Source of the DNA: Octopus sinensis
Lineage: Eukaryota
Length of the DNA stretch: 64,000 bases
NCBI RefSeq assembly: GCF_006345805.1
Contig: NC_043007.1
Coordinates: 58,218,001 to 58,282,000, forward strand
Direction: 5' to 3'
The notes beneath the pieces were generated by a model. The model was not told the origin of the DNA. It made no database searches and saw nothing but the letters and a program-made list of their open reading frames with translations. This document shows, piece by piece, positions 1 to 64,000 of the stretch (positions are counted from its first letter, which is position 1; every line of letters starts with the position of its first letter). The position numbers and the translations under genes are program-made.

Positions 1-561
1 TCTGTGAACGATGCAAGAAGTGGCCGTCCAATAACATCCCGATTAGTGGAGGACATGGCAACGCTGCAGGAAATGTTTAATCGCAGCCCGCAAAAAAAAC
101 AACACATCAAGCAGCTCGTGAAAGTGGACTAACAAGACACACGATACGTACGGTGTTGCATAAAGAATTGGATTTTCGTCCGTGAAAACCCCATTACGTG
201 CAGGAGCTGAAAGTTGAAGACTGATCGCAGAAGTCCAGAACTCCGGAACTCCAAGAAGTTCAGATCTTATGTCATGTCACTTTTATTTGTGGGGTTACAC
301 GAAAGAGGTGTACAAGACAAAACCTCGCATACTGGAGGACTTGGAGACACGGATTCAGGAGGTTCTCAATGATATCCCAGACGCCGTCCTTCAGAAGGTT
401 GTTCATCCATCCCTGGGCGCTTCAGGTTAAAAGATGAAGATTATTTACTTTCATTTCCCCCATGTAATAAAGCACCCCTATCATTTCTTTCAATAAATGT
501 GTAAAAGGAACATGGATTTTATTACCAATTTTTAATGCCTACTTACTTTTCACCCACCCTC
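1..561 (+). mobile_element. Internally deleted Tc1/mariner-superfamily element (rosa/DD41D-like), left end outside window
   Basis: From base 1 translates SVNDARSGRP...RSPQKK..HQAARESGLTRHTIRTVLHKELDFRP*KPHYVQELKVED, then jumps to a C-terminal block DL.SCHFYLWGYTK(E)VYKTKPRILEDLETRIQEVLNDIP. Ends in TIR-like ACTTACTTTTCACCCACCCTC followed by TA. Family name inferred from these motifs; the catalytic spacing is deleted. Confidence 0.7.
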
Positions 562-569
562 TATATCTA

Positions 570-1834
570 CAGGTTGGGGAAGCAAAACTTGGAAAATAAT
601 AGATAATTCACCAAATTGTTTATATTACAACAACCAGCAATCTGACATAAATACAATTATAACACAAGTGTATAAGGGTATAAAGAGAAATTTATTCAAT
701 ATGTCTGCCGTCATTGTCCACCACAGCCTTCATACGCCTGTTGAAGGCGTCACAACTCTTCATGATGAAGTACTCAGACATGTTGTCCCACTCTTCCCTC
801 AGGATTTGCTTAAGATGATGAAGACTTGGATGCGAAGTTCTGTTGGTAGAGTGCTCCAATTTGTTCCATAGAGCATAGTCCATGGAGTTCAAGTCTAGGC
901 TGGAAGAAAGCTAGAAGTTTGCAAGCCAAACATCAGCGAAGTTGTCTTCACAGAACTTCTGCACCTTCTTTGCTGTATAAGCAGGTGCACCATCTTGGGT
1001 CCACGCATAATTACCGTTGCAGTAGTTAGACTTCAGCCAAGGTAAAACCGTATACCGCAGAACTTTATAATAAACGTCAGTTCCCACCTTTACCCCAGAC
1101 TTGAAAAAATGAGAGGCATCTTTTTTCTGTCAGACGCTTCAACTCCCAGTATCATGACCTGAGCTGGGGGCTTGGTCCTAAAGGCGCCCTTTACTTCAGA
1201 AGGTGACTTAGCAATGCATCGATCATTGTGACGCTTTAAGACAATATCAGCGGTAAAGATATCTTTATCTGAAAAAAACCTGACGGCTTGTTCATTGTGC
1301 TTCAGGTATCGCAACACATTTTTGGCCCTTTCATGCTTTTTGTCTTTCATTGTATGAAAGGTGTTTCGGGGTCCTCACATATAAACCCAAATGTAAATCA
1401 GTGTGTACAGCATTTCTGATGGTCTTTGGATCAACATTCATGCCCGTGGACAGTTTTCTCATGGATGTTGTTGGGACTTCCAAAATTTTGGTTTTTAGAG
1501 AGTTAAAAATGCATTTTCCCGTTTTATATTTATGTTTCTACTCCCTTGCTTTCTCTTGATGCCTCCAATATCCTGCATTCAGTTCTGAACGTTGTAGACA
1601 TTGCTCACAGAGGCCCCAACAGTCTGAGCAATAGTCTAATTGCAACCCCGGCACGAAGCAAATCTGCAATGCGTTGTCTCTTGGCTTACTATTAAGTGGA
1701 CATGTTAGATCGTATGACTGGAATGTCTTCTTAAATTAACTCTATATACCTCTACCCTGAAATAGAAAGCAGTATTTTAGTACATATGAAAAAGAAGTCT
1801 TCCAAAATATTGCAAGTTTTGCTTCCCCACCCTG
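570..1834 (-). mobile_element. Full-length (1265 bp) maT/DD37D Tc1/mariner DNA transposon, defective
   Basis: TIR CAGGTTGGGGAAGCAAAACTTGG at 570 matches reverse complement of TGCAAGTTTTGCTTCCCCACCCTG ending 1834; TA on both sides; transposase on minus strand. Confidence 0.92.
692..1703 (-). pseudogene. DD37D transposase pseudogene
   Basis: ATG at 1703; KRQRIADLLRAG N-terminus, FFSD(K) first Asp, WTQDGAPAYTAKKVQKFCEDNFADVWLANF*LSSSLDLNSMDY (37 residues between second and third Asp), ends DGRHIE*. Stops and frameshifts present, e.g. TAG where a Trp codon is expected. Confidence 0.87.
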
Positions 1835-2027
1835 TATATATATGCATTACTGCGCTTATGTGATAGCTAAAGATAGATAGAGAGAGAGAGAGAGAGATAA
1901 ACAGAAAGACAGACAGATAGATGTACAAACATATATACGCATCATTGCGTTTATGTAATAGCTAGATATAGACAGACACAGGCAGATAGGCTGGCGAACA
2001 GGCTGGCAGGCAGTCAGACAGACAACT

Positions 2028-2028
2028 T

Positions 2029-2097
<69 letters not shown>

Positions 2098-2257
2098 GTA
2101 GGTAGGTAGGTAGGTAGGTAGGCAGGTAGGTAGGTAGGTAGGTAGGTAGGTAGGTAGGTAGATAGATAGATAGATAGATAGGTAGGTAGGTAGGTAGGTA
2201 GGTAGGTATGTAGGTAGATAGATAGATAGATAGATAGACAGACAGATAGATAGATAT

Positions 2258-2344
<87 letters not shown>
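2028..2344. repeat. Compound (GATA)n/(GGTA)n microsatellite
   Basis: Direct reading; source of the YLSI/YLPT ORFs. Confidence 0.97.
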
Positions 2345-2896
2345 TAAATATCTGTGTGCAGTATATGGATTTGCGTGTGTATGCACGCGTGCGTGTGTGC
2401 TCTTGTTTTAATCATTTGAAGGGTTGCATATAGCGAAGTGAGAAACTCTAAGTAGCGATAGAGAGAATCATCTGCTCCGAACGAATAAATTGATTCTATT
2501 ACATCTATTGTGTACTATTTATCGTGTGTTCACATCAGACGTGTGCGAGTGTGTGTTTGTATCTATAAATTAACAATCTGTTTATCCTACGTCTATCCGT
2601 TGATCCATCCATTTGTACATCCATGTATCTACTTATCTGTATATCCATCTGTTTCCCGCCACAAGTAGGCTTCCTATAGCTATCGCTAGATAGCAATAAA
2701 CGGTTATATGATTTGTAAAATGAGACGAGCTAGTGCTGATTACGTCAATAGGCTTAAACAGAATGTAAATACAAAAGAGAGTGATAGGGGGTCGAAAGAG
2801 TAGGAGTGAGCAAGAGAAGAGATAAAGTGGCTGTAGGGGCCAAGAAAAGGAGAATAAAGAAGGAAAAGTTTTTGTGTTTTAATGAATATGTTTCAG

Positions 2897-2932
<36 letters not shown>

Positions 2933-5104
2933 ACTGTTTGAGTATGTGCGCAGTGTGTTCTCTTTGTATCTATTTTTATATTTGTACTCATGTGTGCATG
3001 TGCATGTGTGTGTGTGCAGGCTTTCCTCTTTAAGTAAGGTTGTCGGTTTGTGTATATGTGTATGCTTATGTATATTTCCTGCCGACTTATTGAGAAATTT
3101 ATTGATTTTTCAATTGAAAATGGCTGAATTGTGGAAAGGTTAACATGAATAGCCTAATGAGCGAGATGGGAAGGAATGAAATGAAGCAGAGGTGGGGGAA
3201 ATATTCAAGAAATGTAAGAGCAAATCATGAAAGTGACAGTAGTGGTGAAAGGAAAAATCGAATGAAGGGCAAAATGGGTGAGACATAAACGAAAGAATTC
3301 AAATTTTCAACTCAAAATGGCGGCTGTATCTAATTAAAGAGGTTAACAGAATGAGCCGGAATGAATGCGGTATCAGAAAAGAAAATTCAGAACAAAACCA
3401 GATGGCGCTTAGCAAGCAGCGAATGAAATATATATTAAAAGGTGTGAGTGGGGAAATGCACGAATAAAAGAGTAGCGAGAAGTAGTAATAATAGACAGTA
3501 AAACCAAATGAAGATGTGATGTGAAATAATAATGAAATAATTTAACAGTAAATTTAGATATCAACAATAAATGGTGATCTGTAAAAAGAACTAATACCAA
3601 AAGATATATTACTTGATAAATGAAGAAAAGAAATATTTGGAAAATGTTAACTGCAAGCAATGATATGACAAACTGAATAAAAACAGAGAATACTGACAAA
3701 AAAGTCATAAAGAAAAAGAAAATTAATGAAAACTTGTATTGGAAATATGTAAAAGGAACTATAAGGAGAAACAGGTGACGCACAGTGACGAATGGTGAAA
3801 ACAGAACAACATTGAGGGAACCAAACCAATGACGGGTGAACAAGAAGTCGCAAAAGCGAAGACTGTGGTTGATAAAGCAGTTCTAAATACTTATCTGTAT
3901 CAATTTTCAGTACATTTGGAATGTATTATGAAAAGAGATAAATATCCACCAAATCTAATTTTGATGTAGTTGATTGCGAGTAATTTTGGAAACATTTTAT
4001 ATCAAAAATTTCATCGTAAGAGAAAGAAAAACGCCATCGGTGTATGAAGTCTAAAACACCGACTCACGTCGTTGTTAGGAGCAAAATTCCACATTATAGA
4101 CATAAGTCGTTATTTGTTTATCATTCAAATTTTCCAAGAGCAAAGGAAGATGTCTGAAAATCTACTCTGTCTATCATTTGGAAACATAACAGAAAAGCAT
4201 GTTAGCTTACTCGGGATTTATTTACTGGACAGCACGTTGCGCGTTTCTTCCTGTCAAACGTTATTGCAAGAAGATTAATTTCGAAACTTTGGCACTTCTA
4301 GTTTTGTGTAACGTTCCTGTTCTGCCTTCAAATTTCTATTCACTCTAGACGTGCGAATCTGTTGAAGTTGTTTACATTTCACAACTTCACTACAAAATCG
4401 GGTTAATTTCCATTTTCAAAGCATTTTAGCTTTGGTAAACTTTCAGTTGATAATAGCGCCTTATATTCAACATCGGTCCGTCAAAGGATTCTGGAAAACT
4501 GCTACTTTATGCGAGCAATGATAATATAAAATATACCCAGAAAGATGTTAAATCTGTCTGTCTCGTTGGGATTTGGAAAGACCAAAGGATAATAAGGAAC
4601 GAAATGGTAAAGAAATGGCACAGAAATTGGGATTTTGAAGACCATAAAGGTGTTATTTAGATTTATCCCACGAAACTAGCAACAACGAAGACCTTAACTT
4701 AACAAAGCACGATTGCCTAGGTCAGGTAAGTAAGAAGGTATTCTTCCATACCTGGTTTTCAGCAACAGAAATGTAATCTAAAATATTTAGTGAAATACAT
4801 GACTTTCATAAAACATCACCAGAAATTTTGAGCGGATCATAAGTTAAAACATCTGTAAAAGCAGCACTAAAATCTTATAACGAAGAATTATATGTTCGTA
4901 AAATAAAAGGCAAACACGTAATCGTTTATACAAATAATAGTCAAACAAGTGGTACCATAATTATTTATTACCGGCTAAAAAAAAGTATGTTAAAGTTTGT
5001 GCGCGTGCATATATAACGGGGGTAAAAGGAAAGAAGACAACACGAAAGGGAAAATTTGGGGGAAATGTATTAATTTAATGCTTAAAACGAAGGGAAAGTA
5101 TTTT

Positions 5105-5132
5105 GACGTTTCGGAAGTTGTTCCTTCATCAG
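5105..5132 (-). ncRNA. Minimal type I hammerhead ribozyme core, stem I degenerate
   Basis: Minus strand CTGATGA-A-GGAA-caac-TTCC-GAAAC-GTC: complete core, 4-bp stem II, palindromic ACGT stem III, GUC triplet. Flanks do not form a good stem I. Confidence 0.55.
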
Positions 5133-5518
5133 CATTAAGATAGAGAGGAAAAAAAATAAATGAGAATGAATGGGAAAATTGTTTGGATAAAAACAAACGT
5201 GAGTGTTAGGAGCCATGTGGGAATATATTTCTTGGAGAATAGTTAGAAGAAGGAAAGTGTGTGCGCGCATATAGAAATATTGCCGTGCGTTCAGATGAGC
5301 AAAAGGGGGGGATATTGTTGATTTATAGAGGAGTGCAAGTAAAGATGCATAGTAGCGAGGATAGAGTGAGATGTCATAGAGAGATGTGTTTGTGTAAATG
5401 CATTGTGACGCGCGATTCTGGAAGAGGAGGCAAGAGGAATGTGGTATTTACAATGTGTGTGTGTATGTATTACATTTGTATGTATGTATGTATGTATGTA
5501 TGTATGTATGTATGTATG

Positions 5519-5780
5519 TGCTCGGCTATGTGGTATGAGGCTTGATTCTCATCCACATGGTTCCAGGTCCAAACCCACTGCGTGGCACCTTGCCCAAATA
5601 TATGTGTCTGTGCATGTCCTCTCATCATCACTTGACGACTGGTGTTGATGTGTTTATGTCCTCGTAACTTAGCAGCTCGGGAAAAGAGATCGATAAGAGA
5701 TTGATAGAATAAGTACCAGGTTAACAAGCAAGAAAAAATATTGGGATCGATTCATTCGACTAAGTAAAGAATTCTACTGA
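5519..5780 (+). mobile_element. Major tRNA-derived SINE (family A), internally deleted
   Basis: Head ...CACATGGTTCCAGGTCCAAACCCACTGCGTGGCACCTTG joined to body CGTAACTTAGC...GATAGAATAAGTACCAGG; homologous to 61020-61464. Confidence 0.75.
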
Positions 5781-5909
5781 CCTAAACAAATAAAGGGTAA
5801 AAGATATATATATAAGCAATAATAAATCTCTGAGTGAGGTATAAACAGTAGCTGCACGACATCGTGAAGTAAATTTGCCATCTAAATGTGGCTAACCCTT
5901 AGGCGTTGA

Positions 5910-6640
5910 TGCTACTGTAGAGCTTGTCGCCCCAGGGAGACACATATTTTCCAGCTGTAGTTTGTATACTTTATAGCATCGAGGAGTACTTGCATGTTTT
6001 CATAACACTCCTTCATGTACACTGAATGTCCCATGGGAATGGATGATTTCTTATTGCCGTTGCGTAGTAGTACTGCCTTGAGGTTTCTCTTAGATGAATC
6101 AATGAATAAGTGCCATTCAGCTGAAACATGCTCTTGGAACAAACAGCGGAATAACTCATCAGTGTTATTACTGAAACAAAGTGGTCCATCAACAGAGAAG
6201 CATGAAGTCAGACCCCTATTTCTCTTCCTGAAATGAGTAATACAAACATCTTTCTTAAGCAGACACTTTTCTTGTAGTCTAATAGTTCAGCTTTATCCTT
6301 CGACAATGACAAGACTCTCACTAAATCATTTAACTCTCCTTGAGAAATTTTCTGTGGTACGTCTTCATTTTCAATCGTGAAATCTGCACCCACTTCTGTG
6401 TCTTCGACAGCAGTAACATTTTCTTCAGGAAATACATCTTCGTCAGACATCTGAAAGCCATTTTCTGGAATAGGAAGATCATCATCGGTGTGTGGTACTG
6501 ATCTTCTTGCTGATTCCAAGTTGGGATACACAATCTTATTCTTGGTCTTTACAGTAAACCCACATACATTAACATTGCAGAAATAACAGTCCAAGAAATG
6601 ATCCTTTGGCTCTCTCCATATCATAGATAAATCTTCGGAC
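5910..6640 (-). mobile_element. DNA transposon transposase remnant, probably CMC/Chapaev3-like
   Basis: ORFs 6208-6729 (WREPKDHFLDCYFC...YPNLESARRSVPH...QGELNDLVRVLSLSKDKAELL) and 5912-6142 (WHLFIDSSKRNLKAVLLRNGN..SIPMGHSVYMKECYENM..LL..IKY..Y.WKIC) are successive parts of one transposase. Family recalled from motifs, not searched; no TIRs found. Confidence 0.62.
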
Positions 6641-6924
6641 AAAACTACATATAAAACACCATATAATATCCCTGCTGAAAATTGGCTGTTGACCAGTGTT
6701 ATCATTATTCCGGACCACCAAGACCCCAAAACTGCTGTTGGATTCGTAAAACTCTACCCACATAGCTCTTGATATCATTTATATTCTGTAAGTTGAATTA
6801 TTTTATATCCATACATATGTGCATCATATCTATTAAATATATTTGATATTCTGTGTAAATCGACTAACCTAACTTGCTTCTCATTACATCTACTCATATA
6901 TATATATATATATGCATATATATA

Positions 6925-7047
6925 TTGGCCTGCTCGCTTAGTCAACGGGGTGGCGTCATTTGAAGGCTAAAACAATGCGAAGCGCATTGTAATCAGCGAT
7001 GTGTAGCAACATCTGATAGCCTGGTCGGTCACGGTGATCACGGTGAT
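6925..7047 (+). mobile_element. Isolated 3' tail module of SINE family B
   Basis: Nearly identical to 8524-8630 (TTGGCCTGCTCGCTTAG...GGTCGGTCACG.TGATCACG.TGATA), between TA repeats. Confidence 0.85.
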
Positions 7048-7049
7048 AT

Positions 7050-7108
<59 letters not shown>

Positions 7109-7210
7109 ATTTAACATATAATTTTGAAATAAGTTTTCATTATCTCTAAAAATAATGATAAAGTGGCCAGCAAACATAATCCAAATATATATATATATAT
7201 ATATAAAGGC

Positions 7211-7719
7211 ACTTCATCCTATATTGTTAGTAGTAAACTCACTGCTTGTTACAAGGGGACCGGTAACCATCACAATATGTAGCGGCGAAAGGTCAACACG
7301 TTGTTCTGAGACTGACCAAGGAATTTTTATTTTTAGATATAAATGATGTACTTAAATGTAGTTATGTTTTTAGCTTCTGCTTTTTCCATAATCGCATGTG
7401 AGTATTTTATTTATATTCCTTCGTAAGCTCTACTGACGAATAATGTATCCTTTATAGGATTAATTCCGAAATTGATTCAATATAGAGATAACGAAATTTA
7501 AATTTTCTAAAGGTTAGTTGCCCGCTTTCAGTTCAATTTTCCTGTAACAAGTGGATTATAAGTGGATAAATCAGTGTATTGGCTTTAGATTAACCCTCTT
7601 TAGCCCTTAATTATAAGATGTTTATACTTCAACCGTAAAGGGTTTTTTTTTATATACTGCCACGCTTTTTGATGGAATCCTTTTCTGTAGAGAAAGGACT
7701 TCATCCTATATTGTTAGTA
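7211..7719 (+). mobile_element. Hammerhead-bearing unit with 22-bp terminal direct repeat (487-bp period), PLE pLTR or retrozyme-like
   Basis: ACTTCATCCTATATTGTTAGTA at 7211 and 7698; (TA)n on both sides; internal hammerhead motif at 7428-7487. Confidence 0.6.
7428..7487 (+). ncRNA. Type I hammerhead ribozyme motif, base of stem II mispaired
   Basis: Stem I CTCTA/TAGAG; CTGACGA core; stem II with ATCCT-ttat-AGGAT; GAAA; palindromic stem III ATTGA-T-TCAAT; AUA triplet. Confidence 0.65.
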
Positions 7720-7747
7720 TATATATATATATATATATAATATATAT

Positions 7748-8130
7748 ATTATATAAAAGGGCTTAGTAAAATAATTACTTTGCCGCATACTGAACTCGTT
7801 AGAAATAGCAGCTAAAAAACTATTTCTAACACTAAAGAAAACCTCTCTCATATAGTGCTTGCTCAATTCAACCCAAGAAAGTATGAGGGTAGAGACATTA
7901 AAAAATCAAATGCAAAGGTTATTTGAGTACTATTTGAGCAATAACCTTTGCATTTGATTTTTTAATGTCTCTACCCTCATACTTTCTTGGGTTGAATGAG
8001 CAAGCACTATATGAGAGAGGTTTTCTTTAAGTGTTAGAAATAGTTTTTTTAGCTGCTATTTTTTAGCTGCTATTTCTAACGAGTTCAGTATGCGGCAAGT
8101 AATTTATTTTACTAAGCCCTTTTATATAAT
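7748..8130. repeat. 383-bp near-perfect palindrome (foldback), 16-nt loop
   Basis: Arms 7748-7923 and 7940-8130 are reverse complements apart from a few 1-bp indels and a 13-bp duplication in the right arm. Confidence 0.95.
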
Positions 8131-8223
8131 GTAATAATTTGAATTGCCTTAAATGGTCCTTTGCATACTGAATACTTGGTGAAATGATTAATTAATTAAT
8201 TAATTTTACCCTCAATTGTTGAA

Positions 8224-8266
<43 letters not shown>

Positions 8267-8282
8267 GTGTGTGTGTGTTGTG

Positions 8283-8342
<60 letters not shown>

Positions 8343-8344
<2 letters not shown>

Positions 8345-8630
8345 AGACGCAATGACCCAGTGGTTAGGGCAGCGGACTCGCGGTCGTAGGATAGTGGTTT
8401 CGATTCCCAGACCGTTGTGAGTGTTTATTGAGCGAAAACACCTAAATAGCTCCACGACGCTCAGCAGGGGGTGGTGATCCCTGCTGTACTCTTTCACCAC
8501 ACTTTCTCCCACTCCTTCTTCTGTTGGCCTGCTCGCTTAGCCAGCGGGGTGGCGTCATTCGAAGGCTAAAACAATGCGAACGCATTGTGACCAGCGATGA
8601 TGGTCTGGTCGGTCACGTGATCACGTGATA
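8343..8630 (+). mobile_element. tRNA-derived SINE family B (head B + tail 1)
   Basis: A-box-like TGACCCAGTGG and B-box-like GGTTTCGATTCCC, central domain shared with 18988-19285, tail ending in TA repeat. Confidence 0.88.
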
Positions 8631-9059
8631 TATATATATAAAATGTGACCGCGTGTGTATCGTTGGCGATTTTTCCCTCCGTCTTCCCTTCCTTGGATCT
8701 TTCTTTCCTTCCTTTCCCGAGCATCCAATAACACTATACTTGTTCCACGTCCTCGCGTTGTTGTGTTTGCTCTTTGCGTTTTCATGTTTGGATCAACTAT
8801 ATATATATATATTATATATATATATACTGTATATATACATATATATAATGGTCGGCAGTTGGCTAGTTGGTTCGTTGGTTCGTTGGTTCGTTGGCATTTT
8901 GTTTATTGTGGTTTGTTTTAAAAACTCAAAGAAGTCAAAGAACAATGAAGGCATTTTAGAATAAGTTAGATTTTTCTCTGTGGTTGATGTTGATCCACGC
9001 TGGCGACAATTAATTGTTAACTGGACAGTCAATTACTACACGATGTTTCCATCGGAGAT

Positions 9060-9138
9060 TTCTAACAGTGTAACGTTGAAAATGGTGATGTTGGCTGAGG
9101 TGGTGATGGAGGCGGCAGTGGTGACTGTGTTGTTGTTG

Positions 9139-9170
<32 letters not shown>

Positions 9171-9470
9171 AGTGGTGGTGGTGGTGGAAGTGCTGGAAGC
9201 AAGAGTCTTTGGAATGGTGTTGATTTTTGCACTAGAGCTAGTGGTGTGTGCCTGCGAGCCAAAAATGACTGCACAATGGTAATGGTTTTGGAGTCTGTGG
9301 GCTTTGTAGATATAACGTTGGTTCTATTTTATTCTGTTGGTACTGGTTGCAGGTGGGGGAGTTTGATCACACCGTTGTTGGTAATGATAGTCAAAATGGT
9401 GCCGATATTGGTGGTGGGCATGAGAATGGTTATGGCATTGGGGGTAGCTTGATTTTGATGATGACAATGC

Positions 9471-9503
<33 letters not shown>

Positions 9504-9620
9504 CTATGATTGTAGTCTTTGTTGTAAAGATGGTGAAACACATAACGTTGGTGAGTGTGATGACGGTGGTTTTGGTGATGGTGGTGGTTTTGGCGGTGGT
9601 GGTGGAGGTAGTGTCCTTAA
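9060..9620. repeat. Degenerate trinucleotide low-complexity tract ((GTT)n, (GGT)n, (GTA)n)
   Basis: Direct reading; gives Val-rich and Thr/Pro-rich spurious ORFs. Confidence 0.8.
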
Positions 9621-10179
9621 CGGCATCCTATAATGCCATTGGTATCCGAGGTTAGAGTCCACTTCCGTTTCAAGCCCCCATGCTATGTTTAGCTGAATTC
9701 CTTATTAATTTCTGCCACCAGTGGCTGCCACAGCGGTAACCTAACATTAATTATGAACCTTGCCACCCTCCATTATTCCGCACCCACTTCCTCCTTCTCC
9801 ATCTGTCCCGTCCATTCTCATTACACAAAAAACCTCTCCACCATCATCACCATCATCGCCATCAAGACAGTAGAATAAAGCCAAATATATTGTCTAAGGT
9901 TTAATATAATAATTTATCTTTCCCTTACCTATCCCTCAGTTTCTCAACATAAAACTCATTCCTCCATTCAGATTCAACTTTTCTTATAATTCATTTGCGC
10001 ATGTCTATAAGTGACTGCCTTCCACTCATTCACAAAACACACAGCATCACACACTCAGACACACACGCGAAAGAACATAAATCACTCTACTCTTCTCAGT
10101 GGTCGCTCTTTCTAAGATACTAGTCTTTCACAAACACATACATATATACATACACGCACTGTCCTCTCTCGTGATCTTT

Positions 10180-10400
10180 TATCTTTTATTTTTTACCTAT
10201 TTCAATCATTAGACTGCGGCCATGCTGGGGCAACGCCTTGAGCTTTTAGTCGAATGAATCGACTCCAGTACTTATTTTTTAAGTCTTATATTTATTCTAT
10301 CGGTTTTTTGCCGAACCGCTAAGTTACGGGGACGCAAACACACCAACATCAGTTGTCAAGAGGTGGTGGAAGATCAAATACAAGCACAAGACTCACATAT
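10180..10400 (-). mobile_element. SINE family A, 3' half
   Basis: Reverse complement of GACAACTGATGTTGGTGTG...GCGGTTCGGCAAA...CCCCAGCATGGCCGCAGTC. Confidence 0.85.
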
Positions 10401-10523
10401 AGATATACCTATATATATGTATGACGTGCTTCCTTTGTATATGCATGTGTATATATATATATGTACATGCGTGTGCATGTGTGGGTGGGTGTGCGCGCGC
10501 GTCCGATTACATATTTATTTCTC

Positions 10524-10552
10524 GACGCGAGTTTCAAGCTGCTGATCTTCAG
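10524..10552 (-). ncRNA. Degenerate minimal hammerhead remnant
   Basis: Minus: CTGAAGA-tcagcagctt-GAAAC-tcgcg-TC, then AATAAAT; downstream of a same-strand PLE remnant; stems poorly paired. Confidence 0.35.
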
Positions 10553-10659
10553 ACAAGAAGTGTTACGACTAGGTGTGGTGATACATTCTTATTTGTTAGT
10601 ATAGGTGGGTGGGTGTTTTGTTTGTGTATATTCATTGGTTTGTTTTGGGAGTTAAGTGT

Positions 10660-11085
10660 ATTTCGTTGATGATATTTCGTATTGTTCAATTATGTTCATA
10701 TCGTAGAGAAATTTTGTTGAAATGCCTTTTGATTCGATGAAGCTTAGAAGCTTTTAAGACTTATGTGTGGAATTTGTTGGTGAGCTATATTTGGGCGTTC
10801 GTATCTGTTTTAACATTCTGTTAATTTTCATTGAGTGAATGTGATGTTCTTTATTGATTTTTTCTAATCGAAAAGGTATGCATTAATGGAAGTGTTTGGA
10901 AATATATCTTGTGAATGTCAACCTTGTGTTTCAGTGGCGTCTTCTAATGTGATTTTAATTTTATGTTGGTCAAGATTGGAGGGCTTAAAAGCTTGTTTTT
11001 AGCGAGAATCTGATGTTGCTTGCAGCAATGTTCTTTTTATTGTTCATGATTCTGACTATGGCTTCGAGCAGATCAAAGTCTTGTG
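10660..11085 (-). mobile_element. Heavily decayed Penelope-like RT/thumb remnant
   Basis: Minus-strand fragments such as SNLDQHKIKITLED and KNITF resemble the PLE RT C-terminus; many stops. Confidence 0.4.
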
Positions 11086-11284
11086 AGCAGACGGAGACTG
11101 AAAGAAGTCCGTCGCATATGTGTATGTGTATATGCGTGTGTGTGTGTGTATGTGTGTGTGTGCGTGTGCGCATGTGTGTGTGTGCATGTGCGTATGTGTG
11201 TGTATGCGTGTGCATATGTGTGTGTGTCTGTCCAATTAACGCTTAACAACCGCTGTTCGTGTTTCCATCCCCGCTGCCGCCGCC

Positions 11285-11800
11285 GACAATTGTCTAATCA
11301 TATTTGGTCTTTAAGAGGTAAAGGTGTCGATTATAACATACAATGGAAGATTTTGGCCAGATACTAACGGCAGCGGAAGGTGCGGTCTATGCGACATGGA
11401 AAGATGGCTTATCTGGAAAAGCAGCTTAGACCCTACTACATGTCTAAATACAAGGACAGAGCTTTTCGGATCATGCCCACATGTGACTAAGTTTCTGTTA
11501 CGTTTTTGGTCCCCTAAAGAAAACAGATAGAACACGCTTTCTATGTTATGTCCCAAGAAGAATTTATATATTTTTATATATTTTTTATATATTTTTTATG
11601 TATTTTTATATAATTTTTATGACGAAAAATGCGAGCGATGTATAAGTACGCAGGCAAGCAGAGTTATAACAGAGTAATTTCCCTTTATTTAACGGTATTT
11701 TTTCATAACGTTTTCAAATAGCCAGATAACCGAAGAGATGGTGTTGTGGATTTCCACTTCGGCATCTGAAACTCAGAGTTTTATCTTGACTACCGAGTAA
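11285..11800 (+). mobile_element. Penelope-like element 3' end (GIY-YIG C-terminus plus UTR)
   Basis: QLSNHIWSLRGKGVDYNIQWKILAR / GRCGLCDMERWLI...CLNTRTELFGSCPHVTKFLL, the CCHH-type PLE endonuclease C-terminus, followed about 200 bp later by a hammerhead motif. Confidence 0.85.
11725..11785 (+). ncRNA. Type I hammerhead motif in PLE 3' region (U4 to C mutation)
   Basis: Stem I GATAA/TTATC; core CCGAAGA; extended stem II GATG...GTGG-attt-CCAC...CATC; GAAA; palindromic stem III ACTC-A-GAGT; GUU triplet. Confidence 0.65.
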
Positions 11801-11934
11801 TGTAACATATTGTATAGATAAATTTCCTCTGTTTACATAATATTGAGGTCTCTTTCTTTCTTTTGTTATCTTACCGTTTTATCAATATATATACATGTAG
11901 ATATATATGTGTGTGTGTATACATGTATATATGT

Positions 11935-12125
11935 GTGTTGACAACCGATGTTGGTGTGTTTACGCCTCCATAACTTAGCGGTTCGGCAAAAGAGACCGAT
12001 AAATAAGTACTAGGTTTACAAAGAATAAGTCCTAGGGTCGATTTGCTCGACTAAAGGCGGTGCTCCAGCATGCCCACAGTCAAATGACTGAAACAAGTAA
12101 AAGAGTAAAAGCGTAAGAGAGTAAA
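11935..12125 (+). mobile_element. SINE family A, 3' half with (GTAAAAGA)n end
   Basis: Near-identical to 61280-61464. Confidence 0.9.
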
Positions 12126-12829
12126 TAGATTTCCTATATTGCATTGAAACAACTGTTACTACAGAATCAAAAATAATACCTTAATTCCAATCTTTGATTT
12201 AATATATAATTAACAATTAGGAACTTGAAGTGAACATTCATTGTTTTAGTGAATAACATTACAAGTATTGTGTAGACAAACCACCAATATATCACACAGA
12301 GCTGAAATCGTGTCAATAGTCATTAGTAATTGAAACAGGAAATTTGTATAATTATTATTAGAAGGGAAGTGAGATGGAAAGCTGAGAAATCATATTGACT
12401 TAACTCTTGATTCGAAAATTCTATAGCAAGGAAGAAATAAGACTGGAATGATAGACAAACATTTCCACTTAGCTATAACGAAAGACACAATCAAGCCCCG
12501 AAAGGTAAACAGTATTAGAGTCTCTAGTTAAGTTGTTGTTACAAAGCCTTGTATATTACAGATTAACACCTTTCGAGGTGAATCCAATACTTTGTGATGT
12601 GTCTAAGACATATCTCAATGCATATCTCTTAGGTTTTCGACCTGTAAACAACAACCGGGTCCCGACAATGACGTGTGACATTTAGTTAGGTTTTTTGCGG
12701 ATCCGAAGTTCGAATCCTGCTGGGGTTGTCTTTGTTTTTCATCCTCTCATGGTTGATCAATATTTAGTAATTTTCTCAATCATCTCCATTGGACTAGAAC
12801 TTTGATTTTTGATCTAATATTAAAAGACA

Positions 12830-13080
12830 TTAATATCATTGTTTATTCTTAAGGAACTTAAGGAAGGTAAAAGCTCATCGATTCTGTACCAACACGCCGA
12901 ACAGGAACACGGGGGATCAATCAACAAAATAGAAATTAAAATATTGTCCACACATAGAACAGATGCAACAATCAGACAAATTACAGAAGCTACACACATA
13001 ATAGAAGATAAACCTAGCCTGAATAGGAAACTGGAATGGAACACTAGCACACACCACAACATATGACGGTAGAAAATACC
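12830..13080 (+). mobile_element. Penelope-like GIY-YIG C-terminal remnant
   Basis: ORF 12839-13066: ILYQHAEQEH...IKILSTHRTDATIRQITEATHIIEDKPSLNRKLEW, matching the H..H / R...EA..I...P.LN pattern. Confidence 0.75.
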
Positions 13081-13230
13081 CATAAACTGGTTACAATATA
13101 AACAAAACCGAAAACATAATAAATAAAATACACAGATAAATAAACAAATAGAAATAAATAACTATATAAGTTTTTTTTATTTTATTTTATTTTATTAAAA
13201 AAATTTTTTTTGGTTAGTTTAACATATTTT

Positions 13231-13268
<38 letters not shown>

Positions 13269-13489
13269 TAGTATTGTTGTTATACATACATACATACAAG
13301 CATACGTAATGATAATAATAATAAGTGGATGTAAACACATGAGCAAAATAAGAATAAACAAAAACAAATTACACGAACGTATATAAACAGAAGATACAAA
13401 TATTACAGGCACCCCCCCCACACACACATACCCTAAATAAACATAGACGCACATAGAGATATAAGCATGTGCAAATGAAGACATACAAT

Positions 13490-13718
13490 AGAAATACAAA
13501 ATGGCTGACGGTTAGTAAAGAGAGACACAAATAAGAAAGAAGAAAACAAAGGACCACTGATGCGGTCACAGGAGTGTGACGAAAGAACTCTGGCAGAAAT
13601 AAGATTAAGATTAATGTAAAAAATAAATAACACTGAATCAAAATAACACCAAGTATATAGTGCGTATGTTTTTATTGGCTAAACTGGCAAAATGACCATT
13701 CCGAAATATAACAATATC
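13490..13718. repeat. Unclassified dispersed repeat, second copy at 23520-23740
   Basis: High identity between the two copies in this window. Confidence 0.9.
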
Positions 13719-13819
13719 ATTGTTTATTATTATTGTCATATTAACTATTAATATCATAATTATTATTTAATACCATCCGACAAAATGGGCGAAGAAGAAA
13801 TATTGGCACAATTGTATCG

Positions 13820-13975
13820 CCTTCAGTGCTCGACTGGTATTTATTTTATGGACCCCTAAATGATGAAGGGCAAAATCGACTCTACTGGAGTTTGAACTCA
13901 GAACGCAAACACGGACGAAATGTTGTCAAGCGTTTCTTCCGGCGTCTTAACGATTCTACCAGCTCGCCGCCTTAA
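13820..13975 (-). mobile_element. CORE/MIR-like tRNA SINE (family C)
   Basis: Reverse complement of GGCGGCGAGCTGGTAGAATCGTTAAG...GTTCTGAGTTCAAACT...GTCGATTTTGCCCTTCATC; homologous to 38950-39095. Confidence 0.75.
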
Positions 13976-14899
13976 GAAGTATTAATAAAATACGTGCAAG
14001 ATACATTGAATGAAAATAAATGTGTATTTATGCATGTGTGTGTGTGTGAGTGAGTGTGTGCGAATGCGCACGCGTAAGTAAATAGATACATACAAATGTA
14101 TTTTATACAGACATTCACACATGAATTTGTGAGCATGTGTGTACGTGTATTCCTGTGTGTGATTGTGTGTATGTGTGTGCGTGTGTGTGAGTGTGTGTGC
14201 ATGTGTGTGTGTTTTAGCGTTAAAATGTCATGACAGCTCCACTTCTTTAATTATATGATTGATAAATTGACCAGCTAAGGATGCTAGCACTGTCAGAATC
14301 TCCAAAAGCTTGGATGGAGTGATCTAAACCAAAGCACTGATACCCTCTCCACCACCACCACCATCCAAACAGAAATTCATCTCGTATCCTTGCTCATTAT
14401 CAACACATGCTTCTCATGCTTCTCATCCATAAATTGTCCACTGCTGAAGTCGGACAACTTTAAAAGATACAACGCTATGGTAATGAAGATTTAAAAAGCT
14501 TATCTAGCAGTCTTCCTCTTTCCCTTCCAACACTTCATCTCTCTCGCTCTGACGACTTTTTTCATCTTCGACTCTGTTGCCATTCTCTCAAACACATACA
14601 CATCCTTCCTCTCTCTTCCTCGCTTTCTCTCCCTCTCCACCTCTCTGATTCTCTCTCTCCCTCTCTCTTTCTCTCTCACTGCTTTTCATTATAATTCTGT
14701 CTCATTGCAATCCTCCTCCTTCTGAGAACTGTCATCTCCGTCAGCCGAGTGTGATGTCGCACTTGAGCTTATGGTATATCACTCTAAAGAGAACTGCACT
14801 TCATTGACATCACACTTCAGTAAACATCATCATTTGTCGCTACAGTTGCTGCCACGTACGGTGCTCATGATGCTGTTCTTGAGTGGCGGATAGAGATGA

Positions 14900-15201
14900 A
14901 GTTTATCGTGATGATTATAATGATGATGATGGTGATGGTGATGGTGATGTAGGTGATGATAAGGAACAGGATGATGCGATCATGATGATGATGACGATCA
15001 TGATGATAATGATGACGATGTAGTGGATTACTATGACAATGGATTTTTAATAATAATGAGGTGGAGGAGGAGGGGGATAACGATGACGATCAACAACATA
15101 AAGAACTACTATAACAGTAGGAATAAGTATAGTGGTGGTGGTGGTGGTGGTTGCGGCGGCAGAGGTTGTGGCGGCGGTAGCAGAAGCAGCACTAGTAGTA
15201 A

Positions 15202-15265
<64 letters not shown>
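14900..15265. repeat. (GAT)n, (GGT)n and (GTA)n microsatellite block
   Basis: Direct reading. Confidence 0.9.
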
Positions 15266-15266
<1 letters not shown>

Positions 15267-15944
15267 AAATAATTTGCTGACAATGAGACTATGAAGATTT
15301 ATTTTTCCAGAAACTAAATAAGGTGTCGTGTGGGAAATGGGGTAAAATATTCGCACTTCGAAAGAAAAGAAAACAAAATGTAAAAAGAACATTTGAAGGC
15401 GAATTTTCAAAACAACGGGTATCAGACAGAATGTTACATGTACGTCGTTGAACGTCAGAATCATAATCGAAATAAATGAAAGGCCGTAACGAGCAACAGC
15501 ACGTGCATCCTACCAGATCTCCGTCCGTTTCAAGTGCATCGTTATTGAACCGGCAGTCCTTGAGACTAATCTCTCAAAAGATGTAACAAGCAAACCTAAC
15601 AAAAACAAACAAGGCTGAAAAACATACAAATAAAAGTGAGACACTTGATATATGTCAAGGTCAAGTACAAACAAAATGACCTTTTTAATTTAAGGAGACT
15701 TGTGCACAGCACAAATTGCGCACCGATTGATTCTTAAAAGCGGTAAGTTAATGGGGCCAAAAGTGAAGGGAAGATTTTAAAACCATTGAAGAAACCTTTT
15801 TCATGCAGTTTTCGTCCATTAACATCCGGATTTAGAAATAAAGAATATTAGATTTGAAATGTGGGACACAATTATCGTTGTTCTAAATTTGAAGAACCAG
15901 TAGCATTATGCATGAGAGCGTGTGTAGACACACATGCATACACA

Positions 15945-16040
15945 GAGTTATATATATATATAATATATATATATATATACATATATACATACATACGTAT
16001 ATATGTATGTATGTGCGTATATATATATATATGTATGTAC

Positions 16041-16098
<58 letters not shown>

Positions 16099-16193
16099 TT
16101 ATGTATATGTATATATATGTATATGTATGTATATTTATATGTATGTATATGTATATATATATTTATGTATATGTATGTATATATGTATATGTG

Positions 16194-16262
<69 letters not shown>
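15945..16262. repeat. (TA)n/(TATG)n then (GATA)n microsatellites
   Basis: Direct reading. Confidence 0.95.
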
Positions 16263-16263
<1 letters not shown>

Positions 16264-16799
16264 TGCCGCCGATTTCCCGGAACCCTTCATTCTATACTTT
16301 TTCCTGTTTATAATATTCTCCGGCGCAAAAGAGGCCACATAATTACTCGATACACATCTGAGTAACTAAATAGATACTCACATCCACATTTCTAGTGTAT
16401 CATGCATGCTAAAAATTTCAATTAATTAAATATTAATTATTGTAACATGTTTATTGATACACAGCGAAACAGGATTATTAACTAATTAAATAGCTGTAAT
16501 AAATGTATATAATTAGGTATGGATTAACCCGTTTAATGAAATAAAACAGATCTTGTAAGCTAATCACAAAAGTCCCAAAATTAGACTGTGAGCTGTAGGG
16601 ATTACTGCGTTTTGTTAGGACGGAGTCTTCATTGATCTGACAAGTAGCAAGGGAGATAAACAAATAATTTGAGGGTGATATTATTTGTGCCCAGGACTTT
16701 TATTTGTAAGTTTAGATTGAGATTGAGTATTTAGTATTTCAACGCACATCATTCATGACTCACTTATTAAACATTTCATTCAGATAAAGTTTCTGGAGT

Positions 16800-17030
16800 C
16801 GCGTTAGTGGAGTCGCGGGGTGTTGCATTCATGATCGTAAGCTTGTGATTCCTATTTCTAGACCGGGAGATGCTTTGTATTCACGAGTAAAGCACTTTAT
16901 TTCCTGTTGCTCCAGTCTATTCTGATGGCAAAAATGCGTAATCCTGCGATAGACCGACCTCCCATCCAGAGTAGAATATATACGCCTTAGAAACCGGGAA
17001 ACTGGCTCTATAAAACTCGGAAGAGAGCTT
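16800..17030 (+). mobile_element. Decayed tRNA SINE family D (head D + tail 2)
   Basis: Central GTTGCTCCAGTC...GGCAAAAATG and tail CCTGCGATAGACCG.C.TCCCATCCAG...GAAACCGGGAAACTGG; homologous to 37274-37484; tail shared with 18988-19285. Confidence 0.7.
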
Positions 17031-17099
17031 CAAATTTTTTATCTATCAGATGATGGTGCTTTATATACTTAGATTGTTCCTTGCATAATGTTTTATTTC

Positions 17100-18500
17100 A
17101 TGCATCAGATATGAGACATATAAATCAAGCTAAATCAGACATTGGCAGATTAAGTAAAAGAACTCTAAATAAGAAAGACCTGCTTTGAGCTGCTGGTCAA
17201 ATTCACAATATCTATATTACTAACTGTTGCAAGAAAACCTTTTGCTAACTGGATATTTATAATAATTATCATAGGTTTTATATCACTGAAACCTCAAGAC
17301 ATAGAATATGCCAGCAATATCATAAGAATTGACATAAGACAGAAATTGTTCTCCAAACTAGAAAAACGTAACCCTATTCGACTAATGACTTGCGATAAAA
17401 ATTTCCTACACTTCTTTGGATGTAAGCATTGATGCAAGTGACTCAAACTGAAATCACTAATTTAATCAGGCGATATAAAGTCAACGACATATTGCTCATA
17501 ATTACTGGGAGCTTATATCGAGACGATGGTCTGTTACAAAAAATACTCTTACTCCTGTTGTATCAATAGTATTATGAAAGATGTGCAAGTATTTTTAAAT
17601 GCCTAAGATTTAGCATAACATTAAACACCTAAGTGAAAATTATCAATATCATATATGTAAATTTAAATCTTAGTAAGAGTCATTTTTATCCCTTTAAAGA
17701 TAAACCATAGAAACAATTTGCCATGCTAATAGACTCCCTAACCAAACTATGTCTCTCGAAATCTAATAACAAATATATCTATTTCACTTTTCAATATATC
17801 AGCTTATGTAACAATTCTCAATGATCACGGCCCATATTGAAATGAAGTCCTGAAGTGGAGCAAATTCAGTGCTAGAATTTTCCATGTCTCTTCTACAGAT
17901 AAAGCTAAAAACAATAAGAGATCAAAAACCACACAATCATTTCATCCACCACAGGTTTCTGCCCTAATAGTCGAATTTTCTATTGTCTTATAAGTAAAGC
18001 TTTCTCCTTCCAAGTATAACATTTTAATAGAGATACAATTAAGTTCTCTTATTATAGAGCACACATCCTAACGCTATAACTTCATACAAGTTTGCCAAAT
18101 CAAAACTATGTAATGTTAATAATATTTACATTGAAAGCCAAATAATTAGATGTTGGGTTCGTAATACCTCCTATCGAATAAATTCTAGATATTTAGATAA
18201 AAGTATAGTGTATAGTTGTTCTGTAGGTAATCCAACTTAGAATAAGGCGTAAATTGACCTCGCCATCAACAAATTTAAGGCTCAGTATTAAAAAAATAAA
18301 CAATTCCATTATTTCAAGAACCTAACCTTTAAGCTCACAACATTACTCTCTGATACTTATGGCACCCGAATGACAATACATAGAATACGAGTTGAAATGA
18401 TGTATCATTGTTATAGTGAAGACATGCGGAACGACAATGGATTCACTTATCTCTACAGCGAGGATCTGCCGAGTTATTTACTTCAGAAAAATCTCTTATA
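17100..18500 (+). mobile_element. Decayed Penelope-like element (RT plus GIY-YIG)
   Basis: Colinear remnants: INQAKSDIGRLSK; YRDDGL (17516-17533); KI.KCLRFSITLNT; FNRDTIKFSY; LDKSIVYSC; C-terminal W.I motif. Many stops and frameshifts. Confidence 0.8.
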
Positions 18501-18524
18501 TACGATGACTGAAAGGGTCAGAAT

Positions 18525-18664
18525 ATATTGCTCATAATTACCGGGGGCTTACATCGAAACGATGGTCTGTTAGAAAAAATACTCTAACACCTGTAGTATC
18601 AATAGTATTATGAAAGTTATGCAAGCATTTTAAAGGTCTAATATTTAGTATAAGATTAAACACC
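18525..18664 (+). repeat. Diverged direct duplicate of the PLE RT active-site segment 17489-17629
   Basis: Alignable by eye over about 140 bp; YRDDGL becomes HRNDGL. Confidence 0.85.
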
Positions 18665-18987
18665 CAGGTATCAACTCATCGGAAAATCATTTGATTTTCC
18701 AACTGGTACTATTTCCGGTATTTTAGATGTTAGCGAGAGTGGACTATACAGCATCAAATTCAATATTATCCACTCACGAAAGATTTTTTATAGTCTGCTC
18801 TCCTAGAATTTACTCATAAGTTATCAATTCCTAAAACTTATTCTATAAATAAACTTCATTAGGTTTCCTTTACTTGTTGACACCTTTGTATATTTTTCAG
18901 TTAACCTCTTCTCTACATTTTACTTATAATAAGCCAATTATTTATGAAGATTACTTTATAATATTTATATTATTATAAAACGACAAA

Positions 18988-19285
18988 CGTCGCCCTTTTC
19001 AAGCCTAGCCAGGCTCATGGGCCCGGTTTCTTGGTTTCTGTGGCGTATGTGTTCCCTCCCGGCTGGACGGGACGTCAGTTCATCGCAGCTTTACTCAATA
19101 AACAGGAAGAGAGAGTGAGAGAAAGTTGTGGCGAAACAGTACAACAGGGGTCGCCACCACGCCCTGCCGGAGCTTCGTGGCGCTTTTAGGTGTTTTCGCT
19201 CAATAAACACACGCAACGCCCGGTCTGGGAATTGAAACCGCGATCCTCCGACCGCGAGTCCGCTGCCCTAACTACTGGGCCATTG
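18988..19285 (-). mobile_element. tRNA-derived SINE (head B + tail 2)
   Basis: Head and centre match 8343-8523; 3' tail matches 16800-17030 and 37274-37484 instead. Confidence 0.88.
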
Positions 19286-19654
19286 TACATCCTTTTTTTA
19301 TTATTATATAGATCCTTTACTTTATCGATTTCCAAGTAAATTAATTCAATGAACATTGATTAACTTATTTGTTAATTTAGAATGCATGTGAAGAAAAATT
19401 CATCAGTGTTAGTTCATTATTAATATCAGGCGTTAGCATCAATTTGTCTTCTAACTGATTGTTGAGATGAGTCATCTTATTTTTAATTTCATGAGCTCAC
19501 ATACTCAGGTATACACAGCCATGAATGCAATGATTTTATTATTTGTATTATTTAATTTTATAATTCAGGGAATTTCTGGGTGAGTGTATGAGTTCATGTA
19601 ATTCGAAACAATTCGATAACAGTTTCAGTTTTTCAATAAATCAGTTGCTATGTA

Positions 19655-19852
19655 CGAGGGGCTGCTGAAAAGTTCTTAGCTTTGGGTTTAAAAAATACAG
19701 GAGGGTCAGATAATTATGATTTTATTCAACATATTCCCTTATTACAGCGGTCCTTCAGTTTTTGTAAGCCCTGTAAAAGAACCTGGAATGCTAGGCCTCC
19801 AACCAGGCCTTTCGCGACACCCTTGAGGCCAAAATTTGTCAGCACTCCCTCG
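19655..19852 (-). mobile_element. 198-bp mariner-derived MITE/deletion derivative
   Basis: TA-CGAGGGGCTGCTGAAAAGTT... / ...AATTTGTCAGCACTCCCTCG-TA TIRs; interior encodes a mariner C-terminus (..GLQKLKDRC..GEYVE*-like) on minus. Confidence 0.82.
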
Positions 19853-20041
19853 TATAAGTCTAATTAGTGGATGTGATGTATAAGAAGTATGTCTTCTATA
19901 ATAATCTTAATTGAGTGTGTCTGTGGAAGGAAGGGGCTATATATATACATCCGTAGGTATATTTATATCTATAAATATGTATGCTGTGCTTTTCGCGGAC
20001 TATTCTTTTTCTTCCCTCTGGACTTTTCCTCTTTCCTCTTT

Positions 20042-20068
20042 CTGACGAAGAGTTAGGCTCACAACGCT
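20042..20068 (+). ncRNA. Dead hammerhead remnant
   Basis: CTGACGA-A-GAGT-tag-GCTC-ACAAC: GAAAC replaced by ACAAC. Confidence 0.35.
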
Positions 20069-20188
20069 ACACATCCCCCCTTTTTCCCATCTTAAACTGA
20101 GCGCATCAGCCTGATACATTCACTATGTACATCGTTTTGATGTTTATTACTTTTGTTCTTATTTTAGATTGACTACACACACACACAC

Positions 20189-20221
<33 letters not shown>

Positions 20222-20234
20222 ATTATATATATAT

Positions 20235-20281
<47 letters not shown>

Positions 20282-20599
20282 GTATATGTATATATATATA
20301 TGTTCAATTTATAAGAAAGATCCAGGGAAATAATTACAAAGTAGCCAAATGTCACATAAGTGTCCTAGGAATCAGTGAATACACTTGTGTGAGAGTTACT
20401 TCCGGTGAGAAGCGAGACGTATTTTGGAGAACATAAGAAAAATGTCATATCATCGACATATGTTTCGATGGATGAATTCAAAATAAATCCAACAGGATGA
20501 ATAATGTAAAGTAATGCATCAATCTTATCAGGGAGGATATAAACAACAGCGCTCATCAACTAGACATTTTAACAGATATAAGAAACTCCAACATATGTG

Positions 20600-20638
<39 letters not shown>

Positions 20639-20677
20639 CATACATACATACATACATACATACATACATACATACCA

Positions 20678-20709
<32 letters not shown>

Positions 20710-20735
20710 CATGCAGGAACACCTACAAACATACA

Positions 20736-20801
<66 letters not shown>

Positions 20802-21205
20802 AAAGCGGAGAGCTATTCTTCCTTCATTTTTTCTTTCCATCTATCATCTATTCTCTGTTTGCTCGTAACTTCCTTTCCCCTTTAACTTTCGTTCTTTCGT
20901 TCCCTCTTTCTTCTTCTATACCTTTTCTTCCCTCGCTCTGTGACGTCTGTTTTCTCAAAGGCTTTTTAAAATAACTAGCGCTCCCTTCACAACTTCGCTT
21001 TCGATATATGTACATGCGTGTATGTTTGTATGTGTTCTTGTATGTATATGCATGTATATCTATATATGTGTGTGTGTGTGTGCATGTGTATATGTATGTG
21101 TGTGTATGTGTATGTATATGTGTATATATGTTTATGCATATATGTATTTGCTTATGCGTGTGTATGTGCATGTATATGTATGTTTATATGTGTATGTGTG
21201 TGTAT

Positions 21206-21520
21206 AGGCGCAGGAGTGGTTGTGTGGTAAGTAGCTTGCTTACCAACCACATGGTTCTGGGTTCAGTCCCACTGCGTGGCACCTTCTACTATAGCGTCGG
21301 GCTGACTAAAGCCTTGTGAGTGGTTTTTGTAGACGGAAACTGAAGGAAGCCCGTTGTATATGTATATATAAATGTATGTGTGCGTATATGGTTGTGCGTC
21401 TGTGTTTGTCCCCCAACATCGCTTGACAACCGATACTGGTGTGTTTACGTTCCTGTAAGTTAGCGGTTCGGCTAAAGAGACTGATAGAATAAGTACTAGG
21501 CTTACAATGAATAAGTCCTA
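21206..21520 (+). mobile_element. SINE family A, tail lost at (TA)n/RTE junction
   Basis: GGCGCAGGAGTGG..GTGTGGTAAGTAGCTTGC...GGTTCAGTCCCACTGCGTGGCACC head and body. Confidence 0.9.
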
Positions 21521-21594
21521 TTGTTATATATATATATATATATATGCATTGATGCGAATGTGTATATATATATATATATATGTGTGTGTATATA

Positions 21595-21637
<43 letters not shown>

Positions 21638-21648
21638 ATATATATATA

Positions 21649-21684
<36 letters not shown>

Positions 21685-21687
<3 letters not shown>

Positions 21688-22341
21688 GTATATTTACATT
21701 GTTCGAATGACAGATGAACAGATGCCGAAACAGCTGTTTTATGGTGAGCTTGCAGAGGGGAAACGCTATCGGCGGAAACCTAAAAAAGGTTTAAGGACGG
21801 CATAAGGACTACTATGAAGTCACTTGGAATGGTTCCAGAAGATATAGAAACCCTTGCTTCGGATCGAGTTGAATGGCGAACAAAGGTGTGGATTGGAGTA
21901 AAAGCATTTGAAGAAGCTAGGATAACGCAAGTAAGACTCAAAAGAGATCTAAGGAACAATGTAACGATAGAGAAGGTGAATGACAATGACCTTTTTGTGT
22001 GCACAGTTGTTGATAGCCTATCTTTGGTTGGCCTCAAATCTCATCTGCTAACGCATGGAAAACGAACCTCAACCAGCTATTCTGCCTATATTTCTGTGCA
22101 CACCTTTGAATGCAGTGTATGCCAGAAGGTTTGCAAATCCAACGGAGACATCAAAAGATATGCTAAGATCCACAAAGAGCAGAACTTATCTGCAGGTATT
22201 GGTGGTCCAAATCAGAGGTGCAATCTAGGTGGGTGTCTTTTCAGAATTTTGTCTGGTTTAAAAAGCCACATCAGATGCCATGATTGTGCTATGATTGTAC
22301 AGGAGGTGGTCAATCTCTGTATAAGGAGTAGACAACCACCA
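21685..22341 (+). mobile_element. 5'-truncated RTE (BovB-type) LINE 3' end with three C2H2-like fingers
   Basis: [29 protein letters not shown](R)FKD...LASDRVEWR..V..GVKAFEE is the typical RTE ORF C-terminus; one frameshift in an A-run near 21785; ends GTAGACAACCACC + (AT)n. Confidence 0.9.
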
Positions 22342-22659
22342 TATATATATACACAGGTACATCATATTTTCCGTTGTCTTTATTTAATCCTGAAGTTAGA
22401 CATGGCCTGGACCAATCTCTGGTCGAAACATATCTAAGTTTTATCTAAGTTTTATATATATACATACATACATATATTATCGAAAATTAGGGAATGGAGT
22501 AGATAAAATCTAGGCTACAAATGTTTCGTAGCTATCAGAATCTCGGAAGAAGTAAGTACCCAAGCGAGGAGTATTCCGCTAGCTACTAGTCGGGTCAAAG
22601 ATACCTTAATCAAAAGAAGTTTACATTGTCGTCAAGGGAAACAGTGTTGACTCAGAAAG

Positions 22660-23075
22660 GCGTGACTGAGTGGTAGGAAATTCACATCCGGGTTCAGTCC
22701 CACTGCTGGACATTTAAACATCTAAACTAAAATATCGGGCCGACAAATGTTTTGTCTTGTCAGTGTATGTGTGTGTGTTTGTGTGTGCGTGTGTGTGTGC
22801 GCGTGCACGTGTGCATGCTGAGCCTGTGTGTGCGTGAGTGAGTATGTCTATGTGTATTTTTACGCTTCTGCTTGTCCACTACTGCCAACATTCGGCAACC
22901 GGTGTTGGTTTGTTTTACGCCTTGTAACTTAGCGGTTCGGCAAAATGCAGGACGACCGAATAAGTACCAGGTTTTAAAAACATATAATTACTGGAATCTA
23001 TTTGTTCGACTAAACCCTTTAAGGCTGTACCACAGTATGGTTGTAATCTAATGCCTGAAAGAAGCAAAAGATAAA
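22660..23075 (+). mobile_element. SINE family A, fragmented
   Basis: Head fragment GGGTTCAGTCCCACTGC and body GTAACTTAGCGGTTCGGCAAA...CGACTAAACCC. Confidence 0.7.
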
Positions 23076-23108
23076 AGATAGAAACATATACACGTTCATA
23101 CACACACA

Positions 23109-23182
<74 letters not shown>

Positions 23183-23306
23183 TTTACTTTTACTTGTGAT
23201 ATATTATATATAATATATATATTATATATACATGTATATATGCATATATATACACACACGCACACACATACCTATATTTATAATTATCTTTTATCTTTTA
23301 CTTGTG

Positions 23307-23340
<34 letters not shown>

Positions 23341-23404
23341 CGTTTATATATTTGTTGCGCAAGATTTTTTTTGTGAAGTCGTGTGTGAAAACAGATATTG
23401 TTAT

Positions 23405-23735
23405 ATTTCGGAATGGTCATTTTGCCAGTTTAGCCAATAAAAACACACGCACTATATATTTGGTGTTATTTTGCTTCAGTGTTATTTATTTTTTACATTA
23501 ATCTTAATCTTATTCAAATAGAAATACAAAACGGCTGACGGTTAGTAAGGAGAGACAGAAATAAGAAAGAAGAAAACAAAGGACCACCGATGCGGTTACA
23601 GGAGTGTGACGAAAGAACTCTGGCCGAAATAAGATTAAGATTAATGTAGAAAATAAATAACACTGAAGCAAAATAACACCAAATATAGTGCCTGTGTTTT
23701 TATTGGCTAAACTGGCAAAATGACCATTCCGAAAT
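23405..23735. repeat. Inverted repeat, about 110-bp arms and 113-bp spacer
   Basis: 23405-23514 is the reverse complement of 23628-23735; built from the repeat also found at 13490-13718. Confidence 0.92.
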
Positions 23736-23736
23736 A

Positions 23737-23797
<61 letters not shown>

Positions 23798-23846
23798 CAC
23801 ACACGCCACACATACCTATATTTATAATTATCTTTTATTATTTACT

Positions 23847-23905
<59 letters not shown>

Positions 23906-23954
23906 CACACGCACACACATACCTATATTTATAACTATAACGTTTGAAAAATGT

Positions 23955-24315
23955 CATGCGGGACTAGTGTGGTAAAAAGCTTACTTCCCAACTACATGGT
24001 TCCGGGTTCAGCTCCACTGCGTAACACCTTGGGCAGAAAGAAGCCTGTCGTATATTTATCTTTATATATATATGTATATAACTGTGTGTGTCTTTTTGTC
24101 TGTGTTTGCCCCCTAGTACCGTTTAACAACCGATGTTGGTTTGTTTACCCCCCGTAACCTAGCGGTTCGGCAAAAATTATGATAGAATAAGTACCAGGCT
24201 TATAGAAAAAAAACGAAAAAAACAAGTAGTGAAGTTGATTTATTCAACTAAAAGTTCTTCAAGGCGATGCCCCAGCATGGCCGCAGTTAATGACTGGGAC
24301 TAGTAAATGATAAAG
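23955..24315 (+). mobile_element. SINE family A, near full length, diverged
   Basis: Head, (TA/TG) spacer, body and CCCCAGCATGGCCGCAG tail. Confidence 0.85.
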
Positions 24316-24941
24316 ATAACTATGTTTCTCGTTGCAGTGTTTTTATAACAAACACTGTCTATATATATACATGTGTGTGTGCGCGTATGTGTATGTGTTT
24401 GAGTTTCTCTGTTTGAGAGAGAAGGAGAGAAAGAAAGAGAGAGAGATTTCGCATACATATACATGCATGCTTCTGTGAATGATGGAATGCATGTTGAGGC
24501 ACAAAACATCATAACACACACTGACACTGTTACACAACCACAGGCACATAGGGACTCAGTGACTCATACACACATGCGCATACACACCTGCGTGCATGCA
24601 TGAGCAGACATATTGAAATAGTTGCAAAGACATACAAGTTTGTATTTAAAGCATTTCCGTTTCTTTATTAACAAATAGCAAAGAATAAACTATGCTGGAA
24701 ATAAAATGAAATCAATCACATAAGTTGTAAATATACATATATATATATATACATACACACACATATGTGTGTGTGCGCGTGTATGTATATATGCATATAT
24801 ACATGCATGTATGTATACACACATATACAGCGAGATACATGTATGAATATATATATGTGTATACGCATGTTTTGAAGCATATCCCTTTGTTTGTCAGTCT
24901 ATGTGAGTGAGCAGTTTTGGTTTCGTTTATGCGTTTTTCTT

Positions 24942-24977
<36 letters not shown>

Positions 24978-25007
24978 AACACACATACACACCACACACA
25001 CACATAT

Positions 25008-25073
<66 letters not shown>

Positions 25074-25249
25074 CATGCACATATACATATAAATGCCTAT
25101 ATCTCTATCCGGATGTATGCACACATATACATATATAAATGCATACATATGTATGTGTGTGCGTGTGTATGTATGTGTTTATATATATATATATGTATGT
25201 ATGTATACACATGCATATGCATTTGTATTCAAAACATAGTATGTTTGCG

Positions 25250-25281
<32 letters not shown>

Positions 25282-25346
25282 CATCTACACACACACGCAT
25301 AAACAGACATGCATATTTACGTGTCTATATATATATATAATATATA

Positions 25347-25394
<48 letters not shown>

Positions 25395-25893
25395 CTGCAA
25401 TGTGTGACGATGCATATTCTGTGAGTTTGCAAAGAATTCCATATCATGTATGAGCACATAACAGACACAAATGCTTCCACATTCATTGGACTTTCATTGT
25501 TTTTTAAAGCATGCATCCATGCCTCGAAAATAGCTTCGGGCCACACTCAATCAAGTGGACACTTGCCGACATTTCTGATATTGCCGATGGCTAATGAAAG
25601 AAGTGGGGAGGACTGGTTCTTTATTTCATAATTTCATACTCAAGCTGATTGATGTATCAACACTGTCATCTGTACACACCCATCCATACATAGGCGCACA
25701 CACACACACATGTATATGTATGTATACATATTTTGTATATGTATATATAAAGAAAAAGAAGTTCAATAGAGTATTCGATATACATAAATATAAACATATA
25801 CACACACATCTGCAAACGCTTTCACACACAAACATACAGACGTTCAAATACATACATACACACATGCATGTACATATACATATATTATACATA

Positions 25894-25969
<76 letters not shown>

Positions 25970-26432
25970 TGTATAAATGTATGTTTGTGTCTATATATAT
26001 ATATATGTGTCTGTGTGTGTCTCTGTGTGTCTCTGTGTGTTGTGTGTGTGTGTTGTGAGTGAGTGGTGTGTATGTATGTATGTGTGTGTTGTGTGTGTGT
26101 AGTCAGGTAATTTTACTTTCTGACTTTCTGGTTCTCTTATCTTGACTGTATCCTCTCTCTTTGTCGCTCTCTTTCTCAGTCACTTCTATCTACCTCTCTA
26201 TCTACTCATCTATAAGAATATATATATATATATTATATATCTATATATATATATATATATACACATATATATATATACATACATACATATATATATATGT
26301 GTGTATATATATAATATATATATATATATACATACATATATATATGTATATATTATATATATATATATATAATATATGTATGTATGTATGTATGTATATA
26401 CATTCTCTGTCACCTGTTTTTTCTCATTCTGC

Positions 26433-26486
<54 letters not shown>

Positions 26487-26903
26487 CTCTTCTCCTCTCT
26501 CCTTTCCCCAACTCTTCAATTCTATCTTATGTTTTTCTCATATATTGTGTCCCTTTTCTTTTGATTCGTTCTTTCCTTCCCTCACTTCATTCACTCTCTT
26601 TCTCTTTGTCTCTATTTATCTATCTACACGCACGCACACGCACACATATACGTATAGATATATATATATATATGTTTGTATGTATTTATATATATATAGA
26701 GTGAGAGATTTGGATAATTAGATATATATATAGATATAGATATACATATATATATACATATATATACGTACACATGTTCTTTCTCTTTCAAGTATTAATC
26801 TACTCATTCTCTTTCTGTCACCATCTCTATCCCCTTCAACGCAGACGCTAATATGTGTATGTATGTTTATATAGGCGTGCTTGTGTATGTATGTATATGT
26901 CTA

Positions 26904-26960
<57 letters not shown>

Positions 26961-27035
26961 TATATATATACGCACACATATATATATACATGCACATATA
27001 TCTTATAACTTTGTATATATATATGCATATCATCT

Positions 27036-27068
<33 letters not shown>

Positions 27069-27214
27069 CGTTTGTGTATGTGTGTGTGTGTGAATGTGTG
27101 ATTATTATATAACAGGCAAACACATTTGTGTGTGTATGTACAAATGAATATACACGCAAACGTATATGCGCCTGTGTTAATGCATCTTTTAACCTCTTGT
27201 TCTTTTGGTCTTTC

Positions 27215-27340
27215 GAATACGGCCATGTCGTGGCAAACCTTACTGGGTTTAACTGAACACATCGATCCCTTCTTATTTTATTTTAGGCCTGGTACTTTTT
27301 TATCGATTCTTTTACCGAACCGCTAATTTACGGACACATA
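27215..27340 (-). mobile_element. SINE family A, 3' fragment
   Basis: Reverse complement of body and tail motifs (CCGAACCGCTAA, GTACTT, GGCCATG). Confidence 0.7.
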
Positions 27341-27529
27341 TACAAACCCGTGTGTGTGTGTGTTTGTGTGTGTGTGCGCGCGTGTGTGTCTGTGCGCGCG
27401 TGTGTATGTGTCATATATCATTTTACAGAGAGACATTCCAACATTAAGTAATAAATTAGTTAATATATATATCGTGATGATATTTATATTTATATAGCCA
27501 AAGAAATGGTTTTGACTGCGTGAGTGTGG

Positions 27530-27560
<31 letters not shown>

Positions 27561-28889
27561 TGTGTGTGTGGTGTGTGTGGTGTGTATGTGAACGTATAGG
27601 ACACTCCATGCTGGAATTATTATTAATGAAGGCTTACTTGGTTTAATTGAACAACATAATGCATTTCTCTTGAAAATTTATCTTTCATGGGAGAAATGAT
27701 ATTGTTAACCAATATGTCTATAATTGCCCGTTGTTTTATACATTCCGTTAAATACAGACGTTCAATATACTTTTTAATCAATCTTTTATAAAATTTTCAT
27801 CTTGTCTATTGCCAGAATGTTTGTTTCGTATAATATAATTTGTATGTAGATTCTTTTATAAAATATAGGATATAAACGGTTTGTTTTTGATGACTGTTGT
27901 GTCTACAGCGTTTTATTGTAATGAATAAACTACATCTGTGTAGTGTCTACTAAATTGTATTTCCGTTATTCATTAGCATTTGTTTTATTCTGTTCATTTA
28001 TTTTGTAGTGTTTCTTTACATAGACATCTTATAAATTGACGTTTTATATCCTTGTAGATATTTCGTATTTCCATGAACGTATAGGCATTCACAGACGTTT
28101 TAGTGCATCCCCATCATACATATATACACACACATACTTACTTAAATACACACACACACTAACATACATACATAGACACTTGTTGTTGTTTCTTGCTCTT
28201 CTATTTATCACTAAAGCTGGAGTCGTTCAGTTACCTAAGCTATGTTGGATATTAAAAGTAGACCACCTTGGAGATAGATAAGGAAATATGATGAAGGCAG
28301 GTGATAAACTTAAACGCGTTCTACAAGACCAAAGCAATAAACATAGAAATGCATACAGCCATAAAAATGTTTTCCGAAAACAACACTAAAGCCGTCGTGA
28401 TTTGCAGACGGAATAAGAACAAGTGTTTATTGGTTATTATTGTTAAAGACAAACACAGTTGCTAAATTAGCTACACACTAAATGATTTCACTAGATTCAT
28501 AAAAATTAAGATATAATAATATTTAATTAAAAATTAAGCTACGGATTAATTACCAACAAATCTGTACAATTTATTCCTACGCTAAAGAAGCAGATATGAC
28601 TCTTTTATCTCTTTGATTTTTAATATCTACAAAGACGATCATTCTTTTCTATCTATAATTGCCCAATATAAGCTCATGGACACGAGCTCAACAAAGAAAT
28701 GCATAATATGATATAATACTATTAATTAGTCAACAGTGCAGTGATATGTTATAAGTTTATTAGTTCGTGGAGATATTTTAGAAGAAAATAATTTTATTGG
28801 TGTCCTAATGAAAGAAGCAATTTCCCACAAGTAACTAATATACATTTCTTACTTAGGCACAAGGTTACACAAACAATTGATATTCTTTC

Positions 28890-29220
28890 GAATTTTGGCA
28901 CAAAGCCTGTAATTTTAAGGGAAGCAGGTAAGTCGATTACATCGCCACTATTTCTCAACAGGCACTTATTTTATCGACCCAGAAAAGATGAAGCTTGACC
29001 TCGATAACATTTGAACATAGAACATGAAGCAGGAAGAAATGACACTATGCATTTTGTCCGGCATGCCAATGATTCTGGAAGCTTGTCGCTTTAAACACAA
29101 TTAACATAGGTTTCATATTCAAAGCCAGCAATTTCGGGAGAGAGGCTAAGACGATTAAATCATACCCAGTATTCAACTGCTACTTATTTTATTGACCCCA
29201 GATTGATGAAAGGCAAGTAA
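28890..29220 (-). mobile_element. Two adjacent CORE/MIR-like SINE (family C) fragments
   Basis: GTCGATTACATCG...ACTTATTTTATCGACCC motifs occur twice. Confidence 0.7.
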
Positions 29221-29376
29221 CTATATATATATATATAATTTAAATATAGGATAGAATCTTTATAAGAATTTATCAAGTCGTTTGCGTGAAAAACTTCATA
29301 AGGGAAAAATTATTATTCCTTTAAATATATTTGTTTATATTAAGGGCATTTATGTATAGTAATGCCCTTAATATAA

Positions 29377-29407
<31 letters not shown>

Positions 29408-29429
29408 ATATAAATATATAATATATGTA

Positions 29430-29491
<62 letters not shown>

Positions 29492-29513
29492 TATATATAT
29501 ATATATATATATG

Positions 29514-29553
<40 letters not shown>

Positions 29554-29754
29554 ATATATATATTATATATATATGCTCGAAATACTAAAGTAGAAAAACT
29601 GTCAACAACTGACGAAGGGTCGTTCTTTATGTTGTTTGTCTTTCCATTGTGTCTTTCGCTTTTCGAAAAAATAGCTCATATTCCATGTACTCGTATTTAG
29701 TAATTTTTTGTTGTACACGCTTCATGACGTCCTGTGCCCACATATATATATATA

Positions 29755-29798
<44 letters not shown>

Positions 29799-29800
<2 letters not shown>

Positions 29801-30399
29801 GCAAAATTAAGGAACGGCCATAATAGGCCGTTCAACCCACTAGAAATAGCAGCCAAGGCTTCAACCGCAAAACAATATTAATTCCGTAAACCAGGAGAAA
29901 ATTTAAAAAAACATTTACCCCGTAATACTTTATACAATGCATCGTTTCGTCTATTTTTTTAATGGTAAAACAACCTGATTAAATTAAATCAAGCTAATCT
30001 TCCATAGGCCAATAGATTCATCAGTAAAGTAAGCCAGACGGGACAGATATTTTCACGAGGCAGCACCACTACTGTCTCGGCTATATCTGACCTAAAATTT
30101 TCAAATCATCAATCGTACTCGCGCCAAATTTATCGGCAAATATAGCTGCCGATTTCCATTTCGGATTTAAACAGAAAATTCATAATTAATCAATATAGGT
30201 GGCAGAAAATTCAGCAGAAATTATTTGCCACCAGCGGCCTAGTGGGAAAAAAATAAATAGTCAGAGACTATTAATAAATTCAACAGCAAAATTAAGGAAC
30301 GGCCATAATAGGCCGTTCAACCCACTAGAAATAGCAGCCAAGGCTTCAACCGCAAAACAATATTAATTCCGTAAACCAGGAGAAAATTTAAAAAAACAT
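29799..30399 (-). mobile_element. Retrozyme-like element: 485-bp period, identical 116-bp terminal direct repeats, internal hammerhead
   Basis: 29799-29914 equals 30284-30399; flanked by (TA)n; hammerhead at 29926-30031; at least five further hairpins; no ORF. Confidence 0.8.
29926..30031 (-). ncRNA. Type I hammerhead ribozyme with long stem II and palindromic stem III
   Basis: Stem I TACTTTA/TAAAGTA (7 bp); CTGATGA (30024-30018); stem II TCTATT/AATAGA plus extended hairpin; GAAA (29948-29945); stem III ACGATGCATTGT; GUA triplet, predicted cut between 29933 and 29932. Only deviation is A10.1-C11.1. Confidence 0.82.
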
Positions 30400-30504
30400 G
30401 ATTAATTATATATATATATATATACATATTGATATATGTACATATACGTATGTATATATGCATATATATTATTTACATTATTTATATATATATATGCACC
30501 GGTA

Positions 30505-30590
30505 GGACTGGGATCGAGTCATTCAACTAAAATACTTCAGCGCAGTGCTCCAGCATGGCCGCAGTCTAATGACTGAAACAAGTAAAATAT
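30505..30590 (+). mobile_element. SINE family A tail fragment
   Basis: GCAGTGCTCCAGCATGGCCGCAGTCTAATGACTGAAACAAGTAAAA. Confidence 0.8.
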
Positions 30591-30603
30591 TAAAGATTAA
30601 GAC

Positions 30604-30662
<59 letters not shown>

Positions 30663-31227
30663 TGTGTGCGTGTGTGCGTGTGTGTGCGCGTGTGTGCGTG
30701 TGTGTGCGCGTGTGTATCTTGATCTTTAATCTTTTACATATAATATATATACTCAAACTATTTAGAAGCGCTGATTGAGTTCGTTTTTGCAGGAAATAAA
30801 GTAAATTTCGAACACGGAATAGCTGTGAAGCTGTGAAACTTAGATGATAGGGTGAAAAATAAGGTTATTTACCCTGTCTTAGAAGATGAAACAAAAATGG
30901 TCTCCAGTGAAGGTATTACAAATAATCGAACCTAGTATATTTCTCAAGTCCCGGGTGTGCGCTCTGTATCAGTAAGATAAGCGATCTCTATCAACAAATA
31001 CCGTCTTTTACAACGCTAAATAAGTTTTGGAATTTGAGAACATTAATTTATAAGGAAACTAGAAGTGCCAAGTGAGTTGGTATTCTACAGTAAATACATC
31101 AAAACGCAGTATAGTTGTGAAAACAACTTAGAATGTACAGGGTTCGATCTCCTGTAGCGGCTTGCTGCTCACTACTTTCCGTCTTCCAAGGGTATTTACC
31201 CTATCTTCTGTTTTCACAGCTATTTTG

Positions 31228-31260
<33 letters not shown>

Positions 31261-31277
31261 CTGTACACCACTTCAAA

Positions 31278-31308
<31 letters not shown>

Positions 31309-32361
31309 ATATATATATATATATACTATATATATATATATACATACATACATACATACATACATACATACATACATACATACATACATAAATTCTGTTT
31401 AAGTTCAAATTCCGCCGACTCCAACTTTGCCTTTCATCCTTCTTAGGTTTATATAAGTATACTAGGCAATGGATTTGCGCAACTGTACTGATCAGTTTCT
31501 TCCGGCTCTTTGCGTTCTGAGTTCAAATCCCGCCATGGAAGACCTAACCTGTCACTTGGGTTAATACTAGCGCCTGTCACCTTGGGCACTTGGGTGCATC
31601 TAACAGAGTCCACTTTGTTGCAACCATTTAGGACAGCTTCCCGCTTTGATGTTACCTTCTTATTCACTTACGAGCAGTTTCGGAGGTCTTGCTTTCCCTC
31701 TTGAAAAAAGAAAAAACAATATTATATGAATGTACTGGACAGATTATGGGGTAATTATTGGTTATATATGAATTTATATGTGATGTTACATCAGATACGC
31801 TTCTGCCACTATGTATTTGTATGTGCACGCACCTCTAAATGCGCGTAAGCGAGCATGAGTCTTATATGCAAAAGATACACACAAACAAAACACGGACTAC
31901 GAAAGAGTGAGTTTCTGTTGATGCAAATTAATATAAACCTTTCCGAAGAATTGACGCCATTTTAGAATATAATGCTGCTGTTGTTAGTGGTGGTGTAGGT
32001 GGTGGTGAACTTGCAGTTATTGCGAATGTTTTTCCCGTTTTATTTCTGTTTACTATCAGTTGTTAAGGATAACAAATATTTTGTTTCGTTTTTCAGTTTT
32101 TATATTGCTCATATTCAGATTGTTTTCGGTTTGAACTCTGTTGTTTGCCCTTCCTTATATTTATATATTTATAATTTCTTATTATCTATATTGTTATATT
32201 ACTTACATTGTTATTTCTTATGTATTTATGTAATTATTTTAGAGGATGTATATCGATTGATAATTTATTTATTCATACCTGTATATCAACGGTTGTATGT
32301 ACGGGTTGGGGTGGTATCAATATACAGCATTTCTTTCAAGCAGATACTTACAAATAGACAC

Positions 32362-32426
<65 letters not shown>

Positions 32427-32609
32427 GACAGAGAGACAGAGACAAAGAAACAGAGATAGAGAGAGGAGGGAAGAAATGTGATAGTAGATAAACATACAAA
32501 AATTTATATAGTTATAGAATACAATATATATTTATATTTATAAAGGCTTATATAGGTTTGAATATATACACATATAAATTCATTTATGATTTATATGTAT
32601 ATTTGTGTG

Positions 32610-32646
<37 letters not shown>

Positions 32647-32890
32647 TATAAATATATAGACACATTTATTTATACGCATATAAATATATAGACACATTTA
32701 TTTATACGCATATATACATGTATGTGTGTATGTATGTATATACATTGATATATTTAAATATATATATATAATTTTCTATATATCTATAGATATATTTATA
32801 CACACACACAGAGGCACACACACACACACACACCCACACATATATATAACATATATATATATATATATCATATATATATATTATATATAT

Positions 32891-33222
32891 ACATATATAA
32901 TTTTCATGAAAGATGTTAATCTCTCAAAAGACAATTTCTCTCTTGCTGAAAACAATTCATGAATCCTGAATATCTTACCGTTCCAATCCAAACCCTTCTA
33001 GCCTCATATCACGTACTTATATTCGTGAAATCCCTACATTTTCCCTCCCCAATATAACCGCCATCAACACATCTACACCTCTCATAACTACCGACCGAAG
33101 TTTCTTCATCTCCATTTTTTCCTCGCATATATATTCTTACTTCATGAAATGTTTTCTTCATTATTCATTTTCAAGTATTCATACACACAAACCACACACA
33201 CACACACACACACACATATATA

Positions 33223-33268
<46 letters not shown>

Positions 33269-33580
33269 TAATTTTCATGAAAGATGTTAATTCTCTCAAA
33301 AGACAAATTTCTCCTTGCTGAAAACAATTCATGAATCCTGAATATCTTACCGTTCCAATCCAAACCCTTCTAGCCTCATATCACGTACTTATATTCGTGA
33401 AATCCCTACATTTTCCCTCCCCAATATAACCGCCATCAACACATCTACACCTCTCATAACTACCGAAGTTTCTTCATCTCCATTTTTTCCTCGCATATAT
33501 ATTTCTTACTTCATGAAATGTTTTCTTCATTATTCATTTTCAAGTATTCATACACACAAACACACACACACACACACACA
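32891..33580. repeat. Tandem duplication, period about 371 bp
   Basis: Copies start at 32891 and 33262 and differ only by small indels. Confidence 0.92.
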
Positions 33581-33655
33581 TGTATATATACTCATGAATA
33601 CATGTACGTGCGCGCGTATGTGGGTGTGTTTGTTTATGTGTGATTGCAATAAATT

Positions 33656-33696
<41 letters not shown>

Positions 33697-33763
33697 TATG
33701 TCTATACAAACCTCTATATCAATACTTATATGCAAGCAAGTTCGTGTGTTTGTACCTGTATGC

Positions 33764-33803
<40 letters not shown>

Positions 33804-33900
33804 TATATGCATGTGTGTGCGAATGTATGTGTGTATATATATGTATGTTTATATGTATGCATGTATGCATGAAAGCGTAAATGCGAATTTGTGTGTATAC

Positions 33901-33945
<45 letters not shown>

Positions 33946-34159
33946 GTGTGTGTGTGTGTGTGTGTGTGTGTCTGTGTATATATATATATATATATATATA
34001 CACAAATATATAAATAAACACATGCAAACACACACTTACACACACATATATATACATACATATAGAAACAGATAGATGTAGAAATATATATATTCATAAA
34101 TTTATGCATATAAATGATATATAAGATATAGAAGATATATATGTATATATATATATATA

Positions 34160-34191
<32 letters not shown>

Positions 34192-34866
34192 ATTTTTATA
34201 TATCATTTGTGTGTCTATATATATATGTATAAGTCTATGTATATGTATATATATAAACAGAAGATGGAGAAGGGAAAGGATAGAAGTGGAAATATACGTC
34301 ATATTAATTCCAACCTTTTTGCTCTTCGATTTGTAAAATGCAGTATTATTTGTATTTTTTCTTTTCTATTTTTCTAACTTTCAACTTTCTATTTCTTTTT
34401 GCTCCTCACTGTTGCATTTTTTTAGAAAAATATTTTATCAACGTGTTTTTTGTAAATATTTATCCCTTGTATCACGATACTCAACAACACACACAGATAA
34501 AGACTTGCATACAAAACGTATATCTGCACAAGTTTCTACACAAACACACACAAATATATACATACATACACATACTTTACACGTCTATGTATATAAGTAT
34601 ATAGGTACATTATACACATGCACACACACACACACTCACACACACACACATATTCACATATGTGTGTCTCTTGTTTGTATGCAATTGTATTAGTCGAAAT
34701 TTATAATGTAATGCGCCTGCTACCCACGTGGCGAATACAAAGATTTTTACAACCACTACTAATAATATGACTACTACTGCGATTTCTTTTCTGAAATTCT
34801 ATTTGGTGGTGGGTTTTTATCATTATTATTATTAGTAGTAGTAGTATTTTTCTTTATTTTCTTATA

Positions 34867-34915
<49 letters not shown>

Positions 34916-34987
34916 TCACACACTCATACTTATCTATATGCTTATGCCTTATGTATGTGTATGTATGTATATGTGTTAATGTATATA

Positions 34988-35020
<33 letters not shown>

Positions 35021-35492
35021 ACATATAGCCATAGACATATATATTCATATGTATATATTAATTTCCATGTTGTTTATTATTAATTTTTTTTATTCCTCTC
35101 TTCCCCTAATTGTGTTACATTTTGTCTCCAGGGAAGATTCCTTATTCCTGAATTTCTCTAACTTCTCTTCCTCTTTATTTTTTGTCGTTCCATGTATACA
35201 CACACACACACGCGCGCGTGTATATATATATATATATATATATATACATGTTTGGTTTCTATATTCCACTTGGTATTCATACCTCTCTTTCTTTACCATT
35301 CCATTCTTAGTTTCTTTCCATTCATTCTCCACACACTTTTCTATTTCTATTTCTAACTTCCCTTCACTTTCTTCCCCCCTCTCTCTCGTTTTACATACTT
35401 ACATACATACATACATACATACATACGTGCACACACACGTATTTACATGCATATGTGTGTATATATATATTATATATATATATATATATATA

Positions 35493-35584
<92 letters not shown>

Positions 35585-36294
35585 GGGTAGTGTTTGTGTG
35601 TGTATGTGTGTGTGTTCCACTCTTTCTAAACTTTTCAGTTTCGTTTCCCTTTTACTTTTTTTCTCATTTACACTTCTCTTTCTCTTTTTCCCCGACCCTC
35701 TATCTTCTTTTCTTCTTTTTATTCGTCTCTTTCTTTTCTTCTTTCTGATTTCCATCCTAACACTTTCTTTCCTTCTTTATCGCTTCGCCACCCTGCTTTC
35801 CACTTTTTAAAATTCTCACCTCTTTCTCTCTTTTGTTCTTTTTCCTTTCTTTCTTTCTTTCCTTCTTTCTTTCTTTCTTCCGTTCTTTCTCTCTTTCTGT
35901 TTCGGTTTCTCGATCTCTGCTCTCCGGGCTTCACATTCCAATAAAATGTCGATTCATCTTACTCAAAATTTCTCAACAATTTGGAAGAATACAAGACAAA
36001 AATAAATAATTTTAAAATATAGAAAACAAAAATAAACGACGGTAGCAATAAAAAACCCTACATATCTGATAATTCTGGCCTAAACCGCGTCTTGTCACAT
36101 ATGTTTCTTGATTGATTCATAATTCTTGTTTGCTGCGTTTCTGGTGTTTCTTCTGTGTTTCTTTGACAGATTCTAGTTGTGTCGTCACTATAATTGTGTA
36201 GATTCTACACTGCTTTATATGTCTATTTATTAGTCTCTCTGTTATGCATTGTATCCGTTGATGTATTTTCTGTATGTGTTCATGTAATATAGTT

Positions 36295-36500
36295 GTCTTA
36301 CCTTTTACTTGTTTTAAGCCTTTCGACTATGCGCCCATGCTGGGGCACCACTTTTAAAGGGTTTAGTTGGAACAAGTCAACCCCGGTGCTTATTTTTAAG
36401 CCAGATACTTATTCTTTTGATTGTGGTTATCTTTGTGCCGAACCGCGAAGTTACGGGAACGTAAACAAACCAACACCGATTTTTAAGTACAGGCACAAAC
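36295..36500 (-). mobile_element. SINE family A, 3' half
   Basis: Reverse complement of body and tail motifs. Confidence 0.8.
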
Positions 36501-37273
36501 ACATAGAGTCACGGACTCTCATAGATATCTATATATATGTATATGTATGTATGTGTGTATGAGTGTGTTTGTGTGTGTTTGTGTGTGTAATTATTTGCAG
36601 GATCTGATAAGAATCGAGATATTTTAAAATAACTACACCAAGGTACAGTCAAGGGTAACATACCGTGTATCAACAGCGTGTATGGACACTCACATACTTA
36701 CTGGAGTATACACCGATTTATCCTTTCAATTACACATACATCCACATGTACAAAAGATGCACTCAACGTATACATAAAATCGCCGAAGCGTATATTCCGG
36801 CATGCACTGTCTTTCACAACCGGTACTGAGATAAGGGATTTAATATGCATTCTACAGTCTTTGTGTGAAAAATACTAAATGTTAAATTTATTTTAGTTTT
36901 GATTCACTCGAAGAGAACAGAATTTTTAAATGATATAACTGATTCGTTCATCAATAAAAAAAAAGGATTGAAACAGCTGTAGCGAACACCAGTTCATTTG
37001 TGTTTTGATATAAGTATATACATACACAAACACGCGAGAGAGAGGGGGGGCGAAAATTCCTGGCTTAGGATAAAAGAAAATACAGTGGGACTCAACCAAA
37101 GACCACATTGTTTCGAAGCAAGCTTCTTACTACACGTTCAGTATTCGGTTGTTTGATCATCAGAATTACTTGTTCCTAGAATCAACGTGTACGTAGCTGA
37201 GTATCCCACAGATGTAAATGCTCTATAGTTTTTTTCTTAGATGGATAAAGTTCCTTCCTAAGACTCATAAACT

Positions 37274-37484
37274 CATAAAGCCGGTTTCCAGTTCCTGTGG
37301 CATACACATTCTCCCATAGGAGATCAGTTGCAGGAATAGACATTTTTACCAGCTGAGTGGAATAGAGTAACGTGAAATGAAGTATTTTGATCAAGAACAC
37401 AACGCATCACCCAGTCCAAGAATCGAAACCACAATCTTATACTCATGAGTCCAACACCCAGACTATTAAGCCCTGCACCTCCAC
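37274..37484 (-). mobile_element. tRNA SINE family D (head D + tail 2)
   Basis: Minus: GTGGTTTCGATTCTTGGAC B-box-like, GTGTTCTTGATCAAAATACTTCATTTCACGTT central domain, GGAACTGGAAACCGGC tail. Confidence 0.75.
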
Positions 37485-38832
37485 AGAATCAGCGTGAGAA
37501 GGTTATATTCTTCCAATTACTTGTACAATCCACTCGACAAGCTTCTATATAGTTTCCACCTACCCAATTTCATTCACAACGTATGGGTTGATAGGAAGCT
37601 GTAGAAAAACATATTTGAAGTGACCTCCCTAACCATTGGACCATATCCTGCCTAATATGTATGTATATATGTAAATATGCTTCTTGATGTCATTGTATAG
37701 TTGTCTGTGCATTATACATTTTGTGTGTGTGTGTGTGTGTATGTGTGTGTGTATGCGAGAGTCTGTTTTTATGTGTCTGTTGGAGATGCTACTATTTTAT
37801 TTTGTACACAAACGCCTGCGCACACCCACACATTCAAATGATGAAGATAACCGAACAAAATAACATTTCTTCTTCACTCCTGTCAGATTGTTCAGTTCGA
37901 GTGACACTACTGTCTAGTTCAATAGTCTCATATGATGAATAAACATTAACTGAGTTAACCGAAATACGAACCTTGGAACGGTGAATAAAGAATTTTCAGA
38001 TTTGAATTTTCAGTTTTAAATTGAGATCACTACATAATTTGCTTATAGCTCCAGGACACTTAAGACCAAAATTCAATACATTTGCCAAAATTGTCCATTA
38101 AACAGAGCTGCTGCTCAACCAATAGTTATAAAGTTTCAGGTGAATCACGACTAAATAAAAAAACAATACCGTGTAGAACCCTGTAAATTGAAGAAACCAC
38201 AAGAAAATAGCAGCCTTCTTGTAAAAGAATGAAAGAAAATCGACCGAAGGAAAATTGTTAGAAATTTTCAGAACAAAGAATTTCCGTTACCAACTTGCAA
38301 AATATTGAAAAACTTAAATGCCTTTCTTTTGAGGTTCAATAGTCCACTAGGTTTTGTTGTGTCTAGGGAGAGTCATTATGCCAATACAATTAAGATACAC
38401 ACTGGTTCAATTCCACTCCTTTTCTTTATTATTAATCAATTAGTTAAATATCCAGCTCGACACAACAAAATTTATTTCAACACGCGAATTCACATAAAGA
38501 ATCTTGCAAACCAGATACAAAAACAAAGTAATTCTCTGGGTTCTTCGAAGGAAACTCTTGAAGATCAATTTGTTAACTCGGATTCTCATCTCAGCTTAAT
38601 TTTTATACCATACTTATCATACATAAGTATACTAAGGACTTGACAAAAGTCAAGTAACAGTTTCACTTGGTATAAAAGAAATTTCTCATCAAAAATATCT
38701 GAATTTACACTGGAACCCACGTAGATACCAAGCCGAGCCGTTTATCCTACTTGATTGCCAAAGTGTACGTTTATATATGCGTGTCCATACATGTATATGT
38801 CTGTATAAGTGTGTGTGTATGAGAGGGAAGGA

Positions 38833-38874
<42 letters not shown>

Positions 38875-38949
38875 GTGAGTGAGTGAGATCGTATGTGTAC
38901 ATATGCGTATTAATGAGTACGTTCGAATTGATCAATGTATGTGTTAGCT

Positions 38950-39095
38950 GAAGACGGTGAGTTGGCAGAATCGTTAGCACGTCGGGCAAAATGCTTACAG
39001 GTACTTCGTCCGTCTTTACATTTTGAATTCAAAAGCCACCGGGGTCGACTTTGCTTTCATCCTTTCGGGACGAATAAATAAGTATTAGTTGAGCT
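38950..39095 (+). mobile_element. CORE/MIR-like SINE family C
   Basis: GGTGAGTTGGCAGAATCGTTAGCAC...GGGGTCGACTTTGCTTTCATCCTTTCGGG. Confidence 0.8.
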
Positions 39096-39795
39096 GCTGT
39101 TCTCTCTCTTGTGGTTGCTGTTCTTGCTTTATGAAGGCATGTTATCTTTAACTCTTTAGCTGCTGGATTAAACAAGTGAAATTTAATAGTTAAAAGGTTA
39201 ACTTTATATAGAAACTACTCTATAAGAAAAGCACATATTTAATGATATACATTATTTTTCCTGTTTGAGAAGGAAAAAGCTTTTATTTTGTGAAAGAGCA
39301 GAACACACCAAAAAACTGGAATTATAACACACGTTTCTACAATAGAAAAAATACAAAGCATCAACAAGGAAGTTTTGTAGTAGAATACATAGAATTTAAA
39401 ATTAAAATAATGGCTTTTGATATGAAAATAACCGAACTAAAGTATAGAGTAGTGTTTGCCCAGCCTTTGTGACCGAGAGCAGGGGGAGGCGGAAATAGTG
39501 CGAAAGACATGCTCAGGTTTGTCTCACGATACATTGACTTACACAATACAATGGTGACAGTAGACAGTCTCAGGTATTGGCAACAAAATTGACCGCCAAG
39601 TTGTTGTCATCTTTGTAACGCAATATAGGCAAACGATGAGAACGGAACTGATAACAAAAGATATTTCGTTAGGTTTCGCAAGTTCTCATTACAAAAAAAT
39701 TTAATTACTTGTAGGGACAAACGTATATCGTTATGCAACCATAATATACTATCAAGTATATTAAACTCTTTATAAGTCAATTTTGTGTAGTGAAT

Positions 39796-39918
39796 CCAGC
39801 ACTGATTTTGTTACGACGTTTCGTATCAGAATGCGTCTAATGTAAACAACAATACAATTGAGAGGTTGTTTACACAAGACGTATTCGGACAGGAAACGTC
39901 GTAACAAATCAGTGCTGG
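39796..39918. repeat. Palindromic MITE-like hairpin (about 55-bp arms, 14-nt loop)
   Basis: CCAGCACTGATTTTGTTACGACGTTTC...GTAAACAAC / GTTGTTTACAC...GAAACGTCGTAACAAATCAGTGCTGG. Confidence 0.9.
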
Positions 39919-41399
39919 CTATAATTTCTATAGAAAATCTGTAGAGATAACCTTAACGTTTGGTGCAGTGTAAAAAGTCGTTATAATACTTGTGGCAACA
40001 AAAGCTACTTGGATTTCGAAGAAATGGAAAGTCAGAGACCAAAGGAAGCAGTGAAGAGCAACGATATCTAGAAGTCTTAGAGGCTGCTATTTCCCGAGAA
40101 CCACCGGTCGGACCTCCATAAACTGTAGAGGAGATCGCCACATCCACAGTGCCTGAAGCGAACAGGGACGAATACCGCATCCCAGCAGAAAGCCTCCCTC
40201 CAGCCCTTGCTATTTTCTTATGAGGATGGAGAGCGATTGAGTCTAGAGAAGACTGCTAAAGCAACGCAGAAAGAATAAAAGAAGGAACCAAATCAATGTT
40301 AACCCAGCCAGAAGACATCTAGACATGGAGAGAAGTTCTACAACCATGGCAAAAGAATGTAGCATCCTAAAAAAAAGGATGCTAGATCGTTGGAGCTTAC
40401 CCTCTGAGAATCTCTCTACTTTTCAGTTAGCTGATAAAATATTCATACTCTGTTGAACCTGATATTTAGAAATAGTAGAGGTTGAGTCACTTCAGGCTCA
40501 ACAAATCTAAGTTTATGAATGCATTTGGGTGCAGGTATAAGAAGCGGCAGACATTTCATGCTTTTGAAAACATTCTGATTTTATGCACTCATATATCTAT
40601 TTCGTCCTTACTTTGTATCAGAGTTTTAATATGTTCATTGCGTAATATTTTGCTCCTTGTTCCTTTTTTTATGTATTACTTTGTTTTTTCCATTTCCTCA
40701 CCTCTAGAAACCCTACGTCCACGTTTTTCTGTAGCATGTACAAATGGGATTTTGATGGCAACAAAATCATTACAAGTGTTATTGAAATTTTATTAGTGGA
40801 AATTTAACTTTTGCTTTCGTTACCCCCAATTTTACACGTCTTACCATTCACCACTAAGTGTGTATCTTCTCTTTCGTACTGATCTTTAATTTTCTCTTCT
40901 ATATTTGTTGCTGCAGGTGACGTTTTTAGAACGTTGTAAGGTTGAGCTGATGAGTTGTAAACGTACACACACATACAGACACACACGTATCGTATGTATG
41001 TATGCACCTCTTCTTCTTTTAAACTTAGAGTAGACTTTAATTGGCAATCGACTTGGTAGAAAGGAAAGTATTTTGATTTAATTGGCATCCTTTAAATCCT
41101 AAGAAGGCCCTGCAGATTTTTATAGTCCCATATCGTGACCATTTGTGGCATATTAATTTAGGATTTGCAGTCACTCCCCATAATTCCAAGTTTAGCCATA
41201 CTTTTCTCAAGAGGGATTGGTATGCATCTTGTTGCTCCAATATGTATGTATGTATGCATGTATGTATGCATGTATGTATGTATGTATGTATGTATGTATG
41301 CATGTATGTATGTATGTATGTATGTATGTATGTATGTATATGTATGTATGTATGAGTGCGCGCGCGCCCTGCGTATGAACTGAAGCCGCATCTGGTAGT

Positions 41400-41985
41400 G
41401 AGGTTCTGGTTCAGAATTTCTGCGGCTTTGACAAGTGTGGAACCATTTCTTAGCCACTGGGATTCCCTAGTCTAGTCTGAGACAGAGTAGTAACACCTGT
41501 AAGGGCTAACTAGCATGTATGACGACATTCCACCAGAGAGCAAGAATGCAGAAATACCCTTGGCTGGTGTCAGGGCATGCAGTAAAACCACTGGGAATGA
41601 GGGACCCCTCACTGGAGTCCTTCTAAGAGAGGGACACTCTGAGGTAAAAACCTGCGGTTTAACATTATTACTCGTCATATTTCTCTGGCCTGTCGTTAGG
41701 TACAAATCATGGAAACTCAGAAAGTGGTCCTTGTATTGTGCAAGCGTTTATCACTAAAACCTAGAGACATTTGTCGTTCCATTCTACTTCTATGGCAATA
41801 GAAGAATGGCGACATGTGCAAACCTGACCAGGTGAAAGCGCACTGAAGGCTACAATTTTCGTCTGTCACCTATGCTTCAAGCAATGCAGATCCGCAACAG
41901 AACAGAGTAGCCGACTGAGAGATCAAGAACGGAAAGTTTGAAATACCATAGACAAGCACGAAGAGACAGCAATCACCACAATACA
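41400..41985 (+). mobile_element. Probable internally deleted RTE LINE remnant
   Basis: 3' part translates ...EEWRHV...FVCHLCFKQCRSA..QSSRLR, an RTE-type terminal C2H2 remnant. The GC-richer 5' part is only tentatively RTE 5' sequence. Confidence 0.45.
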
Positions 41986-42041
41986 TATACACATTTACAT
42001 ATAGGTATATATATATATATATGTATATGCGCGTGTGTGTG

Positions 42042-42072
<31 letters not shown>

Positions 42073-42568
42073 CGTGTGCATGTATGTATATATGCATATA
42101 TAGTTGGAATTTACAGAAAAACAAAAGACGAGGGCAGGTGCATAAACAACAAAAGAGTATTAGTTTAACGCTCGGGAAGGTGAGAAAGTCCTTTTACATT
42201 TCGAGCCTACGCTCTTCAGCAGAAATGGACACGAGAAAATAAACAGAGAATTAAAAAAAAAGCTTTAGCGGCTAGCAGTCAATCATGGCGGCTGGCTGGA
42301 CAGAGGTGGTTAGACAGGAGAGCTAGGAAGAAGAGGATATAATAAAGTATTGGTGATCCAAAAACGGTGTGCATGCGTGTGTATATGATATATATATATA
42401 TACACATATATATATATCTTAATATCACACACACGCGCATCACATACGTGCGCTCACACACACACCGTTATATATTTATATATACATGTATGTATATAAA
42501 TGTATACATATATATATATGTATATATATATACACATATATATGTATATATATATAGAGAGAGATATA

Positions 42569-42612
<44 letters not shown>

Positions 42613-42688
42613 TCACACACGTGTATGCACATAAATGCAAAACAAAGTGGAAAAATAGTACTGGAATATGAAACATAGAGTAATATGC

Positions 42689-42862
42689 TTTTTTTCTATG
42701 AAAACTGCAAAAATATCGCAACAAAATATTACTCAGAGCTTCACGTTTCCGTTCGTCGGACAATTGTGATTAAGTCTTGATCACAACTGTCCGACGAACG
42801 GAAACGCGAAACTCTGAGTAACAGATTTTGCGTGATATTTTTACAGGTTTAATAAAAAAAAA
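42689..42862. repeat. Palindromic MITE-like hairpin (42-bp core arms 42729-42770 / 42780-42821)
   Basis: TTACTCAGAGCTTCACGTTTCCGTTCGTCGGACAATTGTGAT / ATCACAACTGTCCGACGAACGGAAACGCGAAACTCTGAGTAA, three mismatches; weaker outer arms. Confidence 0.92.
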
Positions 42863-43303
42863 AGTGTGTGTGTGTCTGCGCGTGCGTGTATGTATATATA
42901 TGCATACTATCTCTGCTTCTATAAGAAACGATGACACTGGCAGTGAGGTAAAGAATAAAAGATAAAAAATTATTGACGTAATTTCATACAAGTTCTGGTG
43001 AGTTTATCGATCTCTGTGACACCTCAATTTCGCAAGAAATACCTGGTCTAAGTCTTGTGAGAGGTGTATGTATGAGCAGTACATGTACACATGTCTGTTT
43101 ATATTAGTCTATCTATATATAAGTTTAAGAGAATGTGTGTGTCTGTATATGGATGTATACATATGTATGTAGGTAGGTACGTACGTGTGTATAGAAGTGT
43201 ATATACATACAAATATATCCATAGAGTTGTATAGATATATACCCATATATACACACACACAGATACACACACCACACACATACATACACACGCACACACA
43301 CGC

Positions 43304-43400
<97 letters not shown>

Positions 43401-43689
43401 CATACGAATATTTAGGGTATATTGTTGTAGAATATATTTTAAGTGTGTTTTTATATATTTCTGTTAATTTTACACTTGTTGCAGTCGTTGAAAGGTTTGT
43501 TCGATGTTGGTTGCGTTGAAGATTACAATGATGATATTGATGAAAGTCGTAATATTGCTGATGATGATAGTGATGTTGATGTATGTATGTATATATATAT
43601 ATGTGCATGTATGTACGTGCGTATGTAAGTATGTATGTATGTATGTATGAATGTATGTATGTATGTATGTATGTATGTATGTATGTATG

Positions 43690-43721
<32 letters not shown>

Positions 43722-43815
43722 GTTAATCCAAACATGAAAACACTAAGAGAAAACACAACGCGAGGACGTGGAACAAGTATAGTATTATTGAACGCTCAGG
43801 AAAGAAGAAAGAAGG

Positions 43816-43900
<85 letters not shown>

Positions 43901-44734
43901 AATACAACACAATACATATTTCAAAATAGAAAGAAATAAAACGAAATGTCAAAATTATTAAGAATAACAAACAAAGAAGGGGAAAAAACAACGTAAAAAC
44001 AGACGGGAAGAAGTGGCATAAGATAGAAATATATTTTTCAAAAAGCAGACGACAGGAAGGAAATATAAATAATAAAATAAGGTTTTCGATATCGAAAAAT
44101 AAATTACTACAAATTTTTAAAATGCTAGCATAGTAAATGGGAATAAGAGAGACAAATAGAGAAGTTTAAGAAAAAGTCAGAAAATATGAAAGACGGAAGT
44201 AGTAAGAGAGAAGGAAGAAAAAGAAAGAAAGAAAAGAGATGTATGTTTAAAGAATACTTTACTTCTCTTTCTTTCCGTCTTTCTTCCTTTCTTTCAAGTC
44301 AAATGAAGTGGTAGAGTGTAATGAATTGTGAATTTAATAACAGTAAAACAAACATACACAGAAAGTAACTAGAAAAAGTATGAATAAATTTTTTTAAAAT
44401 TATAAACTGACTTGCATATATCAACACATACCAGTGAAACGTTGTAATACAGTAGCAAAATATAGAAAGGGAGATAAATGCTAGACCTCTGCTTATACAC
44501 AGAACCAAAACCACTGCTTAGTTTATTATATTGGTTTCATATACACGTTGTCATATGTGACGTTTTTCGGGTCCTGTTACTGTTAGTGCTAGTGGCGTTT
44601 TGTCTTTTATTAGGTCTAATAGTTGTTGCTTCATTATAGTCGATTCCCGGGGAAGGTAGTCATTTCAAATCAACAAAACAACAAAGCAGATTTTGCGTAC
44701 ACACACACACAGTCACACACACATAACTGCGAAC

Positions 44735-44979
44735 GTAGCTGTATGGTAAGAAGTTTGCTTCCCAACATCACATGGTTCAGGGTTCACTCCCACTGTGTGG
44801 CACCTTAGGCAGAAGATGGAGCTGGGAAGAAGGGAGAGTGGGAACGTGCCGAGCAATTTCTAATCAACAAAGTACTATAGGCTCGGGCTGACCAAAGCTT
44901 TGTGCGTGGGTTTGCTCGTCGGAAACTGGAAAAAGCCCGTCGTATGTGTATGTATGTATGTATATATATATATACATAT

Positions 44980-45031
<52 letters not shown>

Positions 45032-45070
45032 GGGGGGAATGGTATTTGTCCCATATCATCGCTTGGTAAC
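44735..45070 (+). mobile_element. SINE family A, truncated at junction with R4-type LINE
   Basis: Head, spacer and start of body (TTTGTCCCATATCATCGCTTG), then LINE sequence. Confidence 0.8.
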
Positions 45071-45074
45071 TGAG

Positions 45075-46050
45075 AATTAGACCATCATTTCCAATACAAA
45101 TATCTAGGAATCAACGAAATAGCTAAAATACAACACACAGAAATGAAAGAGAAAATTAGGAGACAAATATTAAACACTGAAATCAGTGCTAAAATTACGA
45201 TAATAGGCATAAACACGCTAGCCATACCAGTCATAAATTACATTTTCGACACCATAAGATCAGTCATTGAGAAACTTAGAAAAGCCAGAAAACTACTAAC
45301 AGCATACCGAAATCACCACCCCAAATCAGACAGAGACAGAATATATCTACCCCGCTCAGAAGGAGGCCGTGGCCTGACACAGAGAACCTAACTAAAAATC
45401 AACAATAGCTCAAAAGCTTTGAACTGGACTAAAAGCAGAAACGGAAGGACTGAAAGGACTGATCCTCGATGCACAAGACCAACGTCTGACCACAAACAAC
45501 TACAAAAGCAAAATGATGAAAACAGGTTGCATTATTTGCAGCCTGTTTTCAGAATGAGACAATTGACCACATCATCTCGGACAATATGACAGTACTATAA
45601 CATAAAGATTAACGAGAGCTGATATAGATATGTTCCAAACAAAGCACATGACAACGACCAGGTCATAATCATTTGAGATATATTTGTTTAAATAAAGAAA
45701 TCAAATCAAAACTAATCACCCAGAGATGATAATCAAAGATTTGAAAAAAATATCACCTACTTATTGATAGAGATTGCAGTTCTTTCTAACCAAAATATTG
45801 CCGAAAAAGAAGAGAAATGTCAAAGTATAAAGATGTCGAAATTGAAGTATTCAAGATGTGGGACATGAAGATGAAAACAATACCATTTGGAGTATTAGGT
45901 ATGATAAAGTATTGGGTGTGAATGGAGTATTGGGTATGACAGAAAATCGTATGATTGAAAATGTAGATGCTATACCTAGACCCTCACTACTACACACTAT
46001 CCAAAAATAGCCCTGCTAGGAACAGCCAACATTCCACGAAAAAAAAAACG
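45075..46050 (+). mobile_element. R4/Dong-type non-LTR retrotransposon 3' fragment (RT end, CCHC, restriction-like endonuclease)
   Basis: YKYLGI; INTLAIPVI.Y; HHPKSDRDRIYLPRSEGGRGL; GLILDAQDQ; C..C...ETIDHIISG; RLE-like LLI.IAV..N.NI..KE.EK..KYKD.EIEV.KMW; IQKIALLGTA.I. Confidence 0.85.
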
Positions 46051-46651
46051 CCATCATTTTAATAGTACAACCCAAATAAAACAATATATAAACACAAGAC
46101 ACACATTATACAGTAAATATGCAATTAAATGAACAACCCCCACAGCTGTCATGGTTTCTGATCTTAACTGATTGGAAGTGTTAACACACTTGTTATGTTT
46201 TATCTTCGTATAAAAGATGGGCTAGAGCAAATATTCCGTTCAATACCCTAGAATTGATTGTCAGTTGTTTGACCTTTGCCAGTTGAGCATATCCCTCAGT
46301 GGCTGACGATGTGAGTATCTCTAATCACAAACAGGAGTAGTGGGTGGACCATCATAGCCATGTATCGAGAGGGATTTTGTTGTTTAAATAGTTCACTCCA
46401 AGAAATATAGGTACTTCGTTAATCATCTTTCAACCTTCTGAGTGGAATGGGCTACCCGACCTGAAGAAAATTCTGACTGGGCTCCACTTGTGAGGTCATA
46501 TCTTGATATGAGATCACTATCTAGTGCACATGTGGTTGTGATGCATGTGCCTGGTGTACCCTTGTGAGATGGGTAGTCGTGATAGTTATATTAGGCTTCA
46601 TATATTTGTACCCCAGTGTCAGTTTTATAGCATGCGCTTCTCCCACACTCA

Positions 46652-46654
<3 letters not shown>

Positions 46655-46730
<76 letters not shown>
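46655..46730. repeat. (TAA)n microsatellite
   Basis: Direct reading. Confidence 0.97.
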
Positions 46731-46733
<3 letters not shown>

Positions 46734-47289
46734 GAGAGGGGCAAAATGATAATAGTAATAAGATTTAGGTGCATTCAGCCACGATCCATTCCTATTCAAA
46801 TTTCCCTTATCATACATATATGCACACAAAACTTCCTCTTCTGTTATACCCCAAGGGAACGTAATAGGACAAGTTTTGAAAGATGTAATACGCTACAGAA
46901 TAAATTCATAGATCTTAGACTGGCATTGGACAGTCAATAGGTATCTTTTAATTAATTAATTTAATTTACACACTGGTTTCTATCATGACATCAAAACGAA
47001 CACCGCTAACATGTCAATAATTTAATATTTTAAGAGGCGTTAATTTAAAAAAAATTAAATGTAATCAATATATTTTCATAAAAGATATATAGTCAAATAT
47101 TGGAAGATAGATAGGCAGATAGAGACTGACCTATGGAACAATGTAAAGAAAGTAAGGTTCCGGCATTTTTCTAAGCCCTTCCTTAAATCTCTAAATGACT
47201 ACATGACCAGCATTAAATAATCACCCAACACACACACCCTCGCGGACAAAACAAAGAACATTTACGAAATAAACACTTCCACACACTCA

Positions 47290-47830
47290 AGACTTCTTAC
47301 TAGTCCCATCACCAAAACATACAAGAAAACCCGTTATTCCACATACAATGACATAAATACAGACGCAAATGGGCTGGCCACCCGCTTTAATATAGAGGAT
47401 CGTTTGGACTGCCTCGTCACGCGACTCCCCCATATTATACTTAAGGACTATAAGCCCAAGTTCCCCTCCGATCTCAAATGCAGACTGATCAACGCCTCTA
47501 AATGTGAGATAGGTATCATTAGCAAATGTATTCTCGATACTATCAAATTCGATATCAGAAGATCTACAAGATTGATTCAATGGAACTCCGCAGTTTCGAG
47601 AATAAATCAGCCTGCAGATTCACCCAGTTCGACATTGTTGACTTCTGCCGTTCCATACCTAAACCCCTCCTTCTGAAAGCCCTAACTTTTACTGAGCAGT
47701 ACGATATCAGAATTACCATGAATGCCAGAAAGCCAATTTTGGTCTACGACTATTCTTTCTGGGTGACGAAAGAAGGCAATCTGTTGTTCGATGTCTCTAT
47801 GGGGAGCTTTGACAGGGCTAAAATCATATA
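47290..47830 (+). mobile_element. Penelope-like RT fragment
   Basis: ILKDYKPKFPSDLKCRLINASKCEIGIISKCILD...QWNS / FDIVDFCRSI..LLLKAL.F...ARK.IL...W.TK.GN.LFDVSMGSFD; ends abruptly at (GATA)n. Confidence 0.88.
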
Positions 47831-47841
47831 GCGAGAAAGGA

Positions 47842-47844
<3 letters not shown>

Positions 47845-47918
<74 letters not shown>

Positions 47919-47923
47919 GAGAT

Positions 47924-48000
<77 letters not shown>

Positions 48001-48013
48001 GTAGGTAGATAGA
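47845..48013. repeat. (GATA)n microsatellite
   Basis: Direct reading. Confidence 0.97.
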
Positions 48014-48734
48014 TAATGTTACTCGTGCAGATGATGCTGGAACATGATAATGGGGTGGCAGTGATAATGCTGGAGGGGGTGTCGATAGCGCCCATGCAAG
48101 TTGTATGTCATGATTGTTACTTCGGTGATGATTCTGTCAGTGTTGTTGGAGAATTACAGGAAGATGACGCCATCATTCAGCAATGGGATAGGAATAAATA
48201 TTTTTTACAGCGTACTCTAGCAAAATAGAGGTACATCATTCGAAGTGCGGAGCCAGTCTATATGAATGTCTGTGTGAGTATTTGTATGTATACGTTTGGT
48301 GTTTATGTGTGCATGTATGTTTTTCATCATATGTAGATATGTGGGTGAATATTTATGTATATGAGTGTGTGTGGGTATACCTCTATATATGTGTATATGT
48401 ATATGTCTATATATGTTTGTGTGTATACGTCTATATATGTGTATGTGCTTGTAAAAGTATGTATGTATGAGTGTGATGTGTAACCGCGTGTATGTGTGTT
48501 GGTGTATGATGATGTTTGTGTATGTATATGTATATTTATTTGTAAGTATGGATGTATATGTGTAATGTGTATGTGTGCGTGTGTGTGTGCGCGCGCGTGT
48601 GTTTCTGTGTCCGTGTATGCTTGCATGGTATCTTCAATATTAAATTGTAATTTCAGACACGCTATGTAAAAAGTGGAAAAACTATATTTTCGCCACTGAA
48701 ATTGAAGATCTAACTTTTTCGCAATCCCCATAAG

Positions 48735-48995
48735 GAGGGGAATTTTTTTCCAAAGTGATTCGTTATCCTTCCCACTTTTCTACTTGACAACACCCCTTTA
48801 ATAAATTGTACGAAGTAAAACTGAATAAAACTCTATCTACAGCGGAAAATCAATAAGTCCGCTCATAAATATGGATGAGTTGAAAATATATGCAAGAAAT
48901 GACAACTAGCACGAGGATCTACCAGAGAAAAATAATAAAGATTCAATTAAACAATTTACATGTACATCGGAATGGGGGAAGGAAATATGTTAAGA
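48735..48995 (+). mobile_element. R4/Dong-type RT core remnant
   Basis: G.FFQSDSLSFPLF..TPL (GIFQGDSLSPLLF-like), INMDELKIYARND (YMDDLKLYA-like), F..YIGM. Confidence 0.65.
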
Positions 48996-49102
48996 TCGCA
49001 TAGATACATGTATATATGAGTGTGGTGGGGTGCGCGTGCGTATATGTGCAAGTTTGACAATGTAGTTTTTTAATGTATGCTATATATAATATATATGTAT
49101 AT

Positions 49103-49167
<65 letters not shown>

Positions 49168-49319
49168 TTGCGTGTAGCTTTTTCTGTGTAGCACACACGT
49201 GCAGAAAGATGAGCTAAATCATTAATTTTACAGGTTTCATAATCTATACTTTAAGTGTATTTATATACATATGTGTGTGTGTGTGTGTGTGTGCGTGTGT
49301 GTGAGTGTGTGTATGTATG

Positions 49320-49386
<67 letters not shown>

Positions 49387-49392
49387 AGTGAT

Positions 49393-49471
<79 letters not shown>

Positions 49472-49987
49472 GTGTGTGAATTATGGCTATGTGAGACGGA
49501 GTATGATACCGTTCATAACCTTTTTGCTGGACCTACACTGAAGGAACTGAGAAACCATGATTTAGAGGGTTATTCTCAGAATAGAAAACTGATCCAAATA
49601 CTTGAAATAGGGTAACCTTCACTTAAAGGTGCCCAGTGGTAGCGTTAAACAGAGTGATGTCTTGAGTTTGCTACGAGCTTTTGTAGTTTTTTTACGTTTA
49701 ACGAAGTATATAGTAAAAACACTGCCTTAAATTACCGTGGAATGAGAATGAACGCGGAGTCAAGTAACTGGAAAGTTAACTACTTAAGCATTGAATAAAT
49801 CGTGCAGCCTAATATAAAGTGAAACTATCAAAATAATACATCACGAATAGATAAATAGATATAATTTCATGATCTTGAAAATTACTATATGTATGAACAT
49901 TTATGAAGGGTTAAGGCAGACACAATTTACAAGATAGATATATGCTTAAATTTATACAAAGAAACACTGCAACGGATTATTTTAGTA

Positions 49988-50950
49988 TTAGCTCGTCAAG
50001 TATGAAATTTGTACTAAGATATATGGTAAACTTTGACTGCTCATTTTGCGCCATTATTATATTTTGACAATCTTTATTTTTTGTGACATAGCTGACACAT
50101 CTATTTGTTTATCCTAACTCAAAGTGCCTGTGAATTATGGTTGTTGTTTGGTGTTAGCAAGCAAAAAATATTGACTCACCTAGTTCAAATCGGTAAAGTG
50201 AGAAAGTTGGATAGGTGGTTTCCACGTGAACTCAATGAAAATCAAAAACTGCAACGTTTGGAAGCCTGCATTATGCTACTTTCTCATCACAAAAATAAAT
50301 AATTTTTGAATAGAATTGTAACATATGAGAAATGAATCCAATACAACAACCGCAAACGTTCAGTGCAATGGTTGGACAGAGATGAGCCACCAAAACACAG
50401 TCCAAAAAGCAAATTTCATCAAAAGAAGCTGATGGTCTGTGTTTGTTGGTCTGGTACAAGTGTGATCCGTTATGATTTCATTAAACCTAGCTCATCAATC
50501 ACGGCCGAAGTATACTGCAGCCAACTGGACCAAATGATGCAGAAACTTACAAAAACAGCTTAGATTAGTCAACAGATCCACTCCTATTTTATTGCAAGAC
50601 AACGCCAGACCACACATTGCAAAAATGCGAAACTACAAGAGTTGGAGTTGGAAGTTCTCCATCATCCACCATACTCACCTGATCTTTCCGCCACTTCTTC
50701 CAGAATTTGGATAACTTTTTGATAGGAAAAAAATTAATTCAGACGATGCAGTAAAACAGGCCTTCCAAGATTTTATTGACTCTAGATTGCTAGGCTTTTA
50801 CAGTTCTGGGCTGGACAAGCTACCGCTGAAATGGCAAAAGTGTATTGACAATATGGGTGCATACTTTGATGAATAAAACTATTCCTTGTATTTATAAAAC
50901 ATTAGCAAACTTTATTTTCTTTTCCACAACTTTCATATTTGACGACCTAA
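49988..50950 (+). mobile_element. Mariner (DD34D-type) element, 5'-internally deleted, both TIRs present
   Basis: TA-TTAGCTCGTCAAGTATGAA / TTCATATTTGACGACCTAA-TA; motifs KLDRWFPREL, RIVT.EK.I.Y.N.KR..QW, KKLMVCVCW, LQDNARPH, HPPYSPDL, G.YFDE*. Confidence 0.92.
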
Positions 50951-51064
50951 TATTTGGAACATGTCATAGGGAAAATATCAAATTAATTAGTCTAAATGTG
51001 TTAACTTTAGGGGTAGGGGTAAAAAAGGTAACAGAGCTGGTTATATATTCGAAACGAACGTCCG

Positions 51065-51270
51065 TAAACAGGCACAAAGCCTGAAATTTTGAGGGAGGGC
51101 ACTAGTCGATTACATCGACCCCAGTATTTTACTAGTACTTGATTTATCGACCCCGAAAGGAGGAAAGGAAAATTTGACCTTAGCAGAATTTAACCACAGA
51201 ACATAAAGGCGGGCGAAATGCCACTAAGTATTTTGCCCGGCGTACTACCGATTCTGGCAGCTAGCCGCCT
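51065..51270 (-). mobile_element. CORE/MIR-like SINE family C
   Basis: GTCGATTACATCGACCCCAGT...TTTATCGACCCCGAAAGG...CTGGCAGCTAGCCGCC. Confidence 0.8.
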
Positions 51271-51624
51271 AAACAGAATAGTATAAATCGATTGGTAAAT
51301 GTTATATTCCGATGTTAGATGGATCTTACTGCATTCTATCTCAGAATAATATAGCAACTTATAACACATAAGATTTTAAATTAAGATCATCTGCACTGGT
51401 ATTTATTGTCCACAGGCATCTTACTTTGAAGATATATAGAATTGAAACAAGGAAATAGGATTTAGAGGAAGAAAACAAATTAAATAATGACTACCAAATG
51501 AAAATATAAACGAGAAAAGTGTAAATAATTACAGCAAACAAGTATAAATGTTGCGACATTTTTACCTTAAGAAAAGCATAAAAGAAACAAAGAAAAACAT
51601 AAACAACGCAAATACTTGTATTTA

Positions 51625-51815
51625 ATATAGGTTTCAAATTTTGGAACAAAGGCAGCAATTTTGTGAGAGGAGATAAGTAGATTACATCGACCCCAGCGCT
51701 CAACTGGTACTTACTTTATCGACCTCGAAAAGACATTGAACTCAAAATGTAAATACGAATGAAATACTGCTAGGCATTTTGTCCGGCGTGCAACTTATTC
51801 TGCCAGCTCGCCGCC
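51625..51815 (-). mobile_element. CORE/MIR-like SINE family C
   Basis: Same motifs, ends TTCTGCCAGCTCGCCGCC. Confidence 0.8.
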
Positions 51816-51829
51816 TATACTCGTATTTA

Positions 51830-52750
51830 CTACTAGAAAAAAATTGACCACATCAATACCAAGAAAAAATACCAAAGAAAAACCTGAATCATACTGACAT
51901 CAACAAAATCTGGTCCCATTGATAGTAGTAAAATTTGAACCACTCTCGCACCAACATATCTGATCGCTATGGCATATAAGAAACAGCTTATTGAGAAAAG
52001 CTAGAAGGAATAGACCTTGAAAGAAATGTGAATGAAAGAAAAAGACAAAAATAGGAAATACACGCCAGTATTCTGAAAGCAAAGCTAAACATCGATATCC
52101 ATTCGTACTTATTTAGGTAGCAAGCTCTGTAGTAAAAATGGAGAAAAACTTCCTAAAAATAATAAAAAATGACAATATCGAAACAAGAGAGGCAGTGAAT
52201 AAACAGTATAGAAGAACGGGTTGTTTTAAATCGTGAACAAAATCTAAAATGGAAATATTCAAGTGAGAAGAAAGAGAAGGAATTATTGTAGAAACAGCGA
52301 AAAGCAACAGCAAAAACAGATATGATGGAGAATATTTTCTAGAGTAAGAACTACCACGAAGTCATAAAGGTTCTGGATATGTGAAATCCAACAGATTTTA
52401 TAAACCAAAGAATGACTTCATCTGGAATCTAATGTGCTTTTATCGAGATGTATGTGAAATGAAAATAGTTGTTAGCAGGCAACGGACAGCGAAAGAGAAG
52501 AAATCAAGTAAACTATATTTATGAGCAGCAAATAAGATAACAGAGATAAAAGTATTATAAAACAAAAAATCACTTAACATTGGAACAATTCTGGAGAGAA
52601 ATAGCAGCGCAGCAAGTAATCCAGGTACTACAAAATCTTTATCATATCTGAATTTGCACAAGGCTGAAATTTTGGAGGAAATAATAGCAAATAATAGCAA
52701 ACCACGCAAAAAAAATTGATGCAAATATATTTCTTAATTGAATGAAAAAA
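51830..52750 (+). mobile_element. Possible decayed N-terminal part of the downstream R4-type LINE
   Basis: A-rich, Lys-rich coding-like composition on the same strand as 53950-55600; no diagnostic motif recovered. Confidence 0.3.
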
Positions 52751-53949
52751 TACAGAAAGGAAATCGAAATGGCTGATAAAAGCCAGAAAATATCCTGACA
52801 TTTAAATGAAAAGAAAGTCCAATTATTCGACTCTATAGCCAAAGTTTGTAATTATTGTTTTAAATAATCTAAGGACTCCTTCATATGAGTCGCCTGCAAA
52901 AAATAATTAATTCTCATAAAGAGAACAATATTGTTCGCTCAAGTCGCCTCGTTTTGAATCCAGCACATTTTTGTATTATTGTCTTCCTTTGGGCTTCCTC
53001 TTAAACTTGTTGGGTTTCTTGTTGAATTTGTTTCGATTAATTGTTCTACCATTTTTCATGAAATGAGTTTTTGCATTTCCTACTTATTGTTCTAGTAAGT
53101 AATCTGACTCTAGTTTTCTACATGCATTCACAAACTCGTTTCCACTTCGTTTGCAAGCCGCTGTATTTACTGTTTTTACTGTATTAAAGTTTGTCTTGGT
53201 TGTGGTCGTTGAGTTCGTGTAAGTTTCAATGTTCTCCTAGTCTTCTGTATCACTGTTGTTGCCAGTATTTGTTGTCGTGTGAGGTATGTTGGTAACAGTA
53301 GTGTTAATTTCACCTCTCTTTTTATTTGTATTGTTGTCATTGGTACTGTTATCCATACAATATTTGTTAACAGTAGCAAGTGTCAGTTGGAGATCATTTT
53401 CATAATGGCTCTTAGAACAGTCCTCTGCCTGCTCAGTTTGAGAAGCCACATTGCTTATTTTCAAATATGTAACTTCATTTTTGAAACTTTCTAAATACAC
53501 CCCAAATGAGACGAAAATTTTGCAAACTAAAAGTTGGTTTGATAACAAAAGACAAAAATTAGTTTGTTCAAAAAAGAAAGATTCGATAACAGCTTAAGAA
53601 CTTCAAATCGACGTCTTTCAACTGCAAACACAACAACAGGAACAGCGGTTACAGCAACAACAATAACAATGGTTTAAAATTCTGGCACAAGAATTTGAAG
53701 GGTGGGCTAAGTCGATTATATCGTTTCCAGGGGGCCACTGTTACTTATTTTATCGATCCACAAAGTTGTCCTTAAGGCAACGAAGCAGCATCGCCGAAAT
53801 CAGCTGATCTTACAGTTAGACAGTAAGACTTTTTCCCACTTAAGGATAACAGAGTCACTACGTCTTGCTACGGTCCCAACTATTATGGTCAATGCCATTT
53901 ACAGGCTGACAGCAACATGATTCACGATACTATCATTTAGAACTGAAGC

Positions 53950-55600
53950 TAATACTTTAGGCACTTATAGTGTTAAATTATCAACAGGAATATTTCAGGG
54001 AGACAGTTTATCTATAATACTTTTTGTCCTAACAGTGAACCCCTTGTTAACCCTGTGGAGGAAATACAAAGACTACATGAGAGGATCTGAAGATGAAAGG
54101 AAGATTAATTTCACCCACATCTTTTTTGTTGATGACCTCAAGCTGCACTTGAATAAAAATCATAATACCAAGAATCAGTTAGCTCAGAGCAAAACATTAT
54201 CATGATGCAACGGAATGAAGTTTGGTCACAACAAGCATTCATATTTGGTAGTCAAACAAGGAAACATTGGCGACCAGACAAGAAATAAGCATATAAATTG
54301 TCTGTTTGTTCCTGCTATCACCAGTGATGAATTTTACGAATAACTTTGAATCAACGAGAATATTGAATATGTAGGTGCTGTCAATAAATACAGAATGACA
54401 AGAGAATACTTCAGCAGATATGGAAGTCAGAGCTATCTGCATTCAATAAAACTTTATCCCACAATGTTTTCGTGTACTAGTACCAACATATGAGATATTA
54501 GACAGGACGCTGGAAGAAATTTACTACTTAGATATCAAAACCAAGAAGATATTAACAATGACTTGTAGCTTCCACATCGACTGTAATACTGACAGAATCT
54601 GAGAGATTGAGGTAGTGGCATAAGACTAAGTGCTGAATTGTGTAACTTGGACAACACTTATTAAACAACAAAGGGAAATGAGTACATCATACATATGCTC
54701 AACACTGAAGGTAATAGCATCATGAGATTAGGTAAGGAACTCCCGAAAAAGTACAACGTTTTTACGGTTGTTTCTTGTGAACCAATGGTGGCTGAACATA
54801 GAAGAGAAACATTCTTCATACCTGCAGAAATTTATGCATAGGTACATATCCTGCAAACTAGAGAATTTCAGCAACGTTGGTAGGAATTAGTAGCCTCTCC
54901 TGAACTTGCGATAAGTACATCACATCTTACCTAGAAGACTATGTTTTTGCCATCCAAGAACAGGAGATAGCTACTGGATACGTGATCGACGAAAAAGAGG
55001 AGGATGCCTCTAAAATTCCATGATATGATAGAATGTGATAAATGTGATGTACGAGTGAGGAAGGTATCACTCATAGCATCAGTAGTTGTCCAGAAATAGC
55101 AGCAACAAACTACCTTCTCATAACATTATAGTTAAGACGATCTACAATGCTACACGCGGGAATGATTGTTATGACGACCATACAAAAGCACACTAGATAG
55201 GAAAATATCCACACCTCTAAACATATAGAAAAATTGGGGGAACATTCCAATAAAAACAGCAAGCCTTTATAAGCACTACGTGCAAGAGATTGCTGTATGG
55301 GGAAGAGAGCAAAAGTCGCGCACCGTTGTAGAGATCAGTGATTCAGTGGATGTGAATGCTTGTTCAAAAACTGCAGATGAGTTTAATACCTTATGATGAG
55401 AAACATACAGCTCTCGTATCCAGGTGTTTCATTTTCACCTATTACAGGTGCCCTTAGATACGCAACAACAGACCTCCATAGAAACCTGGAAAAAGCTTAA
55501 GTTCTCCAAAACTGAACAGAGCAGATTAATTCGCAGTCTTCAGATGCAATTTATCAGAGGAACAGGGAAAATTTGTAAAAAAAAATTTTATAGATTCTCT
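53950..55600 (+). mobile_element. Decayed R4/Dong-type LINE (RT, CCHC, RLE)
   Basis: GIFQGDSLS..LFVLTVNPL; THIFFVDDLKL; FAIQEQEIAT; C.KC...E.ITH..SSCP; V..R..K...VVEIS...D.N RLE remnant; SLQ.QFI.GT.KI. Confidence 0.8.
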
Positions 55601-55642
55601 ATTCAAAGTTCTTACTTGAACATATGGACATAATCAAATATA

Positions 55643-56512
55643 CGTGCTCTGATCAATAAGTATCCGGATTGTTGCCATAGTAACAAAACTGAGGCACGCA
55701 GAGTAAAGCCGCTTGAAACAGATTCACCTTGAACTCCGTTGTGCATGCTCACTAAGTTTTAACATTCTAAATCACTTCTGCTGTTTACAGCAGTGCTGGG
55801 AAGGAAGGCGTGTAGTGTGTGATCGTCGCATTGTCCATGACAAAGTTGAGCAGACAATCTGCAACAAATGTTTCCAAAAGCTTGGCGATACCTGCTCAGA
55901 GACCTACGCAAAATTTTCAAAATGTTTTCATCGTACTCCACACAATCAAGACCTTTTGCAACTGAAACCTGAATGTATTTTTGGTCAGCTGAAAGCAGTT
56001 TTAGCACAAACTTGGCATCTCATACCCAAATCCCCTGTGATGATGGAATTGAACTGAACCGTAACAAATCTGCAAATCTTCTGATAACTCACGGATAAGG
56101 ATTCGACGATTTCCTCTCACAGCACATCTGCGATGTTTTTCTCAGTTCTGCTGGTTGCGGGTCTCACAAAACGTTCGTCAATATTGACATTTTTTCGACC
56201 ATCTTGGAAACGTCTGAACGACTCGTACACTTGTGTGCGGCTCATACACAACTCATCATACACTTTCTGTAACTTTGCGTAGACATCTAAACAGGCATCG
56301 CCTTGACAACTTTCTCTGTCATGGTCAAAGCGACGACCACACTCTACACTCCTTGCTTCCAAGCACTGCTGCAAATAGTAGAAACTAGAACGTTAAAACC
56401 TAGTGTCCATGCAGAGCAAAGTTCAAGGTTAATTTGTACAAAGCAGCTTCACTCTGCATGGTTTAGCTGTGTTACTATAGCAACAGTCCGGATATTTATT
56501 GATCAGACCTCG
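55643..56512. mobile_element. Mariner derivative made of two 5' ends in inverted orientation
   Basis: TIRs TA-CGTGCTCTGATCAATAAGTATCCGGA / TCCGGATATTTATTGATCAGACCTCG-TA. Plus arm encodes KVEQ.IC.KCFQKLGDTCSETYAK; minus arm encodes CLDVYAKLQKVY.E.CMSRTQVYE.FRRFQDGRKNV..DER..RP..SRT...DLGMR. Confidence 0.87.
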
Positions 56513-57369
56513 TACATAGGGTATACGTTTGAACACACACGTGTTCTATCGTGACACGTAAAATACGCGAGTGAAAATTTATCCACATGCACACCTATAT
56601 ATCTACATCAATCAATGCAGGTAACCACAAAGATTTGAGTTGCCTTGACATAAACAAAAAGTCCTAGCTAGTTTTTAAGTATTTCTGAGACATTTTATAG
56701 AAACATACGCACATTCTCATGTTCATAGATATGCAATACACACCCATACACACGCACACACATATACACACACATATACACACACACACACACACACGAC
56801 ACTTGAAACATACGCAGGATCAGACATACCAATGTGTGACTCCGTACGCAGCTAGAAATATACATATACATTTCGATGGATGTATATGTGGGCAAATATA
56901 CACGCACACAATTCGCATACACACACAAACATTCACACACATACACACTGACATACACATGCACAGGTACAGGAGCGACATACATATGCATGCACAAAAG
57001 GTTTATGCATCAATCATACAAATTCAGAGACACGCACTTACACTAGGTGCAACGGACACACATAGAAAAAACTAATACATAGATGCACACAAAACATATA
57101 CATACATACAAACATACATACATCCATATACTTAATCATATACAAATACAGAAACGTATGCACTTTGAGGTTCATACATGAATGTGCACAGAGATAAACA
57201 TATACACTAAAGTAATACAATTACGCACTCAAACAGATACAGATTTATACAAACTCACGCATATATACAAGCATGTAAAAGAAGATACACTTTAGCCAGT
57301 CACTAACAAGCAAACATATATATATATATATTATATATGTATATAGATGTGTGAGTGTGTATAAAGATA

Positions 57370-57436
<67 letters not shown>

Positions 57437-57437
57437 C

Positions 57438-57485
<48 letters not shown>

Positions 57486-57492
57486 GTGTGTG

Positions 57493-57527
<35 letters not shown>

Positions 57528-57529
<2 letters not shown>

Positions 57530-60500
57530 ACACCCCAAATATCTCACCAGTGCTTCTGCTGAATGTCAGAGGTCTGGTGAAACCCACTAATATGAGTAAA
57601 ATTCCTTACCTTAGGGACTTAAGCACAAGCAACCATGCAATATGCATAGCGCTGACTGAAACGCACCTGTCAAGCAGTATAGCAGATGCAGAAATACACG
57701 TACCAAAGTATACTGTTTTTCGGTCAGACAGGAAGGAAAGAACTCATGGTGGGGTTGCCCTGTACGTCCGTGAAGATGTCACACCCATAGTACTGTTGAC
57801 ACACTCAAACTCAGTCTGTGACACACTGATAGTACACATGAAACAACCGAAAATAGTAATATGTGTCACATATCGGCCACCAGACACCCCTAGTCATGAA
57901 GGAGTGTTTGAAGATAGCCTCAGAAGAATAGAAGAAGTCCTGGACAAACTGGACCAGGGTAACACCATTCTACTGCTGGGAGATTTTAACCTTCCGAAAG
58001 TCAAATGGCCAGATGGCCATCTCCTCCCTGAATGACATCACTTGAACAGAGACAGACAGAGTCCTTGTTGGCTCTCACACGCAAGTTTTTCATGGAACAA
58101 GCAGTGCTTCGGCCAACAAGAGGTGAGAATGTCTTGGACCTCTGTTTCACAAGCAACCCGATGCTCATCCACAACATAATGGTAACACCTACAATTCTCT
58201 CAGATCACAACTTAGTAGAGGTAATGATATATGGTATGAGAGAGTTAGTTGAGACGCAGCCATTAGAAAATACCACAGGCCTATCCAGTCTAAACTTCCA
58301 TAAGGCAAACTGGAAGAAGATCAACGAAGAGATCCGAAAACATGACTGGAGTGACTTCATCACCACACAAGAGACCAACACACATTTCCAACATTTCATG
58401 ACAACAATACAGAACATATGCCATAAGTTTGTCCCGGAGAAAAAAGCCAGCGGCATAGGAACGTTATTCCCAGAGACAGGAAAATACTTATGAGGCGAAG
58501 AGCTAAGCTCTCGAAGCAACTGAATGCACGGCAGAGAAACAATAAGGGACTCCACCTGAAACTTTTTGAAACGGAAACTGCACTCAAACTTTCCTATGAG
58601 AAGGAGAGGGCAGAGAGAGAAGCCAGGGCCATAGAGAATATTAAAACAAACCCTAAAGCTTTCTTTAAATTTGCGAAAGAAACCACCTCGGTACACTGCA
58701 AGATTGGCCCACTCTTTGATAAAAAGGGCTCTCTAACTGAGGACCCCCAAGGGATAAGTGAAATACTAAAGGAACAGTATAAAAGTGTGTTCACATCCCC
58801 TCTGGGGCACATGCAAATCACAAACCCAGAAGTTTTCTTTGATGCCACAACACTCCAAAACCAAACAACCATCGACCACATAGACATAACAGAGAGGGAT
58901 GTAATATCTGCCATAGAAGAAATGAGAATAAACTCAGCTGCTGGACCAGATGGATTCCCAGCAGTCCTCCTAAAAACATGCAGGCATGCCCTAGCGGGAC
59001 CACTGAAGAAGCTCTTCAGTGGTTCCTTGGCTAACGGTAAACTGCCCAGGGCGCTAAAAGAAGGCACCATATGCCCTATCCACAAAGGAGGGAGTAGAGC
59101 AGAGGCCAAAAACTACAGGCCAGTCTCCCTGACGTCACACATAAGTAAGGTCATGGAACGAATCATCAGAAAAAAACTGATCACGTTCCTCGAAGAAACT
59201 AACCGTCCTCACTGACACACAGCATGGCTTTCGCCCAGGAAGAAGCTGCCTTACGCAGCTGTTACAACACTACGACTGGGTACTGAAAAACTACTGGATC
59301 GCTCACAGGTGGATGTGGTATATCTCGACTTTGCGAAGGCCTTTGACAAAGTCGACCACGGAGTGATATGTCACAAATTACTCAGACTCGGCATAACAGG
59401 AAAAGTAGGTGAGTGGATACATGACTTCCTGAAGGACAGAAGCCAGATGGTTGCAGCCAATGGAGCCCTCTCGGGAAAGACACCAATAGCAAGCGGGGTG
59501 CCACAGGGCACAGTCTTGGGACCCTTGCTGTTTTTGGTGGCGCTCTCTGACATGCCCTTGGTAGCACAAACAACATCCCTCACTAGCTATGCTGATGACA
59601 CAAAGGTAGCACAGGCAATTAAAAACCCAGCTGATGCTGACCTTTTACAACAAGATCTGGATGCCATATACAAATGGGCTGAAGAAAACAACATGCAATT
59701 TAATGCTGGTAAATTTCAAGCCTTACAATATCAAGCTGTAAACACATATACATTACAACACAACTATACTGGTCCAGGAGGGATCGAAATCCCAGTATCG
59801 AAATCAATACGGGACCTGGGGATAGACATGGGTGACGATGCATCTTTTTCTTCACACATCGCGAAGGTGGCGACAATGTGCAGACGGCTCACTGGCTGGA
59901 TCCTGAGGACATTCCGGACAAGAGACTGCGAGACCATGTTGACACTATGGAGGACATTTGTCCTAAGCCGCCTAGACTACTGCTCCCAACTGTGGTCACC
60001 GCATAGTGTCAAACTAACCACAGAGCTTGAGACAATCCAAAGACATTTCACCAAGAGGATTTCCACCATGAAAGAAAAGAACTATTGGGAGAGGCTTAGG
60101 GAACTCAATTTGTACTCCTTGGAACGAAGACGAGAGAGATATGCAGTGATATACATATGGAAAATCCTGGAGGGACTAGCACCAAATTTTGGAATTGAGA
60201 GCTGTTCCAATCCCCGTACAGGTCGTCACTGTGTGGTGCCAAAGGTCCCGTCTTCCACATCCAGGGTAAGGAGCAGATACTGTAATAGCCTGGGGTTCAG
60301 GGGCCCTCAGCTGTTCAACAAACTGCCAAGAAAACTAAGAGATCTACATGATGCGGATGTGGACATTTTCAAAAAACATCTAGACAAGCTGCTTTCCGGG
60401 ATCCCAGATGAACCCACTGCAAGGTACGAAGGTAACCTAAGGGCAGCAGCTACAAACTCTCTCTTAGATCAGTGGCCAGCCACGGCAAACTGGACTTAGA

Positions 60501-60576
60501 GAGGGTAGCAACAAGGGTGGTGCCCCAGCATGGCCTCAGCCGGATGGCTGAAACAAGTAAAAGAGTAAAAGAGTAA
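57528..60576 (+). mobile_element. CR1/L2-group LINE, 5' end at start of APE domain, intact 3' tail
   Basis: APE plus RT ORF, short 3' UTR with stem-loop and (GTAAAAGA)n end; (TA)n on both sides. Confidence 0.95.
57550..60499 (+). pseudogene. LINE ORF2 (AP endonuclease-reverse transcriptase) with four 1-bp frameshifts and no internal nonsense codon
   Basis: [51 protein letters not shown]; KNYRPVSLTS, QHGFRPGRSCLTQL, YLDFAKAFDKVDH, SGVPQGTVLGPLLF, SYADDTK, RDLGI. Frameshifts near 58030, 58455, 59206, 59290. Confidence 0.93.
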
Positions 60577-60590
60577 TATATATATATATA

Positions 60591-61002
60591 TCCCACTGCG
60601 TGCCATCTTGGACAAGTGTCTTCTACTATAGCCTCGGGCCAACCAAAGCCTTGTGTGTGGATTCGGTAGACGGAAACTGGAAGAAGCCCGTCGTATATGT
60701 ATATATATATGGGTGGGTGTGTGGGTGGGTGTTTGCCCGTGTTTATAAGCTAAAGAATGATCTCATCTGGAATCTAATGCGATTTTATTGAGATGTATGT
60801 GAAATGAAAATAGTTATATAGCCGCGTGATAACCGATAGTGGTGTGTTTAAGTCCTCGTAACTTAGCGGTTCGGCAAAAGAGACCGGTAGAATAAGTACT
60901 TGGCTTACACAGAATAAACTCTGGGGTCGATTTGCCCGACTAAAGGCAGTGCTCCAGCATGGTCGCATTCAAATGATTGAAATAAGTAAAAGAAAGAAAG
61001 AA
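60591..61002 (+). mobile_element. SINE family A, 5'-truncated, with a 73-bp foreign segment at 60743-60815
   Basis: Homologous to the adjacent copy 61020-61464 except for the replaced segment. Confidence 0.88.
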
Positions 61003-61019
61003 GATATATATAAATATAT

Positions 61020-61197
61020 CTGGAGTGGCTTTGGAGTGTGTGAGCGGTAAGTAGCTTGCTAACCAACCACATGGTTCCGGGTTCAGTCCCACTGCGTGGC
61101 ATCTTTGGCAAGTGTCTTCTGCTATAGCCTCGGGCCGATCAATGCCTTGTGGGTGGATTTGGTAGACGGAAACTGAAAGAAGCTTGTCGTATATATG

Positions 61198-61246
<49 letters not shown>

Positions 61247-61463
61247 TTGTGTGTCTGTGTTTGTCCCCCTAGCATTGCTTGACAACCGATGGTGGTGTGT
61301 TTACGTCCCCGTCACTTAGCGGTTCGGCAAAAAGAAACCGATAGAATAAGTACTGGGCTTACAAAGAATAAGTCCCGGGGTCGATTTGCTCGACTAAAGG
61401 CGGTGCTCCAGCATGGCCGCAGTCAAATGACTGAAACAAGTAAAAGAGTAAAGAGTAAAAGAG

Positions 61464-61464
<1 letters not shown>
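61020..61464 (+). mobile_element. SINE family A, full length
   Basis: tRNA-like head with B-box-like GGTTCAGTCCC, (TA)/(TG) spacer, body, LINE-like tail CCAGCATGGCCGCAGTCAAATGACTGAAACAAGTAAAAGAG. Confidence 0.93.
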
Positions 61465-61514
<50 letters not shown>

Positions 61515-61521
61515 ATATATA

Positions 61522-61563
<42 letters not shown>

Positions 61564-61888
61564 ATATATGTATATATATATGTGTTGTGTATGTATGTAT
61601 TTATAGAGAGAGAGAAAGAGAGAGGGAGACAAGAACTACTTAAAAAGCACTCACAAACATAAATATATATGTACATAGCCACATGCTCAAACGGTCACCG
61701 ACACATATGCGCGCGAAAACATGCACATAATTATATATACACTTACACACAAATACTCTCATGCGCACACATAGAAATCTAGACAAATACATGCATATAC
61801 CCAGACGCATACAACGTACAGACATACACGTACTCACGCACCCATTCACACTCACACATACATTCACCCAGCTACCACACACACGCAG

Positions 61889-61926
<38 letters not shown>

Positions 61927-62376
61927 ATCTATAGATATGTGAAATGAAGAGTGTGAAAGAAACAGTTTCCGCTGTTATGAACTATGATATCCATATGCAT
62001 GTATACATACAAACATGCATACATACACACATACATATATAAAAATACATATATATACATGTGTGTATGTGTGTGTGTGAGTATGTATTTATGTATGCAT
62101 GTATTTTATATACGCTGTATAGCCGGTTGTTTTATACAAGCTATATAGCCGGTTATTTTATAATCCTATATCGCCGGTTGAAGCATGATAAATTGTAAAG
62201 GTGGCGACATACCGTAAACAGAATCCATATTGAGTGGAGATGTTACTCTCCCATCAATCTTTAATGGGTGGTGCGGTTATGTGTGTATATGAATATGTCT
62301 ATATGTCTATGTGAGTTTGTGTGTGTGGGCGTGCGCCTGTATTTGCATATATATGTGTGTGTATATATATATATAC

Positions 62377-62456
<80 letters not shown>

Positions 62457-62482
62457 ATATATATATATATGTGTGTGTATAT

Positions 62483-62532
<50 letters not shown>

Positions 62533-63472
62533 TACATTTATGTGTGTGTATGTGTGTATGTGTGTGCATGTGCCCTTGTGTGTTTATGTGGTGAAGTTAC
62601 CAAGTATTTAACGCAGCTATCTCGACCGCATCAATATATGATACGACATAATATAGAGATTGGCGAGTTAACGGTGTAAATAGAACGCGATAACATCATC
62701 TTTATGCATATGCACGTACATATATACATATACATATTGTGTACCTGCATAAAAGTGTGTGTGTATGTATCAAACAAACTGTAACAAATTTTGTTTTATT
62801 TTCTCTCTGCTTTTGTTATTTCTTCTATGAATATATTGTTTTTGTTGTTATTTCTTTTATTTTTTTTTATATTTTGAAGGGAAAGTTGCATCAACGGTTT
62901 ATGGTTTATTATAAATTTATCTCAACAACAAAGGTAGATGAACTGTGAACTGTGTGAGCGGTATTTCAAATAGTAGAATTAAAAAAAAGCTATTTACTAC
63001 TATTAACAGAAGTCAACTCGCCGAACACTTTGTCTTTGGATGTATTTGTACTCTATTCTTGGCAAATGCATCATGCTGAGGTAGCGTCAGTTTAGAGGCA
63101 TTTAGAGTTACCTTTCTGATAGTATATAGTATATAGAAAAGACATTATGTGTAAGAGCTAGAAAGATGTGTATGTGTGTGTGTGTGTGTGTGTATCTATG
63201 TATGTACATATAAATATCATTTTTATATACACATATATATCAATACATAAACACACAAACATATATATATATATGTTATATACATTAATATCTAACAGTG
63301 AGAATGGGTGTTCAACACCACATTGGTGGATAAATATTCTTTAATCGTAGGTCAACCAGGCTACCATTAGTTTTATGATAGAAGAGATGTCACTAAGCAA
63401 TTATCAAGCTTGTCACATGGAATTTTGGTATTCGTCTCTATCTTGGATGAAAACACCTATATATACATATGT

Positions 63473-63543
<71 letters not shown>

Positions 63544-63554
63544 ACACACACACA

Positions 63555-63752
63555 CAGGGTGTTCAAAAAGTTTCTCTGCAGTGAATTGTTTCTCCATGAT
63601 GTATTTCAAAAAATGTGTTGAAGAGTCAATTTATATATTGAAAATGAAGGACGACATTTTCAACACCTCTTGTAAAGTCTAATATATTCTTTTGTAGTTT
63701 TATACTATCTTACAAATATTTATTTTGCAATAAAATACCTTTAAAAACCCTG
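63555..63752 (+). mobile_element. 198-bp Tc1/mariner-derived MITE/deletion derivative
   Basis: CAGGGTGTTCAAAAAG / CCTTTAAAAACCCTG-TA termini; interior encodes ..NLYIENEGRHFQHLL*, a transposase C-terminus. Confidence 0.75.
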
Positions 63753-63868
63753 TATATGCATGTGTGTGTGTAATTATAATTTTCTTTGGAAAAATATACC
63801 GTAGAAGTGCTCAAGTCGAACCCAAGGCGGTAGACATATATATATGTATATATGTATATATATATACA

Positions 63869-63904
<36 letters not shown>

Positions 63905-63944
63905 AACGCACATACACACACACATACATATATATATTATATAT

Positions 63945-63989
<45 letters not shown>

Positions 63990-64000
63990 TTCTCTTTCTC

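What the first reader, a model, noticed from the sequence alone, without database searches (positions are those of the whole stretch)
29799..30399. Young retrozyme-like element: hammerhead ribozyme in a 485-nt structured unit with identical terminal repeats
Seen: 116-bp direct repeats (29799-29914, 30284-30399) are identical, so the element is 1.24 copies of a 485-bp monomer, sitting in (TA)n. The minus strand has a near-canonical type I hammerhead: 7-bp stem I, CUGAUGA, roughly 70-nt stem II hairpin, GAAA, loopless palindromic stem III ACGAUGCAUUGU, GUA cleavage triplet. The rest is packed with hairpins (29812-29833, 30057-30078, 30132-30153, 30198-30232, 30256-30272) and has no ORF. Established: Penelope-like elements carry type I hammerheads, palindromic stem III forms cleave as dimers, and metazoan non-LTR retrozymes are tandem hammerhead monomers that yield circular RNAs. 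Inference: this is a recently inserted non-autonomous retrozyme copied from a circular or multimeric RNA by a PLE RT. I do not know of such a family described in octopus, but cannot check.
Basis: partly seen in the sequence, partly recalled or inferred. Interest (0 to 1): 0.92.

Follow-up and report, generated by a model that had tools for sequence, protein, structure and literature searches.

The report
Hammerhead-ribozyme mobile element in cephalopod DNA
A 601-bp non-coding insertion in a TA microsatellite of a cephalopod genome carries one hammerhead self-cleaving RNA motif and looks like a young copy of a small parasite of Penelope-like retrotransposons; this kind is known in other animals, and I could not test copy number or activity.

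Summary
Positions 29799-29914 and 30284-30399 are identical 116-bp direct repeats, making 1.24 copies of a 485-bp non-coding unit inserted in (TA)n. The minus strand has all invariant hammerhead core bases, a type I topology and a palindromic helix III. My descriptor found this one site in the window and none in 300 shuffled windows at (5,4,3) bp or better. Extrapolated chance is about 3e-6 per window.

Three qualifications apply:
- No Rfam hammerhead model matches, even at E<=10.
- The conserved G10.1-C11.1 pair is an A.C mismatch.
- The ribozyme lies outside the duplicated 116 bp, so the locus has one hammerhead and cannot release a unit-length or circular RNA by itself.

The best reading is a recent insertion of a non-autonomous element mobilised by a Penelope-like element (PLE), copied from a more-than-unit-length RNA. 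The partial tandem, the AT-rich target with an ATT at the junction, and a stem-loop about 100 nt after the cut site all match published PLE biology. Whether the template was circular or a linear multimer is unresolved.

Copy number, stem covariation, cleavage and circRNA could not be tested, because no cephalopod genome was searchable. This would be a new member of a known kind, of moderate interest.

The parts
29799..30399 (-). Whole element: 601 bp, 1.24 copies of a 485-bp non-coding unit. The sense strand is taken as the minus strand, which carries the ribozyme.
30284..30399 (-). Terminal repeat, 5' copy in ribozyme sense (116 bp). It resembles a pseudo-LTR and contains no hammerhead.
   Evidence: 100% identical to 29799-29914
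29799..29914 (-). Terminal repeat, 3' copy in ribozyme sense (116 bp). It starts 18 nt after the cut site. Its last base is the inferred start of reverse transcription.
29916..30045 (-). Complete type I hammerhead domain, including the distal extension of helix I.
   Evidence: fold with hammerhead helices enforced is -29.2 kcal/mol against an MFE of -31.4; the only hit in the window and none in shuffles.
30038..30045 (-). Distal helix Ib, 5' strand (UGUCCCGU). It pairs with 29916-29923 beyond a 6x2-nt internal loop that could serve as loop 1.
   Evidence: forms in both the free and the constrained folds
30025..30031 (-). Helix I, 5' strand (UACUUUA). It pairs with 29926-29932 over 7 bp.
30018..30024 (-). 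Catalytic core C3-A9 (CUGAUGA).
29949..30017 (-). Helix II, a 69-nt extended hairpin. It has an A10.1.C11.1 mismatch, then 6 bp (UCUAUU/AAUAGA), an internal loop, and 17 further pairs including 4 G.U.
   Evidence: (z = -4.3)
29946..29948 (-). Core G12 A13 A14.
29934..29945 (-). Helix III, ACGAUGCAUUGU. It forms a 4-bp stem with a UGCA loop as a monomer, or a 12-bp duplex between two copies.
   Evidence: hairpin 0.0 kcal/mol, self-duplex -14.5 kcal/mol; palindrome.
29932..29933 (-). Predicted self-cleavage site: after A17 (29933) and before U1.1 (29932), with a GUA triplet.
   Evidence: Predicted from the motif, not tested.
29812..29833 (-). Perfect 8-bp GC-rich hairpin (GAACGGCC/GGCCGUUC). It lies 99 nt after the cut and 13 nt before the element's 3' end, and is a candidate RT-binding or initiation stem-loop. 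It is repeated at 30297-30318.
   Evidence: The analogy is to the PAc element in PMC11167929.
30132..30275 (.). Further hairpins in the body of the unit: 30132-30153, 30198-30232 and 30253-30275.
   Evidence: Whole-unit fold z is -3.8 to -4.0 (minus strand) and -6.8 to -7.9 (plus strand).
29742..29798 (.). Left target flank: (TA)28 followed by G.
30400..30495 (.). Right target flank: GATTAAT followed by an imperfect TA-rich microsatellite. ATT motifs occur only at this interruption of the array.

Best explanation
This is a single, evolutionarily recent insertion of a small non-coding retroelement with a 485-nt unit. The element carries a type I hammerhead ribozyme and depends on the reverse transcriptase and endonuclease of a Penelope-like element (PLE). 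That places it with the animal non-LTR retrozymes, or non-autonomous PLE derivatives.

Inferred sequence of events:
1. A master locus elsewhere in the genome is transcribed on the strand that corresponds to the window's minus strand.
2. A PLE endonuclease nicks AT-rich DNA at an ATT-containing interruption of a (TA)n array.
3. Reverse transcription starts internally on the RNA, just 3' of a GC-rich stem-loop about 100 nt downstream of the hammerhead.
4. It runs for 601 nt over a template longer than one unit, either a multimeric linear transcript or a circularised monomer.
5. The result is a unit flanked by a 116-bp terminal redundancy, which is a pseudo-LTR.

In the family, the hammerhead would cut multimeric transcripts to unit length, probably by pairing two copies through the palindromic helix III and possibly with protein help.

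This particular copy has only one hammerhead, with an A.C at 10.1/11.1. It is most likely a dead-end copy that cannot release a unit-length or circular RNA.

Shown: the anatomy, the statistics of the motif, the structuredness, the target site and the lack of coding capacity.
Inferred: retrotransposition, the PLE as the mobilising enzyme, the nature of the template, and any catalytic activity.
For: - Identical 116-bp repeats and a head-to-tail internal junction with no microsatellite, with both outer ends abutting TA arrays. This points to insertion of a terminally redundant unit, not local slippage.
- All invariant hammerhead core bases are present, with A15.1-U16.1, C15.2-G16.2 and H17 = A, in a type I topology. 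Helix I is 7 bp and extends through an internal loop into an 8-bp distal helix.
- The motif is the only one in the window. It was absent from 300 shuffles at (5,4,3) bp or better, and nothing above (5,4,3) appeared in 53.8 Mb of simulated sequence. For a pre-selected 601-bp element the chance is about 1e-7 to 1e-8.
- Helix III is palindromic. It is unstable as a hairpin (0.0) and strong as a duplex (-14.5 kcal/mol). This is the hallmark of metazoan type I and PLE hammerheads that cleave as dimers (PMC4209133, PMC6155905).
- The unit is non-coding, 35.7% GC and strongly self-paired. Its z-scores are -3.8 to -7.9, against +0.6 to -2.7 for 16 of 18 control folds. These match the listed retrozyme traits (PMC7229834).
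- The PLE parallels are partial-tandem pLTRs and a microsatellite/(TA)n bias (PMC8557442), a preference for AT-rich 5'-ATT-3' cleavage, internal RT initiation at a stem-loop about 85-92 nt 3' of the hammerhead cut, and multimeric RNA as the template (PMC11167929). Here the distances are 99 nt to the hairpin and 134 nt to the element's end, and ATT lies at the junction.
- Penelope elements are abundant in coleoid cephalopods and show octopus-specific expansions (PMC8967140). The window is cephalopod, with a LINE RT 63% identical to Argonauta hians.
- Monomeric retrozyme copies are common in other animals (bioRxiv 10.64898/2026.07.22.740005).
Against: - No Rfam hammerhead family matches at the gathering score or at E<=10. 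The 69-nt helix II probably explains this, but I could not show it.
- G10.1-C11.1, which is almost invariant in natural hammerheads, is A.C here.
- There is only one hammerhead at the locus, and it lies outside the repeat.
- No second copy exists in the 64-kb window. A neighbouring SINE-like repeat has 8 copies there.
- No copy turned up in any searchable collection. None of these collections holds cephalopod genomes, so that result says little.
- No PLE ORF is detectable in the window.
- At whole-genome scale, a motif of this quality is expected by chance about 0.1 to 1 times. The case therefore rests on its coincidence with the terminally redundant element.
- The hairpins are Watson-Crick palindromes that fold equally well on both strands. 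Strand-specific RNA selection is supported only weakly, by 7 G.U against 1 A.C in the hammerhead domain.
Confidence: 0.62

Rival explanations
1. The element is a genuine hammerhead-bearing repeat, but this locus arose or is represented at the DNA level. It could be a fragment of a 485-bp satellite-like tandem array moved by segmental duplication or by reintegration of extrachromosomal circular DNA. It could also be a longer tandem array collapsed by the assembler to 1.24 units.
For: Hammerheads in animals were first found in tandem 'satellite' repeats of similar size (PMC6155905, PMC7229834). Microsatellite-rich regions like this one assemble poorly (PMC8557442 makes this point for PLE tandems). 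Another local tandem duplication, with a 372-bp period, lies 2.4 kb away. Perfect identity of the two 116-bp copies is also what a collapse artefact would produce.
Against: The 372-bp duplication carries its microsatellites inside the unit. The hammerhead element instead has a clean head-to-tail junction, and both of its outer ends sit exactly at TA arrays, as expected for an insertion. Nothing in the window suggests a nearby array.
Confidence: 0.15
2. The hammerhead-like motif is a coincidence. The element is some other kind of short structured repeat or local duplication with no ribozyme ancestry.
For: Rfam finds no hammerhead. The 10.1/11.1 position is mismatched. Helix II is about 15 times longer than the canonical 4 bp. 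The unit is full of hairpins, which raises the odds of helix-like pairings. My extrapolation allows about 0.1 to 1 chance motifs of this quality per 2-3 Gb genome. Other strongly structured inverted repeats exist in the window.
Against: Chance within this particular 601-bp element is about 1e-7 to 1e-8. Features not required by my descriptor also fit natural metazoan type I hammerheads and PLE biology (PMC4209133, PMC11167929). These are the palindromic helix III, C15.2-G16.2, the internal-loop extension of helix I, the position about 100 nt upstream of a stem-loop near the 3' end, and the AT-rich target.
Confidence: 0.1
3. The element is a non-autonomous retroelement mobilised by a LINE (a SINE-like element, as with Schistosoma Sm-alpha) or by LTR-type machinery, rather than by a PLE.
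For: LINE RTs are the only RTs detectable in the window, and SINEs are very abundant in octopus genomes (PMC8967140). The plus strand ends in an A-rich stretch, AAAAAAACAT.
Against: There is no tRNA-like part and no poly(A) or simple-repeat tail on the ribozyme strand. More-than-unit terminal redundancy is not a LINE/SINE feature. There are no TG..CA ends, no primer-binding site next to the repeat and no polypurine tract (read directly). The hammerhead is type I, not the type III of plant LTR retrozymes.
Confidence: 0.08

Closest known systems
Metazoan non-LTR retrozymes (Cervera & de la Pena 2020, PMC7229834; mussel units are 350-390 bp)
   Same: A non-coding unit a few hundred bp long with low GC and strong self-pairing, carrying a type I hammerhead with a short palindromic helix III. 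Units join head to tail, the host is a mollusc, and the host lineage also holds PLEs.
   Different: There are only 1.24 units and one hammerhead at this locus, where the family is defined by two or more tandem hammerheads. Helix II is 69 nt rather than about 4 bp plus a loop. Position 10.1/11.1 is A.C. At 485 nt the unit exceeds the 170-400 nt range given for invertebrates, though it falls within the 51-972 bp reported in the 2026 preprint. No circRNA or copy-number data are available.
Pseudo-LTR / hammerhead region of Penelope-like elements (PMC4209133, PMC8557442, PMC11167929)
   Same: A partial-tandem insertion that creates direct terminal repeats, an AT-rich or microsatellite target with ATT at the junction, and a hammerhead followed about 100 nt later by a stem-loop near the point where the copy ends. 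The helix III is of the dimer type.
   Different: There is no RT/GIY-YIG ORF, the unit is 485 bp rather than 3-4 kb, and the hammerhead lies outside the repeated part. Typical PLE min-HHRs have a short helix I and lack helix III, whereas here helix I is long and helix III is present. No 30-40-bp 'tail' is recognisable.
Hammerhead-bearing satellite and SINE-like repeats (newt satellite 2, Schistosoma Sm-alpha; reviewed in PMC6155905)
   Same: Type I hammerheads embedded in non-coding repeats a few hundred bp long. The newt ribozyme cleaves as a dimer and needs an internally looped extension of helix I, which this motif also has.
   Different: Those repeats form long tandem arrays or high-copy SINE-like families with a pol III-type part. 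Here there is one isolated copy and no tRNA-like part.

Membership tests
Hammerhead ribozyme, type I | Invariant core: C3 U4 G5 A6 N7 G8 A9 and G12 A13 A14 | tested here: met
   CUGAUGA at 30024-30018 and GAA at 29948-29946 on the minus strand
Hammerhead ribozyme, type I | A15.1-U16.1 pair and a non-G base at position 17 before the cut | tested here: met
   A at 29945 pairs with U at 29934. C15.2-G16.2 is present. H17 is the A at 29933, giving a GUA triplet.
Hammerhead ribozyme, type I | Three helices around the core, with helix I open and helices II and III closed | tested here: met
   Helix I has 7 bp plus an 8-bp distal extension, helix II has 6 bp plus an extension, and helix III has 4 bp with a UGCA loop
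Hammerhead ribozyme, type I | Conserved G10.1-C11.1 pair at the base of helix II | tested here: not met
   A at 30017 lies opposite C at 29949, an A.C mismatch. No alternative register restores the pair.
Hammerhead ribozyme, type I | Match to curated covariance models (Rfam Hammerhead_1 and related families) | tested here: not met
   No hit at gathering score over the window. No hammerhead family at E<=10 over 29700-30500 with lax filters. The long helix II insert is a likely cause, but this is unproven.
Hammerhead ribozyme, type I | Tertiary contact between loop 1 and loop 2 | not testable with these tools
   Internal loops sit at suitable distances: 6x2 nt after 7 bp of helix I, and 5x6 nt after the base of helix II. 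Their interaction cannot be assessed from one sequence.
Hammerhead ribozyme, type I | Covariation in helices among homologues | not testable with these tools
   No homologue was obtained
Hammerhead ribozyme, type I | Site-specific self-cleavage | not testable with these tools
   Requires in vitro transcription
Metazoan non-LTR retrozyme | Tandem head-to-tail units, each with a type I hammerhead, so that two or more ribozymes flank a unit | tested here: not met
   There are 1.24 units. The hammerhead (30045-29916) lies outside the duplicated 116 bp, so the locus has one ribozyme.
Metazoan non-LTR retrozyme | Non-coding unit a few hundred bp long, with low GC and no LTR, PBS or PPT | tested here: met
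   485 bp at 35.7% GC. The longest open frame is 55 aa. No TG..CA ends and no tRNA-complementary site beside the repeats (sequence).
Metazoan non-LTR retrozyme | Highly self-paired unit RNA | tested here: met
   Circular-fold z is -3.8 for the ribozyme strand and -7.9 for its complement, with 61% of bases paired. Control segments mostly fall between +0.6 and -2.7.
Metazoan non-LTR retrozyme | Multi-copy dispersed family in the genome | not testable with these tools
   There is one copy in the 64-kb window, and no cephalopod genome was available to search
Metazoan non-LTR retrozyme | Expression as unit-length linear and circular RNA | not testable with these tools
   No transcriptome access
Penelope-like element (autonomous) | ORF encoding an RT plus a GIY-YIG endonuclease | tested here: not met
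   The element has no ORF, and no GIY-YIG domain was found anywhere among the window's ORFs
Penelope-like element (insertion signature) | Partial-tandem insertion forming pseudo-LTRs at an AT-rich or microsatellite target | tested here: met
   Identical 116-bp terminal redundancy, (TA)n on both sides, and ATT at the junction. Compared with PMC8557442 and PMC11167929.
Plant-type LTR retrozyme | Type III hammerheads inside both LTRs, a PBS and PPT, 4-bp target-site duplications and GC above 55% | tested here: not met
   The hammerhead is type I and outside the repeats. GC is 35.7%. There is no PBS or PPT.
tRNA-derived SINE with hammerhead (Sm-alpha type) | tRNA-like pol III promoter region | tested here: not met
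   ARAGORN finds nothing in 29300-30900

The most novel reading that the evidence does not exclude
This copy represents a currently active hammerhead retrozyme family in an octopod, not yet described in cephalopods, and the insertion preserves a footprint of ribozyme processing in vivo. Its 5' end (30399, equivalent to 29914) lies 18 nt after the predicted cut and 2 nt beyond the hammerhead domain. That is what would be expected if the template was a more-than-unit RNA whose 5' end had been made by self-cleavage of the upstream unit. The family's ribozyme would then be a natural type I hammerhead that tolerates a roughly 70-nt helix II, and perhaps an A.C at 10.1/11.1.
Probability: 0.15. Interest if true: 0.55.

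Novelty: new member of a known kind. Interest (0 to 1): 0.36.

Why it matters
If confirmed genome-wide, this would extend hammerhead-bearing retrozymes, or PLE parasites, to cephalopods. Those genomes are about half repeats and contain lineage-specific Penelope expansions. It would also add a natural hammerhead variant with a very long helix II, which current covariance models miss, so such elements may be under-counted in genome annotation. A young copy with precisely defined ends also gives a clean case for asking where PLE-type reverse transcription starts and stops relative to the ribozyme. It does not change the current picture of these elements.

Tried and rejected
- Rfam at gathering score on the window, and at E<=10 on 29700-30500, gave no ribozyme family. 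The sub-threshold miRNA-like hits (mir-1277, mir-297 and others) all fall on the TA microsatellites and are artefacts.
- blastn of the unit against the window (word size 7, E<=10) found no other copy.
- I joined all accidental ORF fragments of the element into one query against the 5.8-billion-protein collection, hoping to catch copies in Logan or ENA assemblies. Nothing scored E<=0.01.
- Exact-word DNA scans with three distinctive 22-24-mers found nothing: metagenome contigs twice, viral contigs once, prokaryotic genome contigs once. None of these collections holds animal genomes.
- Look-ups of three window ORFs, meant to retrieve the same locus from another assembly, failed because none is on record.
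- DNA around the closest LINE-RT relatives (L001 from an ENA metagenome, L002 from Argonauta hians) contains no unit homology and no hammerhead motif.
- A search for a PLE in the window found only APE-type LINE fragments and mariner-type transposase fragments. An RT-like frameshifted ORF at 47221-47828 has just six unannotated relatives.
- Strand assignment from fold z-scores was uninformative, because both strands fold well. The G.U against A.C asymmetry (7 to 1) is confounded by the G+U-rich composition of the minus strand.
- A tRNA-SINE origin is rejected. An LTR-type or TRIM origin is rejected because there is no PBS, PPT or TG..CA. A MITE or DNA-transposon origin is rejected because the only terminal inverted repeats are the TA flanks.
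- I looked for an alternative register that would restore G10.1-C11.1, or would give the single 5' bulge typical of PLE hammerheads. None exists.
Full report
**What is in the sequence**

Positions 29799-29914 and 30284-30399 are 116-bp direct repeats, 100% identical and 485 bp apart. The bases just outside the two copies differ. The feature is therefore 601 bp, or 1.24 copies of a 485-bp unit.

It lies between a (TA)28 array (29742-29797) and an imperfect TA-rich array (about 30407-30495). The internal junction (30283|30284) joins the end of the unit directly to its beginning, with no microsatellite between them. A 372-bp tandem duplication 2.4 kb away differs in this respect, because its microsatellites are part of the repeated unit. 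So the element looks like an inserted, terminally redundant unit and not like local slippage.

The unit is 35.7% GC, the same as the window. Its longest stop-to-stop frame is 55 aa.

**The hammerhead**

On the minus strand the motif reads as follows:

| Part | Coordinates | Notes |
|---|---|---|
| Helix I | 30031-30025 / 29932-29926 | UACUUUA/UAAAGUA, 7 bp |
| Core | 30024-30018 | CUGAUGA |
| Position 10.1 | 30017 | A |
| Helix II base | 30016-30011 / 29955-29950 | UCUAUU/AAUAGA, 6 bp |
| Position 11.1 | 29949 | C |
| GAA | 29948-29946 | |
| Helix III | 29945-29934 | ACGA-UGCA-UUGU |
| H17 | 29933 | A; cut predicted between 29933 and 29932 |

- Helix II continues as a 69-nt hairpin that is very stable for its composition (z = -4.3).
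- Helix I continues, beyond a 6x2-nt internal loop, into an 8-bp distal helix (30045-30038 / 29923-29916). That helix forms in both free and constrained folds. Work on the newt hammerhead found such an internally looped extension of helix I to be needed for monomer activity (PMC6155905).
- With the three helices enforced, the 139-nt domain folds at -29.2 kcal/mol, against an unconstrained minimum of -31.4.
- Helix III alone does not fold (0.0 kcal/mol), but two copies pair at -14.5 kcal/mol. This matches the published description of metazoan type I hammerheads, which have a short helix III with a palindromic loop and cleave efficiently only as dimers (PMC4209133, PMC6155905).

**Is it more than chance?**

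I wrote a descriptor requiring CUGANGA, GAAA, A15.1-U16.1 and H17 other than G. It allows helix II inserts up to 90 nt and one mismatch at 10.1/11.1.

| Minimum bp in helices (I, II, III) | Result |
|---|---|
| Real window, from (4,3,2) up to (7,6,4) | exactly this one site in both strands |
| (4,3,2) in 300 dinucleotide shuffles | 0.057 hits per window |
| (5,4,3) or better in 300 shuffles | 0 hits |
| (4,3,2) in 53.8 Mb of first-order Markov sequence | 0.045 per window |
| (5,4,3) in the same simulation | 0.0012 per window |
| Better than (5,4,3) in the same simulation | 0 hits |

Each added base pair therefore costs a factor of about 0.3. Extrapolated to the observed (7,6,4), the rate is about 3e-6 per 64-kb window. 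That amounts to roughly 0.1 to 1 chance occurrences in a 2-3 Gb genome, and about 1e-7 to 1e-8 within a pre-selected 601-bp element.

The motif alone would be borderline at genome scale. Its coincidence with an independently odd, terminally redundant element is not.

**What counts against a canonical hammerhead**

- Rfam 15 reports no hammerhead family at the gathering score over the whole window. It reports none at E<=10 with lax filters over 29700-30500 either. Everything it lists there is microsatellite noise. I suspect the 57-nt distal insert in helix II is the cause, but I could not submit a trimmed sequence to test that.
- The almost invariant G10.1-C11.1 pair is an A.C mismatch. One G-to-A transition would account for it, and no other register repairs it. 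From general knowledge of hammerhead mutagenesis I expect reduced activity, not necessarily none.

**One ribozyme, not two**

The whole hammerhead domain (30045-29916) lies in the non-duplicated part of the element and ends 2 nt before the 3' repeat copy begins. The locus therefore holds a single hammerhead.

Retrozymes are defined by units flanked by ribozymes, so that a unit-length RNA can be excised and circularised (PMC7229834). This locus cannot do that. It is best seen as a 'monomer-plus' daughter copy. The 2026 preprint on animal retrozymes reports that such monomeric copies are common and treats them as non-transposing offspring (bioRxiv 10.64898/2026.07.22.740005).

**Structure of the rest of the unit**

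The one at 30057-30078 is imperfect.

| Fold | z-score | Source |
|---|---|---|
| 485-nt unit as released by cleavage, ribozyme strand, linear | -4.0 | |
| Same, circular | -3.8 | |
| Complement, linear | -6.8 | |
| Complement, circular | -7.9 | |
| Nine non-repetitive control segments of the window, both strands | +0.6 to -2.7 in 16 of 18 folds | |
| Control segment 39501-39985 (holds a 44-nt-arm inverted repeat) | -8 to -11 | |

The unit is unusually structured, but because the hairpins are Watson-Crick palindromes the folds do not identify the functional strand. The hammerhead domain has 7 G.U pairs against one A.C on the minus strand. That leans towards RNA-level structure on that strand, but the strand's G+U-rich composition confounds it.

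**How it most likely got there**

Published work on Penelope-like elements describes the following:
- Insertions are partial tandems that create pseudo-LTRs.
- They show a bias for microsatellites, including (TA)n.
- The hammerhead lies in the pLTR near the 3' end (PMC8557442, PMC4209133).

For the Anolis element PAc, biochemistry shows (PMC11167929):
- The endonuclease cuts AT-rich DNA, with a preference for 5'-ATT-3'.
- Reverse transcription starts internally at a stem-loop about 85-92 nt downstream of the hammerhead cut.
- The main template is unprocessed multimeric RNA.
- The hammerhead is protein-assisted and is not needed for insertion.

The geometry here is similar:
- The cut site is followed after 99 nt by the strongest hairpin of the unit, a perfect 8-bp GC-rich stem at 29833-29812.
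- The element ends 13 nt later, 134 nt after the cut.
- The junctions read ...TATATATG|element|GATTAATTATATA.... The insertion therefore sits at an ATT-containing interruption of an array that otherwise contains no ATT.

These parallels are suggestive, not proof. They make a PLE the most likely mobilising machinery and a more-than-unit RNA the template. A circular template is possible but not required.

Penelope elements are abundant in coleoid cephalopods and show octopus-specific expansions (PMC8967140).

**Age**

The repeats show zero differences in 116 bp. That puts a 95% upper bound of about 2.6% on the divergence between them. At an assumed 2-4e-9 substitutions per site per year, this corresponds to at most a few million years. 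This is my inference, and the rate is assumed.

**Organism**

The window's APE-type LINE (57355-60499) has an RT whose best relatives are an ENA metagenome scaffold (73% identity) and a protein of the octopod Argonauta hians (63%). The window is therefore cephalopod and probably octopod, but I could not determine the species. Its own genome is evidently not in the protein collection.

**What could not be done**

The key tests are copy number, covariation, circular permutation of ends and presence/absence polymorphism. All need the host genome, and no cephalopod genome was searchable by DNA. Indirect routes all failed:
- ORF-fragment search.
- Exact-word scans.
- Same-locus look-ups.
- Sampling relatives' loci.

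Within the window the unit is single-copy, while the adjacent SINE-like repeat (30496-30605) has seven more copies. The family, if it exists, is therefore not of SINE-like abundance. I found no paper reporting hammerheads or retrozymes in cephalopods in the searchable library.

**Verdict**

The element works like, and probably derives from, the retrozyme/PLE-pLTR kind of element. This locus fails the defining 'tandem ribozymes' criterion, though, and the ribozyme fails two membership tests: the Rfam models and the 10.1-11.1 pair.

It is a new member of a known kind. A specialist would find it plausible rather than surprising. The long helix II and the clean, young insertion ends are its most useful aspects.

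Noticed in passing
window 29914/30399 relative to 29932: The 5' end of the insertion in ribozyme sense corresponds to a point 18 nt after the predicted cleavage site and 2 nt after the last base of the hammerhead domain. By chance this has roughly a 4-8% probability. It could mean the template's 5' end was made by self-cleavage, or that the RT stopped at the base of the folded ribozyme.
   Followed up: partly
window 32818-33580: A 372-bp-period tandem duplication (2.1 copies, 95% matches). Its unit includes (AC)n and (AT)n microsatellites plus about 280 bp of unique sequence. It probably arose by unequal exchange between arrays, and it has no hammerhead motif.
   Followed up: partly
window 39501-39985 (inverted repeat 39807-39850 / 39865-39908): This segment folds with z = -8 to -11 on both strands because of a 44-nt-arm inverted repeat (86% complementary, 14-nt spacer). 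It may be a MITE-like or hairpin element.
   Followed up: partly
window 30496-30605, and 10178-10272, 12057-12109, 24242-24317, 36303-36348, 60520-60569, 60946-60991, 61400-61458: A SINE-like repeat immediately right of the TA array has seven further copies or fragments in the window at 79-92% identity.
   Followed up: partly
window 57355-60499 (+): A frameshifted APE-type LINE with Exo_endo_phos and RVT_1 domains. The RT part is 63% identical to an Argonauta hians protein and 73% identical to a scaffold in an ENA metagenome, which may be cephalopod DNA contaminating that sample.
   Followed up: partly
window 47221-47828 (+): Two overlapping frames encode RT-like motifs (CRLINASK...ISK and FDIVDF...SIP) with no Pfam match. 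Only six short, unannotated relatives exist in the 5.8-billion-protein collection. The type of element is unknown.
   Followed up: partly
window 50336-50560 (+) and about 695-1374 (-): Mariner-type transposase fragments. The first matches Pfam Transposase_1 at E = 5e-22. I recognised the second by eye only; Pfam gave no hit.
   Followed up: partly
window 29576-29741: A 166-bp island of unique sequence between two (TA)n arrays, just left of the element. It is single-copy in the window, shows no similarity to the element, and its origin is unknown.
   Followed up: partly
window 29722-29813 and 30403-30500: The sub-threshold Rfam 'miRNA' matches (mir-1277, mir-297, mir-3149 and others; 43 bits or less against gathering scores of 75-100) are hairpins formed by the TA microsatellites, not genes.
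   Followed up: yes

Follow-up and report, generated by a model that had tools for sequence, protein, structure and literature searches.

The commonest interspersed repeat in a region of the Octopus sinensis genome, a SINE, ends in the same 3′ tail as a LINE copy located in that region, and this LINE lineage is probably its partner in trans. The stretch analysed (the window) comprises 64,000 nt (assembly GCF_006345805.1, contig NC_043007.1, positions 58,218,001 to 58,282,000, forward strand), and its positions 57528-60576 correspond to a 5′-truncated, frameshifted octopod LINE that we call CR1-like on the basis of its domain content and tail architecture, not of an RT phylogeny. At the level of sequence comparison, both the homology of the two tails and the residence of the tail in the LINE lineage were established, and the mobilisation of the SINE in trans by this lineage is what the field would customarily deduce from such homology. 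The same partnership had been proposed in a sequence-only reading of the region, and it is supported here by a tail that is constant in the LINE lineage and homologous in the SINE, mobilisation itself being the deduced part.

The LINE copy lies on the forward strand, next to a (TA)n tract (57245-57527), and its ORF2 is broken into several frames. The N-terminal part of an APE-type endonuclease occupies frame 1 at 57528-58035 (Pfam Exo_endo_phos, E=1.5e-6), and a frameshift near 58030 leads to frame 3, where the end of the endonuclease and the start of the linker were found at 58032-58493 (C-terminal part of Pfam Exo_endo_phos_2, E=5.4e-5). A second frameshift near 58490 leads into frame 2, with the EN-RT linker and the start of the RT at 58490-59215 (tblastn to orfB of the relative L004), and three-frame translation revealed a -1/+1 pair at ~59200 and ~59290, in such a way that the motif QHGFRPGRSC lies in frame 3. 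The RT and the C-terminal domain follow at 59309-60499 (Pfam RVT_1, E=8.7e-19), up to a TAG stop codon at 60497-60499. The match to L004 orfB spans 58619-60535 with 45% identity, and no RNase H domain was matched by Pfam in the window LINE. As positions 57541-57732 aligned by tblastn with amino acids 421-484 of L004 orfA, relatives of this copy extend at least 1.2 kb further upstream. With its 5′ truncation and four frameshifts the copy is dead, and activity is impossible. The RT/C-terminal part has 4038 homologues, the best being P0001 (73% identity) and, from Argonauta hians, P0002 (63%). The database homologues carry no clade names, and some are misnamed, for example as "ribonuclease P/MRP subunit RPP40".

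Downstream of the stop codon lies a 3′ UTR or tail of 77 nt (60500-60576, forward strand), which reads ...GGGTGGTGCCCCAGCATGGCCTCAGCCGGATGGCTGAAACAAGTAAAAGAGTAAAAGAGTAA and is followed by (TA)7 at the 3′ junction (60577-60590). Tracts of (TA)n also lie 3′ of the LINE tails of three of the copies described below (L001, L006 and L008), against a baseline of 5.7% of the window positions. Two hairpins are predicted in the tail from the RNAalifold consensus, from pair counts and from folding. Hairpin 1 (60516-60535), GGU.GUGC[CCCA]GCAU.GCC, has 7 bp, an internal G/G mismatch and a YCCA loop, and no other part of the tail is as conserved. Hairpin 2 (60537-60550), CAGCC[GGAU]GGCUG, has five pairs, the fourth being C60540-G60547, and an additional, optional U60536-A60551 pair is possible. 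The terminal stem-loop described in the sequence-only reading was therefore recovered as hairpin 2, but it is not alone, since hairpin 1 lies upstream of it. AAAC and direct repeats of 8 nt (GTAAAAGA) come after hairpin 2, with 2.5 units read in the sequence at 60557-60576, and poly(A) is absent at this 3′ end. The possibility that the tail was former coding sequence came from a tblastn alignment that overran the stop (QQGWCPSMA, against QQSWHASVS of L004), and it was rejected: the C-termini of 20 homologues have no such conserved motif, and we take the overrun as a chance one.

The part common to LINE and SINE covers about 64 nt (~60513-60576). Positions 60513-60576 aligned by BLASTN with 61396-61458 (86% over 64 nt, E ~1e-15) and with 12053-12116 (84%), and the shared tail claimed in the sequence-only reading was thus confirmed, the sequences it described being present where it had placed them. 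Both matches belong to SINE A, a composite element of ~445 bp, whose rank as the commonest interspersed repeat of the window agrees with the abundance that had been attributed to it; no interspersed repeat of the window reaches a higher copy number than its superfamily, for which a 200-nt chunk may have as many as 8 further copies. With at most one mismatch allowed, 8 occurrences of the core CCAGCATGGCC were counted in the window, where shuffled sequence would lead one to expect 0.15.

A full-length SINE A was delimited at 61020-61463 (forward strand) by BLASTN, sequence reading and folding. It consists of a head and a CORE-like part (61020-61190), an internal (TA)n(TG)n stretch (61191-61261), a 3′ body (61262-61396) and the LINE-like tail (61397-61463), in which hairpin 1 lies at 61399-61418, hairpin 2, CAGUC[AAAU]GACUG, at 61420-61433, and the terminal repeats at 61440-61463. 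The GTAAAAGA terminal unit is common to the window LINE, to L001 and to SINE A (61440-61463 and 12097-12122). For the head, ARAGORN found no tRNA, and Rfam returned low-complexity noise only, with no tRNA match, whether the whole window was searched at the gathering threshold or the interval 60480-61480 at E≤5. Around 61079, a B-box-like GGTTCAGTCCC was recognised by eye only. The stretch that follows the head, 61100-61140, resembles the MIR core and is a putative CORE domain.

Sequence comparison revealed further copies in the window. A 3′ half of SINE A is found at 11938-12122 (forward strand, 91% identical to 61279-61465, tail at 12054-12122), and another SINE A copy (21213-21518, forward strand) has no tail, as it ends abruptly at a (TA)n tract. 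Copies of related subfamilies include a 3′ fragment at 30504-30600 (forward strand), with its tail at 30540-30600, a hairpin 2 CAGUC[UAAU]GACUG and different terminal units; a copy at 10175-10360 (reverse strand), with CAGUC[UAAU]GAUUG, one of whose pairs is G·U, and the terminal unit ATAAAAGA; a copy with tail at 23971-24316 (forward strand); an older copy at 36298-36487 (reverse strand) whose hairpin 2 is indel-shifted (AGUC[GAAA]GGCU); and two old, decayed copies with tail at 22896-23085 (forward strand) and 27188-27348 (reverse strand).

One more SINE A, 5′-truncated so that it starts from consensus position ~68, occupies 60591-61001 on the forward strand (88% identical by BLASTN to 61020-61465 in head and 3′ body) and has a decayed LINE-like tail at 60941-61001. 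This copy begins 14 nt past the LINE tail, directly 3′ of it and in a region dense in SINE copies, which made a chance juxtaposition worth testing, either because a SINE tail fragment landed after the stop codon or because the LINE inserted beside a SINE. The sequence-only reading had pointed to the lack of the tail in other LINE copies as the sign of such an accident. Instead, the tail was found at five other LINE 3′ ends, on two metagenome scaffolds and in three Argonauta hians copies, one of which is a tail-only fragment on the opposite strand of L008. In the four others it lies 3′ of ORF2 or of homologous coding sequence (L001, L002, L006 and L008, at distances from 9 nt in L001 to ~45 nt in L006 from the stop), and these relatives show amino acid identities of 73% (L001), 69% (L006) and 63% (L002 and L008, both from Argonauta hians). 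In L001, coding region and tail are joined by unbroken LINE homology, and two Argonauta hians loci have the tail with no SINE body upstream. Moreover, the SINE-specific element GTCGAnnnnnTCGACTAAA, present upstream of all the SINE tails, is absent from the window LINE tail, and hairpin 2 has a C-G pair in all full LINE tails where 7 of the 9 SINE tails have U-A. The chance juxtaposition was consequently rejected as extremely improbable, and the presence of the same tail at other LINE 3′ ends identifies it as a part of the octopod LINE lineage, not a stray SINE fragment. Another candidate, L007 (P0122), was left out as a probable chimera among the metagenome contigs, because its LINE homology stops before the end of the ORF and gives way to GC-rich foreign sequence. 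An exact scan of JGI metagenome contigs and IMG/VR with the pattern CCAGCATGRCCNCAGYCN{3,5}GRCTGAAAC gave no match.

More distant relatives with ~50% amino acid identity (L003-L005) do not carry the octopod tail, and their 3′ ends show tandem 10-nt duplications, tandem units of 8-10 nt being found in the LINE relatives overall. The tail therefore represents an invention of the octopod lineage within a family with terminal repeats. Its absence from L003-L005 implies an acquisition somewhere along the LINE lineage, and homology by itself has no direction, so that a LINE could have taken its 3′ end from a SINE by template switching or recombination. We regard this as very unlikely, because the tail is present in LINEs down to 63% amino acid identity and in another octopod superfamily (that of Argonauta), which argues for an old residence in LINEs, and because the SINE-specific sequence upstream of the module was found in no LINE. 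The functional partnership would in any case be intact whichever way the tail moved.

Across the LINE lineage the module reads GG(C/U).GUGC[YCCA]GCAU.(G/A)CC for hairpin 1 and CAGCC[variable 4-5-nt loop]GGCUG for hairpin 2, then AAAC and 8-nt tandem repeats with no poly(A). Both hairpins were predicted by RNAalifold without guidance, and they form the minimum free energy structure of the trimmed tail for every LINE copy and for the young copies of the SINE; 89-90% of the cells in the alignment are paired, compared with 21-39% when the partners are slid. At its fourth pair, hairpin 2 has C-G in all five full LINE tails (the window and four outside it) and U-A in 7 of the 9 SINE tails, in such a way that the change from CAGCC/GGCTG to CAGTC/GACTG, already pointed out in the sequence-only reading, is real and separates both groups. 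In hairpin 1 a second series was detected, with C-G in the SINEs and L001, U·G in the window and L008, and U-A in L002 and L006, and an extra closing pair is either U-A or C-G among the LINEs. In the alignment, four pairs were counted with changes on both sides, and three as replaced on both sides or stepwise. In pairwise comparisons among three LINE tails (window, L001 and L002) and that of a young SINE, 12 of 12 pairs were intact despite 5-8 differences per comparison, a retention with a simulated P of 0.005-0.04 in each comparison.

As far as these alignments tell, then, both stems have been conserved through pairing-preserving substitutions. The support from covariation is modest because the independent events are few, essentially one plus the second series of hairpin 1; the covariation score of the 15 sequences was matched by 10 of 500 shuffles, a moderately extreme value of the kind that related sequences can produce without structure. 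The z-scores of single-sequence folding were mostly weak as well (-0.4 to -2.8). These data would fit hairpins without function, whose similarity reflects shared descent and whose pairing-preserving changes are due to chance. Such an explanation is improbable in our opinion, given the retention of all 12 pairs, the replacement of pairs on both sides or through C-G, U·G and U-A steps, and a hairpin 2 stem that stays fixed while its loop varies freely. The Argonauta tail, in addition, reaches z = -4.3, and pairing is lost in old, dead SINE copies, as expected because selection on their source gene is gone.

The partner itself may have been a different one. The loop of hairpin 2 is GGAU in the window LINE and AAAU in SINE A, with two of four positions different, and among the LINE tails the loops GGAU (window), UGCG, GACUC/GACUG and AUAU were found, together with terminal units that mostly differ too, so that subfamilies appear to diversify their recognition module. 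A sister LINE subfamily with CAGUC[AAAU]GACUG could thus have supplied the SINE tail and mobilise SINE A, the window family being a cousin only. In favour of this, every full LINE tail sampled has CAGCC/GGCUG with a loop of its own and in most cases a distinctive terminal unit; over 39 columns, 7-8 differences separate the window LINE from the SINE tail, a distance equivalent to that between the LINE tails of separate octopod lineages (5-6); and loop-specific recognition is known in ZfL2-1 and ZfL2-2 (PMC4176376). On the other hand, the GTAAAAGA unit is exactly the same in the window LINE, L001 and SINE A, the stems of other stringent LINEs tolerate pairing-preserving changes, and the SINE-type CAGUC/GACUG stem was seen in none of the full LINE tails sampled, which are only about five. 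We consider this alternative possible although not the expected one, and the direct mobiliser of the SINE may be a sister subfamily rather than the window family itself.

The partnership between the LINE lineage and the SINE agrees with the features given by Ohshima and Okada for stringent pairs, as homologous 3′ ends, a constant LINE tail, a conserved stem-loop and terminal repeats without poly(A) were all observed. By analogy with eel UnaL2, zebrafish ZfL2 and amniote CR1, the hairpin module of the RNA would be the binding site of the ORF2 protein of the lineage, and target-primed reverse transcription would then begin on the terminal repeats. The RNA of the SINE, presumably a Pol III transcript, would offer the same module, and would hence be copied in trans. 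We infer the protein binding, the priming on repeats, the trans-mobilisation and the identity of the partner LINE subfamily.

Eel UnaL2 has a single stem-loop with a conserved G in the loop and terminal repeats of ~5 nt (TGTAA). Together with UnaSINE1 and the zebrafish ZfL2-1 and ZfL2-2, it belongs to the stringent elements of the L2 clade, whose retrotransposition needs the 3′ stem-loop and short terminal repeats, and the octopod pair resembles them in having a partner SINE with the same tail. The octopod LINE differs in its 8-nt repeats, two hairpins and variable loop (GGAU, UGCG, GACUC, AUAU), and its architecture fits stringent LINEs of the CR1 type rather than the UnaL2 pattern. In the L2 ORF2 protein, recognition of the stem-loop is general for the stem and specific for the loop, which can be a specific determinant in stringent LINEs (PMC4176376), and the fixed stems and subfamily-specific loops of the octopod tails fit this scheme.

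CR1 LINEs have a 3′ hairpin and an octamer microsatellite, and tRNA-headed SINEs of amniotes carry a copy of the CR1 tail with few diagnostic substitutions (PMC8665684, PMC5729268). The octopod LINE shows CR1-like features, with APE endonuclease and RT, no RNase H match, a 3′ hairpin and a microsatellite of ~8 nt. Amniote CR1 elements and their SINEs (TguSINE1/PittSINE with CR1-X1_Pass, and the tortoise Pol III/SINE) likewise combine an ORF2 with APE endonuclease and RT, a 3′ UTR hairpin taken as the RT binding site, an 8-nt microsatellite and no poly(A) (PMC8665684, PMC5729268). They differ in that the hairpin and octamer sequences are unrelated (ATTCTRTG in amniotes, GTAAAAGA in the octopod LINE) and in that the octopod LINE has two adjacent hairpins.

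In bivalves and gastropods, the HCD-SINEs (CORE, V, Meta and Deu) are paired with CR1, CR1-Zenon, L2 or Nimb LINEs through tails of 35-61 bp that are 72-95% identical to the LINE 3′ ends (PMC11481361, PMC4758252, PMC4824008). Their partners were also deduced from tail identity, in studies that differ from ours in being without cephalopods. Octopus genomes show an expansion of "tRNA-Core/tRNA-Deu" SINEs, and SINE A has a CORE-like stretch. Octopus SINEs named OK, OR1 and OR2 were reportedly described by Ohshima and Okada in 1994. A LINE partner of octopus SINEs is named in no paper within the literature searched, and a search of it with the tail sequence and with a CR1 C-terminal peptide motif (SLEKRRL) gave nothing relevant. 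Among published active octopus LINEs, RTE and Dong are highlighted, with no CR1-like element (PMC9115989).

No transposon class is larger in Octopus than the SINEs, with ~40% of the TE content, and their expansion counts as a hallmark of genome evolution in octopods (PMC8967140). A joint reading of our data, which as a whole we put forward as speculative and rather doubtful, would be that a CR1-like LINE lineage, and not RTE or Dong, was the driver of this octopod-specific expansion; that the RT of this lineage reads a bipartite, two-hairpin module whose stems would have been under selection for >100 My, from Octopus to Argonauta; that the hairpin-2 loop and the 8-nt unit would vary by subfamily and set which SINE subfamily is copied; and that integration may target or generate (TA)n microsatellites. 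A shared tail is the usual sign of a SINE spread by LINE enzymes, and the octopod case is real but ordinary, conceptually nothing new and another instance of the shared-tail rule known from vertebrates and bivalves. If true, a CR1-like partner with a two-hairpin tail would provide a handle for dating and classifying the SINE subfamilies, and would also help to annotate 3′-anchored LINE copies and to design a trans-mobilisation assay.

A copy of a non-LTR retrotransposon was recognized by its Pfam domains at 57528-60576 (+) of the window, with an Exo_endo_phos endonuclease on its 5' side and an RVT_1 domain within a 396-aa ORF (59309-60499), the last of the element, for which the stop codon TAG was read at 60497-60499. 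The 5' end of this LINE adjoins a (TA)n tract; in L004, a relative, the sequence upstream of the endonuclease is at least 1.2 kb longer. Four frame changes were found, near 58030, near 58490, and as a -1/+1 pair around 59200 and 59290, a pair through which the RT motif QHGFRPGRSC (LTDTQHGFRPGRSCLTQLL) lies in frame 3 for about 90 nt (window 59190-59300), which accounts for the apparent in-frame stop at 59213. With its 5' end missing and these four frame changes, the copy is dead. After the stop there is a 77-nt tail (60500-60576) that reads exactly as written in the sequence-only reading and ends in 2.5 units of GTAAAAGA, without poly(A). It is followed by (TA)7, a 5'-truncated SINE (60591-61001) and a full-length SINE (61020-61463).

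The proposal that this tail is common to the dominant SINE was confirmed by BLASTN, in which LINE positions 60513-60576 matched two SINE 3' ends, one at 61396-61458 with 86% identity over 64 nt and one at 12053-12116 with 84%, and five more SINE tails aligned more weakly. The core CCAGCATGGCC, allowing one mismatch at most, occurs 8 times in the window, against 0.15 expected. The likeness begins at GG(Y)GGTGC; farther upstream, a SINE-specific element, GTCGAnnnnnTCGACTAAA, is present in all SINE copies and missing from the LINE. With around 12 copies or fragments in the 64 kb, this SINE superfamily is the interspersed repeat with the most copies in the window.

Because a SINE sits only 14 nt downstream of the window tail, it was important to look for the tail in other copies of the LINE, the check by which the sequence-only reading was to stand or fall. 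With the RT ORF as protein query, 4038 homologues were obtained, of which the nearest are P0001 (73% identity), from a metagenome scaffold, and P0002 (63%), from the octopod Argonauta hians; a further one (P0121, 69%) was added by a search with the last 110 residues only. The same module was found downstream of the ORF in metagenome scaffolds L001 (GGCGGTGCCCCAGCATGGCCACAGCCtgcgGGCTGAAACAGAGTAAAAGAGTA) and L006 (GGTGGTGCTCCAGCATGACCACAGCCatatGGCTGAAACCAATTAAAGAATTAAAA) and in the Argonauta loci L002 (GGTGGTGCACCAGCATGACCACAGCCgactcGGCTGAAACATTTTAAAACATTAAAACATTAAAC) and L008, the latter a second copy with 83% nucleotide identity to L002 over 3 kb, which also carries a tail-only fragment on its opposite strand. 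The chance insertion of a SINE tail after the stop codon was thus rejected. Relatives of about 50% identity (L003-L005) do not have the tail, but they too terminate in tandem duplications of 10 nt, which follow a very short UTR. The tail thus belongs integrally to a single octopod LINE lineage. As neither JGI metagenomes nor IMG/VR gave any match when scanned for it, the LINE sample comprises only about five copies.

Octopod-type LINE sequence was also detected in records of other origin. The 'hypothetical protein, partial [Escherichia coli]' WP_347046854.1 (P0123) has 69% identity with the C-terminal end of the octopod ORF2, and most likely represents cephalopod DNA contaminating a bacterial assembly. 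The ENA 'metagenome' scaffolds L001 (ERZ23491053), L006 (ERZ23499275) and L007 (ERZ23491054) hold octopod-type copies with 69-76% protein identity, and therefore cephalopod DNA was present in those samples; L007 looks chimeric, as its ORF gives way partway to foreign, GC-rich sequence.

Folding of single tails suggested two adjacent hairpins rather than the single terminal stem-loop described from the sequence, which corresponds to the second of them. Both were predicted by unguided RNAalifold on an alignment of 13 tails, and both form the minimum-free-energy fold of the 40-nt trimmed tail in every LINE copy and in young SINE copies. Hairpin 1 (60516-60535) has the form GG(C/U).GUGC[YCCA]GCAU.(G/A)CC, and hairpin 2 (60537-60550) the form CAG(C/U)C[4-5-nt loop]G(G/A)CUG. 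Among 15 tails, standard pairs occupy 89% of the cells, against 22-39% once the 3' partners have been shifted by 1-3 columns, and both-sided changes are seen at 4 of 12 pairs. The compensatory change noticed in hairpin 2 held across copies: the five full LINE tails have C-G here, and 7/9 SINE tails have U-A; the Argonauta tail-only fragment has no pairing at this position. One pair of hairpin 1 appears as C-G (SINEs, L001), U·G (window, L008) and U-A (L002, L006), a classic stepwise route, and its extra closing pair is U-A or C-G among LINEs. All of the 5-8 differences per comparison among the LINE tails of the window, L001 and L002 and a young SINE tail keep 12/12 pairs, an outcome reached in 0.5-4% of simulations in which equal numbers of substitutions were placed at random. 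Old SINE copies have lost pairs (6-10 of 12), as expected for dead copies. The predicted two-hairpin structure is thus well supported by conservation and modestly by covariation, since independent events are few, 10/500 shuffles (15 sequences) reached the covariation score, and kinship alone can yield such values without any structure.

The hairpin-2 loop is distinct in each LINE lineage (GGAU, UGCG, GACUC/GACUG, AUAU), and in SINEs it is AAAU, UAAU or GAAA. Stems that stay constant and loops that are specific to a subfamily agree with the bipartite mode of recognition reported for zebrafish L2 elements (PMC4176376). The terminal unit varies as well, being AAACATTA in the Argonauta LINE, AATTAAAG in L006, and ATAAAAGA and others in other SINE subfamilies. 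SINE A, the commonest SINE of the window, has GTAAAAGA in common with the window and L001 LINEs, and this is its strongest specific link to that sublineage.

According to the models from stringent-type LINEs, namely UnaL2 and ZfL2 (PMC4176376) and amniote CR1, in which a hairpin is joined to an octamer microsatellite (PMC8665684, PMC5729268), the hairpin module of the LINE RNA would be bound by the ORF2 protein, the terminal repeats would then serve for the priming of reverse transcription at the nicked target, and a SINE RNA with the same module would be copied in trans. The homologous tail supports such a partnership at the family level, as had been proposed; the window copy itself is dead, and its hairpin-2 loop is unlike that of the SINE. 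These two features, together with the presence of the U-A stem of the SINE in none of around five sampled LINE copies, would favor a sister LINE subfamily as the direct mobiliser, a possibility that we rate as less likely than not. The SINE tail differs from the window LINE at 7-8 of 39 columns and the LINE tails of different octopod lineages differ among themselves at 5-6, distances judged equal, which is also on the side of a sister subfamily.

Several other repeats were observed. A (TA)n tract lies directly 3' of the tail in four of five LINE copies (window 60577-60590, L001 from 1766, L008 from 4884, L006 from around 612) and of 3/9 SINE tails, against a baseline of just 5.7% for window positions that have (TA)4 after them; being adjacent, the three cases in the window are not independent. 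This could stem from insertion favoring TA microsatellites or from slippage at the 3' junction. Three copies of SINE A contain an internal (TA)n(TG)n microsatellite at the same position (61191-61261, 60695-60744, around 21358-21400), so that either the tract belongs to the element or the SINE is a two-unit composite joined there. The truncated copy has in its place a spacer (60742-60815), which recurs with 91% identity 8 kb upstream (52397-52470). Segments 94-97% identical at 13401-13800 and 23389-23744, in both orientations, are a young repeat or local duplication unrelated to the SINE, and 32800-33600 holds tandem units of about 400 bp that are 95-98% identical to one another. Two 100% identical segments of about 115 bp, 485 bp apart (29799-29914 and 30284-30399), just upstream of a SINE tail fragment (30504-30600), could reflect either recent duplication or an artefact of assembly. 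An inverted repeat pair (55638-55754 and 56359-56517, 77-79% identity) surrounds short ORFs, among them one at 56117-56374 (-), that resemble by eye a mariner transposase N-terminus; Pfam at E ≤ 0.01 gave no match.

The closest known architecture, judged by its parts since the database hits bear no clade names, is that of CR1 (EN and RT, hairpin, 8-nt microsatellite); the single hairpin, conserved loop base and approximately 5-nt repeats of UnaL2-type elements are not seen in the octopod LINE. In bivalves and gastropods, SINE-LINE pairs have been inferred from tails of 35-61 bp with 72-95% identity (PMC11481361, PMC4758252). In octopus, tRNA-Core and tRNA-Deu SINEs predominate (PMC8967140), and the LINEs put forward as possibly active are RTE and Dong (PMC9115989); none of the papers found in the literature searched names the LINE partner of octopus SINEs. 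The pair may already be catalogued in Repbase or Dfam, and a partnership of this known kind is unsurprising to a transposon specialist. The octopod LINE-SINE pair is useful for the annotation of octopus genomes and as a testable system.
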